A DNA stretch of 64,000 bases from assembly GCA_964270895.1 (NCBI GenBank), contig OZ185453.1; one strand, written 5' to 3'. Each line of letters starts with the position of its first letter. The first letter of the stretch is position 1. The translations under genes were made by a program, and so were the position numbers. This document shows, in pieces, positions 1-64,000 of the stretch. The stretch is from Podarcis filfolensis (lineage: Eukaryota). A model generated the notes under the pieces. The model had not been told where the DNA came from. It worked only from the letters and a program-made list of their open reading frames with translations, and did no database searches.

Positions 1-442
1 GAATTGGAAAACTCAGGAGCTACCCACTGTGGAAGAATGGCAGATGCAACTGATGGACTATATGCAATTAGCCGAGATGACCGGCAGAATTCGAGACCAG
101 GGAGAAGAAAGGATGGAAGAAGACTGGAGGAAATTTAAGATTTATTTACAAAAATATTGTAATTTGGCTGAGTGCTGAATTGGATGCCAGTGCAGACAAT
201 TGTCTACCATTAAATTAGATTTAAGGCTGAATTATATGTCAAACCAAATTAAGATTATTAATTAAGATGAGTTAAATGATAATTTGTTTGAAATTAATTT
301 AATAATGATGTAAGTGTATGCGGGAGGTGTGGGGGAGTCCCATGTAACAATTGAGAGATGTTAAATGGACAATGATAAGTGGTGCTTATCTAATATATGC
401 TTTATTTGAAAACTTCAATAAATATATTATAAAAAAAAAAAA
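1..442 (+). mobile_element. L1 (LINE-1 clade) 3' end: ORF2 C-terminus, 3' UTR, poly(A); 5' part lies outside the window
   Basis: Frame 2..178 reads NWKTQELPTVEEWQMQLMDYMQLAEMTGRIRDQGEERMEEDWRKFKIYLQKYCNLAEC*, the same WK..PT..EW...L..Y..LA..T..IR......W..Y..YL pattern as the L1 fragment at 28691-28939. AATAAA at 417-422, A12 at 431-442. Confidence 0.85.
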
Positions 443-1930
443 GAGAGAACACCTTCTTCTTTAGTGGATAAAAGCAATTAATTTCACGTTTTGGCAGTAT
501 AAGCGATTTTGCTGGAGGATAAGAGTTAACTTTGAGAGTGGAACTGTCACCCCTCCCCCCAGGACCCGGGAGCGATCCGTGAGAGAGCCTGTTGAAGAGA
601 CATAGAAGATTTTGACAGCTGTCAAACTAGCTGTCAAAGCTGGGGGAAAAAGAGAGAACTTTGTTTCTGTTGTCTTTGCTGGTTATATTTGTTACATTCA
701 GGTAATAAATTGTTGAAAACAAAGAGAAAAAGCTAATTTGACTTTTGGATTGGAACTGGAAGGAATACTAAGTAACCAGAACTCCTCTAGAGGGGGTTCT
801 GGGACATTACAAGAATGGCTGCAAGTGGAAAAATACTGACTGAACTGGAGAGGGTTTTCTTTCTCTTGGGAAAGTTACAAGAACAGAGTAATGTTTTGGA
901 TACAAATGTCACAACATTGAATGAAACAGTAAATAAACTTACTGAATCTGGAAGGGACTTGACTCAAGTCTTTGCATCTGAACAAAAAGTTTTTGTAGCT
1001 GAACTAAAAATCTTTGCAGCTGAACAAGAAAAGAAATCTGAGAAATTTGAGAAAGTGGGGAAAGAGATATATGATGATTTGGAGGGAAAGGAAGGAGGAG
1101 CTACAATGCCGCAGATGATTAAGGAGAGCCAGAGGCCTGTTAAGATGGATATAAAGGAAAATAAGAACGGGATCATGAAAATCTGGTTTGAATTGAAGAA
1201 TGAGGAATGGAGAGATCTCCTCATGTGGAGATCTGAAGACCTATGGATTACAAAATTGACTAAAGTGGAAGCTGGAGTTTTTGGGACATTTGGACTTAAA
1301 AGAAGTAAGAAACAAGATTTGGGCTACACTTTTAAATATGGAGGTCTGGCTGGAAGAAACATGGACCTTATTGGGACAGAGCTTCTCCGAGATTTGGTGT
1401 CCAATACAAAGGACTATCAAAAAAACCGGCAGAGAGGAATTGAGAGAGAATTAAGAGCCTCGGACGTGAGGTCACCAGGCTGACAGCAGATAGACTGATG
1501 GACATTTGTTGGGGAACCGGGAAACCGGGAAAGGCGGGGAGTGGGGCTTTGGGAATCCAAAGGGTGTACAATTATATTTTGTTTCTTTGTATTCTGTTTT
1601 GCTACTTATATAAAAATGGGGAATTCGTGAAAGGGAATTGGGGTCGACCTTAGAAAAAGATATTAAGAATAAGTACTGACGTATAAAGACTGAGGTTTAT
1701 GTTAAAATTGGTTAACTAAAATGAATTAAATATAATAAGGTAAAATTTGGGGATAAGAACTTGCTGAACTAAAAATTGAACTGGAATACAAGAAGGGGAG
1801 GTGTGGGGAAGTCAGGGAAATATGTTATTGAAAGTAAGGAATGCAAATTCTATGTGTGTGCGTTTTTTTTTAACTTTTCTTTTGTTTTTTCTCTATTTTT
1901 TGAAAATTCCAATAAATATCTTTTAAAAAA
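443..1930 (+). mobile_element. Putative non-autonomous L1-dependent retroposon (HAL1-like): 5' UTR, single ORF, L1-like 3' UTR, poly(A)
   Basis: Starts right after the L1 poly(A), holds ORF 815-1483, ends with AATAAA (1911-1916) and an A-rich tail. Shares gggaggtgtggggRagtc and tttgaaaa..caataaatat motifs with the upstream L1 3' UTR. No RT or endonuclease sequence. Confidence 0.6.
815..1483 (+). CDS. 222-aa ORF of the HAL1-like element; N-terminal heptad/coiled-coil character, function unknown
   Basis: Longest stop-free ORF outside the GC-rich island. ATG in good context (agaATGG), purine/A-rich strand bias typical of L1 coding strands, heptad-like L/V/F spacing over roughly residues 8-80. 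Confidence 0.5.
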   Translation: MAASGKILTELERVFFLLGKLQEQSNVLDTNVTTLNETVNKLTESGRDLTQVFASEQKVFVAELKIFAAEQEKKSEKFEKVGKEIYDDLEGKEGGATMPQMIKESQRPVKMDIKENKNGIMKIWFELKNEEWRDLLMWRSEDLWITKLTKVEAGVFGTFGLKRSKKQDLGYTFKYGGLAGRNMDLIGTELLRDLVSNTKDYQKNRQRGIERELRASDVRSPG

Positions 1931-1954
1931 ATAATAATACAACATTCTAAAATC

Positions 1955-2305
1955 ATTTCATTAAAAAATTAATTCAAATCAAATTGATGGCAACCATTGG
2001 GCTAGACTTCTGTGAAGATTGCCAAAGGAGGGAGTCAGGCTGTGCCTTGGCCAAAGGCCTGGTGGAACAGCTCTGTCTTGCAGGCCCTACGGAAAGATGT
2101 CAAGTCCCACAGGGCCCTAGTCTCTTGTGACAGAGCGTTCCACCAGATCGGAGCCACAGCCAAAAAAGCCCTGGCTCTGGTTGAGGCCAGCCTAACCTCC
2201 CTGTGGCCTGGGACCTCCAAGATGTTTTTGTTTGAGGACCGTAAGTTCCTCTGTGGGACATACCAGGAGAGGCGGTCCCGTAGGTACGAGGGTCCTAGAA
2301 TGTAA
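1955..2305 (-). mobile_element. L2-clade LINE 3' fragment (approximate ends)
   Basis: ORF 2035-2391(-) contains LGPSYLRDRL...LRSS...RAFLAVAPIWWNAL...FRRACKTELF, the L2 ORF2 C-terminal pattern. Confidence 0.85.
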
Positions 2306-3044
2306 GAGGCCCTTGTGTTTGTTTCATTGCACACATGTATTGTGGTTTTCTGAATATCCATCAAACACTTTAAAGCCATACCAAAATGCAATATGCAAAG
2401 GGCCCAGCACTATCTGCCACATCAGTAACTTCTAAAAACAAAACAAAACAAAACAAAACTACAGAAAAATGAGGAAAGTCAAGCTGGAAAAAACTGGGCC
2501 CCAATCCACAACTAAAAAGTATATTTGCTTTTTGCCTGTTTTCATTGTCATGTCTTTCCACAAAGTATCGCAGGTTGTCTGTTCCCTACCCCTTTAAAGA
2601 ACAAAAGCCCTCATATTTCCTGGGGTGAAAGACAATTAAACCAATTTTACGCTGCAGTATACATATGCCCTTGAATTCCAGGGCTGCTAAAAGCATGTTT
2701 TTGTGAGAAGACATGAAAAATGAACATATAAATAAAGTATAGTTAGGCGGATTTCAAATGTATTTCCTTGCAGATGTGCAGGCTGTGGATGTTTTAGGAA
2801 AATCTGGGGAAAGGGGATTTGCCGGAGTAAATTGAGCAAGGGAGGGAATTTAAAGAACCATTAGACTGTCAGGCAGTCTCTCCAGGGGAAGTGGATAGGA
2901 GATCCATTGCTTGAACCATTTATAGACTGTCTAAGCAAAGCCGCAGAGAATACTATGGGGAAAGCTGTAAATAATAAAATACCTGTCTTCCTAAACAACC
3001 TTTAATACCGAGATCTCAAAGCATCTTGCAGCGTTCAGAAAAAA

Positions 3045-3215
3045 TAAACAACAAAAGAGCCCTGCCGGATCAGAGCAAAATGTCCATTTGGACCCACAAC
3101 AGCCAGTGTGACGCTTCTGGGGAGCCCATGAAGACAACAGCATCATATGTTCTTTGGTAACTGGCATGCCGAGGCATACTGCCTTATGTACACAGAGTCA
3201 TTGGTACTGTAACTG
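3045..3215 (-). mobile_element. Degenerate CR1-type 3' end (approximate)
   Basis: aagagccctgccggatcagagcaaaatgtccatttggacc resembles the CR1-tail family seen at 10440 and 30855. Confidence 0.4.
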
Positions 3216-5056
3216 TGCCTTTTCCAAAGGTTAGGGGACCACGCTTGCAGAGACAAATGTGTTGTTGTTGTTGTTTTTACATAAGGAAGTCGTCAAGGAC
3301 TGGATATGAGAATGGGGAGGAAAGAGAGGGGTGTGTGATTGAAATCACAGGACTGACTAGAGCCAAGAGGCCACTCTCCACCACAAGGCTGGGCCATCCA
3401 CAATAGAGATGCCTTTCCAAATTATTTTAAGGAAGTGAAATGGTAGAACCACACATTATACAAAATACAGGGGCTGCTGCTAAAAATGGGAGCTGTGCGT
3501 CAAGGTCTTCCTCTTCTCCATTCCAAATGTGTAGTACAAGTTAATATCATGACAAGAGCATAAAAAAGTCTTCTCCTGCCTACACTTGAGATCACCAACT
3601 GATGGAGGAACAGGACCCTAGAGGGGCTTGTCCACACTGGAGTTTACTGTGTGTTTGCAGCTGTTTTGCATTCCAATTTAATTTGTGTAGTTCACATGAC
3701 ATTACCTTCAAGCAACACCAGTCTCAGGGCTTTCCCTCTGTAAATTCAGGATTACTCGATACGGGGATATGTTGGGAGAAATTAGACTCCAACCCACTCC
3801 ACTTGGGGTCCCAGACAATTGTACCACTGTACATCCTCAAGGCTTTTGTTTCTCCAGTGCACTCCTGAACAGAGGAGCATGGCCTTAGTTATATTTTAAT
3901 TTCATTTCCCTCAGATTTGCACAAAACCAGAAAACTGCAAAAGTATGTGTTGAGAAGCTGCAACTGCCGGATTGTGTGCTTTTGCACACTCCCTGGATTG
4001 GGATTTTGTTTGCTTGTTTTTAAATAGGTATGTGTGCTGGCATGTATTGGAAAGACCAAAGTTGCTCCCCACATACAAATCAATTTGTGTATGGGTGTGA
4101 CTATGTTCAAAATTCCACCTGGGGAAAAGTGGATTCACAGCTACATAATGCTTAAATGTGGACAAGTTGCAGACAAACTGCCATTTTCAGTCAGCCCTGT
4201 TGTCCTTTGTAGCGTGTGTCATATTTTCATAGCCTTCTACAGTAATTTACCAAAACATATTAAGTTTGTTAAAGAACCCAAACCCTGGAATCAAATGACC
4301 AAGTATGCCATTAATTTATTGCCCCATCCTTTGGAAGAATTTACTATGGATGAGGTGAGGTTTGAAGGAGGAGATTTGGAACAGGGAGACATTACCATAT
4401 ACCCCACTCTGTGTATATCTGCCCCCCCCCCCATCCCAAGATCCCCCCACTCCATCCCTTAAACCACCTGCAGGAAATTCTAGCCTGAGCCAACCTGAAC
4501 TGTTCTTCCCGCCATTGCATCTATGCTTTTGTCAGGCTGGATTAGACTAGAAAATTACTTTCCCTCCCCCGTTTCTTAAATAAATTATGACTAATCCGAA
4601 AAGCTGGTTTTGATTTAGACAGCAGAGGGGGGAAATGAAAGAAAGTTTCTGCTGATTTCAGACTCTCGCTTACCCACAACCAAAGCCTGAGAAGGAAGGA
4701 GAATGGATGATATTATAGAGGCAGGCACCACAAGTAACAGCCACAGTATGGGTCTTTCCTCCCAGTTTGAAGGGGGCCCTCTGGCACACGGTGGCCCTCT
4801 TTCAATTCCAGGGGAAGACCCACAGAACACTCGAGCAGCTATAGGTACAGACTGAACGGAGCCCAGGCTTCAACTGCAATCGCACAATGACTTTCATTCC
4901 CCAGGAAAGGCTCTCGCAGAGGAAAAAGCAGCTAACAGCGACCGCTCCACATTCCTCTGCATTCTTCGCAGTGCTCCGTGCACAAAGAGAGTTTCTTCAA
5001 GGCAACCTTCAGGTAAATAAATCATTTTCAGAGGAGTAGCAGTGCGAGTCCCTTGC

Positions 5057-5165
5057 AGCAAGAACAACAAAGAGCCTTGTGGAACCTTAAAGACTTAGCA
5101 AATTTATGATGGCATAAGTTCATCAGATGAAGCAAACTGCAGTCCATGAAACCTTATGATGTTAG
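5057..5165. mobile_element. Penelope-like element terminal remnant (approximate)
   Basis: gagccttgtggaaccttaaagact...ggcataag...catcagatgaag...gcagtccatgaaaccttatg resembles a common reptile repeat usually classed as Penelope-like. A related fragment lies at about 13430-13515. Family assigned from memory. Confidence 0.45.
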
Positions 5166-5898
5166 CCAAAAGGCTCTTTGTTACTTCTGAAAATAAATCT
5201 GGATATGCCAAGATTCAAGAACACGGTAACTACTGAACCTGGGGAGTAGCAGAAAGGGATTCAGTCCGTGTACCACCAACAAATTATGGCAAAAGAGAGG
5301 AACTACAGCCAGGATGCCTCTGTAAAGCAACAACCCTGGTCCTCTATAAAAGCGTTTAGATCAGGTTTGTTTTCTGGTCTGGGCAAAAAAGGGCCTCTGC
5401 TTTTGACCTTGACAACAGGGCCTGCCTCACTTCTGCCTTGCCCAAATTTTTAGAGACATGGAGAGAGCCACAGAGGGACTACACCCTTTTCTTAAAACAG
5501 CACGCTAGATAGGCATTTGATGGGAGCAGAGTCTGCTGATGCGCTAAATAACCTCGTTCCCCATCTGTACATTTCCATGTCCCCTTGAAATAAATTTCTA
5601 AAATATGTTGGATGGAAATCTGCACATTTCTCATTTAAGTTCAACATCTCATATTCCCCATCCAAGGGATTACTGCTCCTCATTTCTGAGCCTATGGATT
5701 AGAAGATACGGACCTCTGAGCTAGCACAAGATTAAATCCATACCATAAATATCTGGTGCAGAATATATTTTAATGTAGACCCAGGCCTGCATAGCCACAA
5801 AACCACCAATGTAAGAGCAGCTTGTCAGGGGATGAATAAACATCCCATGTTTGCTTGGGAGAGAGAGCCTGGAGAAATGTACTAATAATAAATGAGGA

Positions 5899-5955
5899 GA
5901 AGAAGAAGAAGAAGAAGAAGAAGAAGAAGAAGAAGAAGAAGAAGAAGAAGAAGAA
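5899..5955 (+). repeat. (GAA)19 microsatellite
   Basis: Direct read; it explains the poly-S/K/R/F ORFs in the track. Confidence 0.97.
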
Positions 5956-6070
5956 GACAGCCAAACCATCAAGCATCTACAGACCATCAGGCAACATCAG
6001 GTTTGCTGCAGAATCTCAAAAGCCCTGCTTCGGAGCTGCTATGGACCCTTGTCTTTCTCTTCATTTTCAG

Positions 6071-6199
6071 NNNNNNNNNNNNNNNNNNNNNNNNNNNNNN
6101 NNNNNNNNNNNNNNNNNNNNNNNNNNNNNNNNNNNNNNNNNNNNNNNNNNNNNNNNNNNNNNNNNNNNNNNNNNNNNNNNNNNNNNNNNNNNNNNNNNN
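6071..6199. other. Assembly gap (129 N)
   Basis: Run of N. Confidence 1.
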
Positions 6200-7069
6200 A
6201 CCAGAACATATTCCCTGCAGTTCCCAGTGTGGGATTTATTTGCACATGGTGACACCATCTAAAATGTTTTCTGTATGAACGATCTGACTTGGCGCACCCT
6301 AGCCACCCACCCTCCATCAACTACAGCTCGTTGTCCCTGGGGAAAACTGTGTGTGCGAAGCTGTAAAATATCACAAAGTCAATTAGTGACAGACGAACCC
6401 CTCTAAGCCCCACCCCTGGCAAAATACAACAACAATGGAAATTGCTTTGTCTGCATTATCGCCACCACTAACTTGGACCTGTGGGCAGCGAGTTGGAAAC
6501 ATCCGAACGGAAAACAACATGCAAACATTTTCCCTATGGGAACCCCAAAGCCACATAATTTGTACCTTGTATTTGGGATGGATCATATAATCATGTTGTG
6601 CAGGGAGGATCCGAGTAGAGGAAGAGAGAGGAGGTTCAAGCAGAACAATCGCAAAGCACACAAAAAATTCCATGGGCAACTTGGAAATCCTGGTCTTATT
6701 TTCACTGGCGTTTACCCAATTGTCCACAAAGACAAAAAAAAAGGTGCAGCTGAACAGCGTCACCCAACCACCTGCCATCTACGAGCCAGGAGATGCAAGT
6801 GCCATAAAGTGCTCATCATATAATAATACTTCTTTAAATAGTACAAAAATGGTTTCCATTCTTCCATAAAAAGATGAAGGTTTCATGGTCATATTGGCAG
6901 GGGGTGAACTAAATAACCCTTGGGGTTCCTTCTAACTCTTCAATTCTATGATATGGGGAGGTCATGCTGATGTATATTTTGATCTGGAAGGCTTAGTTTG
7001 GTCAGAATCAAGTATATACTTCCAGAGTTAACGCTAAACACATTATTTCTGGTAAATGAGCCACCGTAG

Positions 7070-7083
7070 CCACTAGAGGGCCG
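7070..7083 (+). promoter_or_regulatory. Candidate CTCF site
   Basis: CCACTAGAGGGCCG matches 13/14 positions of the CCASYAGRKGGCRS core; neighbouring CpGs are retained. Confidence 0.4.
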
Positions 7084-8289
7084 CGAAAATTTGTATCCCG
7101 GGCTTTTAAGACTTATCTACCCATGTACTATCTGAAATCAAAATGGCGCATTCATTGCCAGATGCAATTTTTTTTTCCAGCTCTCCCACCCCACTATTAC
7201 AATCTAAAGTAGTCACAACACAGGTGGAAAGTAAAAGGAGGAAGAGCGAGGAGAAGGACCTGAAAATACAATAAGAAGGGCTGAGAGACAAACTTTCAAA
7301 TAATAATAAAAAAGTACTGTACATAAAGAAAGGAGAAGCCATCCAAGGTGCTTTTTGTTGGGGTTTTAAAATAGAAAACGATCGCAGCATCATGTGTTTC
7401 AGGAAGTGCTACAGTATGGAAAATTGACAAATACAGAAAATATTGGGTGGAAGAGAGAGAATTAACATGATTTGAAGTAGCAGAAGAATGTAGAAGGATT
7501 TCTCTACTCTGGAAAATTTTTAGATTTATAGATTTTATATGCAGTTAATTGTTTCTTCTGCACCTCAAAACAACTGTGTTTGATTTTTAAAGCATCAGAC
7601 ATGGTCTAAAAAGCTTTCATGACAGAAGGATACTGTTCATATTTTAAATAGGCCTGGGATGTCAGTCACCTGACAAGTTTAGACAGCCTTTTATTTGACT
7701 GAGTGAAATAACGTCAATTATCCCATGAACTCAAGAACAACCTTGTGTATGTTGGCATTTGCCCTACCAACAATGCATTTTCTGCTATCCACACAGGACA
7801 ACCAAGTTATTAAAAAAGGACACAAATCTGATCTTTAAAATGATATTATTAAGAAACCAGTGGTAATAAATTTTACCACTGCTGCAGACCTGAAAAGTCT
7901 CCATTAGAGTAGGTCCAAATAAAATATCTCAGTGGGTGGGCTCCTGCATAAAAAGTTATGAATTTGAAAGAAAAATACTCTCTGCCCTGATATTTGTGAT
8001 GTTTATATAATCCTCTAGTTGATGATACTTCGATGATCTGATTAAGTGAACTAAAGCCCATGGAAGCTTATTTTAAATAAAGCAATCTATTTTAAATATT
8101 TACCTTGCAAATCTGTTAAGCAGGAAGCATCCCACCTTTTTATAATCACTTCATGGGATCATCTGATAACAATGGCAAGTGTGAAGGTCCCTTGCTCTCT
8201 GGGAGCCAGGGTCACACATATATGTTCATATTAAGTCTGGCTCCAGTGTGCTCCCAACTCTGTTGTTTGAAGCTGAGTACACATCAGGT

Positions 8290-8698
8290 GAGAGCTGGAC
8301 CATAAAGAAAGCTGATAGCCGAAGAAAATTCAAAATCGATGCTTTTGAATTATGGTGCTGGAGGAGACTCTTGAGAGTCCCATGGACTGCAATAAGATCA
8401 AACCTATCCATTCTTAAGGTAATCAGCCCTGAGTGCTCACTGGAAGGACAGATCCTGAAGCTGAGGCTCCAATACTTTGGCCACCTCATGAGAAGAGAAG
8501 ACTCCCTGGAAAAGCCCCTGGTGTTGGGAAAGATGGAGGGCACAAGGAGAAGGGGACGACAGAGGACGAGATGGTTGGACAGTGTTCTCGAAGCTACGAA
8601 CATGAGTTTGACCAAACTGCGGGAGGCAGTGGAAGACAGAAGTGCCTGGTGTGCTCTGGTCCATGGGGTCACGAAGAGTCGGACACGACTAAACAACA
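8290..8698 (+). mobile_element. BovB (RTE clade) LINE, 5'-truncated, with 11-bp TSD
   Basis: Translates ESWTIKKA...IDAFELWCWRRLLRVPWTA...LEGQILKLRLQYFGHLMRREDSLEK...GRQRTRWLD...VHGVTKSRTRL. (CAA)n tail; TSD acacatcaggt at 8279-8289 and 8699-8709. Confidence 0.95.
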
Positions 8699-9129
8699 AC
8701 ACATCAGGTTACCAACCATCAACTGTATCCTGTAGCTGTTTGAGAAATACTCATGTTGTGCTCGCTCTCTCAAACCAGTTTCCATCTGATTTGAAAACGG
8801 AAGTTGCAGTTAAGCCGTTGCGCATGCACAGATGACAGCTTCAGTGAACCGGAGTTTGGCGCAGGGAAACAAATTAGGTATTGTGCTTTAGGTGAAGGCA
8901 TTCCCACCTCCTCTCTGGAGTGAACAGTAACATAAGTAGCTTAGAACATGGGGGGGCCTAGCTATGTTTCAAGATGCTGATGTGCACATAGCCATAGATT
9001 TCGCTCACATTCCACATTTCTTACACACAAGAGTGGCAATCATGGGTTCTGACGCAGTTGAACCATCTCTAGACTTGTACCATCAGCAATGTTACTGCAT
9101 CATGCAACTTCGGACCATATCTAGGATCT

Positions 9130-9372
9130 GACCTAGGCAGAGGGCCTTCTCGGTAGTGGCACCTGTCCTGTGGAATGCCCTCCCATCAGATGTCAAACAG
9201 GTAAGCAACTATGACTTTTGGAAGACATCTGAAGGCAGTCCAGTATAGGGAAGTTTTTAATGTTTCATGTTTTATTACATTTTGCTAGAAGTTGCCCAGA
9301 GTGGCTGGGGCAATGCAATCAGATGGATGGCATATTATTATTATTATTATCATTATTATTATAATCATCATC
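9130..9372 (+). mobile_element. L2 3' tail with (ATT)n end (approximate)
   Basis: ggcagagggccttctcggtagtggcacc...tggaatgccctcccatcagatgtcaaa...gcccagagtggctgggg, then (ATT)n/(ATC)n. Confidence 0.85.
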
Positions 9373-10439
9373 CTCTATAGAAAAGGCCTCTGCGGCCCCT
9401 GGCTCTCTCCAGATAGCTTCTGCATCCTTTCTCTCCAGTTAAGCCACACGGCTGGCCTGTCTCCCCTTAGAAGCTGTGCAAAAACATTTACAAACATCTC
9501 TGGAGAGGTGGAAGTACACAACCCAAAGCACATCTGAAAAGACTCCAGGAGTCAGCATTAATAGCATTTTGTGAGGGGGCAACCTTAGTGGGATCGAGCT
9601 TGACGCTCTATGCAGTTTGAAAGGGAAAGTAGGGTGCTCATTTTTAAAAGAAATTAACATAATTATCTCTATTCTTTATTACTGTTTGATAAATAACTAC
9701 TCAGAGATATTCAGTGATGATTAATCCCTGAGTGGTCCAGTGACTCTGCTTTTCTAGAGTGTGAACCCTAATTTTCATAGGGAAGCGATTCGGAGAATAA
9801 CTTGCCCAAAGCTATTCAGCAATTCTGTCTCTCTTACACCAAGGATTCCAACCTTGCCCACAAAATACCACCATCCCCAGAGCTCTCCGCTAAACGACCC
9901 ACACACAGTGCATACTGGAAATTGAGTCTCATCACAGTCATTACGTTTGCACCATAAAATGGTCACTGGCAGACATACTCCAGACGCGTGGCGGCTGATA
10001 AAGAGCTTTTAATTATTTCAACTAAATTGTTCAGTGAGTCAATATCCCTTTATCTTCTCGTCATTAATTACTACATCACTATCACCACCGCCATGAGTTA
10101 TTTTAAATAACTGGGACGTTTTAGAAGCGTTGCACTAGGATTTTTTGCTTCGCAAGCTATAACCTGAAGGGTGCTTAGATATTCTGAATACTAGTTTTGT
10201 TTTGTTTTTTAATTACTTGATATGGGGAGATCATATCTCAACTCAGTGTAATATTTCCCAGGCGCCTCTCCCAGAACTTAATTGCACGGCTGAGCAATGA
10301 AGAACTCCTTTTTTTGCGGCATGAAATTATGACAGGTTTCCTACAGCCTTTATAAAAAAAAAAACCAAAAAAACTGGAGAGGTTCTGAGGTGACTGGCAA
10401 AGACAAACAGGGAACCTGGCTTCCGTTTTTTAAGAATGT

Positions 10440-10800
10440 AAGTACAGCCCTATAGCTGGATCAGGCCCAAGGCCCATCTAGTCCAGCATCCTACATCCTA
10501 TTCTCACAGTAGCCAACCAGAAGCCTATCAGAAGCCCACAAACATGATGTGAGTGTAACAGTGACTCCCAGCAACAAGTATTCAGAGGCATCCTGCGGAC
10601 AGTAGAGACTGTCACTGAGAGCCTTATCCTCCATGAATTCGTCTAATCCTCTTTTTAAAACCATCCAAGTCGGGGGCCCTCGCTGCCTCTTGTGAGAGCA
10701 AATCCCATAGTTTTAACTATGCATCGTGCAAAGGAGTACTGCCTTTTGTCTGTCCTGAACCGCCCAACGTTCAGCTTCATTGCATAGCCCCAAGTTCCTG
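10440..10800 (-). mobile_element. CR1 LINE 3' fragment (approximate)
   Basis: ORF 10655-11005(-) ends MKLNVGRFRTDKRQYSFARCIVK, the CR1 ORF2 C-terminal motif; ctggatcaggcccaaggcccatctagtccagcatcc tail. Confidence 0.8.
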
Positions 10801-11979
10801 AGGTTTCTGTAGTGACCAGGGTTGCCTGAATTTCATAAGCCCAGAATTTTATCTTACCCTCTTGGACACTTTCCAGAATGCAAAGACAGAAGAATGAGGC
10901 AGGCAGGCAGAGGAAAACTACATATGAGCCATTTTTTAGTATTTGTGTGCTTGCCTGCAAGTTGGTCTCAGCTGAAAGCTTTTCTACCATTCCAACCTGG
11001 GCCATTTCTCATAAGACACAGCATCTCTGAGCACACTTGACAGGCAGGCTAAGAATGAGTCACAAGACAACAGCTTGTACTGCAACCTTTGCAAAAGACA
11101 GGCACTCTGAATTCTGTATATGTTCATAAGCACTCTTCTTCTAACATGCAGGCTTATCTCAGCAAAAGAGATTCCAAGCACAGGGGCCTGAAGAGCAAAC
11201 TGCCACACTTTCTCTGGAGAGGACCTCTGCCTCTATGCGGTAGATGTGGCTAAAGGTATAGAGGACTCCTACGAGGGCCAGGTCTGAGACCTGCTTTCGG
11301 CACAGAAAAAGGACTGTGGCAAGTGTAATTTTCAAAGTTATCATCAAGTTCATCTTTATTCTGAGCTGGAAGGAAAACATATAAAGACTCAAGGAATACA
11401 CCTTGGCATTTATTTTTTTAAAATATACCACTTTATTTTCTACCGTGTGTGTTTATCCATTGATTTGCAGTTCAAAGATCATAAAACATGAATCTTAATC
11501 TTAGAAGAAATAAAGGCTAAGAGTGAAAGAGAGAGAACTCACAAAGATGACTGATGTGTCCATCCATTGCATGAAGAAGGGGAGGCATCCTTGCATCAGC
11601 TGCAGCGTAGCAACCCCTGCCCGCTGCAGATTTCAGGGACGGGCAGTGGCTACGCCCCTTTGCAGCACCCGAAACGCCCAGCAACTGCCATGCTGCCCTC
11701 CAGCTCCCCTGCCACCTGGAACCCCACCCCGACACCCAGCAACCACCGTGCCGCCCTACAGACCCCTGTGCCCTTTACCTGATTGGTGTCCTCCATCCAG
11801 ATCTTTTAGATTACAATTCCCATCATCTCCACCCAGCACGGCCATGTTCTCTTGGGCTGATAGGCGTTGCAGTCCAAAACACCCAGGAAGCACCAGGCTG
11901 GTGATGCTGTCCTAGGGAGTGAATGATACTCACTGTTCCCATGCTGCCATAGCCCAGCACAGAAAGCACTGTTCACTTG

Positions 11980-12205
11980 CCAAAGGAGATTCTGACTTAA
12001 ACACCAGGAAGAACTTTCTGACACCAAGATCAACAGTGGAACAGACTCCCACAAGAGGGGGAGGACTCTCCTTCCCTGGAGATTTTAAAGCAGAGGTTGG
12101 ATGGCCATTTGTCATGGATGCTTCAGTTGAGATTCTTGCAATGCATGTGGTTCGACTAAGATGACCCTTGTGGTCCTTTCCAACTCTACAATTGTATGAA
12201 TTCCA
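11980..12205 (+). mobile_element. CR1 LINE 3' fragment (approximate)
   Basis: aggaagaactttctgaca...cagtggaacagactccc...ggactctccttccctggag...gttggatggccat...cctttccaactcta. Confidence 0.85.
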
Positions 12206-15059
12206 ATTGGCTACATAGCAGCATGACATTAACTCCTGAAGTGATCCTTGACTGGCTAAAGTCACACACAGTGACTGAGAAGGCAAAATGGCACTGAAAG
12301 AGGAGCCACAGGAGAAATGGAAAATGCATGTTTGGAGGGGCAGTTTCATAATCCACCATTTGATACCAATTTCCTAATACATTTTCAGGCGAAGACTCTC
12401 ATTTCTAGATACGGGAACCTTCCCCCTCCCAAAGCGATGCTACAGAAGGAGGTGGGGTCATTTTTTACAGCATGCTGGCCCAATCAGCTTCAAGGAGAAC
12501 TGAATTAATTTAACATGCTAATTTACCTTCAGCCAATGTTAGCGAGGCTCCCACAGTCAGTGCTTCCTTTGAAGCTAGACAATATGCTGAAAAGATTCCC
12601 CAACTGTGGTTCCTTACAAGATGAAACAGTCTAGACAGCCAGAGTTTATCACTTCAAAGCAATGGATGTGCCATTAAGCTAAGGGAAGGGTAGATTTGGC
12701 AAGGGACAGTATTTGACAAGCATCTCAAATAAGCAATTTCCAGACAAAAGGGAAAAGGTGATAATTACTGGGGAAATCCATGTGTCACATGTATACTTGA
12801 GCAGGCATGTTTACAAAACTCCATACATGATTCTTTCAGCCAGTCCTTACAACTGGAAGGATTACAAAGGTTTCACCAAGAATGGGTAAAATAAAAATCG
12901 TTCACAGTCAGAGTGCGGACGGGGTGTTAAAAGCTCTTGCAGTAATAAGCCAGAAAGGACCATTTTTGAGGGGTGGGGAGGAGGCATTCCAAATAGATAA
13001 AAGGTGCTAGAGGAAGAAAAGCAAATAGTGGCAGGACGGGTGAAGATGCAGAGGGTGTGCAGTTCAAAACAACCCATGTCTACGAATACCAGCCATAAAG
13101 CATGCCTTTTCTCCTCTCTTTCCTTACAGTCTTGCGTCGAGTCAAAATCTAAACAACTGCTTTCTATTATAACAACCTCCCAGCTCATGCAACGAACTGA
13201 TTTTCTGATCAACTGATTGGTTTATGGACAAAAGGGGAAGCAATGCTATCTGGAAAAATGACTTTTCAATGGGAACAGGCCCAAGGCATAAATGAACAAA
13301 CAAGAATTGTGAGCAGGAAAGCGGGAATTATCTGGGGATGACGCAACGGGCACCCTGCTTGCCATTAATGTTTTTGCAAGGTTGCAGACTTCAGTCAATC
13401 CCATCCAGGTACCTGCAACCCAGGATAGCACTCCATGCAACCGGTGAAGTGGGCTGCAGTCCACAAAAGCTTCTGCAGTGATAATTTTGTCTGTTTTTAA
13501 GGTGCCACATCACTCATTGTTGTTTATACCCATGTGATGAATATTCATTTTATTTTCTAATATCAAACAGCTATAATTAACAAACACAAAAGGGTGAAGA
13601 AGGGGGGGTTAATTCAGTGGGCGTTTTTTAATTTAAAAAAAAATTAAACAATTTTCATGAGATATTTGATTTCAGATGAACAGTTTTCTATCTGACTTTC
13701 TGGAGTTTCTGGACACAAACCACAAATTACGTGTTTACGAGTTCCAAAATCTACAGCAGGGCAATTCCCTTTATTAGGCCAACCAAAATGTCATAAAATA
13801 GTGAAAAAGTGCTCAAGTTTTCCAGAACTCTTAATCAGACTGGATATTAAGCAAAAGGGGTGGGGAAGGTGCTTTGAGCCGGCTTAGTATTAAAAGCCAT
13901 AGAGTCCACATTGCTCTTCAGTCTTAAGATGGGAGTCTGGGAAGATGTAGCCAATTTAATGGATTACATAGACTCTCCTAAGTGCTATCTGTGCAGGCTT
14001 CAGGTAATACCTAGGACCACCAGAACAAAGAAACAAAATGGCTGACTCTCCATTTTTTAAAATGTTAAATCCATCCGTTGTCTAGATTTTTCACCAGTTT
14101 TAAGCAGAACACAAAGAGCAGCAGTGAAGAAATACAAGCTCCCACAAAAAAAGAGAAGATGAATATGGAAATATGGCCATTAAGTTGAACAACTATCAGC
14201 CCCAATTCCCTTTTCAATGAAGGAAAAGGCTGCACATCTCTTTCTCCCACTCATGATCCCTTGACACCTTTTAGCCAGTGTTGTATAGTGGCTAGATCGT
14301 TGGAATACGACCTGGGAGACCCCTCTGTAGCTACATCAACATTCATCCTTGGCCCTTTGCTTCCAGGATCACCAAGCTTGGCAGTTAGTGCCCCTTTCCT
14401 TAAAGAGAGGCACCCCAGATGTTTACCACAGAAACAGGTCTGAGATGAGAGCAGGGATCTAACAGCTGTAACAGCCATAGCCACTGGAGAACCTTGAAAT
14501 GCTGGAGAACCTTAAGCCTAAGGTTCCCTGTCTCTTCCACGTTTGTAGCACTGCCTCTTACCCATCCTGCCAAAGGGAGTTCAGAAAAGTGAGGCAACAT
14601 GGGTATATGCAAAAGGGTTTGGGACATTTATTACACTCATAAATATACAAGCCAGAAGAAGGACTGACTCATGCAATCATTTTTGTGGTTCAACAGGCAA
14701 CGCAAAGTAATTGCCCCATTCAGTTGCACAGTATATTGGCCTTATGATTGAGCACAGTACATAGTAATGCAATAAATTACCATGTCCAGGAGTTAAGCGT
14801 GATCCTGCTTAAAGAGTAGTGAGCTGCAACGGCTGACTTTCCAGTCTACTCCCACTGCTCTTTGTCAATAAATAAAGCAATATAAATATATATGTCAAAA
14901 GACACACACTTCCATACTAGGAATATGAACAGAGCATGCAATCCTATAAACATATGCCTGGGACTTACCGGTACTTCTGAGTAAATATGCATAGGATTGC
15001 AACATCCATCTGCCTTTACCCTCTCTGTGTGTGTGTGTGTTCCTGCTCCAAGGCACACA

Positions 15060-15300
15060 ATTTTCTTTTATTTATTTATTAAATTTCTATACTGCCCTTC
15101 ATCTGTGGATCACAGAATAGTTTACAATATAAAAACACAATAATGCATAACACAATAGCCCCCCAAAAAAACTCACAGAGTTTTTAAAGATTGTTTAATT
15201 ACCCAAAGGCCTGGGAGAAGAGGAATCTGTTTGCCTTATGTAATGAAGGCACCAGGCAAACTTCCCTGGGGAGAGCATTCAACACCAGGGAGCCACTGCA
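15060..15300 (-). mobile_element. Degenerate L2 3' fragment (approximate)
   Basis: ccaaaggcctgggag...aatgaaggcaccaggcaaacttccctggggagagcattc is similar to 28100-28200. Confidence 0.6.
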
Positions 15301-17749
15301 GAAAAGGAGCTACAGGGAACCAATATATGGAAGTAAAATTGCAGGAGAATGGCAAGAGGATCGCTGGTAAGGCTGTGCGCCATTACCATATTTTGCCACC
15401 GCACAAAACAAACATGGGAAATGGTACTGAAGGAATCTTTTATTTTGAAACAAGAGGAAATTTCTATGCAAAGCCGGGGCCATGATGTAAACTTGCTCTT
15501 TTTGTCTTGTGTATGCAGCCCAGATAACGGAACTTTTTTTTGTCAAGAAAGCGAATTCTCCTGGGGCAGGATTCCAATTTTATTTCTCATTTGTTTAGTG
15601 TAGAGTGCATCTAGCCCAGACTAACTTCCAGTCATGTAAAATTCCGCAGAGACCTGAGAGAAGGTTCTCTTCCTCCTGACATATATTTGGGTCACAGAAG
15701 GGCACAAAGAGGCCTTCGTCCTTCTCTCCCCAGATTCTGCTTTCCAGCTAAGTGTGTCCATGCTCCAGCCAGCGTAAGGTGCAATCAGTACTTTGGCTGC
15801 TGAGGCCGGTGTGCAAGAATGTCAAATAAATATTTCAGGTTTGTAGCATCACTTTCTGATGTGCGATTGAATTATTTTTAGTGCTGGAGTTGGAGGCGAC
15901 AACGCATAAATCTCCATGCCCATTTCACTGTCTGCACAATCACAAGTTCATCTATATTTCATGGGAGTTGTTGGGGACCAGTTTCTTCTATCAACAACCA
16001 CATCTGGACTGGAAACCAAGAGATTACACTTAAATAAGAAATCCAGGCACAAAGGTATTCCCACCCCAAAAAAAACATCGGAGCCGGAGTCTGTGTGGAT
16101 TCCAGCAAGCACTGGGACAAGTCCCAACAAATTTTCTGTAGTGACAGAAACATCTCCCTCCACAGATGCAACACCGGGGGGGGGGGGCGGCGGCAGAGAG
16201 AATCTGTTTAGTTGACATATTTTGCAGATTCCCTCACATGTATCCTCAAGCCAAATGGAGACAAATTTATGCATGAATATGTGCAGCTAAGTTACAGGTA
16301 AACCAAGCAAGGGGCTTCTCATCATTACTTCCAAGCATAAAGTTGTTTGTCATTTTTTGCCCCTCGACTGCTTAGGCCTCGAGTTCCTAGCAGTGGGCTG
16401 TCAAGTTTCTATGAGTTGCCCAAGTACCCACCACCCTCAGAGAAGGATGCTTGCTCAGTCTCTGTACGAGTCCCTGATCTGGTCTCTTCTCTTTCCAGAT
16501 CAGTCCCCCACTAGACAGGAGTGGGTAATTTTGCCATAACTCTGCATCAGACACAGTCATTCACTCACTCCCAAAGTATAGGCAGTAGCAGAATTACCTG
16601 TGGGATCTCTGCATGAGTCACTGCTCTAGGTGCCCCAAGCTCAACAACATAGGGGGTAGGAAAATGACACTCTTAACATATTTTAAGGTGGGGTTTTGTT
16701 TTGTTTTTGTAATGAAATGCCTTCCATTTTAATTCAGAAAAAGTGTGTGTCTTAGATATCAAAATGCTTATATCGGTTTACATTCTCCAGACACTTGCAG
16801 GCATTCTCTTTAGTCATCATTTAGCCAGTATCTACCATTCGTTGGGCAACGTGCCTCATCAATCGTCTGCAGTCCATTAATAGCTTCTGTTGCTCTTCTC
16901 TAAACTCCTAATTCATCAACGTTACTGAGGACTGAGACATGCACAATTAAGCAAAGATACAGGAGGCTAGCAATCAAATGCCCTCCCCCAATAATCATTA
17001 CTTTGCCCCCCTTCTCAGCTGTCCATTCACTACAAAGAACACGGGAACTATTATTCCCTAGGCTCTGCCAGAGGTTTTCCTCCAGACTAGTTCTCCAATT
17101 GGCCCCAGCACTCCCTCAGTCTTATTCCACCTCTTTTTATCCCAATTCTCTGCCATTTTCCTAAGGGTCTCTGCATTTTGATCCACTGTTTCCTTGGTCA
17201 CTTTACATCTCCTAGAACCCCACCACCAACAACAACAACACCTTTCGGGTCTTCTCTCACTCAGGTTTCAAGCTCCCACCATTTTAATCTTTGTTCCCTT
17301 TCTGGGGAAAAAATGCAGGGAGCCAGCCCCAATTCCGTTTTAAGATTTTTCTCCTAAGCCAACTTATCTCCTCCTCCTGCTGCTATTAAAGGAGCATTAT
17401 TTGTCAACCTGATGCGACCAGAGTGCTTTCCCTCAACCATCAGAATGTTTGTGAACATGGCATGGCATCACAGCAGCCCAGCAAATGTTACGGGGCAGTA
17501 GCTTATCCACGGGGCTTATCCACACTTCTGCTTGTCGCATACCTAGAAAGCACGGCTCAGAGCATTTCCCCCCTTGCCCTGCTCCTTTCCAAGGGAAAAC
17601 CCGAATTGCCATTTCCTCAACTGAATGCTAGATAGCCGTTTTCCCTGGGGAAAGCAGTGGGACAATAGGAAGGGCAGATACATCCTCAGGCAGTGTTAAG
17701 AAACTGGGATCGAAAAGCTAGGAGCCAAATGGCTTCTAGGACCTGGGTT

Positions 17750-18130
17750 GTGGGTGCTAAAACAGAATGTCTAGTTGCCACTGGAGGGGTGGGCAACACT
17801 TTTTATTATTTTGATAAGCATGAATTAATATGCAATTCACGTAAGTGAACCACATTTTTAGCAGAAATTGTCAATACGTGTTTTATTTGGTGTTTACAAT
17901 AAAAATACTGGTACCATACTTGTTTTCAAAACACTCTACTCTTTATTGTTAAACTCCTTAACATATTGTCTATCCTTTACATATACATCAACGCTTCAGA
18001 GCACATACATTTCAGTAATCCTTGAGTGTCAGCCAGGCATTTAAAAAATGGCACCCAGACTTTTTGAGGTGCTCACAAATGGAGAATCTTCAGGGGCAAA
18101 ATGCACCTGGCACCCTGCTAATTTCAAACC
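17750..18130 (+). repeat. Old dispersed repeat, probably a hAT-type non-autonomous element (approximate)
   Basis: aaaacagaatgtctagttgcca matches about 51925; aaaatgcacctggcaccctgctaatttcaaaccctg matches the reverse complement of about 31078-31110. Confidence 0.5.
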
Positions 18131-21100
18131 CTGCCCTCAGGGCAACAACTGCTTATATACTCAGTTTGCATGTGCTTGGTTTTTACTTTTAAACGAAGGA
18201 TGCTATGATTGAGAGCTGCCTTGACAATGACACTCTGCTGTGAGCTCTTACATTAGGTGTCCAAGGAGCCAGGCACAGTTACTCAGAATTACTTTGGTGG
18301 GGCAGCGTAACAAAGAGTCGTTCTATTTACTTTTTATTTACACAAATACTTGGCTCAAGGTGCTCAGAGAGGACAGTCCAGGCAGATATCACTTTAACTT
18401 CAGCAGCAGAACTGTACCAGGAGCCTTCAGTCCTTTTCTCTGAATACTAACAATACTGTGTTAATTTATCTTCATTTTGCAGAAGGGGGTCTGCCAAGAG
18501 AATAATGGCTTGCCATAGGCTACCTAGTGAGTTCATGGCAAAAGTGAGATGTAAACCAGAGACTTCCTGGCTCACAGCACATTCTGTTAACCAGCGTCTT
18601 GGGATGGTCACGGAAACGGTATAAATTGCTCAGGCAACAGACAGAGCGCTCTTTAAAGCATTAGCGTTGAACAGGTGCCAACCATCAATGCTTTCATGGG
18701 CTATGTGACTCTGTGCACAGTTACCTTGGCTCAAGTTCAACTGAATTCAATAGGGCTTTTGCACAAATACCTGTGCACACAGAATTGGAACCACATTTTG
18801 AAGCAGCACGTATTGGATAGAGCCCAGAGTTAGTCAGGTTGCAAATAAGGGGGAGAAAGTTAGGTTTATTGTTAGAAGTCTCTCTCTCTTTCTTCCATAC
18901 ACAGAGAAAAAGTACTGAAACAAATCAGGTTCTATAAATATTACCAAGGAGTGGGATTCAACTAATGAGTTGCATCAACAGAAGCTCTGTGCAAGGGCTT
19001 CTTCCACTTGTACAATGGGGCTTCCTCCCTCCCCCTGCCCGCCTCTCTGAAATTGGGTCAGGGGGTCAGGAGAAACCCCAGAACAGAGAGGGAGGATCGT
19101 TCTGTCCAGCAAGCCAAAATACTTGCTCTGACAGAATGATTGCCTTCCTCCCTAATTTCTTGAAGAAGACATTGGATTTGAACCATGATTTGACTATCAG
19201 GAACCACTTCACATATTCAAATACAATCTCCTTCTGCTGCCTTTCCCTTCATTATTTAAAATGTTTTTCGGACCATCAAATTGGGCAAACTAGGATCCTC
19301 ATTAATCACACAGTGAGTCTCCCATTGAGACACTGAAACCATGGTTTCATAGTTCGTTCCCAGAGTTGTAGGTAAACTGTGGTTACAGGAAAGCATGGCT
19401 TGCCAGATTCAGGCAGAACACAGCAAACTCTTCCCCAAAGAGGAAGGTGGTGGGGGAGAAGAACAAAGGCCACAAAGACATTCCAAATTTCCATGTCATG
19501 GTTTGCCAATCAACTCCCTGATGTCTGGAGAGAATTGCTGTGAGCACAAGCAGGAGAGGAGAGCAGAGCAGGTAAGGAACCAAAAAGAGAAAAATCGCAC
19601 AGCCTAAATTACCTAAAGGGGCTGTTCCAGTTTACAGCGTCCTTTTATTTTGCCTTCCTGCAAATTCTTTTTACAGAATATGGCTCTACTGTCAGCACAG
19701 TTCAGGGTAAAATGTACAAGGCACAGATGCAGCAGAGTCACAAAGAAGCAGAAAGAGACGTCCCCTCAAGCAACCTCACTCAGTTGTGCTAATTTTATTC
19801 TCTAAGAGGTAGATTTTGAAAATCCAAGCAACCAGTCACTCATTTTCTGAGTGCATATGAAATTCTGCCCGGGACCAGCTGGACACGAGGGAACTCCCAA
19901 CAGGATTTTTTGACATGCTACAGTAAAATATGAATCAGCAGCATTTTGAGTTGTAGGTGGGGGAAAGCGTTTGCCGTCTATTCCTCTGGAGTGAATGGAA
20001 GCCCTGCTCACACCTAACCACTAGCAACATGGGAGCCAGTTTCCTTGTGGCGAGAGCTCATACCAATGGCCGTTGAGAAACTGAAAACAATAACCACTTG
20101 GGTGGAGTTAATCACGTGAAGTCCTTCCCACCCAATCAGGAAGGCGGCAACCAAGGCCCCTCCCACTGACAGGGTGGATACTTCCCCACCACCACTGAAG
20201 ATAAATAGTGTGGGTTTTGTTTTCCAAAAAATGTAAATCAGCTAATTTTTATATTTAATTGATTTTTAGCAGCAGCCTTGTTTTTGTTATTGGGTTAAAT
20301 AAAATTTGATACAGTCTCCACACAAAAAATAAACAAATAAACATAGCATTGAGCTTATAGCATCATTTTACATAATCTTACAACATCAATTGTCAATCTA
20401 GGCTCTCCACAGACATGTTTGTGAAATTGGTGGGAGAAATTGCTATCTACTTCCATTGCATATAAAAAGAAGGGGGACCAGGTCGCATTAAAGGTTTCTC
20501 TCTTTATAACACCCTTTTCAACTCTTCTAGACCCAGTTAGCCATTCTGAAATAGCCCAGGTATTGTTGAACTAGCTCAGCCTGGGATTTCCAAAAAATAC
20601 CCTATCACCAAACGTGCAGCCACCAGTAGAAAGATTACGTGTCTGTGTTGAATAGTAAAATCAGAATTTACTTTAATTGAGAATTACTTTAATGAGAGCA
20701 GGACTAAAGTTGGATTTGGTGAGAGAGGTTGTTTTAACAATTTTGGAAATAATATCGAAGACCCTTTTCTAGAATACGTGGATGATTTTACATTCCCACC
20801 AAGCATGAAAATATGTTTCGATATTCCCACATTGCCTCCAACAGCAGCCTCTTTTTTAAAAAAAGAGATGGAGAGCACAAACTCTGCTAAATTAATTGTG
20901 GTCATCTATTAAATGCTAAGTTTTCAGGTGGTTTTTCTATGTAAAAGGACCACGGAAAAATATAGCCAACTTTCGTGAAGAGCATTATGAGTGACACAAT
21001 AGCCACATTACTATTGAACGATAAGCTAGACTTTCTGGCTTGGGGCGGTTTACCGAGAACAAGCCGTGTGCTGCTTCACGCTGCCCAATGGCTCCCACTT

Positions 21101-23892
21101 TCACTCCTTCCCTGAGACAAGCTAGATAAACAAATCAGGAAGCCTTCACTTTGTGTTACATCGCAAACCACGGGCCGTGGTTTGTTGCTCCCTGACATGC
21201 CAAGATCAACAAAGCAACAACAGAACATCATGGCTTCCACGGGAGAGACAAACCATGATCCCAGGTTTGGACATAACATACAGGCAAGGCTTTCTATTCT
21301 CCCTCATGACCAGTAAATCACAGGAGTGACATATTGTGTTTATTATTTTAGACTTCCTACTGGAGTAGCAAGTCATCATAAGTCCTAGATTTTAGGAGGA
21401 TCCCCAAATCTTACCAGCATCATTAACTGAGCCTGTAAGGTTTTATACTCTTATTTTATATCCTCCAAGTGCTCAAATTAGGAGCATTTTTAATGACAGC
21501 TTAAATACTCACTTTCCATCCCATGGAGAAACACTCTTTTGTGCAGTAGTTAATACCATCTCACTTTTGGAATGTTCTGGATATTTGTTACAGCCATAAT
21601 TCTATGGAGGTTTATTTGGAAGCAAGTCCCATTTTGCTCAATGGGACCTGTCCAAATTTATACACAGAACTCGTGCATAAATTTATGCCTTACTTGTCAA
21701 ACAAGTTGCATGCATACAGAGAGAGCCAAAAAGAAGCAATCTCTTGCCGCTACGCAGATCTAAATCTGGAGTCCAAAAAGCACAACAGCTACATTGTCAA
21801 AGGTTCTGGATAATGCTCCTTAGATGTACAAAGTTTTTGTGTAGTTACATGTGTTAAAACAATCAGTTAGCACACATACTTGCCCAGGAAATGTATGGAT
21901 TTCAAAATGGTAGTTTAAAACTACGGTTTAAATTTTTTCCTTTTTGTGTGCATGCAGTCTAAAGCAATGGCTTTAGAACAGTTTTGATTTTAAGTCAACC
22001 TGCCCAAAGGCTTCTGGTATTCAGACTGTGACTGTAGCATCTCATCTGGTAAACTGACCAGGTTGTAAGCCAAGCCAACTGCTTGCTGATAAATCGGAGA
22101 TTATCCACTGACATGTCCTCAGAGGTTTTCCATGATGTTCTGAAGTCTCTCTGCAGCCCTTAGAAAGTGACTCTCGAATAAATACTAAGTAGAAGTTTTT
22201 AAAGTTTTGATTCATGCAGAAGTAAAGGGGTTTAGTGATGGGAGTTCTGCATGACTAGAAGCATCTAGAGAGGTAAGGTCTGCAATATCACTGTGGGAAA
22301 TCTAATACCAGGGCAATGGTTTTACTGCTTGCTCTAGGCGAGCTCATTTGCCTCCAAATAGGCTCTGCTCATGTGTTTGTTAAGAAAAACAATTTTTACT
22401 AACCCAACCCAAATCATAATTCTTCTCTCATACTGTTTACCTGGAATTTTCACCACCTGAGAAATTGGGGGCTCTTGACAAAATGTTTCTGTTCTTCACC
22501 CACCTTCCCTTTAATCACTTATAAGTTCACTGATCAAATTTAAATACATCTGAATGGCCTTTCTGGGAGTGGCCTGGGAACACCCAACTCTGTAGGAGTG
22601 CTAAGGCAAAACAGGTAGGGATCTACAATGTGCCTGATTCAAAGACCAGCTGGAGCTCATTGAAAGCTGCTATTAGCGATCTAAAAGGAGAGAGAGAGAG
22701 AGGCAATAAAACCTGGTGTGAGTTAATTTAACATCTACCACTCCAACACCTTTCTTTTCCTCCGTAACACATCAGAACCAAAACCGCTTCACGCTATGAA
22801 ACGTCCCCTTGATCTGCATCCCAACCTTCCATCTCCAACCAGACCCAAAGTAATTCTGTTGATTAAAATTCCCCCCGACCACCAATTAATCAACCCAAAC
22901 GATAGTTGATTAAGTCGCCCACAAAATCGCGCAGCATGAACATGTGTACCAGCACCCCACTTCTTTAAGCAGCGCTTGAAAGTAACAGCCTTGAGGAACG
23001 GGAGTGAACCAGACAGCCTTAGCAGCGCGTTAATAATTGCCACAGGATGGGATTTCTGCTCCCAGAGAGGTGGGGAAGAGATGACGAGGGTATTGTATTG
23101 AGGGCAGCGCATGTTCAGAAGCGACTGTCACTTAGGGGGAACAAGAGGAGGCAAGGAGGGCAGTGGGGAAGGTGTAATGAGCAGGTGCGGGATAAAGGAC
23201 GTGTCAGAGCAATCTTGCCCTGAATCAACGCTGTGTGACCTTCCCAGATGGGGAGCACACGGAGAAGAGGGGAGGGACAGGAGAGGATGTGAAAAGCCAT
23301 AGGAGGTTAACAAGCTACAGGCAAGCGAGTTCCCCAGACAAAGAGGCACATGTCTTGTTAGAAAGGGGGCCAGTTTATTGCAGCGGCCGGTGCACACTAA
23401 AGGGAACCAACCTCTGCACTAGAGTGTGTAAAGGGGTAAGCAGGTGTCCCTTTTGGAATAGTAAGCAGCCCTCAGACAAAACCATTTACACCTTGCTAAT
23501 TAGCAAGGCTTCATTCACAGCTCAATGCAAGAGAGGAGCCCAGTTGTCCAAGGAGTAGCTCACACAATCGGCAGAATCAAGTGGCAAAGTCCCTTTTTTT
23601 AGGACTTTGCGGGATGGGAAGGTGCTTCCCCAACAACAAGCTACTCTTTATGTGCATAGAATTCCACCCCCCTCCCGATATTCGAGACACAGGAGCTGCT
23701 GGGAGGCAGCACTATACGAAAATGAAATTTGTCGTTTAATCTGGGGACTCGTCTTTAATAAGCGAATGTTTCAAACCACAAGCCTATTTCACACTGCTGA
23801 AAATTAAATAGGCTTTTTTTTAAAAATGCCATTGATACTATTGCTGTTGACTTATTAATTGCTTTCTAAACCACTGTTGCAAGGCAAGTTAC

Positions 23893-24165
23893 CAGACCCT
23901 CCAAGTGTCCCTATTTTCCAGGGACAGTCCTAGATTTACAGCAGACATCCCGGTTTCTGATTTGATCCCAGAATGTCCCGCTTTTCCTTAGGACGTCCCT
24001 ATTTTCATTGAAGAAATGTTGGAGGGTATGGAGTTATCTGACCCCTGAGCCATCTGAAGTGCTTTCATGTTTAATTATATTTTTAGATATGTTGGAAGCC
24101 ACCCAGAGTGGCTGGGGCAACCCAGTGAGATGGGAAGTGTATAAATAGTATTACTATTGTTGTTA
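23893..24165 (+). mobile_element. Chimeric element: MITE-like head (ccctccaa...ttggaggg) fused to an L2 3' tail
   Basis: Same head and junction as the minus-strand copy at 55800-56722; tail gttggaagccacccagagtggctggggcaacccagt. Confidence 0.75.
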
Positions 24166-24184
24166 TTTTCATTGCTGAAATGTT

Positions 24185-24430
24185 GGAGGGTATGAGTTAC
24201 ACATAGAGTAATTAAAAACAGTTAAAAACATGAACACAAGAAAGTAGATGCTCATGGCAAAAAACATTAAAACCACATTTATCCAGCTGAGAAAGTCTGT
24301 CGGAACAAAAATGTCTTCAGTTGTTTCTGGAAAGTGGACCACACCTGTCATATCTCAAAAGGAATGCGATTCCACAGAACAGGGGCAGTCACACTAAAAA
24401 TCCTACTCCACATTACTACAGAGCAGGCTT
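24185..24430 (-). mobile_element. L2 3' fragment (approximate)
   Basis: ORF 24348-24539(-) contains RIFSVTAPVLWNRIP. Confidence 0.6.
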
Positions 24431-24445
24431 CTGAGATCACAGGAG

Positions 24446-24640
24446 TCATAGAATCATAGAACTGTAAAGTTGGAAGGGATCCCCCAAGGTCATCTAGTCT
24501 AACCCCCAACAATGCAGGAATCTCAGCTGAGGCACCCATGACAGATGGCCATCTAACCTCTGCTTAAAAACCTCCAAGGAAGGAGAGTCCACCACCTCCT
24601 GAGGGAGACCATTCCATTGTTCAACAGATCTTGTCAAACA
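24446..24640 (-). mobile_element. CR1 3' fragment (approximate)
   Basis: tcatagaatcatagaa tail; ORF 24494-24745(-) contains EQWNGLPQEVVDSPSLEVFKQRLDGHLS. Confidence 0.9.
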
Positions 24641-25023
24641 GATCTGCGGAACTTGCAGAAGAAACTCTCCCACAGGCCATAGTAATCTACTGGGTATATG
24701 ACAGATAAGGTGGTTTCTTGAGGAATAAAAAGACATTACCAACACCCATCTAGTCTCTGGTCTCCCTAGGTTTGTGCAGTGGCTAGAAACTGATAAACTG
24801 TTTAGGAAGGCATTCCAGAACTACTGTAGATGCCACTGAACCCCACCTGAGGGAGGCACCCAGAGAAGGGTCTCTGGTGAAGATCTCAAGGACCAGGTAG
24901 GTACAGGCAGCAAGTGTCAGTCCTCCACGATCCCAAGTCATGAAGGCTGAAAGGTCAAAAACAGTACTCTGAATTAAGCCTGGAAATATACTGAAAGCCA
25001 GTAAAAAATAATAATGGGAAATT

Positions 25024-26114
25024 CTCTTCTTTCTTCTGTGGCAATCACTTGTGGCCAAGTAAGATTGTCATCCATGAACATGGTCTTAACAGTGTGTCTG
25101 TAAGTGACTGTGGAGGCCAATTCTGGATCCACACATCCTTCCACAGTGGGGACATAGGTTTCCGGGGATGATCACAGTGAGGGTTTGCCAAACGTGCCTT
25201 CCTTTTGGCACATTTCTCCCTTTCGTCCTGAGTTCGAGCATCTTCAAAGTCCATGACACCTTTGGTAAAGGCTGTTCTCCAACTGGAGCACTCACAGGCC
25301 TGATCTTCAAGTTTCTTGAAGTGCTGCAATACTGATGTTAAAACGTCACAGGTCTCTTGCAATGATGGCAGTCCTGCGTTCGGGGTGCTCATTATCTGTG
25401 TTATCCAATGTTCCGTATAATCCACGTTCCAAAGTTCAATTGTCTTTTACGACTGCTGGGTGGTGACCCCACTGGGCGTGGTAATCCAGTCAGGGGAAAA
25501 CAGAGGAAGTCTATGTTTAGGGAACCATTTCTAGCCCCTCCCCCTTTCGGGGTGAGCAGAGTGGATCCTAAATAGGACTGCTCGGTCAAGGGTACAGCTG
25601 CCGAGCTACTCAACTGCCTCATTCCTTGAGTCAGATCGACTGAATCTGTATCTATATGCCAGTTCATGACTAGGGGCTTCCAGATTTCACAGTCCTGCCC
25701 CCGTTATCATTTGCCGATCACCATGGGACTTTTTGGGTTTGGGTTTGAGATGGGTTTTTGGAAGACGCCTGTGCGTGAATTTATTTTATGTGTGTAGATC
25801 AGTGCACGCTGACCAGCGCACAGTCTTTGCAGTAAGGCTTTATTCTGATGCCGTGAGTATCACGATGACTGGTAGATTCTTATCTGCTACAGCCTTTATC
25901 CGCCTTCACAGCCGTTGTAACATACTGCTTGTTATCTTCCGCCTGTTCTGCCATTGAGGACTTTTTGGATCATTCTTTGTCTAGCTCCTCCCCTTTGACC
26001 TTACCGCCTTGGGTGACCCTGCTGGGAGTATGAGGCTCCCGACGACTTCGCTCACAGGCCTCATAGGAACATGCAAGCCCACTCACCACGACAAGGTGGT
26101 GATCCAGCGCGTGA
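25024..26114 (-). mobile_element. Internally deleted (bipartite) RTE-clade retroposon with 11-bp TSD
   Basis: RTE-type 5' motif ccttgtcgtggtgagtgggcttgc (26073-26096, minus). Degenerate APE start FGTW..R...DNEHPERRTAIIARDL*RFNISIAALQET joined at about 25305 to the C-terminus SSWRTAFTKG...CPHCGRMCGSRIGLHSHLQTHC*. GAA-type tail; TSD aatgggaaatt at 25013-25023 and 26115-26125. Confidence 0.85.
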
Positions 26115-26187
26115 AATGGGAAATTATAGGCTTGGTGGCTTAATTTTTATCTCTGAGGTTATAATAATAAATGGTAAAACAAATAAG

Positions 26188-26188
<1 letters not shown>

Positions 26189-26227
<39 letters not shown>
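26189..26227. repeat. (AT)n microsatellite
   Basis: Direct read. Confidence 0.95.
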
Positions 26228-26230
<3 letters not shown>

Positions 26231-27571
26231 ATACAGGATAATTACTAGGAGTCAACATAGGTTTTTATGAGGAACAAATTATGCCAAAGCCACCCAAATT
26301 CCCCCTTTTGATGGTTGCAAAGTAACACCCAAATCTTAGTAAATAACCGATCCCAGTAATTAAAGAGATTAGTAGATAATGCATCTCTGGTCCAGTTCTC
26401 ACATTACACCCTCCACGTGGCAATGGATGGAAACATTGCTGCATGACCTCAGCTCCATGGGGAGACCATCATCAGGGTGGTATATATGCAGAAATGCAAA
26501 TTTTGAATTTGGTGCACGTGATTCTGTTTCCTGGACGGAGCAAGCTTCTGGCCCCTATTAAAGGATATGCTTGATAGTAACTGGGCTAAGACCAGAGGAG
26601 AGGGCTTCAGCATGTGCACCTTGCCCTATGGTTAGCAGAAGCAAACATAAATACAGTTCAAATAGTAAAAATTACAAATGAATTACTCGGTGAGGAGAAG
26701 CTATGTGACTTTGCATAATTTAATAGGGTCACAGAATTCAGTCTCCCTCTGCCTTTGGCAAAGAATTCCCATTGTCTGGGTGCAGAATTTCATTACTTTT
26801 AAAGCACAGACAATCCTGCCCGTTACATGCAAGAATCACCCACTATGAGGGTCACCCATCAATTGGAAAGCTTGCACAGCAGTGTTGAAAGTGGCAGACG
26901 GGGGTATGGAGCTTGGCAAAGTGATCCACACTCCGGAAGGGGCTCTCAAACATCAAGGCCATCCCATAGAGCCAATGACACATGGAAGCGATTCTAGAAC
27001 TTTCACAGAAATCTGTCCTGGATTCATGCCTGGTTCAGTTTTGAACAGCAAGTATGCTCTGCTCCTATAAACCTCCCGTAAGTGCAGTAAAATTGCAACT
27101 GAGCTTAAGAAATTGGTGCACTGGACTGAACAATAAATCTGAATGGCTGACAGGTAACCAGTGAGTCAAGGCAAGGCAATTATACCAGGCACCTGGTGAC
27201 CCATTCAAATATTTTATCATGATGTGAGTTAAATTGCACCCACTTTCATTCACAAAAAAGAAAGAAAAATGTCTCCATAGTTGCATGCAAGAGAGAGATT
27301 TCATCAGTGCAGTACCCCAGCCAAAAACTACTCAGATCACACATGAAAGTAGTTAGTACGTGCCGCAGAATTTACTTCTGCCTTCTGGCTCACATGTCTA
27401 GATTGTGCCCTGGGGCTGATGGGAGCTGGAGTCGCAAACTTCTGGAAGGCACCAGGATGGCTAACCCTGGTGTACAGAAAAGACAGTTTCTCCTCCCCAA
27501 CTGTACACAAGCTTGAGGGGGACATACCACAAGAATCTGGGGATAGAGGCACTGTGAGAAATAGGATGCTA

Positions 27572-27928
27572 AAGGTAAAGGGTAAAGGGACCCCTGACCA
27601 TTAGGTCCAGTCATGACCGACTCTGGGGTTGCGGCGCTCATCTTGCTTTATTGGCCAAGGGAGCCGGCATACAGCTTCCGGGTCATGTGGCCAGCAAGAC
27701 TAAGCCGCTTCTGGTGAACCAGAGCAGCGCACAGAGATGTCGTTTACCTTCCCGCCGGAGTGGTACCTATTTATCTACTTGCACTCTGATGTGCTTTCGA
27801 ACTGCTAGGTTGGCAGGAGCAGGGACCGAGCAACGGGAGCTCACCCCGTCACGGGGATTCAAACCGCCGACCTTCTGATCGGCAAGTCCTAGGCTCTGTG
27901 GTTTAACCCACAGCGCCACCCGCGTCCC
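27572..27928 (-). mobile_element. Sauria SINE (Squam1), full length, 12-bp TSD
   Basis: Minus strand begins gggacgcgggtggcgctgtgggttaaaccacagagcctaggacttgccgatc and ends ggggtccctttacc. TSD aataggatgcta at 27560-27571 and 27929-27940. Confidence 0.95.
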
Positions 27929-27944
27929 AATAGGATGCTAGACC

Positions 27945-28432
27945 ACTATTATAAAACTTTGTACACCACCCTATACACACCGGTCTCAGGGTGGTTCAAA
28001 ACATAAATTCACAATATAAAAACAAAATACATAAAAATAAAAACAACAACCCAACAATCCCCCTCTACCCAACACGTTTTAAAATGGCATTGGATGTCAG
28101 TCAGCCAAAGCCTGGTTGAACAGGAACGTTTTCACCTGGCACCTAAAAATATATAATGAGGGCGCCTGGCAAACCTCCCTGGAGAGAGCATTTCACAAAC
28201 GNNNNNNNNNNNNNNNNNNNNNNNNNNNNNNNNNNNNNNNNNNNNNNNNNNNNNNNNNNNNNNNNNNNNNNNNNNNNNNNNNNNNNNNNNNNNNNNNNNN
28301 NNNNNNNNNNNNNNNNNNNNNNNNNNNNNNNNNNNNNNNNTGGCTGGGTTTCCCTAGCCACTCTGGGCAGCTCCCAACAGAACATTAAAAACACGATAAA
28401 AGATCAAACATTAAAAACTTCCCTAAACAGGG
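27945..28432 (-). mobile_element. L2 3' fragments on both sides of the gap (approximate)
   Basis: L2-type sequence at 28100-28200, and tggctgggtttccctagccactctgggcagctcccaacag...cattaaaaacttccctaaacaggg. Confidence 0.75.
28202..28340. other. Assembly gap (139 N)
   Basis: Run of N. Confidence 1.
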
Positions 28433-29197
28433 AAGCGATAAAGGAAAACTTAATAAAGATGTTTTACAGATGGTATTTAACACCAACCAAAATATGTAAA
28501 ATGTATAAAACAAAATCAAACCTGTGCTGGAGATGTAACCAAGTAGAGGGGACGCTTATACATATGTGGTGGACATGTGATAAAATCAAAGGCTTCTGGG
28601 ATATGGTATATGAGGAGTTAAAGAAAGTGTTCAAACAAAATTTTAAGAAGAAAACAGAAGCATTTTTATTGGGAATATTAGATACGGATATTGGAAAAGA
28701 AAATATTCCTTTACGCCACAGGAGCCGTGGGAACATTAATTGCCAAAAGCTGGAAAAAAGAATTAATACCGACAATAACAGAATGGCAAGACAAATTATT
28801 TGATTATATTGAACTGGCTAGATTAACAGAGGATATTAGGGGTCAGTCCAAGCAAAAAATTCAAAAAGAATGGGAAAAATACAGAGAATATCTTAAAAAG
28901 CAGTGCCCTCAAATTAATACTTTGACTTGTTTCAATTAACTTCTGCAAAATGAATTATAGGATAAATAAGATGGAAACAGTTTACCAAAAATGAAAACAG
29001 AACCGTGCTGAGGATGAGGGAAGACAATGGAAAGGGGGGGAAAGAACTGAAATATGGGGGGGGGGTGTATTCTGATTTTTTTTGTATTTGTATTTTTTAG
29101 TTTTCAATTTTTGGTTTTTTTTTTCTTTTGATTTGTTTATGTATAAATGTGTGTGTTTATGTTGCAAAATTTAATTTTAATTTTTTTAAAAAAAAAA
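28433..29197 (+). mobile_element. 5'-truncated L1 (ORF2 Cys-rich C-terminus with a frameshift) nested in an L2 tail
   Basis: KMFYRWYLTPTK...CWRCNQVEGTLIHMWWTC...FW then LIAKSWK...PTITEWQDKLFDYIELARLT...EWEKYREYL; stop at 28939; A10 tail. TSD ttccctaaa(c/t)aggg at 28419-28432 and 29198-29211. Confidence 0.9.
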
Positions 29198-29800
29198 TTC
29201 CCTAAATAGGGCTAATTTCAGATGTCTTCTAAAAGTCAGATAGTTGTTTATTTCCTTGACATCTGATGGGAGGGTGTTCGCCAGGGCAGGAGCCACTACG
29301 GAGAAGGCCCTCTGCCTGGTTCCCTATAACCTCACTTCTCACATTGAGGGAACCACCAGAAGGCCCTCGGAGCTGGACCTTAGTGTCCAGGCTGAACGAT
29401 GGGGGTGGAGACGCTCCTTCAGGTATGCAGGGCCAAGGCCATTTAGGGCTTTAAAAGTCAGCACCAACATGACGTGGCAAAATTGTGCTCGAAAGCGTAC
29501 TGTTCTCATGTTGTCCCCCTCTGGACCCTCTTGCGAAGGAGACACACGAAGAAGGGCCTCAGAAGATTATCTCAGGGTTGGGGTAGGTTCATATGGAAAG
29601 AGGCGGTCCTTGTGGTCTTGCGATTCTGAGCCATTTAAGGCTTTATAGGTCAAAGCCAGCCCTATGAATTGGGCCTGGAAACTAATTGGTAGCCAGCGCA
29701 GTCTGACCAGAGTTGATGCCATATGCTTAAACTGTCTTGCCCCATTGAGCAACCTGGCCGCTGAATTCTGCACTAGCTGAAGTTTCTGAACTGTCTAAAG
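29198..29800 (-). mobile_element. L2 fragments, apparently two overlapping copies (approximate)
   Basis: ORFs 29339-29545(-) VLTFKALNGLGPAYLKERL and 29567-29773(-) QNSAARLL...LRWLPI...LTYKALNG. Confidence 0.85.
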
Positions 29801-29862
29801 ACTAAATAGACTTTTGATCTCACCCAGCCAGGCTCTTTTTGATGGGCTTAACCTACCCATGA

Positions 29863-30205
29863 GGGATGCGGGTGGCGCTGTGGGTTAAACCACAGAGCCT
29901 AGGACTTGCCGATCAAAAGGCTGGCGGTTTGAATCCTTGCGACGGGGTGAGCTCCTGTTGCTCGGTCCCTGCTCCTGCCCACCTAGCAATTTGAAAGCAC
30001 CAAGTGCAAGTAGATAAATAGGTACCGCTCTGGCAGGAAGGTAAACGGCATTTCCGTGCGCTGCTCTGGTTTGCCAGAAGCGGCATAGTCATGCTGGCCA
30101 CATGACCCGGAAGCTGTATGCCGGCTCCCTTGGCCAATAAAGCGAGATGAGCGCCGCAACCCCAGAGTCGGCCACGACTCTGGTCAGGGGTCCCTTTACC
30201 TTTAC
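29863..30205 (+). mobile_element. Sauria SINE (Squam1), near full length
   Basis: gggatgcgggtggcgctgtgggttaaaccacagagcc...ggtcaggggtccctttacctttac. Probable TSD cctacccat at 29852-29860 and 30206-30214. Confidence 0.95.
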
Positions 30206-30854
30206 CCTACCCATACCTTAGTAATATACTGAAATTAAGCAAAAGCATTGGAACAAAGTGAGGTATCTAGCTAGGCACTAGTAACGAGGAAAGGGTTACA
30301 TTGGTTTGCAAGCAGGAGACTGAAGTATGGTTCCATTGCAAAGAAGCAGTTCATCCTCCTGCCACACACGATAGCAGAAGCACTGAATGAAAGACGCAGG
30401 GAGTGACAACATCGCTCCAACTTGGCAGCAAGACTGAGCTCAGCTGGAGTACTATGTCTGGCAGAGGCCCGTGATTTAAGGAGCACTGTTAAATACAACT
30501 CGGTTCAAGAGAAAGATCTAATCCATATGGCACAATCCCTACAAGGAAGTTCTCTTGCACAAGCCCCACTGGAATGAGACGGGAGGTATGCAAGCACACA
30601 GGAATGCTCTTGCCCAACTCCTGTTCACTGTTTCTTGCACAAGTCTTATTCCCCTTACCCAGTGGACCGCATCCCTGTTCAATATTGGGAGACAAGTCCT
30701 GTTCCGTTAAAAGGAAGCTTGCACAAGAAAACGTTCAGGTGAGTTGCGCTCTCCAGGCTCATGCAGGGAAGGGCAAGTGCCACTTGGTTTTTCCAGCTCA
30801 GGTGCCAAAAAATACTGTGTTGTCAATTGTTGGTGCTTGGATCCTCATACAAAC

Positions 30855-31050
30855 ATAAGAACAGCCTGTTGGATTAGACCAATAGCCTATCTAGTCCAGC
30901 ATCCAGCGGCCAACCAGATGGCTGTGGGAAACCCACAAATAGCATTCAAGCACAAGAGCACTCTTCCCTCTTGTGGTTTCCAGCAACTGGTATTCAGAAG
31001 CATTGGAGGCAGAAGATTAGCCATCATGGCTATGTGGAGGCAGAACACAG
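30855..31050 (-). mobile_element. CR1-type 3' end (approximate)
   Basis: aacataagaacagcctgttggattagaccaatagcctatctagtccagcatcc. Confidence 0.65.
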
Positions 31051-31077
31051 CCATCGATAACCCTCTCCTCCATCAGC

Positions 31078-31290
31078 AGTGTTTGAAATTAGCCAGGCGC
31101 CAGGCGCATTTTGGCTATTGACCACTTTCGACCAAGTAAAGATGTCTGGGCACCAGGATGGAGGTGAATGCCTGCAGATCATTGGATCTGGACTGTTTTC
31201 ACACACTAATACCCCACCCTATAGAATTCTATCAGTTATATTTTATCTGCACCATCAGAATGAATTTCAGGAGCCAAAATGCTCTTTCTG
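31078..31290 (-). repeat. Old dispersed repeat, same family as 51900-52210 and 17750-18130 (approximate)
   Basis: Reverse complement ctgatggtgcagataaaat...atagaattcta...agtgtgtgaa.acag...agatccaa aligns with 51980-52080. Confidence 0.7.
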
Positions 31291-34279
31291 TGCGGCCTGA
31301 GCAGGAGCAGTCACCATTAAGAAAAAGAGGTTGGAATAGGCCAATATGTGGACTGTCACTATATAAGGTGACTGTTCTTTAAGTTCTCAAAGCTCTTAAC
31401 CTAGCTCAAGGTTGTCATATGAACTAACCAGATGTTTAACTGAGAATCAGTCACAGTCAGTACATCATTTGAAAAATAAGACTTTAGAGCCGTCTTGCCC
31501 CAAAATGGCAACTATACATTCCATTTTGGTGTCTGGAACCTTGGTTTAAGGAGTCATTTGGTGCCTAGCTTATATATCTGAGTTTCTAACACTGCCTCCA
31601 TAAAATTGTCTAATCCATCTTTTAATGCCATCACTGTCTCCTGAGTCAGGGAGTTCCATAGTGTAATAGTAGATATTTTTAAAGATACAAACAAATTGAG
31701 CTAATTCAGACAAGGGAGAGAGGGAAAGCAAGAAATAAAAACTGATATTATGAAAACCAAAGCATTTTTTTTTTGAAGGGGAGAAAATTAAGAGAGGACA
31801 TGCGAGCCATTTTCAAACATCTAAAAAGCTGCCAAAAAAACCAGAAGAACAATTGCCTCCAAGGCCCACTGATGGAAGGACAAGAAGTAACTTGCTCCAA
31901 GTTGCAGTCCCTCAGATTAAAGCTGGGCCACAGGAAGAAAAACTGGTACCTTTAACAACTGGGCAATGGAACAAGCTGCTGAAGAAAGTTGCCCAGTCGT
32001 GTCTGCCTCGGTTTGATGGGAGGAATTTTCGTAAGAGACACGAAGAACATCTACCTAAAGGGACGGTTTTAAGTCAATAGTCAGCCAAATTAGATTAATC
32101 TCAACAATGCATTCCAACTCTTGTAATTTCCCCAATTCTATGCACTAAGATCCAAAGACAGGGGGATTTTGCAGATGGAACAGTACAGCTAAGCCTCTGA
32201 ATGGCAAGCGTGAATTGGCTGTCTTGCACAGAGGAGAGATGAGGAATGGAGCAGGGCATGTAATTGTATATTCTGCATTGCTGCATTTCAGGCTGCAATC
32301 TTACGCACACAGGCCTAGTTCACACAAACAGATTAGGTTGTTAAGCGGTTCCCAGACTGTATAAATTATGCAAATTCAAAGAGTTGAAAATGGGGGGGGG
32401 GAGAGGGAGAGGGAGAGAAAGAGGCATCGCTTCCCACGCTGTACATATAATTTATTTTGTCCCCCCATTACCTTTGGCTCAAACAGACTTTGCAGGGTTC
32501 TGAAACAATACTAAAACCCATTTCCTGCTGCTGAAAGTGGGATATGCCTGTATGCAACACAAGCCATCATCTCTCTTCAAACCACCTTCTACTCTCCAGA
32601 TTAATATTACATCTTGTCTACCTGGTGTTATACCCGACACTTCCTGCAAAAAGCTCAAAGCAGCTGACATATGGTTCCGAGAGTCTTCCACTGACAGGTC
32701 CAGACCCTCTAAGCTTCAGCAGTAGACAAGGAAAACTGTTCAAAGCTGGAGCATAGCAAATCTCTCACGACGAAGAACAATAATGCTCTGGAATAAGTAC
32801 TCTATTTTGCAATCTGCAATCCCAACACTGAGAACTGCCTGTCGAGACCAGACAAAGGATGTAACGGCTTTATTTCTTCCAATTCTCAGCTGAGTGGTGA
32901 GAGAAGGACTCCAACAGCCCCCAAAGTCCTGACCAAAAAAAGCATAGTAGGAAATCCAACTTTACCTTGGACTAACAAGTCCACATCTGTGCGGATTCCA
33001 CTGAATTGGAAAAACCGTAGTGAAAGGAAAATTAAACCATTCCTTGCCCAGAACCCCACATACTTAAGAGAAACGTCCTGGACCAGCCCAGCCAAGGGGA
33101 GCAGATTAGCTGAAACTGAAGAGAGCTTTTGACAAGTTTCATGTTTTGACTCGTGTTTCTAGAGGGGTTGTTCTTTCTGTCAGGCTGGGCAGAACCGCCA
33201 AGGCAAAGAGGGAAGGGGGAATTCCAGCAAGCTGCAGTTGCAAGTAACCCAGTTTCCTATATCCATTTGCTTTCTCTGTGTGTGTGTCAGCAGAAAGGGA
33301 ATTGCAAGGAAAAGCAGTAATGATGGGGGGACGTGGGGGGGGGGGCTGGATAGAGAGAATAGTCTCCTCTTCTCAATACAGGTGCACTTGTGGGTAGCCT
33401 GTATGCAAGCTAGCAAAAACCCAGTGCATGTGCGAATGTCCTTCCTCCCCAAGAGTTTAAGGGCAATTGCATCTTAATTTATTAATTCTTTTTAAAGTGT
33501 GCAGCCTTACATTTCCTACGAAAAGCCAAGGCGAGGTGGCAGACTTGTCGCAAACCCTCCCATTCTCCTGCAGCCTATATGTACAAAGGGCAGTCTGCAA
33601 AGAGCCTTCCTTACCGGTACCTCTAAGCCTCCACTGCTTTCCCCGTTCCTTCCCAAGGCCCTTCTGTAAGGGAAACTAAATCTTCTGCCTTGCACACAAA
33701 GGAATACGCATGTTTAAACTATTCAATATTTATCCAAGAGGATGCAATTTCCACTCCACTTACAGATTTACTGTTGGGGGGCGGCTGGGGGGAGGGAAGC
33801 AAGGCATGGCTCAACAGATGCTCTTCATAAAGCTTTCTAGCTACAGAAATGCACCCGGCAACAATAAGCAAACCCAGCAGAAAAAAGGGGTTGCTGCCTG
33901 TGTGTTGTGTGTGTGAAGCAGCCACTAGCCAGCTGTGCGGCGGTTTGAAATCATGACCTGATTTTTCAATTATGCCTCCACTCCTCCTTTATCCATCTGA
34001 CACAAGAAAGGGGGGAGATCTGCAGGAAGGGAAGGGAAGGGGGGCAGGACACCAGCGGTGGGCCCAAGCCCTAGTGACACACTTCCAGTTTCTCTAAGAC
34101 AGGGAAACCCAGCAGTTTGCCATGCACCTCTGCCCAGGAAAAAAAATTAAGGACCAACCTGGCTCTCACAACGAGGATGCATTGAGTTGTGATGCTGATA
34201 AGATCCGGGAAAGGCTCTCCTTCGGTTGCTTTCCTCTTCTTTCTTTCTTTTTGCAGTTCCAAGACCGATGTAGTTATTT

Positions 34280-35110
34280 GTTTATTTCCCGCGGGATCCC
34301 CGGGAAGGGCTCCATGTCCATTCAGCGCAGCCTTTGCACAGACACTCCTCGAGCAGCAAGCATACCAGCCCGGGCAGCCTGTTGTCTGCGCTCCAGAAGC
34401 AGACAGACCTCGGGGAGAGTTTGCATAGCTCCCCTTCCTCTCTTCCCGGGAAGGTCTTCTCTTCTCCTTCCGCCTCCTTCTCGGGATCTTTCGCCTGGGA
34501 TCTTGCAGCTAAGATCCTTTTTTTTTTTTTTACTAAGAGATCTCCTCCTTGCAAAAGCAGGTCTCTTGTGCGCTTCTTCTTGGGACTTCTCGCGCGCGCG
34601 CTCCCCTTGCAAAAAAAAGGGGGGGCCTCGCGCAGCAGATCGGAGCTGGGTTGGGGGGCGGGTAGGCAAGGGAAAAGGGGGGGCTCGCTTCTCCTCCGCA
34701 GCCTGTCTTGTGGGGGGAGCTGCAGGCTCCGTGTTTGATCGCCGCCTCCTTCCCCCCCCTCCCCAGCGCCCCACTCCAAGCAGACGCCGGCGAGGGCAGT
34801 TGCTGTATTTCCCCCTCGCTTTGCACCGGCTCCGGCGGCCCCAAGCAGAGCAGCCGCGCGTACGGGAGGCGGAGCTGCACGCCGAGGCCCTGCCTTCCCC
34901 CGCTCCCCGCCAGCAGTGGGCTTAGGAGGACTCCAGAGATCATCCAGCCCACCCCCTCCCGCTGGAGAAAAACGCTCCTTGCGCCGAAGCTCGCCAGTGC
35001 TGCATTTCGAAAGAGAGAGAGGTGCTGGGACTTAAACCTGCCCGGCAGAAAAGGACATGCCACCCATCAGAACATGCTGCACTTTAGCCCGGCATCGAAA
35101 CGCTTTTTCT
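34280..35110. promoter_or_regulatory. CpG-island-like region, probable promoter/first exon of an unidentified gene (approximate ends)
   Basis: Sharp local rise in GC and CpG (cgcgcgcgcg, ccgccgg, gcgccgaag) against a CpG-depleted background; no TE hallmarks seen. Confidence 0.65.
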
Positions 35111-35458
35111 CTCACTCTCTCAGCCACAATACATTCCTAGTCTTGCAGTGTAGTCATGGTCTGCCTTACAGAGGCTCTGCAGATAGAAAAAGCTCTGAAC
35201 ATCTGTACACTGGTTAATATTAATAGTTCGGTGGGGAGGCAAAACACCTTCTGCCCATGCCCAGAGACAATCTCTTTAGTGGCAAAGCTTTCAGACATTT
35301 TTTAAAAAACTGTTAGGGGATTCCTCACGTGCCTTTAACCCAAGTTAGCCGTGTCGTATATTGAATGTTGACATATTACCACAACCTCAGTAAAGTTTCC
35401 ATATTTGCAATACTAAAGGAAGAGGAAGATAGCCTTGCAATTTAATTTAAAAGCTGCC

Positions 35459-35732
35459 ATGGGGCATAGTGGGGGTAGGGGGGCAGGGGGCAATTTCCCC
35501 TCCCCAAATCAATCAATAAAAATACTAAATTAAAAGTAGAAATTGTAGAAAGATTTTGACAGATTTTCTGAGCACTTGGCATCAAAAGCAAGTAATTTAA
35601 TACAACTGTTGTTGAGACATTTCGTTCGGAATCTGCTAGATTGAGCCAGACAGAGGATGATGACCCCCCTCCATAAATCCTGGCTACCTGCCCCCCTCCC
35701 CAACAACAACATAAATCCTGGCTACGCCCATG
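35459..35732. mobile_element. hAT-type MITE with 8-bp TSD
   Basis: Flanking aagctgcc at 35451-35458 and 35733-35740; degenerate TIR (atggggcatag / ctacgcccatg). Confidence 0.7.
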
Positions 35733-36659
35733 AAGCTGCCATTTCTTTCTGGAAGAAAAGCAGCCATTAATATTTTGCTGTGTATTCCATAATGCTGAAA
35801 CACACCAGAAGCAAAATCTCCTGAAAATATGAATTTGCAACTAATTCAATTTGCATAGCTAAAGCGTCAGTGGGTTGATCTATGGATTAAACCTTGTGTT
35901 AGGGAGAAGGGATTGTGTGAGTTTTTCCTTTTCTGAGCTGTGATCAGACACCTCAAGCATACCTTTATACACCACTGCAGAAGTTTTGCCTAAAAGGCAA
36001 GTAAAAACAGACCAGGCTCCTGAACCATTAAATATCTGTGTAGAAGTGGCAATTCCAGCATTTGCATTATGACAAGGTGTACTTGCTGAAATTATATCTT
36101 CTACACTGCTAACAGTGGTGAAGGAGCCTTGTCCTCTTTTGCACCTGGCAACCCTACTGATATTCCTCACACAAGAAAATTAAAACTGCAACTTCATTAA
36201 AAAGGTACTTTTCCATGCAACTTAGAAACCAGATACTTTTTTTCATTTTCAACCCACAAATCAGCACGTTGCCCAGTGTATCAAACAAAGATCGTTTCTC
36301 AGAATATGTCAACTGAAGAGTCTCATGTGCTATAATTGCTAGATCTTGTTTGGAAAAACCAAAAATGGGAAGGGAGAAATGACATTCTGCTTGCCAGTGC
36401 ACAAAAGGCAAACATACATAAGGAAATGTGCAAAGGAAGAAAACAGCTGGCAGAAGAGTTGCAGAGGAAGAAACATGGAGGAAGATTTAAATACACACAT
36501 TCACCCTAGGGCAGCTCTGCTCCAAATTACCACCATCCCTACCAGCCAAGAGGTTTGTCCTCAAGTCTAACAAAAGCAGCCATATGGGTTTTGTTATATG
36601 CGTTTTAAGTACATGCAGAGCGTATGCTCCAGGATTAGCTACCAATTGGTTCTACTGCA

Positions 36660-37095
36660 GCAAGGTGTACACATAGTGAGAAAACAGGCAGATGGAGGGG
36701 CTTGACAACCTGGGAAGGCAGCCCATCTAGGAGAAGGAAAACTCTGATCCTAAACTTCTGCTGCTGCCTTGTGAGATTTCTTCGGGAGAAGGAACGGCCA
36801 AGGAGTAAATCCTATACAAATCCAGATTGGACCTAAGATGGTTGGATGGTGCTTTGTACGGCTCCTTCCGGCACTCCTGCAGCCCAGCTGCTGCCAAATC
36901 TGTTTTTGTGCTTTCCTTTGTAGCATGTCAGCAAGGCCAAGAGGGAGGTCTTGTCGTCTGGGCAGCCCAGGACCTCCATACACACTGCCAAGGCTTGTAC
37001 CCTGTTGGAGGTCACCCTGAGTGCTGCTCAGTGGTTTGAGTTCGCCCTCAGAGTCACACTCCATTGCCTCCCGAGATGGGCGGATGCCAACAACT
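36660..37095 (+). mobile_element. Short LINE-derived element (RTE/Vingi-type, unassigned; approximate)
   Basis: 3' end ccattgcctcccgagatgggcggatgccaacaac matches ccattgactctcgagacagacagatgccaacaa at about 49970-50000; ends in a CAA-type tail. Confidence 0.4.
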
Positions 37096-37194
37096 TATTA
37101 AATAGGGACTGCAAGGAGGATGTTGCATAAGGGATTGCATAAGTACGTTTCCCAGTACGTTTCTGAGCACAATTCATAGTGTTGATGCTGACCT

Positions 37195-37555
37195 TTTAGC
37201 CCTAAACGGTCCAGTATACCTGAAGGAGCGTCTCCCCCTCCATCGTTTTGCCCGGACACTGAGGTCCAGCACCGAGGGCCTTCTGGCAGTTCCCTCACTG
37301 CGAGAAGCCAAGTTACAGGGAAGCAGGCAGAGGGCCTTCTCGGTAGTGGCATCTGCCCTGTGGAACGCCCTCCCACCAGATGTCAAAGAGAAAAATAACT
37401 ACCAAACTTTTAGAAGACATCTAAAGGCAGACCTGTTTAGGGAAGCTTTAATGTTTAATAGGTTATTGTATTTTAGTGTTTTGTTGGAAGCCGCCCAAAG
37501 TGGCTGGGGGGACCCAGCCAGATGGGTGGGGTATAAATATTATTAATTATTATTA

Positions 37556-37612
<57 letters not shown>
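37195..37612 (+). mobile_element. L2 3' fragment with long (ATT)n tail
   Basis: ccagtatacctgaaggagcgtctcc...cagagggccttctcggtagtggc...ggaagccgcccaaagtggctgggg, then (ATT)n at about 37540-37612. Confidence 0.9.
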
Positions 37613-38489
37613 TAAGGGATGCCCAACAATGGAACGAGGAAGCTAGAGAGGCAGTAATGACCAATGGGTGCCGCACAGCAGCTACAGCCAGCAATTTTAT
37701 TTTTATACATTCCAGCTTTCCTCAAAGCGTCTTCCCCCATTTATTCCTCACAACGAAGGAGATAGAGTGATTAGGCCAAGGCCACCCTGTGAGCTCACAA
37801 GGGGTTACAGCTAGAGGGGGATAGGCAATCTTCAGCCCTCAACCTAACGCTGTGCACACCTTTAAAGCACTTTTGTCACGGATTTTGCTACCTCGGATAA
37901 TTCTAGACACTGTAACCCCTCACACAGAGACAATTCCCAGAAACTGCTAACAAACTACAGTGCCCAGAATTCTTTGAGGGAGCAAACTCTGTGACAAATG
38001 TGCTTTAGAAGTATAGTCACACAGGTGGCAACGGGGGGCAGGGACTGAAAAGGAAAGGGTGGCAGAAAGGGGGAAAGGGGATGCACCCTTTGGCTCTGGT
38101 CTCACCCACCTCTGGCTTCAACCTCCACCCATCAATGGCATGCGGCCTCTGACAGATTAGCCTTGAGGGAATACAGGGGGGAAAAGAAAGATCATTCCCT
38201 TGTTCTGCAAGAAAACCCACAGACCTGACCGTGGCATTGAGTCAAAAATATAGTGCTCCCTGCCTCTGCATTGCAACTCAGTAAAGCCATCCCAAGGCAA
38301 CTCCTTGTTCTCAAGGCAATAGAGGGTATTTTAGTCTAGTCTAGTCCCAGGGTACCTTCAAGATTCCAGTGCACCGTACAAAAGTGTAAAAGCAATTCCG
38401 ATAGCATTAACTTAAAATATATTTAAACAAACAACAAAATATAGAGCAGGCTAAAACTAAAGGATTAAAAAGAGCTCTGGCTAAGTAGT

Positions 38490-38612
38490 ATGTGGTTAGA
38501 ATGTTAAGACTAGTACAAAATCCTACGCAGCACGAAGTTCATTGGGTGAACTTGAACCAGCCATTATCTCTCAGCCTAGACTACCTTGCAGGGTTGTAAG
38601 CCGTGCGATCTT
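38490..38612 (+). mobile_element. Degenerate Squam3/MIR-like SINE fragment (approximate)
   Basis: tggttagaatgttaagact...tgggtgaacttgaaccagcc...ctctcagcctagactaccttgcagggttgt. Confidence 0.5.
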
Positions 38613-38728
38613 TCTAGGAAAAGAGGTGCCAGAAGTCACCATGAATGTCTCCCTTGTTCTCTTATAATGGTAATGGCACCCACCTGAGAGGTGCTGGAAC
38701 TGAGTGCCAGCGAGTTCCAGCTGAAATA
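38612..38728. mobile_element. hAT-type MITE fragment (family also at about 40230-40325 and 51583-51727)
   Basis: Shared aaaagaggtgccagaa.tcac.atgaa...ttgttctcttataatgg.aatgg...ccacctgagaggtgctggaactga...aaaa..ccctg. Confidence 0.7.
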
Positions 38729-40845
38729 AAGTCCTGGCTGTTAGGACAATAAAATGGGGAGGCGGATAACCATTCTTTCAATCCTTCAAGGAAAGGTGGG
38801 ATATAAATATAATGAGAAATAAACAATGCCAGTGCAAATATAAGTGTCTTAACACCGGCACCCAAAAAAGTGTGATGTGCAGTATTGTAGACATAATCCA
38901 GATCCCAGTGCCACAAGCAGAATTTAAGAAACAAAGTCTACACAGGCCAGGAAGATGATATTTAAAAAGAGTACAGGTGAATCTTCAAGTCAGCTCAGCT
39001 AATTTTGTTCCCACCAGCTCCAATTGGACAAGGCTGTTTTAAAATCTAAGTACTGTATACAAAGAGCACTTGTTTTCCGGATCTGGTGGAAGTTCATTGA
39101 AATTAAGAGTTGTCAAATCCCAGTACTGTATTTCTTTGATAAGCCCCCAGACTGAAGCTTGCGAGCTCCTGCGATTCTGGGAGAACCACGTCAAGCACCA
39201 ACTCAGATTAATTTGTGTCTTTTGCAATTGGTTGTTTTGACATTTGCAGAACAGAGGCCAAAGTAGCACAGCATGGCAGAAGGTATAGCTACTTAAATAA
39301 GGGAGGGTGGCAGAGAAAATGTGACATTGATTGTCTAAGAGAAATATGTTGACAGTCCCTTTTCGATCCCGGTGCATGGAACTCCCCCAGAGTAATCAAC
39401 ATTTGGAATTAGATTGTGAGAATTTTGCTTTACAAGACTCAGTTTCAAAAGGACCAGTGGAAGATACAAATAGCAACTTCACACGATTATTAACATGGGA
39501 TACAATCCACCAGGACCTTCTTTCGTTGTGCTAGTTTTCAACACGTGGGGAAGTTTTCTTCCAAACATGGGCAAGCATTGGGACCATGTGAAGCTGAACA
39601 ATCCCAGGTGAACTGTATCACTTTTTCTATCTGAAAGTCTAGCTCCATTACCAGAGACAGTGAGGACCAGATGCGCTAGCTGGAGAACTTCACTACAAAG
39701 GATTGCCCTCCAGCACAGGACGAAGATGCTGATCATATGTGAGAGTGTTTTGTTTTTGTATTTAAATGGGTGGACAAGTCTGGTGTAGGTCTCTGTAGCA
39801 CTTCATGTATTACAGAGGAGGAAGAAACATGCATTTCAGCAATGGGTTAAACATGACTCTTAACACACTCTAAATATTTATTTGGGATCTGTGACCAGCT
39901 GAAGCTTCTGGGCATTGTTTTTATTGAGTGCAAATAGTATGACTGACCCACAGTGCAAAGGCAGGGATCTGTCTTTTCTGTAACATGTAAAGCATTTGTC
40001 AGGCGTTTTCACACCCAACGCAAGAAGGCAGAGTGACATCAGTCCCAACACATTTTAAACACAGCAAATGTAATAAAATGGAGGCCGGAAGCAACAGTCT
40101 GAAGCAACTGCTTCATGTCACTTGATATTAATGCCAGCTCTGCAACAGACACGCACATATGCCACTTAGAGATTTTTAAATATTAAGTTTAGACAGTGCT
40201 ATTTTTCTAGCTAAAAAGAAGTGCTGAAACTCACTGTGAACACCTCCCTCCTTCTTTTATCATGGCAATGGCGTCCACCTGAGTTCCGGCGAGTTCTGGC
40301 TGAAGAAAAAGAAAAAAGCCCTGAATTTAGAAATGTTTTTGAATAAATAAATAAAATGTTGACGGTTTAACAGCTGCCTCCACAACCCAATCTAGGTCTT
40401 AACACTAGCTGCAGGTAGCCCAGCTTTTAAAAATCCTAACAAAGCCCTTAATATCTCCGTCTCTCTGTCATTGTCTCTGTCTTTCTCATACACAAACACA
40501 CAAGTACAAATCTGCCTCTTCTTCCCTGATAGGAAGAAAGTACAACTGCACACCTGCTCACATTCCCCTCTCACTATCCTGCATTTCACATTCCCTACTC
40601 CCCATGAGACTTTTGCAGGGCATTTCAAGTTATGCATACAAAAGAAGATGCTATATAATCGCAAGAATAATTTTTTCTATGTGGTGGGGTCTGTAAGTTT
40701 CCACAGAACTGAATGTAAACGGGGGGGGGGGGGGCGGATCTGCCAACTCTTTTACTATTACCAATTTTAATTTAAACAACCACCTAAGGTTCAAGATCAG
40801 TTTGACTACAATTAAGATAGGAAATCCATATTCAAACCTCTGGTT

Positions 40846-41072
40846 GTGATACCTCTGGTTGCGAATGGGATCTGTTCCGGAGGCCCGTTCGCAACATGAA
40901 AAGAACGCAACCAGCAGTGGCACGTCTGCGCATACGCAGGTTGCTATTCGCCGCTTCTGCGCATGTGCGAGTGGCAATACCCAGAAGTAACCCTTTCCAG
41001 TACTTCCGGGTCGCCATGGGACGTAACCTGAAAGAACGTAACATGAAGCAGACGTAACATGAGGTGTGACTG
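40846..41072. mobile_element. Tc1/mariner Tigger-like MITE, one end degraded
   Basis: Ends gaggtgtgactg followed by TA; internal acgtaac repeats and gatctgttccggagg. Confidence 0.7.
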
Positions 41073-41074
41073 TA

Positions 41075-41371
41075 TCTCAAGGGCTGTCACATGGAAGAGG
41101 GAACAAGCTCGTTTTCTCCTACTCTGGAGAGTAGGCCTCGAACCAACGGCTTCAAGCTATAAGAAAGGAGATTCTGACTAAACATCAGGAAGAACTTTTT
41201 GTTTGGCGATGGAACAGACTCTCTCGGGAGGTGGTGGACTCTCCTTCCTTTTAAGCAAAGGTTGGATGGCCATCTGTCATGGATGCTTTAGTTGAGATTC
41301 CCGCATTGCAGGGGGTGGGACTAGATGACCCTTGGGTCCCTTCCAACTCTATGATTCTATGATTCTATGAC
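41075..41371 (+). mobile_element. CR1 3' fragment with (ATTCTATG)n tail
   Basis: aggagattctgactaaacatcaggaagaacttt...ggtggactctcc...ttccaactctatgattctatgattctatga. Confidence 0.92.
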
Positions 41372-44300
41372 TATAGCAAATACTTTGAAGCTGGGCACCA
41401 GGCTGCGCCCCCTTGACCTGTCCTCCAAATGCCCACGTTCCACGCACTAGCCAATCAACCTGGTTCTGCCCAGTTCTGGCACACACCCCTCTGGCATTTT
41501 TGCTAAACCCCAGGTTGGCAACCCTAACATAAGCACTGCAGATTCCAAAGGCTTCCGCAGCAGCCCCAGACACTTAATCCCCCCTCGGTGGGGTTTTCAG
41601 CCACAGCCATTTATACTATAAACTCCCTGCACACCGCCCTCGCGGCTGGATAGCCTGACACATATTAAACAGGGTCTGATTCTGACAGCTGCTTCACACA
41701 AAAGGAACCGGGCGAGTTCTTTGTAATTAAAAAAAATAGAGCTGTAGGCATTCAGGCCTTCTCAGGATCAGTGCTTTGATTCAATATGTGTAGTAAATTT
41801 CTTCACGTCTCATTCCCCCTTTTCTGCTCCATCTTTTTGCTACAAAGAGGAGCAGCTGACCCATACAGAGGAGCAGCCGTGGGGCTTCACCACTCTGCAC
41901 CAGGGGTAGGGAAATGGGATGTGGATGCTTCACTCAGAATGGCTAGAGCAACGTTCCCCCCACCCTTTCTGTGGAAATGGAGCGGCCCGTGGTCCCCCCT
42001 CTGCCCTCCCTCTGCTCAGAATGAAAGCAAAGGCTGAAAGACCCACTGCTTTGAATGAAGTTTGGGCAAAGTTCCTGTAGCCACAGATGTACACATACGC
42101 AGCAGCAAGCAAGAGCCAGACCCGCTGCCTCAAATCCCTGTGCTATCAGGGCAGGAGATGCGGGGAAGGGGAGGGGGAGGGGGGCTCCCTCATATGGATT
42201 TTGTTTCAAGGCTCTGCTGAATGTCTCCATTTATTCTGCCACAGGATTTTGCTGCGCACGCATTTTTAATGAGGGCTTTTGCTGCCGCCGCTGCAAACTT
42301 GCAAGAGCATCCTACTGAAAACAAAAGTTCAGATGGGAATACAAAGCGGCAGCTCCCAAAACACTGCCAGCACCACCACATGCACAATAGGCTCATATAA
42401 TCACAATTTTCCAGTTGCCCCCCCCCCCCAGACAGAGAAAGTCCTGCTTTTCAGGTTCCTGCCCCTCACGAAATCCCCATTCCTGTTTTGCCATTTGGAT
42501 GAAGCATCAGCCTGCTTTGAAATTTCTTCTTTTTGTGCGCTCTAAAATCCTCCCCCTGCCCAGGTTTCAGCATCTTCCCCTTCCGTCTCTATAATTTAGT
42601 TTGGGCAGGGTGGGGTTCCTGCGCATATATGTAATTGCATGCACAGGGGCACAAAATGCACTGTTCCTCTTGTAGCTCGCCCCTTCAGGTGGTAGCTGTG
42701 GCTGAACGTGTTCAAAGTTACAGGAGGCTTTTCTTTAATATGCCAGATTCACTGAAGGATTTAAGATTCTATTAAATGCAACATGTTTGTGTGTTGTGGC
42801 CTGGAGGGGTGAGATAGAAAAATAGTTACAGTATTGTCAGTTTACTAACACACCCTGTTTCAGAAGCCAGCAACGGACAGACTTTTGTGGAGCAACGCAA
42901 CGCAACCTATAGCTGATGCAGGAAAGCTTTCAACAACATGTGCCCGTGATGGTTTGAGAAAGTACACAAGCGCCTCTCTTTCTCTCTTTGTCGTCTGAGA
43001 AATGGTGGATGGTATGAGCATGCACAGGCCTATTTTTGCTTCAGAGCGGAGCACTTGGGGGGGGGGGCAGGGAACGCACCTCTGAGCTGGCAAAGTCAGG
43101 CCTGTGGTGTTGAGATACATAAAGAAACGAAAGATGGAGAATTCAAACTAAAACGCACAAAGAATCATATGCATCAGGCACTCCAGAAAAGCCCTCAGAT
43201 ATGTGCATTGTCAAGTCTGTGTATACAAAGTACAAGGGGGGGGGGGAGGGAAGGGTGAATTTTTTTGAAAACAAAAGGCAGAATGAAAAGCATAATCCAT
43301 GTGATAAATCCCCTTTTCTGTGGGGAACATGTCAGGTCCTGAGGAGAGAAAAGCCTGGAATGTGCAGGGCAGACCACACAAACCAAGGAGACAAAACCAC
43401 CCATGAGGGCGAAGGGAAGGAGGGGCGAGCCAGACAAGAGGAATGGCGCTGAAAGGGAAAGAATGAACAAGATAGGCACAAAAGAGGCTGAATGGCACAA
43501 AGGTGCAGGGAGAGGGAACAAGAGCAGCATGCAGAGAGGGGACAAGGCTGGGAGGAGATGGGTGGCTCTGCAGAAGAGGTGGGAATGGAAACAGGTAGCA
43601 AAGCGGCGAACACTGGCAGGGGATGAGGAGAAGAATGGGAACCAAACATAACACGCTCCAGACAGTCCCCAAAACATAACAGCCAAGCCTTTCCAGCAAG
43701 TCTGACTTAACACTGGGAGTTCTGCAGCACTAGGCGCAAATTCTACCAAATGTCTGTGGCTCGCAAAGTTTGAATGTACCCGTTGTGCTGCTTCACTTTG
43801 CTATTCAGAGCTGCCTGCCTCTATTCCACAATTCCATGACAGGGCAGAAAATGTGATTGGTTTTTGCCATTTTTTAGCAAGATAAATTGATAGGATACAC
43901 AGAGCTAGCATATATGACAGCAGGGGGGAAAGAAACCAAGACAAGACTCAAATAAAAGATGAGTGGAAATACTTGGGAGAGTATTTAAGGAAATATAATA
44001 TTTAAATTAACTTACAAGTAGAAACAACAGTGTGAGCAGCAGTTACTAACAATAAGGAATATATATGTGGAATGAAATAGGATGGCAGAAAAGAATATGC
44101 AGCAAAATAAGGTTTGATTAGGATGCCATGGAATGGGAAGTTCTGAGGGAAGTGATTTATTGCAGAAAATGTATGATGCATATTCAAAATATGAAAAATG
44201 TATAAAAAAATTAAAAAAAGAAAATGTGATGTGTTTGGTAATTGTCACATAATCTGGTAGCGAGAAAACCCAAAACCACTTTTTTTTTTTTAAGGTAGGC

Positions 44301-44536
44301 ATGGGCGTCTAGCTCTTATAGCAAATGCTGACCTGAAAGTTGTGATGGGAAAACTCTTTTGGAGATTCAGTAGCATGCTTTACAAAGCTATTTCCCACAG
44401 GAAAATAGCGAACTCCCCCCTCAGGTCTGAATATATAACCTGCATATTAATTAAATTGGGATTGTTACAGGATCCAGACGCCTGCCTTTCCCTTCTTCCA
44501 GACTTGCCTGGTGATTGTGGCAGTGGCATCCCAGCA

Positions 44537-44710
44537 GAGGTGGATTTTAGGGGGCACGACCAGTTCGCCTGCAGTGGGTGCTGAGCCAAGATGGCGCCAC
44601 AGGGGGTGCTGCAACCATGACATCAAATGGAAGGCAAGAGGCGGGGGGCACCAAATTTTGGCGTCACAGAGGGAACCACTGAAATTTTAAAGCCCAAAGG
44701 CCGCTGCTGA
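44537..44710. mobile_element. Probable hAT-type MITE (approximate)
   Basis: cagcagaggtggattttaggggg...ggggggcaccaaattttggc...ggccgctgctg; imperfect TIRs, no clear TSD. Confidence 0.4.
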
Positions 44711-45712
44711 TCCCAGGCACAAGGACCTCTGGGAAAAGTAGTTTCCATGCCACCTGTTCATCGTATGGACCTAGGCATCCTGTAGAACTATGTTTACCAG
44801 CATCTTCAGTACGAGAACACTGTAATGGCAACATTCTAGATACTGGGAAGGAGACTTCACACAGAGGCTGCATACACATCACAATTTACTCAGATTCCAA
44901 CACACTCCCATCCCTGATGTTTGAAGCAGTGTACACATGAAGTTAGCCACAACCAATCTCTATCCTGTAGTTTCTTTTAAAATACTGCTCTTTGATGTGT
45001 TTCTCTTCAAACTAGGTTCCACCCGATTTGAAAGCGTAAGTCACATTCACTTTGTAGTTAAGCTGAGGTGTGTCCCTTTGAGACAGCTGTTGCACACGTG
45101 CAATGACAGGTTACCAAACAGGAGGTTGCAGGCATGGGTGTGCATGCATGTACAGGAACATGGCACTCGTATAACGTGCATTGTGGCAATGTATATAAAC
45201 TGCAGCAGGAGAAGAGTGTTCATTAATGCTCTTGAAAATGCACAATTGATTTCATTATTTTAGGGCACATTCACAAGGAACACTGAACACTTTCTATAGA
45301 GGAACGTGCCATGTGGAGTTGCCAGCAATAAATCTCTGCAACTGAGCATTTAACAGTAGCTTGGCATACAGACATTTGCTAGATAATGTGTTTATCACCT
45401 TGCAGTGAAAAGGTTCACCTGCTGAATTTTATACATCAGATGCTAAAAGGGTTAAGGCCAGAAGAAGCTGTGCTTTTTTCTGGTTTGTTTTGTAACTCTA
45501 GCCTCTTGTGAACTGTGTTAAAATGGGACAAAAAGTATTGAGAAATAGTTTCTATTTGCACAGACTCTCTGGCTAACTTAAGTTTTATGTATGGACTCAC
45601 AGACAACAGAGTTGTAAAAACTGGTTCAAAAACAACGTACTTAAATAAGAAAAATAATTCAGCAGAACATTCTTCCCTTTGCACTAATTTAGGATCAATT
45701 TCATAAAGAAAG

Positions 45713-46147
45713 TGTCAGGGAACTGCCATCGGAGCTAGAGGCGGAGGGAAGGCTCCAGAGGGATGCCGGAGAGGGTCCCAGTAGGGAGAGAGGCAGCCCA
45801 TCTGCTGGGGAAGGAAATCAGCGTAACACCAGTGGAGAAGGGGGGCAGATGGGGGAATCGGAGAGGAGGCTCCAAGACTCCTCGCCGGAAACCAGCGGAG
45901 AGAGTACGGGTACTCCGCTGCCCACACCCTCCCTGCGCAGAAGACTTCCGTGCAGGGAGAGTAGGAGGAGACTTGGCGTCAAAGAACTTCTTTGCTGGAA
46001 GAAGTTCAAGAAACGCCCACTGACAGATTCTGCCAGCAACCGAGACAGCCACGAAGCTAGAGGCTGTCCAGACAGAAAGGGTTCAACCAGGTAACCTAGC
46101 CACGAGTGGCGGCAACTTACGCACGAGCAACCCCTAGAACCATTACA
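45713..46147 (+). mobile_element. Solo LTR (435 bp), probably Gypsy-type
   Basis: TGT...ACA termini; 5-bp TSD gaaag at 45708-45712 and 46148-46152; GC/CpG-rich interior. Confidence 0.85.
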
Positions 46148-46508
46148 GAAAGCAATGAGCATCTTTGTGCTGTGTACAAACAGGCGAGTTTAGAGGCTTT
46201 GAAATCCTTAGAAGAAAGCAGCCCGTTAAACACAGGAGGAAATTCACACCTAGAACCTTCATGGTTAACGACTCCACTTCCAATGGTTTTTGTGAGGGCA
46301 GAAGAGGTTCAGCAGTACCATGTGGCAAGGTGAAGATAACTGCTTAAGTAGTAGAATTTAGGGCAGAGGCATGGGACCTGAAGCCTCCAGATGATGTTGG
46401 ATTTCAATTCCCATCAGCCCCAGCCAGCATGACCAATGGTCAGGGATTATGGGCGCTGTAGTCCAGTAACCCATGGAAAGTCATATACCCCCTGTCCTTG
46501 ATTTAGAT

Positions 46509-46637
46509 CAGTGTTTCCCAGACTTGGGCCTCCAGCTCCTTTTGAACTACAATTCCCATCAACCCTGGTCCTGCTAGCTAGGGATGATGGGAGTTGTAGT
46601 CCAAAAACGGCTGGAGACCCAAGTTTGGGAAACACTG
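46509..46637. mobile_element. Palindromic hAT MITE
   Basis: TIR cagtgtttccca / tgggaaacactg; TSD atttagat / atttagac; internal aactacaattcccatca / tgatgggagttgtagt inverted repeat. Confidence 0.85.
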
Positions 46638-47124
46638 ATTTAGACAATAGACAAAGGCAGGAATTGATGTCTGAATAGTAGGGTGAGATTTTCCAAAGTG
46701 TTAGTCTTAGCATAGGGTTAGGGGTGGGACATCATTGGTGGATTTTCCTTCAGTCAGCAAAATGTTTTGGACCAGCAGTAGCACAATAGTGGACAGCCAG
46801 TTATGCATTGCCAAAAACAACGACAAAAAGATGACTCCAATTTGAATAAAATTTGCTTGTGACTTTTCATATGTAGAGGTGCAAACTTAGAAATAATTAC
46901 ATGCGATCTAACTGGAAATAAAACGTACCTCACCATGGTGACCTTACTGCTGAGGGTCAACTTCAAATCTCTTGCTCTCCGTTTTTATGGTTCTTTGTTG
47001 TTTTAACCAAACTTGGACTGAACAGCCCTCGGATAGAGTGTTGCCTTCACATAGAGGACCCTCCTCTCTGACAGTCCTTCAGATTAGAGGTCTGTAAAGT
47101 AAGACATAAGGCCACTCAGTAGTG

Positions 47125-47210
47125 TAGAATCACATAATCATAGAATTGTAGAGTTGGAAGTGTTCCCTGCGGGGCATGTAGTCCAATTCCCTGCAATGCA
47201 TGAATCTTTC
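47125..47210 (-). mobile_element. Short CR1 tail (approximate)
   Basis: aatcatagaattgtagagttggaag...tagtccaattccctgcaatgca. Confidence 0.65.
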
Positions 47211-48594
47211 AAGGCCCAGGGCATAGGGGCCTAGAGACCTCTAGTCTTTAAGAAGCAGTGTTGGCTCAGGAAAAGGGATCTAGTTCAGCTCCCAGAAAGT
47301 CTCTGGTTTGAGACCTACCGCAGCTGCCAGATATAAGTTACTGTATATGTCTGTTTAAGGAATGTCAGTTCCTCAAACCGTACTAATGTGACTTAACATT
47401 AAACTCAGACAAGTTGTCAAAGTTACCTTTTGTAGAAAGCCTTTAATAAGGCTAATCTGAACATTCAGATCTTGGCCAGATTTCAGTTTGAACTTCAGGG
47501 TTTTTGGAAGAAACAGAACCACTTGCCAAATCCTTCTGACACTTCCTGGAATTTGAACAGTGTCCTGACATGGGCTTTTAAAAGCCTATCTTCCAATCCC
47601 TTTAAAGCTTTCCACACAGAAAGAGCTGGTTTAACAAGTGAGGATTAAAAAAAAAACCCAAGTGTGTGTGTGTTTTGTTTTATCTCTAACCCGCCTTTTG
47701 TCCTAAGCAATGTCCTCAGGGCAGCTTACAACAACAATATAAAGTCACAAAGTTTAAATTAAAACACACGGGTCCTGTCATTTGGCTGGCAGTGGTGGGG
47801 CAACAGAAAAGCCTGCTCACCTTGTCATTTTAAGAAGAAAGCAGCTTGCCAGTTTTCTGACACTGGGTGCTTATGAAAGGTTTTAATGAATGGAGAACAT
47901 ACATACGTACATATATCCTAATTCACCTATCATCTGATTGGCAAGAGAGTAGATGCCTTTCAATCCCCGCCCCCTCTGTTGGGTTATAGCCAACTTTTTT
48001 ATAAAACAAACAAACAGAGGAAGTTTCGAGAACACACTTTTCAAAAAAAAAAAAAAAAACCAGAACAAATAGTAAAGCAACTGCCATTTCAGTTCATCTC
48101 TGGTTTTGCATTATTGCTATGTTTTGTTTACCCTTTAAAATTATAATCACAAATCGTAAGTTTTGCTACTGGCACCCTGCTTCTGAAGACGTGTCTTCCT
48201 TGAGGGAGAATGTTTTAGTCTCAATGCTGTACTTCAATGCTGGCCTCCCTCAGCCCCTCCTATTTCGCAACCGTCGTGAACTTTTCACATGCCTGATGCC
48301 AGGTATGTTTGGCCTCCAGACAAAGGAGCTTTGACATGTACACACCTGCATTTCTGGAGCGAAGCTGCAGTTCCCAAGGGTTGAATGCATACATGCCGTC
48401 TACATTATCTCAAGCATAATCACTGAAAGCTGTTTATTGGTATAGAATCCTTCAAGCATTGTCCTGTGTACCCAAGAATCACCTCTTATGGCACACACCA
48501 TCGCAGCAGTAACATCGCATGCTGCCTTAGTTTATTCCCACATTCCCCATCACTGCTACTGAAGTCACCTGCTCTGCAGCTTGATTTAAAAAAA

Positions 48595-48746
48595 TGCGGG
48601 TGACACTGTGGTCTAAATCACTGAGCCTCTTGGGCTTGCTGATCAGAAGGTTGGTGGTTTGAATACCCGCGACGGAGCGTGCTCCTTTTGCTCTGTCCCA
48701 GCTCCTGCCAACCTAGCAGTTCGAAAGCACACCAGTGCAAGTAGGT
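48595..48746 (+). mobile_element. Sauria SINE 5' half, diverged
   Basis: gcgggtgacactgtggtctaaatcactgagcc...ctcctgccaacctagcagttcgaaagcac. Confidence 0.85.
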
Positions 48747-48865
48747 ATCTAGATTAGCACATTTCAGCAAGCAACCCAACGTAACACAGAACAGCAACCC
48801 CTAAACCCAATACATAGACTTAGCAGGTGAAGCTTTGTATGACATGGAGTTAGTGCGATGGAAAA

Positions 48866-49112
48866 AGCCAGTGTGGTGTAGTGGTTAAGAGCGGTAGACT
48901 TGTAATCTGGTGAACCAGGTTCGCTTCCCCGCTCCTCCACACGCAGCTGCTGGGTGACCTTGGGCCAGTCACACTTCTTTGAAGTCTCTCAGCCTCACTC
49001 ACCTCACAGTTTGTTGTGGGGCAGGAAGGGAAAGGAGAATGTTAGCTGCTTTGAGACTCCTTAGGGTAGTGATAAAGCAGGATATCAAATCCAAACACTT
49101 CTCTTCTTCTTC
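48866..49112 (+). mobile_element. Squam3-like tRNA/CORE SINE with L2-type tail
   Basis: agccagtgtggtgtagtggttaagagc (A box), ggttcgcttccc (B box), gggtgaccttgggccagtcac (CORE), gctgctttgagactcc, (CTT)n tail. Confidence 0.85.
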
Positions 49113-49311
49113 ATCGCCTGCTCGATTTATGTAAGTTAAGGCCACTGAGAGGCAGAAGACAGAAGAGAGACTTTGTGCTGGCCACCAGGCAATGGCTTCC
49201 CCCCACCCCACCCCACCTGTCTTGCTCTACCCCCCAGCCCTAGGAGCCTTTCCCAGATCATGACTTTAGGAACAACAAAAGCAGCTGGGAAGGGAGAAAA
49301 GGAGCTCAGGG

Positions 49312-49317
49312 ACACAC

Positions 49318-49350
<33 letters not shown>

Positions 49351-49352
49351 CA
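49312..49352. repeat. (CA)n microsatellite, imperfect
   Basis: Direct read. Confidence 0.9.
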
Positions 49353-50527
49353 CGTCTTTGCTTCTCAGTTTGCAGTGTTATTTTATGCACTGTGACTTGC
49401 TGTTATTTTTATTGATTATAGGTTAGAAATTATTTATTGCAATTGTTAAGAGTGAATTTCTGTTTAATTATTATTTGCTGATATTTATTGTGTACTATTG
49501 TATTCTACTAGATTATTGAATATTACTTTATTGGATATAAGCTGTTTAATTTAAAGTTAGGCTTTTATTATGAAATCCTTGTATTGGATACCATTTTTAT
49601 AAGGTGTGCGATCTTAGTTGTTTCTTCAGCTTGTAAACTGCCTTGGGTACGATAATATAGGAAGGCGGTATGCAAATTAAAAGTAAAGTGAAATTAAATG
49701 AATTGAAATGAAGAGCCGAGGTGGTGCGTAGGGGGATGGGACAACCCTGAAAGCAGCATCAAATGGTGTAATCCCTGTAGAGCAATCTGCTCCTGGGCTC
49801 ACAAATCTGGCAGTCACCCAACAAAAACCTAGACTTGTCCCAATCTTCCTGTAAGCAGGGACTGCAAACTTCTAAACTGTCTCTTGTAGCATTTGCCTTC
49901 GACAGGAACTTGATGTGCAGATATCTGCAGGAGAGTAGCATATCTCTCACCCCCTAAGGCAGACTCTTCCATTGACTCTCGAGACAGACAGATGCCAACA
50001 AATCTGCTTAGGGCAGAAGAGCAGGTTAGGTTAGTATTTTTTCTGATCAGTTGGCAACGCTACCCTGAAGCCCAACTATTGTGTTACAAATCCTGCTGAT
50101 GAGCACATCACAGTTCTCCCAGAGATATCAAGATCCCTGTTGCTTCAGGATACCAGCCAAGTGCATTCTGGCTGGTTCCCTAATAGGGCAGCAGGTGTTC
50201 CACAGAGCCCATCATCAAGGCTGGATAAATAATTAAACCTGCTAAATATGCTATAGTATCATGGGATAGACCTCAGGCCAAACTACACATGATATTAGTC
50301 ACAAGTTTCAAGATGTGTGCTTGGCTGCTTTCGTTATTATAATAATAATATAATAATAATTTATTATTTATACCCCACCCATCTGGCTGGGTTTCCCCAG
50401 CCACTCTTCCAAAGGAAGAGCAGCAGTTGCGCTCCGATCTGAAAACACGCTCCCGATCCAGATGAGGGGCTGCTAGGCTGGCCAGGTATAAAAGAAAAGA
50501 GGGCCCCTGCATCTTAATAGTTGTGTA

Positions 50528-50877
50528 AAGGCAAAGGGACCCCTGACCATTAGGTCCAGTCGTGACCGACTCTGGGGTTGCGGCGCTCATCTCGCTTTAT
50601 TGGCCGAGGGAGCCGCCGTACAGCTTCCGGGTCATGTGGCCAGCATGACTAAGCCGCTTCTGGCGAACCAGAGCAGCGCACGGAAACGCCGTTTACCTTC
50701 CCGCTGAAGCGGTACCTATTTATCTACTTGCACTTTGATGTGCTTTCGAACTGCTAGGTTGGCAGGAGCAGGGACAGAGCAACGGGAGCTCACCCCGTCG
50801 CGGGGATTCGAACCGCCAACCACCTGATCGGCAAGTCCTAGGCTCTGTGGTTTAACCCACAGCGCCACACGCGTCCC
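50528..50877 (-). mobile_element. Sauria SINE (Squam1), full length, 14-bp TSD
   Basis: Near-identical to 27572-27928; TSD ttaatagttgtgta at 50514-50527 and 50878-50891. Confidence 0.95.
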
Positions 50878-50891
50878 TTAATAGTTGTGTA

Positions 50892-51027
50892 GAATCATAT
50901 AATTGCAGAGCTGAAAGGGACCTTGAAGGTCATCTGGTCCAACCCCCTGAAATGCAGGAATCTTTTGCCCAATGTGGGGCTCGAACCCACAGCCCTGAGA
51001 TTAAGAGGGTCATGTGCTACCGATTGA
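50892..51027 (-). mobile_element. Short SINE: tRNA-Lys(CTT)-derived head plus CR1-type 3' tail
   Basis: Minus strand tcaatcggtagcacatgaccctcttaatctcagggctgtgggttcgagccccacattgggc resembles vertebrate tRNA-Lys(CTT), followed by ttggaccagatgaccttcaagg...tatgattc. Confidence 0.75.
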
Positions 51028-51582
51028 AAAGAGAATCTCCCCAGATGTAGCTTTCATTGCATGGTGGAGTTCCTTCTTCTATACAACTATTCAAAATGCA
51101 GGAACTCTAGCTGTTCTCCTTCCATCTGGCCATCCTAGGCACTGTGCCAGTTTTCTGCTGGAAATCACCCTCTGCCTAGAAGCTGTTTGCCCTCCGTGGT
51201 GCTGTTTTCAGTAAAAATAAAAGCAGCCAGGTTAAGCACGTCATGTGCAATTTGGCCCTTCCACTAATAACTGTATCTAGAGATCTATGGAAGTTAGTGC
51301 CTTTGGCAGAGACTTGCCAAGCCTAAGATAATCTTTTTTTTATTAAGAGAAAGAACAAGGCCAGAACACCCAATATAAATATATATTCTTACTAGCTCTG
51401 CTTCTGTGACTCTAATGGCATCCTGGAACACAGAAATTAAACAGATAAAATTTTCCCCTACCTTTGATCAGTTTTAGACAAAGGCATACTTTCCTCCCCC
51501 ATGACTATGTGCTCAAATGAAGTCTACCTCCTCACCACTTATCCCCATTCCAGGAAAACAGCTTCACCCTCTGAAGCTGTGC

Positions 51583-51727
51583 TATTTTTTCTAGAAAAAG
51601 AGGTGCCAGAACTCACTATGAACACCTGCTTTGTTCTCTTATAATGGCAATGGTGCCCACCTGAGAGGTGCTGGAACTGAATTCCTGTGAGCTCTGGCTG
51701 AAAAAAAAGGGAGGGGGAAGGCCCTGG
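51583..51727. mobile_element. hAT-type MITE fragment
   Basis: Same family as 38612-38728. Confidence 0.7.
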
Positions 51728-51899
51728 TCAAGGGAGTCAGCAATGAGATAAAAACAGCACTCTGCAAGCAATATGGAATTTGCAACTGCGAAAACAAGCA
51801 GAGAAGTGAGACAGGAGGAAGACCAGGATGGGGAAATGAGGGGCAGAAGCACAGCCAAATTAAGGGGGTCCTGGGCAATAGAGGTGTCCCATAGTTCTC

Positions 51900-52210
51900 T
51901 CCTTAAGCCAGGGTTACAGTGGCCAAAACAGAATGCCTAGTTGCCATTTGGGGGCCAGACAGCTCAAAAGTCCTATTTTTCATATGACTTTTTGGTTCCG
52001 ATGGTGCAGATAAAATACCATGGATAGAATTCTACAGGATGTGTTGCTAGTGTGTGAAGACAGGAAAGATCCAAGGATCCCCAGGCATGCACTTCCGGAT
52101 GGTAGAGACATCAGGCACCATTCTGGCACCCGGGCATCTAAACTTGGTCACAAGTGGTCAAAAGCCATGTGCAAAATGTGTGGGGCGCTTGGTGAATTTC
52201 AAACGCTGCT
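51900..52210 (+). repeat. Old dispersed repeat, hAT-like (approximate)
   Basis: Aligns to the reverse complement of 31078-31290 and partly to 17750-18130. Confidence 0.65.
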
Positions 52211-54619
52211 CCCCACTGATGTACGTCAGCCTTCTTCACTACACAGCTTTGGCAAATTTACAATTTACACTGGACTTACGCGCGTTTCAGGACCCATCCT
52301 ATTCCTGCGACTGTAATCCATTTTAATTGTTTTTAGTTGTGAATGTTAAAGGGTTGTAACACACCCTGGGACCTGCTGGCGAAGGCTGGGAAATAAATGC
52401 AATTTTTAAAATGACAACTTTACAACAGTTGGAAGAGGAGTGGGGGTGCAGACAACAAGCCTTCCCTTAAGAATAGGGGTAATACAAATACTCGGCAGTG
52501 CCTTTGTTTTGTTTGTGAATCACTGTTGTGTGTGAGGCTCATCAGTCCAAACTATTTGAATTGAAGTTTCCCAGGACTCTAACACCAGAGGATTTGGGAT
52601 GCTTTTCTGGCTGACAGTTATTCTGGAAAAAAAACTCCCCAATTAAGACACACGCTACAACTCTGCAGACAGAACACACCATTTTATTGCTCAGTTATTT
52701 GTGCGTGGAGAATATTTATTTTCCAGCCCAGTCTCCCTTTCTGCATGTTTACTTCTTATCATATATACTCTACCGGAAAGAAAACAAGATTACTTAACTA
52801 ACGCTCCAAACATTAGTTGGGGGCAGCAGGGCAGACTGAAGAGACACTGCTGCCTATGGAATCTATGCCAGCTTTTATCCCAGGCCTGAATGCTTGTTGG
52901 ATCAGTGGGAAAGACTAAGAGTATTCACTCCGTTCTGTGCAAAGATCTGCAGGCCAGCTGGGTGTGTTCATTAACAGCGGCTGGCTCTGTACATACCTGA
53001 ATGCCCAGTCCTGGCAGATTAATTCAAAGCTCTCGGAGCCAGAAGACGCGGCAGGGTTGCTGCAGCTGCAGACGAGTGGGGGGACGGCCTTTTAAACCTC
53101 GCAGTCCTGGCTCAGGAAAAGAAACCTGCAGTTCAGATCGGGAGAGAGGGTGGCATGGACATGTCTGAGATTTACAAAACCCTTAGAAAGGCAAACGTTT
53201 ACAGACAGGTGCCCTAATCTCCCATTTCATTACTTTCACTCCTTAGCTAATCCATCTTCCTATTCCTTGTTGCTTACGGGTAGGAATTTAGTCTGCTTTG
53301 CATTTTCATTCAAATCTACCTAATTTGCTAACGCAGCTATGTGAAACCTGCCCATTTCTGATTTTTGTTACGGAGCTGTCCATCCAACCTCCCCCCGCCC
53401 CTCCAAAATGAGAATATATGGGGGAACTTGCATAAAAATGCAGATAAAAGTGAAAATAACACCAATAAGGCATTATACTAGGGGAAACTACTGGCAAAAA
53501 TATGTATATTAGGGGAGATGAACACTAAAGTACTGGCGGGTTTTTGTGAGGATGTTAAAATACAAATTATTGGCAAACTGATGCAGAAATCTGGTGAAAT
53601 TGCTGAATTTATGATCAGAAGAGAAATGGAGAAAAAACAAAATTGGCAGATTTATCCACCCCTAATTTGGGCCCATAACATGGAAAAAAAACTCCTCTTC
53701 TAAGTTCCCACACCTCTTTCTCCCCATGAATGTTTCTTTATTGTGTCTGGCTCTGCTACTTTTAGAATGCCTTCCACTTCTTGAACACTCATCACAATTC
53801 ACTACTATTTTCCCACCTGTCAATGCAGAAGTTACCAACTTCTCACTCACTTCTCACGTTCTGTTTCTTCTTCTTTTACTATATAAGAAAGAAGAAAGCA
53901 ACGTAATATACAATTATAGTTAGTTCACCGAAGGAAAAAATAATGCACAAAGTTGTATTATCTTGAAATTTACTTTTCAAGAATGACTCTCCGCCCCCTT
54001 CTCCCACATGTTGGCTTAGTTCTCAGTATTGCAAACCAGATGCATTTATACCAGCATACTAAATATGCACATTAAAGCATATTAAAGAATTTTACTACTT
54101 TTTATTCAGGTCCCCACCTCTTGCCTCGCTTTTCTCTGGTTGTGTTTGGGCAAGTTTAACTGCAGCCTGACACACAGAAATACAGCAAATAAAATGTTCC
54201 CTCATATGGAAATTTCACCTGCTAAATTTATTGTTCCCAGCTACTGTCAAAGATGCAATTATGTGTGTGGTTGAGGCAATCCTATTTCCACCTTGAAATA
54301 TTTGCCACTGGAAAACTTACAAATATTATGCAAACAGAAGACAGAGACCTTATTTATACAAAAGTCCTACAATGGCAGCAAAAATGGTTCTAGTTCTATA
54401 TTTTAATTCCCTCTTTGGTCTTCTCAAAATTGCTTCCTAGGATTGCTACATACAACTAATTGTGGAGTTTTTGCTTCTAGTTTTCCATTCAAAAAATCAT
54501 TCCAACTTATTCCTATGAGATATTCATTTAAACACTGCCTTTTTTCCCTGGCGGGACTCAACGCAGCCTACAAATAAACTTCCTCCGATATAGTTTCTTA
54601 TTCGCACAGATTTCTCACT

Positions 54620-54780
54620 TTCCCTCCCTTTTAATGTTTCATTATTTTAATGTTGTATTTTAATTTTGTTTTAAGTTGTAATCATTCAACTTGTTTTTAT
54701 TATTGCTTGTAAGCCGCTCTGAGCCCGGCCTTGGCTGGGGAGGGCGGGGTATAAATAAATATTATTATTATTATTATTAA
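54620..54780 (+). mobile_element. L2 3' tail (approximate)
   Basis: tgtaagccgctctgagcccggccttggctggggagggcggggtataaataa, then (ATT)n. Confidence 0.75.
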
Positions 54781-54974
54781 CCATGTCTTTTCATAGCTCC
54801 TTCAGCTTTTAGAAGCAGCCTGACAGAAATTCACAAAAAGCAGGGGAATATAAGGATGGAAGCAAATCTAAAAATAATAATAATTATTCTATTATCTTAA
54901 AGCACTATCATTCCATCAGGCCAGCCATGGCTTCCCTCAAATAATCTTGGGAAACTGCAGTTTGTCCAAGGTAA

Positions 54975-55110
54975 TGAAAATTGTTAGGAGACCCCTGATT
55001 CCCCTCACAGAGCTAGTTTCTAAAAGGGATTTAAACAACCAACCCCTCTTCCCAGGGAACTCTGACAATTGTAGCTCTGTGAGGGGAAGAGAGGTCTCTT
55101 AACAGTTATC
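54975..55110. repeat. Palindromic MITE-like element (family also at about 59545-59690)
   Basis: ccctcacagagcta...tagctctgtgaggg inverted arms in both copies. Confidence 0.7.
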
Positions 55111-55799
55111 AACACCTTTTGCAAACTCTACAATTTGATCATCCTCCTTTGATCGCTGGCAGATTTTTTTTCCCTCCCCCAAGTTATTTCAAAACCTGCT
55201 TGACCAGAGATAAAGAGTGAAACAGCGAGGCCTGCCAAAATCTGAAAGCGGGCCTAGCAGGTGATAAAGTTGAGCTCCCTGCCACAAATAGCTTCATCTT
55301 CTGTTTTCTGCACCTCAGACCTGTGCTAAAAGGGCAACTTTTGTTTTTCCTGGTTTCCTTCGACAAACTTTTTTTTTTTTACATTAAATTTGTATACCAC
55401 CCTATATTCGTAGGCCTCAGGGCAGTTCACAACATAAAGTTACAACATAAAAAGCACAACAGACGTATTAAAAACAATTAAAACAGTCCCTAAACAATAT
55501 GCCGGCCAACAAATATAAGTGCAAATACAAAATACAAAGTAACATACAGCATTTAAAAACAATTTGAAGCAATCCCACCTCCCAAACAAAACACCCACCC
55601 ACCCAAGTTTAAAAACCTGTCCCCATAGAACTGATGTTTGGCAAACCATAGCGGGACAGCCAATTCTCTTTAATTCCGTTTACAGGCCAAGTGGTGAAAA
55701 AACTTAATTTGTGAATTTCCCTGTGCTTTTAAAGACACAGGTGCATGGCCAGAGCATATCCTCCAGCATTTCTCAGATGAAAATAGGGATGCCCTATTC

Positions 55800-56722
55800 A
55801 ATAAATAATAATAATATTGTATTATTTATGCCCCTCAATTTGACTGGGTTGCCCCAGCCACTCTGGATGGCTTCCAACATATATGAAAACCATAATGAAA
55901 CATGAAACATTAAAAAAAACCTTCCCTATACAGGGCTGCCTTCAGATGTCTCTAAAGGTTGCATAGTTACTTAGTGCCGTATTTACATATAAGCTAAACA
56001 AGCTACAGCTCAGAGCTCCACTCTCTTGGAGGCCCCCAAAAAATTAAAGGGGAAAAACTGGATGAGCATTTCCAAAATGTAAGATAAAAAACAAATAAAC
56101 TAAAACCTGCAATTATTATTTCATGTTATAGCAAGTTTCTACAGACTGAATTATGAGTCTTTGTAAATTGTGTTTGTAAAGGAACTTTCGTTATTGCCAA
56201 ATGCCAATGTGTTTGCATTATTAAGTTTGTTATGAATAAAAAATCATTTTAAGTCAGAGCTTAATAATTATTTCACTATTAATGTACTTCTTCATAATTG
56301 TATTTCACTGTTAATATACTTCTTAATTGTATTTCAGTTCAAAAATTACTTTGACAAAATACATATTTTGTTATGTGCAAATGGCTTTAGATACCTATGA
56401 GGTCCATAAATGACCATATAGCATATATTCAACACAAAAAAGCAGCGACAATTTGTTGTTGACAAAGGACAGCTGGACATATAAAGGGCTCCATTACTTT
56501 CAGTAGCTTAGGGCCTCATCAAACCTAAATCTGGCCCTGGTTACTTACCTCCTAGGCTCGGGGGGAGTAGGGGTCACATAACTCCATACCCTCCAACATT
56601 TCTCCAATGAAAATATAGACATCTTAAAGAAAAGCTGGACATTCCAGGATCAAATCAGAAACCAGGATGGCTTTTGTAAATCCAGGATTGTCCCTGGAAA
56701 ATAGGGACACCTGGAGGGTCTG
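55800..56722 (-). mobile_element. Second MITE-head + L2-tail chimera, interrupted by a hAT MITE
   Basis: Minus strand cagaccctccaggtgtccctattttccagggac...gttggagggtatggagttat...[insert]...gacatctgaaggcagccctgtatagggaag...ccagagtggctggggcaacccagtca. Confidence 0.8.
55974..56539. mobile_element. hAT MITE nested in the chimera
   Basis: Ends (ca)gtgccgtattt... and ...aaatctggccctg; 8-bp TSD gttactta at 55966-55973 and 56540-56547. Confidence 0.75.
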
Positions 56723-57959
56723 CCGGGGTGGCAGCACCCTTTACTACAAGCAGATCTTGAACTGTTTTGACCAAGGCCCCTAAACTCAGATATTGTTTAC
56801 ACTCTCTAGGCCAAACTAGATTACACTGCAGCTTCATATAACACTTTTCCAGCTTTCCTCCCTTTCTCTTAATGAGAAGCAGCTGCAGGAGGCTGTGAAA
56901 TTGATCAGAGAAGGGGCAGTGGGTAGAAAACGGTGTTTAACTATTTTCCCAGAGGCCACTAAAACAAAAAAACCTGCCATTCCCAAATTATTTTTCCACC
57001 TGTGATAAAAAAGGGATGGATACCATGTTCTACTCTCTTAAAAAGTAGTATATTTCCACCATCAAATACTGTCATCATACAGAATAAAGGCCGATTCTGA
57101 GCTTTTTTAAAAAAGGGGACACCTGGTGTCTGTCTAAAAGTCTATTTACAAAGGACCTGGATTTTAGGATGCACAACAGAGGTGGCAAAATATGTACAAT
57201 TATATAGATATTCAGGTGAGCATTGCAAATGTTTTTCTTACCAGTCCCAGCTTCTGTGTCTTTAACAGTAGCCTGATCTACTGGCATTAGCAGATTGTTT
57301 AATATCTTCAAGCTGTGAAAAAGCTGAACCTGGAGGTTAGAAAGCACATGAGTAAACCAAATCATTTTTTCAGGTTACTTGGCATCCTTAATTCAGAATA
57401 GTATAATCCAAACCAGATTATGAAAAGCAAGGAGAGAGAATCTTTCTCCTGTTATAGTGGTTGAGCAAGAAAATTGGTGATTAAATCAAAGTTAGTAATT
57501 GCAAAGTAATGTACATTTGGCCAATAAACATAAGTTCTTTAAATTCTGCCCTTATATGGGGCTCTTAAAGCTTTAAAATGCAAAGAAAACAGGCTGAGGA
57601 GGGGATTAATAAAATACTTACACAGTATGAGAGAATGACTGGGGGGGATGCAGAAATGGTTCTCAGCATAAACCCAGAGATCCATTCAACAGATAAGATG
57701 TGGGGGAGGAATTAAAGTAATAATTAAAAAAAAAGATAATGTAACACAAAGGAAAGAATAATATAATACACTAGGTGGAATGAAGCCCAGATTCATGACG
57801 CCCAACTAGCAGCTGCAACCAATCATAGCACTGTACTCTTAAATGATCTCAGTACATCTACAATTTTAGTGTGTGAGGTAGCTGCAGAAGAATTGAGCAA
57901 AGGAATTTTAAGAAGAGTAGTGCATGTATGTGCATGCTCACAATCAATATTATTATTAT

Positions 57960-58545
57960 CATTATTAATTTACTATTTATACCCCGCCCATCTGCCTGGG
58001 TTTCCCTAGCCCAGGGGTCAGCAAACTTTTTCAGCAGGGGGCCGGTCCACTGTCCCTCAGACCTTGTGGGGGGCCAGACTATTTTTTTGGGGGGGGAATG
58101 AACGAATTTCTATGCCCCACAAATAACCCAGAGATGCATTTTAAATAAAAGCACACATTCTACTCATGTAAAAACACGCTGATTCCCGGACTGTCCGCAG
58201 GCCGGATTTAGAAGGCGATTGGGCGGAATCCGGCCCCCGGGCCTTAGTTTGCCCACCCATGCCCTAGCCACTTTGGGCGGCTCCCAAGAGAATGTTAAAA
58301 ACACAATAAAACATTAAACATTAAAAACATTAAAAACTGCCTTCAGATGTCTTCTAAAAGTCAGATAGTTGTTTATTTCTTTGACATCTGGTGGGAGGGC
58401 GTTCCACAGGCCAGGCGCCACTACTGAGAAGGCCCTCTGCCTGGTTCCCTGTAACCTCACTTTTTGCAGTGAGGGAACCGCCAGAAGGCCCTTGGAGCTG
58501 GACCTCAGTGTCCGGGCTGAACAATGAGGGCAGAGACGCTTAGTT
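57960..58545 (-). mobile_element. L2 3' fragment interrupted by a hAT MITE (approximate outer ends)
   Basis: tttataccccgcccatctg...ccctagcc[insert]actttgggcggctccc...cttcagatgtcttctaaaagtcagatag...gagaaggccctctgcctgg. Confidence 0.85.
58012..58261. mobile_element. hAT (Charlie-like) MITE, 250 bp
   Basis: TIR caggggtcagcaaact / agtttgcccacccatg; 8-bp TSD ccctagcc at 58004-58011 and 58262-58269. Confidence 0.9.
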
Positions 58546-58630
58546 TAGCGTTGGTGATTATTAGCTTTAAAGCCCTAGATTACTTAGGTCCAGAATACCT
58601 TAGGAACTGCCATCTTGCCTGCTCCCAAAC

Positions 58631-58634
<4 letters not shown>

Positions 58635-58671
<37 letters not shown>
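58635..58671. repeat. (TG)n microsatellite
   Basis: Direct read. Confidence 0.95.
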
Positions 58672-58673
<2 letters not shown>

Positions 58674-59689
58674 TTAGCTGTGTATGACAAGAGAGAGGGC
58701 CTTCTCAGTGGTGGCACCCATGTTTTGAAATCCTTTGCCTTATGATGTGCGGTTTGTCCCCTCATTCACTGTTTTTTGCCAGTTTATTAACACCTTTTAT
58801 TTTGGGCAGACCCTTATGTCCTAGGCCATGCCTTTATTATTTTTAAACTGCTGAGCTGGTCACATTTGTAATTGTCTTATACTATTTTAAGGAAATTGTA
58901 ATTTTAATAGGCTATAAGCCACCCCAGATGGGTCTCCTGCAAAATGTTGCGTTTTGGGTAGTCTGTTATGAAGCGGCCTGTCTGAATTATTGCTCTTTAG
59001 AGCTTCTCGTCTCTTCAAGGCCGCCTCGCCTTTCTGCTACGTGAAGCTGATAAGAGAGGCCCTGCTTGTTAGCAAAAAAAGACAAAAATGCATCTTCTAT
59101 TGACAGGTGTGGGGGGGTGCATGGAGAAGAGAAAAACAGTTTAAACTTCCAGATCTATGATTCTGACTCTACAGTGTAAGAACACGCAAAGGGGTCTCAA
59201 TCCTTTGTGTACTCAATTCAGAGATGATCTGATTGATTCTTGACATTTCTGGCTCTGGCTTTGGGGTTTAATTGAGCATTACATGAAGTGTGTAAAACAA
59301 CTGCATTAACAAAATATCTGTTTCACTAGGTACCTGCTTTTATATTGGACAATTGTGATTGTGAGACAGTGTTTATGTAGACTCGGCACTTAGCAGGCTG
59401 AGGTCAGTTGTGTATCAGAACCAGGCTCTGTGACAGAGGGTGAAAGCAGAGGGGTCTGTTCTATGGGTTCTGACATACTTCCTGGGTCCCAGGTCACGAC
59501 ACCCAGGTTACATTACCTCAAAGAATTATGGGAAGGGTACATGGATAAGGGTGCTGAGAGTTCTTGGATGAAAGACCCCCTATTTCCCTCACAGAGCTAC
59601 AATTCTCAGAGAGTTTTAACAATGAATTCGTCTGAGAATTGTAGCTCTGCGAGGAAGATAGGGGTCTCCTAACAATTCTTAGCACTCTT

Positions 59690-60352
59690 AACAACAACAA
59701 CAACAATTTATTTATACCCCAGCCACTCTGGGCGGCTCCCAACAGAATACGAAAAACATGATAAAAGATCAAACATTAAAAACTTCCCTGAACAGGGCTG
59801 CTTTTATATGTCTTCTAAAAGTCAGAAAGTTGTTTATTTCCTTGACATCTGATGGGAAGGCATTCCACAGGGTGGGTGCCACTACCGAGAAGGCCCTTTG
59901 CCAGGTTCCCTGTAGCTTCACTTCTCACAGTGAGGGAACTGCCAGAAGACCCTCAGAGCTGGATCTCAGTGTCCGGGCTGAGCAATGGGGGTGGAGATGC
60001 TCTTTCAGGTATACTGGGCCGAGGCTGTTTAGGGCTTTAAAGGTCAGCACCAACACTTTGAATTGTGCTCGGAAACGTACTGGGAGCAAATTCAGGTCTT
60101 TCAGGACCAGTTTTATATGGTCTTGGCAGCCATTCCCAGTCACCAATCTAGCTGCCGTATTCTGGATTAGTTGCAGTTTCTGGGTCACCCTCAAAGGTAG
60201 CCCCACGTAAAGTGCATTGCAGTAATCTAAGCGGGAGATAACTAGAGCATGCACCACTCTGGCGAGACAGTCTGCGGGCAGGTAGGGTCTCAGCCTGCAT
60301 ACCAGATGGAGCTAGTAGACAGCTGCCACGGACACAGAATTAACCTGCGCCT
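59690..60352 (-). mobile_element. L2 LINE 3' fragment
   Basis: ORF 59925-60257(-) VHALVISRLDYCNALYVGLP...KLQLIQNTAARLVTG...FKVLVLTFKALN.LGP.YLKE, the L2 RT C-terminal region. Confidence 0.95.
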
Positions 60353-61329
60353 CCAAACTGTAGTTCCCAGGATTCTTTTAGCTATTGGATATAACGGTTG
60401 TACATTTGTATATATTTTTTTAAAAAAGAATTTTTTTTAAGCACCCCCAAATCTCTGCAAAATGCTGGAACAAAAGCATAATAGGGACAAATGTTTTATT
60501 CGGAACAAGCACCAGAGAATCAGGGTTGTCCCAGGCAGATAGGGAAAATTAGATTGCCAAGTGACCAGAAAAACAAGTGTCTGGCCTGCTCTTGTGCTTA
60601 TTTTTAATGTGCGGAGATCATCTGGCAAAGGCTTTCCATAGCATGGAGATAAACATCACCACCTGCTAATGGCTACACATCAAGCTGCTGTTAAAAGGCA
60701 GCTGCAGTGAGCTGAGCAGTTGGCAATCCTATTTGCATTTTATCTCTGCGCTTGCTTAAATACGCTGGAGAACTTGAGACATGGCACTCTGCATCTTAAG
60801 TCTGTTTCTTTTGTGAAAAAACTTACCAAATACCATCACTACTATTATGCACATTTGGCAGTGTTTATCATACTGTAAATAACAGTTTCACATCACCTCA
60901 TATGACATGTGCCAGCAGCATTTCTTGCCAGGTCCTCTAGAAGTTGGGAGTAATTGCTCAGTGAATGAGTTATGATTGACATTCTTTTTTTTTCCTTTTT
61001 AAAAAGTGCACTAATTAATGTTGATCTTTGCCCTGAAGAATTTGGAAATGATTGCTTTCATGGTTTCCTAATCTAAACTCCAAAACAGTGTTTTGTGTGT
61101 GTGTGTTTTTAGAGCTCATATAATCAACTGTGTCCTGTTTGAACTTCTGTCTCGCATCGCTGTTGTGAGAATAGAATTCACATTCTCTCTCTCTCTCAGC
61201 ATCCTCTGAGCTGTGCCTAGGATTTTGCACAAGATGGGATTATTTTTCGTTTAAATTGCCACATTTGCCCTGTTATGTGCCAACGAGAATGGTCTTAAGC
61301 TATTTTAATGGGAGCAGGAGAGGTGTGGT

Positions 61330-61400
61330 TCTTCCATTGCAGGGGGTTGGACTAAATGACCTTTGGGATGACCAGCTCTACAACTCTATGATTCTATGGT
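61330..61400 (+). mobile_element. Short CR1 tail (approximate)
   Basis: cattgcagggggttggactaaatgacc...caactctatgattctatg. Confidence 0.75.
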
Positions 61401-61920
61401 CTTCAAAAACACGAGAACGGCTCAGAAAACACTGGAATGCTGTAAGATAACAACGGCACCATCTGGATGATCTGTAAAAAGTAAGTGAATAAAAGTTAGC
61501 GATTCCAGGAAAGTGGGCAAGTGTGGAAAAACAACCTGTGGGGTATATCCTCTGGCTTTGCTTGATTCCTTGTCTCAGAGCAGTCCCCATTCACCAGACC
61601 ACATGCCTCATGGAGGAAAATGAAGGCCCAGACTTTCAAAATGCTGATTATTTACTGTATTTATTGCTGAAAGAAGAATATCAGCCTCCTTTTTGAGCTT
61701 TGGATGTGTTGTTTTAGGCTCAAGCAACTGTGGTTGTGCTTCTGTGCCTTTGAGCATGTTTTAGAGTTGCATTGTGATGCCTCAGTTGTTGATTTTAAGT
61801 GTTTATTTGATTGTGTTGTATTATTTTGTTAAGCTGTCCTGTTGTTGGTCACTTACAGAACACAGAGTGACTCATAACTGAAATAAATGAATATATCTTG
61901 CTGGGAATTGTGGCAGATTA

Positions 61921-62397
61921 CAGTGGTACCTCAGGTTACATACGCTTCAGGTTACAGACTCCGCTAACGCAGAAATAGTGCTTCAGGTTAAGAACTTTGC
62001 TTCAGGATGAGAACAGAAATCGTGCTCCGGCAGCACAGCGGCAGCAGGAGGCCCCATTAGCGAAAATGGTGCTTCAGGTTAAGAACAGTTTCAGGTTAAG
62101 AACGGACCTCCGGAACAAATTAAGTACCGTATTTTTTGCTCTATAAGACTCACTTTTTCCCTCCTAAAAAGTAAGGGGAAATGTGTGTGCGTCTTATGGA
62201 GCAAATGCAGGCTGTGCAGCTATCTCAGAAGCCAGAACAGCAAGGGGGATTGCTGCTTTCACTGCACAGCGATCCCTCTTGCTGTTCTGGCTTCTGAGAT
62301 TCAGAATATTTTTTTCTTGTTTTCCTCCTCCAAAAACTAGGTGCGTCTTGTGGTCTGGTGCGTCTTATAGAGAGGTACTAAACCTGAAGTACCACTG
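61921..62397. mobile_element. Tigger-like MITE with a nested second TA-targeting MITE
   Basis: TA|cagtggtacctc...gaagtaccactg|TA; interrupted at 62127-62375. Confidence 0.88.
62127..62375. mobile_element. pogo/Tigger-like MITE nested at a TA
   Basis: TA|ccgtattttttgctctataagac...gtgcgtcttatagagagg|TA; right TIR partly deleted. Confidence 0.75.
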
Positions 62398-62890
62398 TAC
62401 TATATTTCAACCCCACTTTCTGCTAGCTGGTTAAATTGGACATGTTATTGGGGTGAATTGTGTGCGTGTTTAGTAATACTGTAGCAATAGTCCTAGGAAT
62501 ATTAATGGTAGTTGCGGGGGGCGGGAGCAATCAAATAGTTAAAAAAAAAACCAGGGCAGATCTTATTCACTGCAGAGTTGGGTTGTGTAGGCTTAAATTA
62601 CAGGAGTTTTCATCTGAACATTAGGAGAAATTCTTTGATAATAGGAGCAGTTCTGGCAATTGAAAAAGTTATCGTATTTATGTGAAGCTAATGCTCCATC
62701 AAATCTAATGTGCACCTCAAATTTCAAAACCTTGAAACAAAAAAAAGTATTTGCTATGTCAGCGGTGTTTTTCAAGCTTGTAATCAAATCTAATGCGCAC
62801 CCTAAATTTGGCTAAGAAAGTTGTGCATGACATTCGAGTAAATACAGTACTTAGAGGGGTGATGGTAGATGTAATAAGTGGGACCTGATA

Positions 62891-63119
62891 CAGTCGTACC
62901 TTGATTTTCAAACAGCTTAGTTTTTGAACGTTTTGGCTCCTGAATGCCGCAAACCCAGAAGTGACTGTTCCAGTTTGCGAACTATTTTTGGAAGCCGATC
63001 GTCCAATGGAGCTTCCGCGGCTTCCAATTGCAATCAGAAGCCGCGCTGTGGTTTCTGAACGTTTTGGAAGTTGAACGGTCCTCCGGAACAGATTCCGTTC
63101 GACTTCCAAGGTACGACTG
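62891..63119. mobile_element. Tigger-like MITE
   Basis: Perfect TIR cagtcgtaccttg / caaggtacgactg, flanked by TA on both sides. Confidence 0.92.
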
Positions 63120-63589
63120 TAGTTGCAAAGGAAGTACAGTTACAATTAACATCACGAGGTGGCGCTGGTGACACTAGAGAGTTACATAAGGTTAGAGGTA
63201 CAAAAAATGAAGTAGTCTTTGTCATTCAGCAGTCTGAGTGTGTGTCTTCTCCTTCATATGCAGCACCCAGGGCACTGGCTCCTGAGAGCCAAGGCACTGT
63301 GTCCTACTGGGCTGGTCCCCCTCAATGTTCAGAGGGCCCTGCTCACAAAAGATCTTCAGGCAGAGGGCTGGAGGGCCAACTGTTGACGATGTTGTAGCTC
63401 CAAGGCGGGGATCCCAAACTGTGGTCTGTGGATCACCAGTGGTCTGCATGTTTCATTCGGGTGGCCCACGTCATGTCCGCATTAAATTGTATTTTTAATT
63501 GCATTTCTATTGCTGCTTTTATTTCTTATGTAACTGCATTTTTAATGTATTACGATATGAATTCAGCGAGCGCCAATTGTAATACAACA

Positions 63590-63842
63590 GAAGAAGAGGA
63601 AGAAGAGTTTGGCTTTGATATCTTGCTTTATCACTACCCGAAGGAGTCTCAAAGCGGCTGACATTCTCCTTTCCCTCCCTCCCCCACAACAAACACTCTG
63701 TGAGGTGAGTGGGGCTGAGAGACTTCAGAGAAGTGTGACTAGCCCAAGGTCACCCAGCATCTGCATGTGGAGGAGCGGAGATGTGAACCCGGTTCACCAG
63801 ATTACGAGTCTACCGCTCCTAACCACTACACCACACTGGCTC
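63590..63842 (-). mobile_element. Squam3-like tRNA/CORE SINE
   Basis: Reverse complement of the 48866-49112 family. Confidence 0.87.
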
Positions 63843-64000
63843 CCTTACAGAATGCAGTCTGTAAGAAGCAACAGAACACAATGATCGTACAGCACCCAGC
63901 ACACTATGTTGAAATTGCCCCAAAGGCAGGGAAACCATTGAGTGCTCCACCAAGTCCCCCAGCAATTTTGAAGTGGTCCATTGGTGGGAAGCCATTACAG

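Follow-up and report, generated by a model that had tools for sequence, protein, structure and literature searches.

A Podarcis filfolensis L1-Derived Retroposon Encodes Only a Deleted ORF1 Protein with a Conserved C-Terminal Tail

Results and Discussion

A Retroposon Copy Split by a Young L1

We analyzed a stretch of 64,000 nucleotides from contig OZ185453.1 of the Podarcis filfolensis assembly GCA_964270895.1, referred to below as the window; the L1 and the element described here lie on its plus strand. The first 442 positions belong to an L1 that is located mostly upstream (L031:3839-9942), with the end of its ORF2 at 1..178 and its 3'UTR at 179..442, including an AATAAA at 417-422 and an A tail. 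Both frames of this L1 are intact (ORF1, 352 codons; ORF2, 1,251 codons), and its RT and EN match RVT_1 (E 4e-38) and Exo_endo_phos (E 1e-13). All 39 other scored loci were 100% identical over 442-444 nt, and all 150 scored ORF1 copies of its family, L1-A, were likewise 100% identical; the family is extremely young, and a current burst is suggested.

This L1 was inserted into the 5'UTR of a second retroposon with an 11-bp target-site duplication, the second copy of which occupies 443..453 (element positions ~454-464). A preliminary description of the DNA had placed the retroposon at 443..1930 (1.49 kb), with a leader of about 370 bp. There are indeed 372 nt between 443 and the start codon, but 443 is not the 5' end: in comparison with other copies, all 29 that were fetched extend 332-477 nt upstream of the equivalent position. 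The true leader is ~825 nt long, of which 443..814 is the 3' part, and the full element measures ~1.94 kb. The first 464 nt of the window copy were found outside the window at L031:3374-3838, 6.1 kb further upstream, where they are 96.6% identical to another copy. Since the L1 lies between the two parts, the window copy is split, and a 5'-truncated element is ruled out. We found no target-site duplication belonging to the window copy itself. Five further copies of the element (L107, L108, L109, L110 and L111) sit within L1 ORF2 sequences, and the window copy is itself host to an L1.

A single uninterrupted frame of 222 codons, as originally described, runs from 815 to 1483. Its coiled-coil part (815..1036, residues 1-74) contains three 21-nt units in tandem (966-1027). 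There follow remnants of the first half of an RRM (1169..1297) and of the first part of a CTD (1298..1411), and the frame closes with a conserved stretch of 12 residues, RELRASDVRSPG, and a TGA stop (1445..1483); the final Gly and the stop lie at an ORF1-to-ORF2 deletion junction. The last ~40 codons of an L1 ORF2 persist behind the stop as a decayed, untranslated remnant (1484..1600, end approximate). The earlier statement that RT and endonuclease sequence is absent thus holds in that the element has no such frame, but its 3' region does open with the end of ORF2. The remainder is an L1-type 3'UTR (1601..1931) with a conserved box and G-rich tract at 1761-1813, followed by the AATAAA (1911-1916) and A tail (A7, 1925-1931) that had been recognized at the outset. 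The 3' flank (1932-2379, minus strand) resembles what we take to be the 3' end of an L2/CR1-type LINE.

The Element Forms a Dispersed Family

A search of the source genome with the element returned 3,077 candidates. The 40 that were scored all matched nearly the whole query, and the 39 other than the window copy were 94-98% identical to it. A single-copy host gene or retrocopy, against which the preliminary description had weighed its reading, is therefore inapplicable. The full 222-codon ORF is present in 25 of the 29 other copies fetched, a set that includes two pairs of duplicates with common flanks. Full-length copies begin at GGACTTCCGG, measure 1,920-1,961 nt and carry poly(A). The 5' end was located by script in 23 of the 29, and 21 of these 23 are flanked by exact target-site duplications of 9-23 nt; a few 5'-truncated copies are also present. 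The start of the 5'UTR is CpG-rich; in copy L030, the first 330 nt have a GC content of 0.62 and a CpG o/e of 0.98. No ORF2 frame was found in the 29 + 20 copies examined and none of them was continuous with a full ORF2, the case in which the element would have been a simple deleted L1. In contigs of four sequencing runs from three organisms (three runs presumably of RNA, one of unspecified type), 28-29 of 30 element bins were covered at 85% likeness, a measure of presence and not of transcription.

The ORF Is an Internally Deleted L1 ORF1p

Direct searches with the ORF returned little. A word-index protein search gave 332 candidates, none at E 0.01; Pfam gave no above-threshold match, its sole hit being a coiled coil at E 0.079; the best score in the ESM Atlas, 0.82, offered no lead; and a PDB sequence search with the family profile found nothing below E 0.06. 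Pfam also gave no above-threshold match for 15 L1 ORF1s of the source genome (L159:4993-6024 and 14 others), although the predicted fold of the L159 type matches human ORF1p.

Profile methods located the parent. When the family profile was aligned to an L1 ORF1 profile with hhalign, the two matched over 211 columns with a probability of 99.6% (E 1.2e-24). Searching 1.84 billion proteins with a profile yielded 17 matches: 14 family-like proteins, two unrelated coiled-coil repeats and one L1 ORF1-like protein. Nine family clusters that were looked up consist of unnamed Logan proteins. The L1 ORF1-like match, P0017, is an uncharacterized Podarcis raffonei protein by its NCBI name, and its use as a lead revealed the parent lineage, L1-C, in the source genome, with up to 89% identity. 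In the L1-C ORF1 model, residues 4-116 form a coiled coil, 121-210 a four-stranded RRM and 215-275 a CTD, with a disordered tail behind them; the model matches the human ORF1p structure 2YKO (E 1.8e-9). A relative of the window element, lineage B (described below), aligns with L1-C copy L159 in six collinear blocks, which run from the 5'UTR through ORF1, entered at an internal Met, across a ~43-codon gap, a 17-codon gap and a ~3.8-kb jump, to the last ~40 codons of ORF2 and the 3'UTR. The first gap lies behind the remnant of parent beta1-alpha1-beta2 and removes RRM beta3-alpha2-beta4 in frame (parent ~165-210); the second cuts the CTD (17 residues, 252-268). The ORF is an L1 ORF1p from the source genome's own L1-C lineage, shortened by in-frame deletions, with the last codons of ORF2 and the 3'UTR attached behind it. 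It no longer has the full set of coiled coil, RRM and CTD that makes up a functional L1 ORF1p.

These data decide among the origins that had been considered. The preliminary description had called the ORF divergent or captured, and it is divergent, being a fast-evolving deleted ORF1p, but capture of a host gene is ruled out by the ORF tree and by the hhalign match. Also rejected were an in-frame origin of the C-terminal half from ORF2, as this half maps to ORF1, and descent from the nested L1-A, which matches weakly (E 0.009) and falls as an outgroup in the tree. The AF2 model of the window ORF, built on a shallow alignment, has a mean pLDDT of 51; it is confident for residues 1-44 only and falls below 50 over residues 124-213. 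The coiled-coil-like N-terminus suspected from the sequence is thus predicted as a helix (pLDDT 77-92 over residues 1-40), no fold is predicted beyond it, and the NLRIR motif is missing, in agreement with the reported absence of an RRNN(L/I)RI-type motif. The element is almost certainly an L1-derived retroposon that encodes only ORF1, and the earlier proposal of a HAL1-like family with its own dispersed copies holds, with derivation from an L1 lineage of the same genome.

One Deletion Junction Is Common to Three Lineages

A pattern specific for the deletion junction had 1,350 exact matches and none in a control, and this count is a lower bound because one subfamily differs from the pattern. 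The same junction is common to three lineages, which we call A (that of the window copy), B and E. Lineage B (e.g. L113) was recovered, together with an L1 family termed L1-B (L108), from the flanks of other element copies; it is ~2.15 kb long, with an ORF of 220-223 aa and a protein ~30% identical to that of lineage A. Lineage E has an ORF of 200-208 aa that keeps the second CTD segment and has lost the rest of the RRM. In one A subfamily (L173, L176, L178 and L180), an in-frame duplication of a ~18-residue CTD-derived segment replaces the RRM helix; the first ~25 nt of these copies are closer to the L1-B start than those of other A copies are. L195 belongs to a further, frameshifted lineage that ends in RASDLRSPG and resembles library protein P0001.

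In the ORF tree, A, B and E form one clade (support 100/100) that is sister to the L1-C copies L159 and L160 (100/98), and a grouping of the lineage A ORF with L1-B is rejected (p-AU 1e-7). This tree is open to long-branch effects, but the common deletion junctions are independent of it, and as judged from both, the three lineages are a radiation from one founder. The ends of lineage A have a different affinity: the first 470 nt cluster with L1-B (support 99/99), and the 3' box clusters with L1-B plus a single copy of L1-C type (97/91, in a short tree of 174 columns). Neither end is compatible with a tree in which all element rows are united in one clade (p-AU 0.006 in each case). The nearest neighbors of L1-B copies are ~98% identical, and those of A copies likewise 97-99%. 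These affinities suggest that lineage A took both of its ends from L1-B and was driven by it, which would amount to a change of driver. From the ends held in common with L1-B and L1-C, and from the target-site duplications, we infer mobilization in trans by L1 ORF2p. Full-length copies of L1-B, of L1-C and of the element cluster on contig C19, many of them nearly identical; our guess is a segmental duplication or a non-recombining sex chromosome.

Selection Keeps the Frame Open and Constrains the Body Weakly

Changes private to single copies were neutral, with 62 replacements, 28 silent changes and three stops outside the tail among 27 copies chosen by DNA. Indels common to at least two copies numbered 78 in the UTRs (15 of them multiples of three) versus three in the ORFs, all multiples of three; rows without an intact start or end (2 of 48 in A, 5 of 35 in B) and four split, truncated or internally deleted copies had been dropped before the count. 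Inner branches carried no stop in the family-wise runs (A with A2, and B), and in lineage E there were none on inner branches versus six on tips (p 0.03). The combined tree of all lineages has one putative inner-branch stop. The source lineages thus keep the frame open under selection.

The protein body is weakly constrained, with omega values of 0.4-0.7 on inner branches (A with A2, 0.59-0.69, 57 rows; B, 0.40-0.47, 30 rows); the value for L1 ORF1 is 0.33-0.38 (29 rows). Across all lineages combined it reached 0.91, which parsimony on long stems likely inflates. For the coiled coil, omega is 0.72-0.83 in lineage A (0.73-0.87 at a/d positions) and 0.32-0.38 in lineage B. In two of 15 B copies (L123 and L127), a 1-nt deletion falls at one and the same position ahead of the tail. 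They may descend from a frameshifted source, although their mutual identity, 98.3%, is hardly above that to other copies.

A body omega below one, scattered ORF1p residues that have been kept, and long-kept ORF1 coding capacity, which is a known pattern of HAL1 according to the accessible text of PMC3627910, are all what would be expected if the element were an ordinary HAL1, whose diverged ORF1p binds RNA in cis and whose tail is an incidental structural or phosphorylation site. Two of the four RRM strands and one helix are, however, deleted in all lineages, the remainder is gone from lineage E and one A subfamily, and several lineages have Leu, Asn or Asp in place of the Ser of the Ser-Pro in the tail. 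Together with the behavior of the tail, which of all parts is under the least constraint in L1 and under the most in the element, this makes the ordinary reading quite improbable.

The Last Twelve Residues Are Conserved as a Peptide

On inner branches, the last 12 codons show 1 replacement versus 11 silent changes in A with A2, 0 versus 2 in B and 3 versus 18 in E, or 4 versus 31 when pooled. In lineage E the preceding 78 codons show 81 versus 52 (p 8e-5 against 3:18 in the tail). The same 12 codons in L1, where the stretch is internal, disordered and variable, show 15 versus 11 (p 2e-4 against the pooled count). Silent changes in the tail are not reduced (1.9 per codon versus 0.7-2.0 elsewhere), and this normal silent rate indicates that the constraint acts on the peptide. 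The combined tree likewise gave 7 replacements and 23 silent changes for these codons (p 5e-6). As its rows had partly been chosen by the motif, lineage E was sampled anew through an anchor placed behind the stop: of 340 anchor matches, the first 70 were examined and yielded 67 elements, 53 of which carry the exact 12-mer. The lineage E counts given above, for the tail, the preceding codons and the stops, come from this sample.

The pattern extends to distant relatives. In 16 divergent proteins (median identity 32%) that were selected for carrying the tail, A-S-D and P-G do not vary, Arg occupies position -4 in 15, and the tail window scores 0.84 versus 0.64 for the best 12-residue window elsewhere. 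Among the 14 family-like library proteins, which were found with a profile that contained the tail, 10 end in ASD-[VIL]-x-x-PG and four lack an intact tail. Both the last residue, Gly, and the stop codon stem from the ORF1/ORF2 junction, so that the end of the motif would have been made by the founding deletion itself.

The Ala and Pro codons hardly vary in their third position (GCC and CCA), as might be seen if the junction held an RNA signal of which the peptide pattern is a by-product. The pooled excess of silent changes, which includes swaps among Leu TTA, CTA and CTT and among Arg AGA, AGG and CGA, argues against such a signal, and four lineages folded singly showed no common fold, so that this explanation is very improbable. 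The tail is strongly conserved as a peptide, with room left for some constraint at the RNA level.

A longer consensus for 2A peptides is D-V/I-E-x-NPGP. A skipping peptide of this type, which ends in NPGP (PMC13405545, in the text available to us) with translation continuing, is ruled out, as PG is followed directly by a stop in all lineages and the spacing differs (D-V/I-R-x-P-G).

By its sequence, the tail also resembles a C-degron, and a somewhat unlikely reading of the ORF, though the strongest competitor of the mechanism proposed below, takes it as a self-destruct tag: translation of the frame would be required, be it for the stability of the RNA or for ribosome access to ORF2p, the product would poison ORF1p, and the tail would direct it to the proteasome. 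As described in the available text of PMC7458402, KLHDC10 (in CRL2-KLHDC10) recognizes C-terminal -PG and APPBP2 (in CRL2-APPBP2) recognizes Rx[2-4]Gx[0-3], and the invariant PG end and the R-x-x-G type found in 15 of the 16 proteins resemble both, with the caution that these rows were chosen for the tail. The weak constraint on the ORF body fits as well, and a mixed coiled coil such as that modeled below would bring an RRM-less chain into ORF1p oligomers. On the other hand, Ala-Ser-Asp (-8 to -6) varies no more than PG does, which exceeds what the degron motifs specify, and conservation reaches -12; the best Gly position for APPBP2 is -2 or -3, not -1 (PMC7458402); and the benefit would go to all elements in the cell, so that selection should be weaker than for a cis effect.

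Relation to HAL1 Elements

The HAL1 elements of mammals reportedly go back to work by Bao and Jurka in 2010. As far as the available texts describe them (PMC5753468, PMC3627910, PMC5786205, PMC4161310), they and the lizard element are alike in being non-autonomous L1 derivatives that keep L1 5' and 3' parts, encode one ORF1-derived ORF and no ORF2 enzyme, retain coding capacity for long periods and arose independently. The internal deletion, the single ORF1p-homologous frame without EN or RT, the independent insertions and the selection on source lineages reported above place the element in this type. It differs from HAL1, which is known to us here by description, in that its ORF1p has lost part of the CTD and either half or the whole of the RRM, that constraint is concentrated in a junction-made 12-residue tail, that the host is a lizard and that one lineage appears to have exchanged both ends. 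We found no squamate HAL1 in the literature searched, including the available text of PMC5381506, PMC5203782 and PMC5872511, and no mention of HAL1 or of non-autonomous elements in the available part of PMC5381506; repeat libraries of lizard genomes could carry the family unnamed. On sequence grounds, then, the element is a variant of a type known in mammals, and the squamate version with a gutted ORF1p and a conserved tail appears to be new. It represents a protein-coding L1 parasite outside mammals that has diversified into several lineages, one of which probably took both ends from another L1 family.

HeT-A and Ag-Sponge are also non-autonomous LINEs with an ORF1, and are thought to multimerize with the proteins of an autonomous partner, but they belong to the Jockey and CR1 clades, not to L1 (PMC5786205, as far as its available text goes). 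A closer comparison is the laboratory HAL1 proxy ORF1mneoI, whose ORF1-only Pol II RNA likewise has an L1 5'UTR and uses ORF2p in trans (PMC11260458), as we propose for the lizard element. Unlike the latter, ORF1mneoI required an RNA-binding-competent ORF1p in cis: in the HeLa cell assays described in the available text of that report, an ORF1p dead for RNA binding gave no ORF1-only mobilization (PMC11260458). Two questions are left open there: what makes ORF1-only elements retain their ORF, and whether passage through a ribosome is required for their RNAs to capture ORF2p (PMC11260458). The ORF1-only RNA needed an RNA-binding ORF1p in those cells and this domain is lost here, so any benefit in cis must come in another way.

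A Putative Nascent-Chain Leash

Eukaryotic arrest peptides often stall the ribosome at the stop codon through C-terminal residues in the exit tunnel (PMC5587730, in its available text). By analogy, a peptide-selected tail right before the stop, as found here, is a signature of termination-arrest peptides. The likeness is one of position, not of sequence: gpUL4 uORF2 and arg-2 also carry a short conserved C-terminal peptide directly before the stop, but these are uORFs that repress a downstream gene (PMC5587730), and the stall of the lizard ORF is putative. We tentatively propose a mechanism to which we give somewhat less than an even chance. The element would be transcribed from its L1-derived CpG promoter; its coiled coil would join L1 ORF1p; the last 12 residues would slow termination and so tether the nascent chain, with its coiled coil, to its own RNA; and that RNA would undergo target-primed reverse transcription by the ORF2p of an intact L1 in trans. 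The promoter and reverse transcription steps follow established L1 biology, and copying by the ORF2p of an intact L1 is likely.

For the coiled-coil step, we modeled residues 1-95 with two L1-B ORF1p coiled coils. The predicted complex is a parallel three-helix bundle with a score of 0.68 versus 0.00 for the best of three controls, which were not matched coiled coils; alignments were not used, the runs agree in at least 81% of contacts and the partner pLDDT is at least 76. With the mark applied to this score, 51 of 78 solved pairs pass, as do 2 of 108 mismatched ones (39 of 65 and 2 of 126 for eukaryotes). Such a model indicates compatibility, possibly through kinship, given that the partner is related to the L1 chain and that trimeric coiled coils have been solved, and is not a measure of binding.

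Several observations weigh against the leash. The coiled coil of the window lineage is barely constrained, a poor fit to a required interaction, and the -PG end fits the known C-degron (PMC7458402) equally well. A strict need for the tail is further called into question by the deletion in L123 and L127 and by the four library relatives in which it is not intact. The more specific scenario of an L1 parasite without RNA binding, in which a stalling tail born of the founding deletion would hold a coiled-coil hook on the ribosome until an ORF1p/ORF2p particle is caught, is conceivable but doubtful.

Alternatively, the tail would be a docking motif and the protein, released or nascent, a two-ended adaptor whose coiled coil binds ORF1p and whose free C-terminus binds ORF2p or a host factor, without any stall. 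A short, disordered, invariant segment at a free C-terminus would suit this role, as would the multimerization with partner proteins proposed for ORF1-only elements (PMC5786205, available text). A released protein without an intact RRM, however, has no evident way to favor its own RNA, and the tail stayed fixed while lineage A apparently swapped both ends for those of another L1 family; we consider docking unlikely.

If it operates, the leash would give access to the L1 machinery in a third way, next to cis-preference and ribosome binding of the Alu type. Whichever reading applies, the family is a natural deletion and mutation scan in which the RNA-binding domain has proved dispensable and the body drifts, while the open frame and the 12 terminal residues are firmly held. 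The tail is thereby singled out as a short, easily mutated sequence that can be tested, and the family makes the ribosome-passage question for ORF1-only RNAs (PMC11260458, available text) accessible to experiment. As a natural driver for such assays, the same genome has L1-A, which is intact and very young.

Other Features of the Window

Further LINE fragments are an apparent RTE/Bov-B-like RT end at 8185-8832, an old L1 ORF2 end of 45-53% identity at 28435-28906 and an apparent L2/CR1-like piece at 59692-60207. At ~34100-35200, several long open frames overlap, with a high content of Gly, Ala, Arg and Pro such as CpG islands or first exons have.
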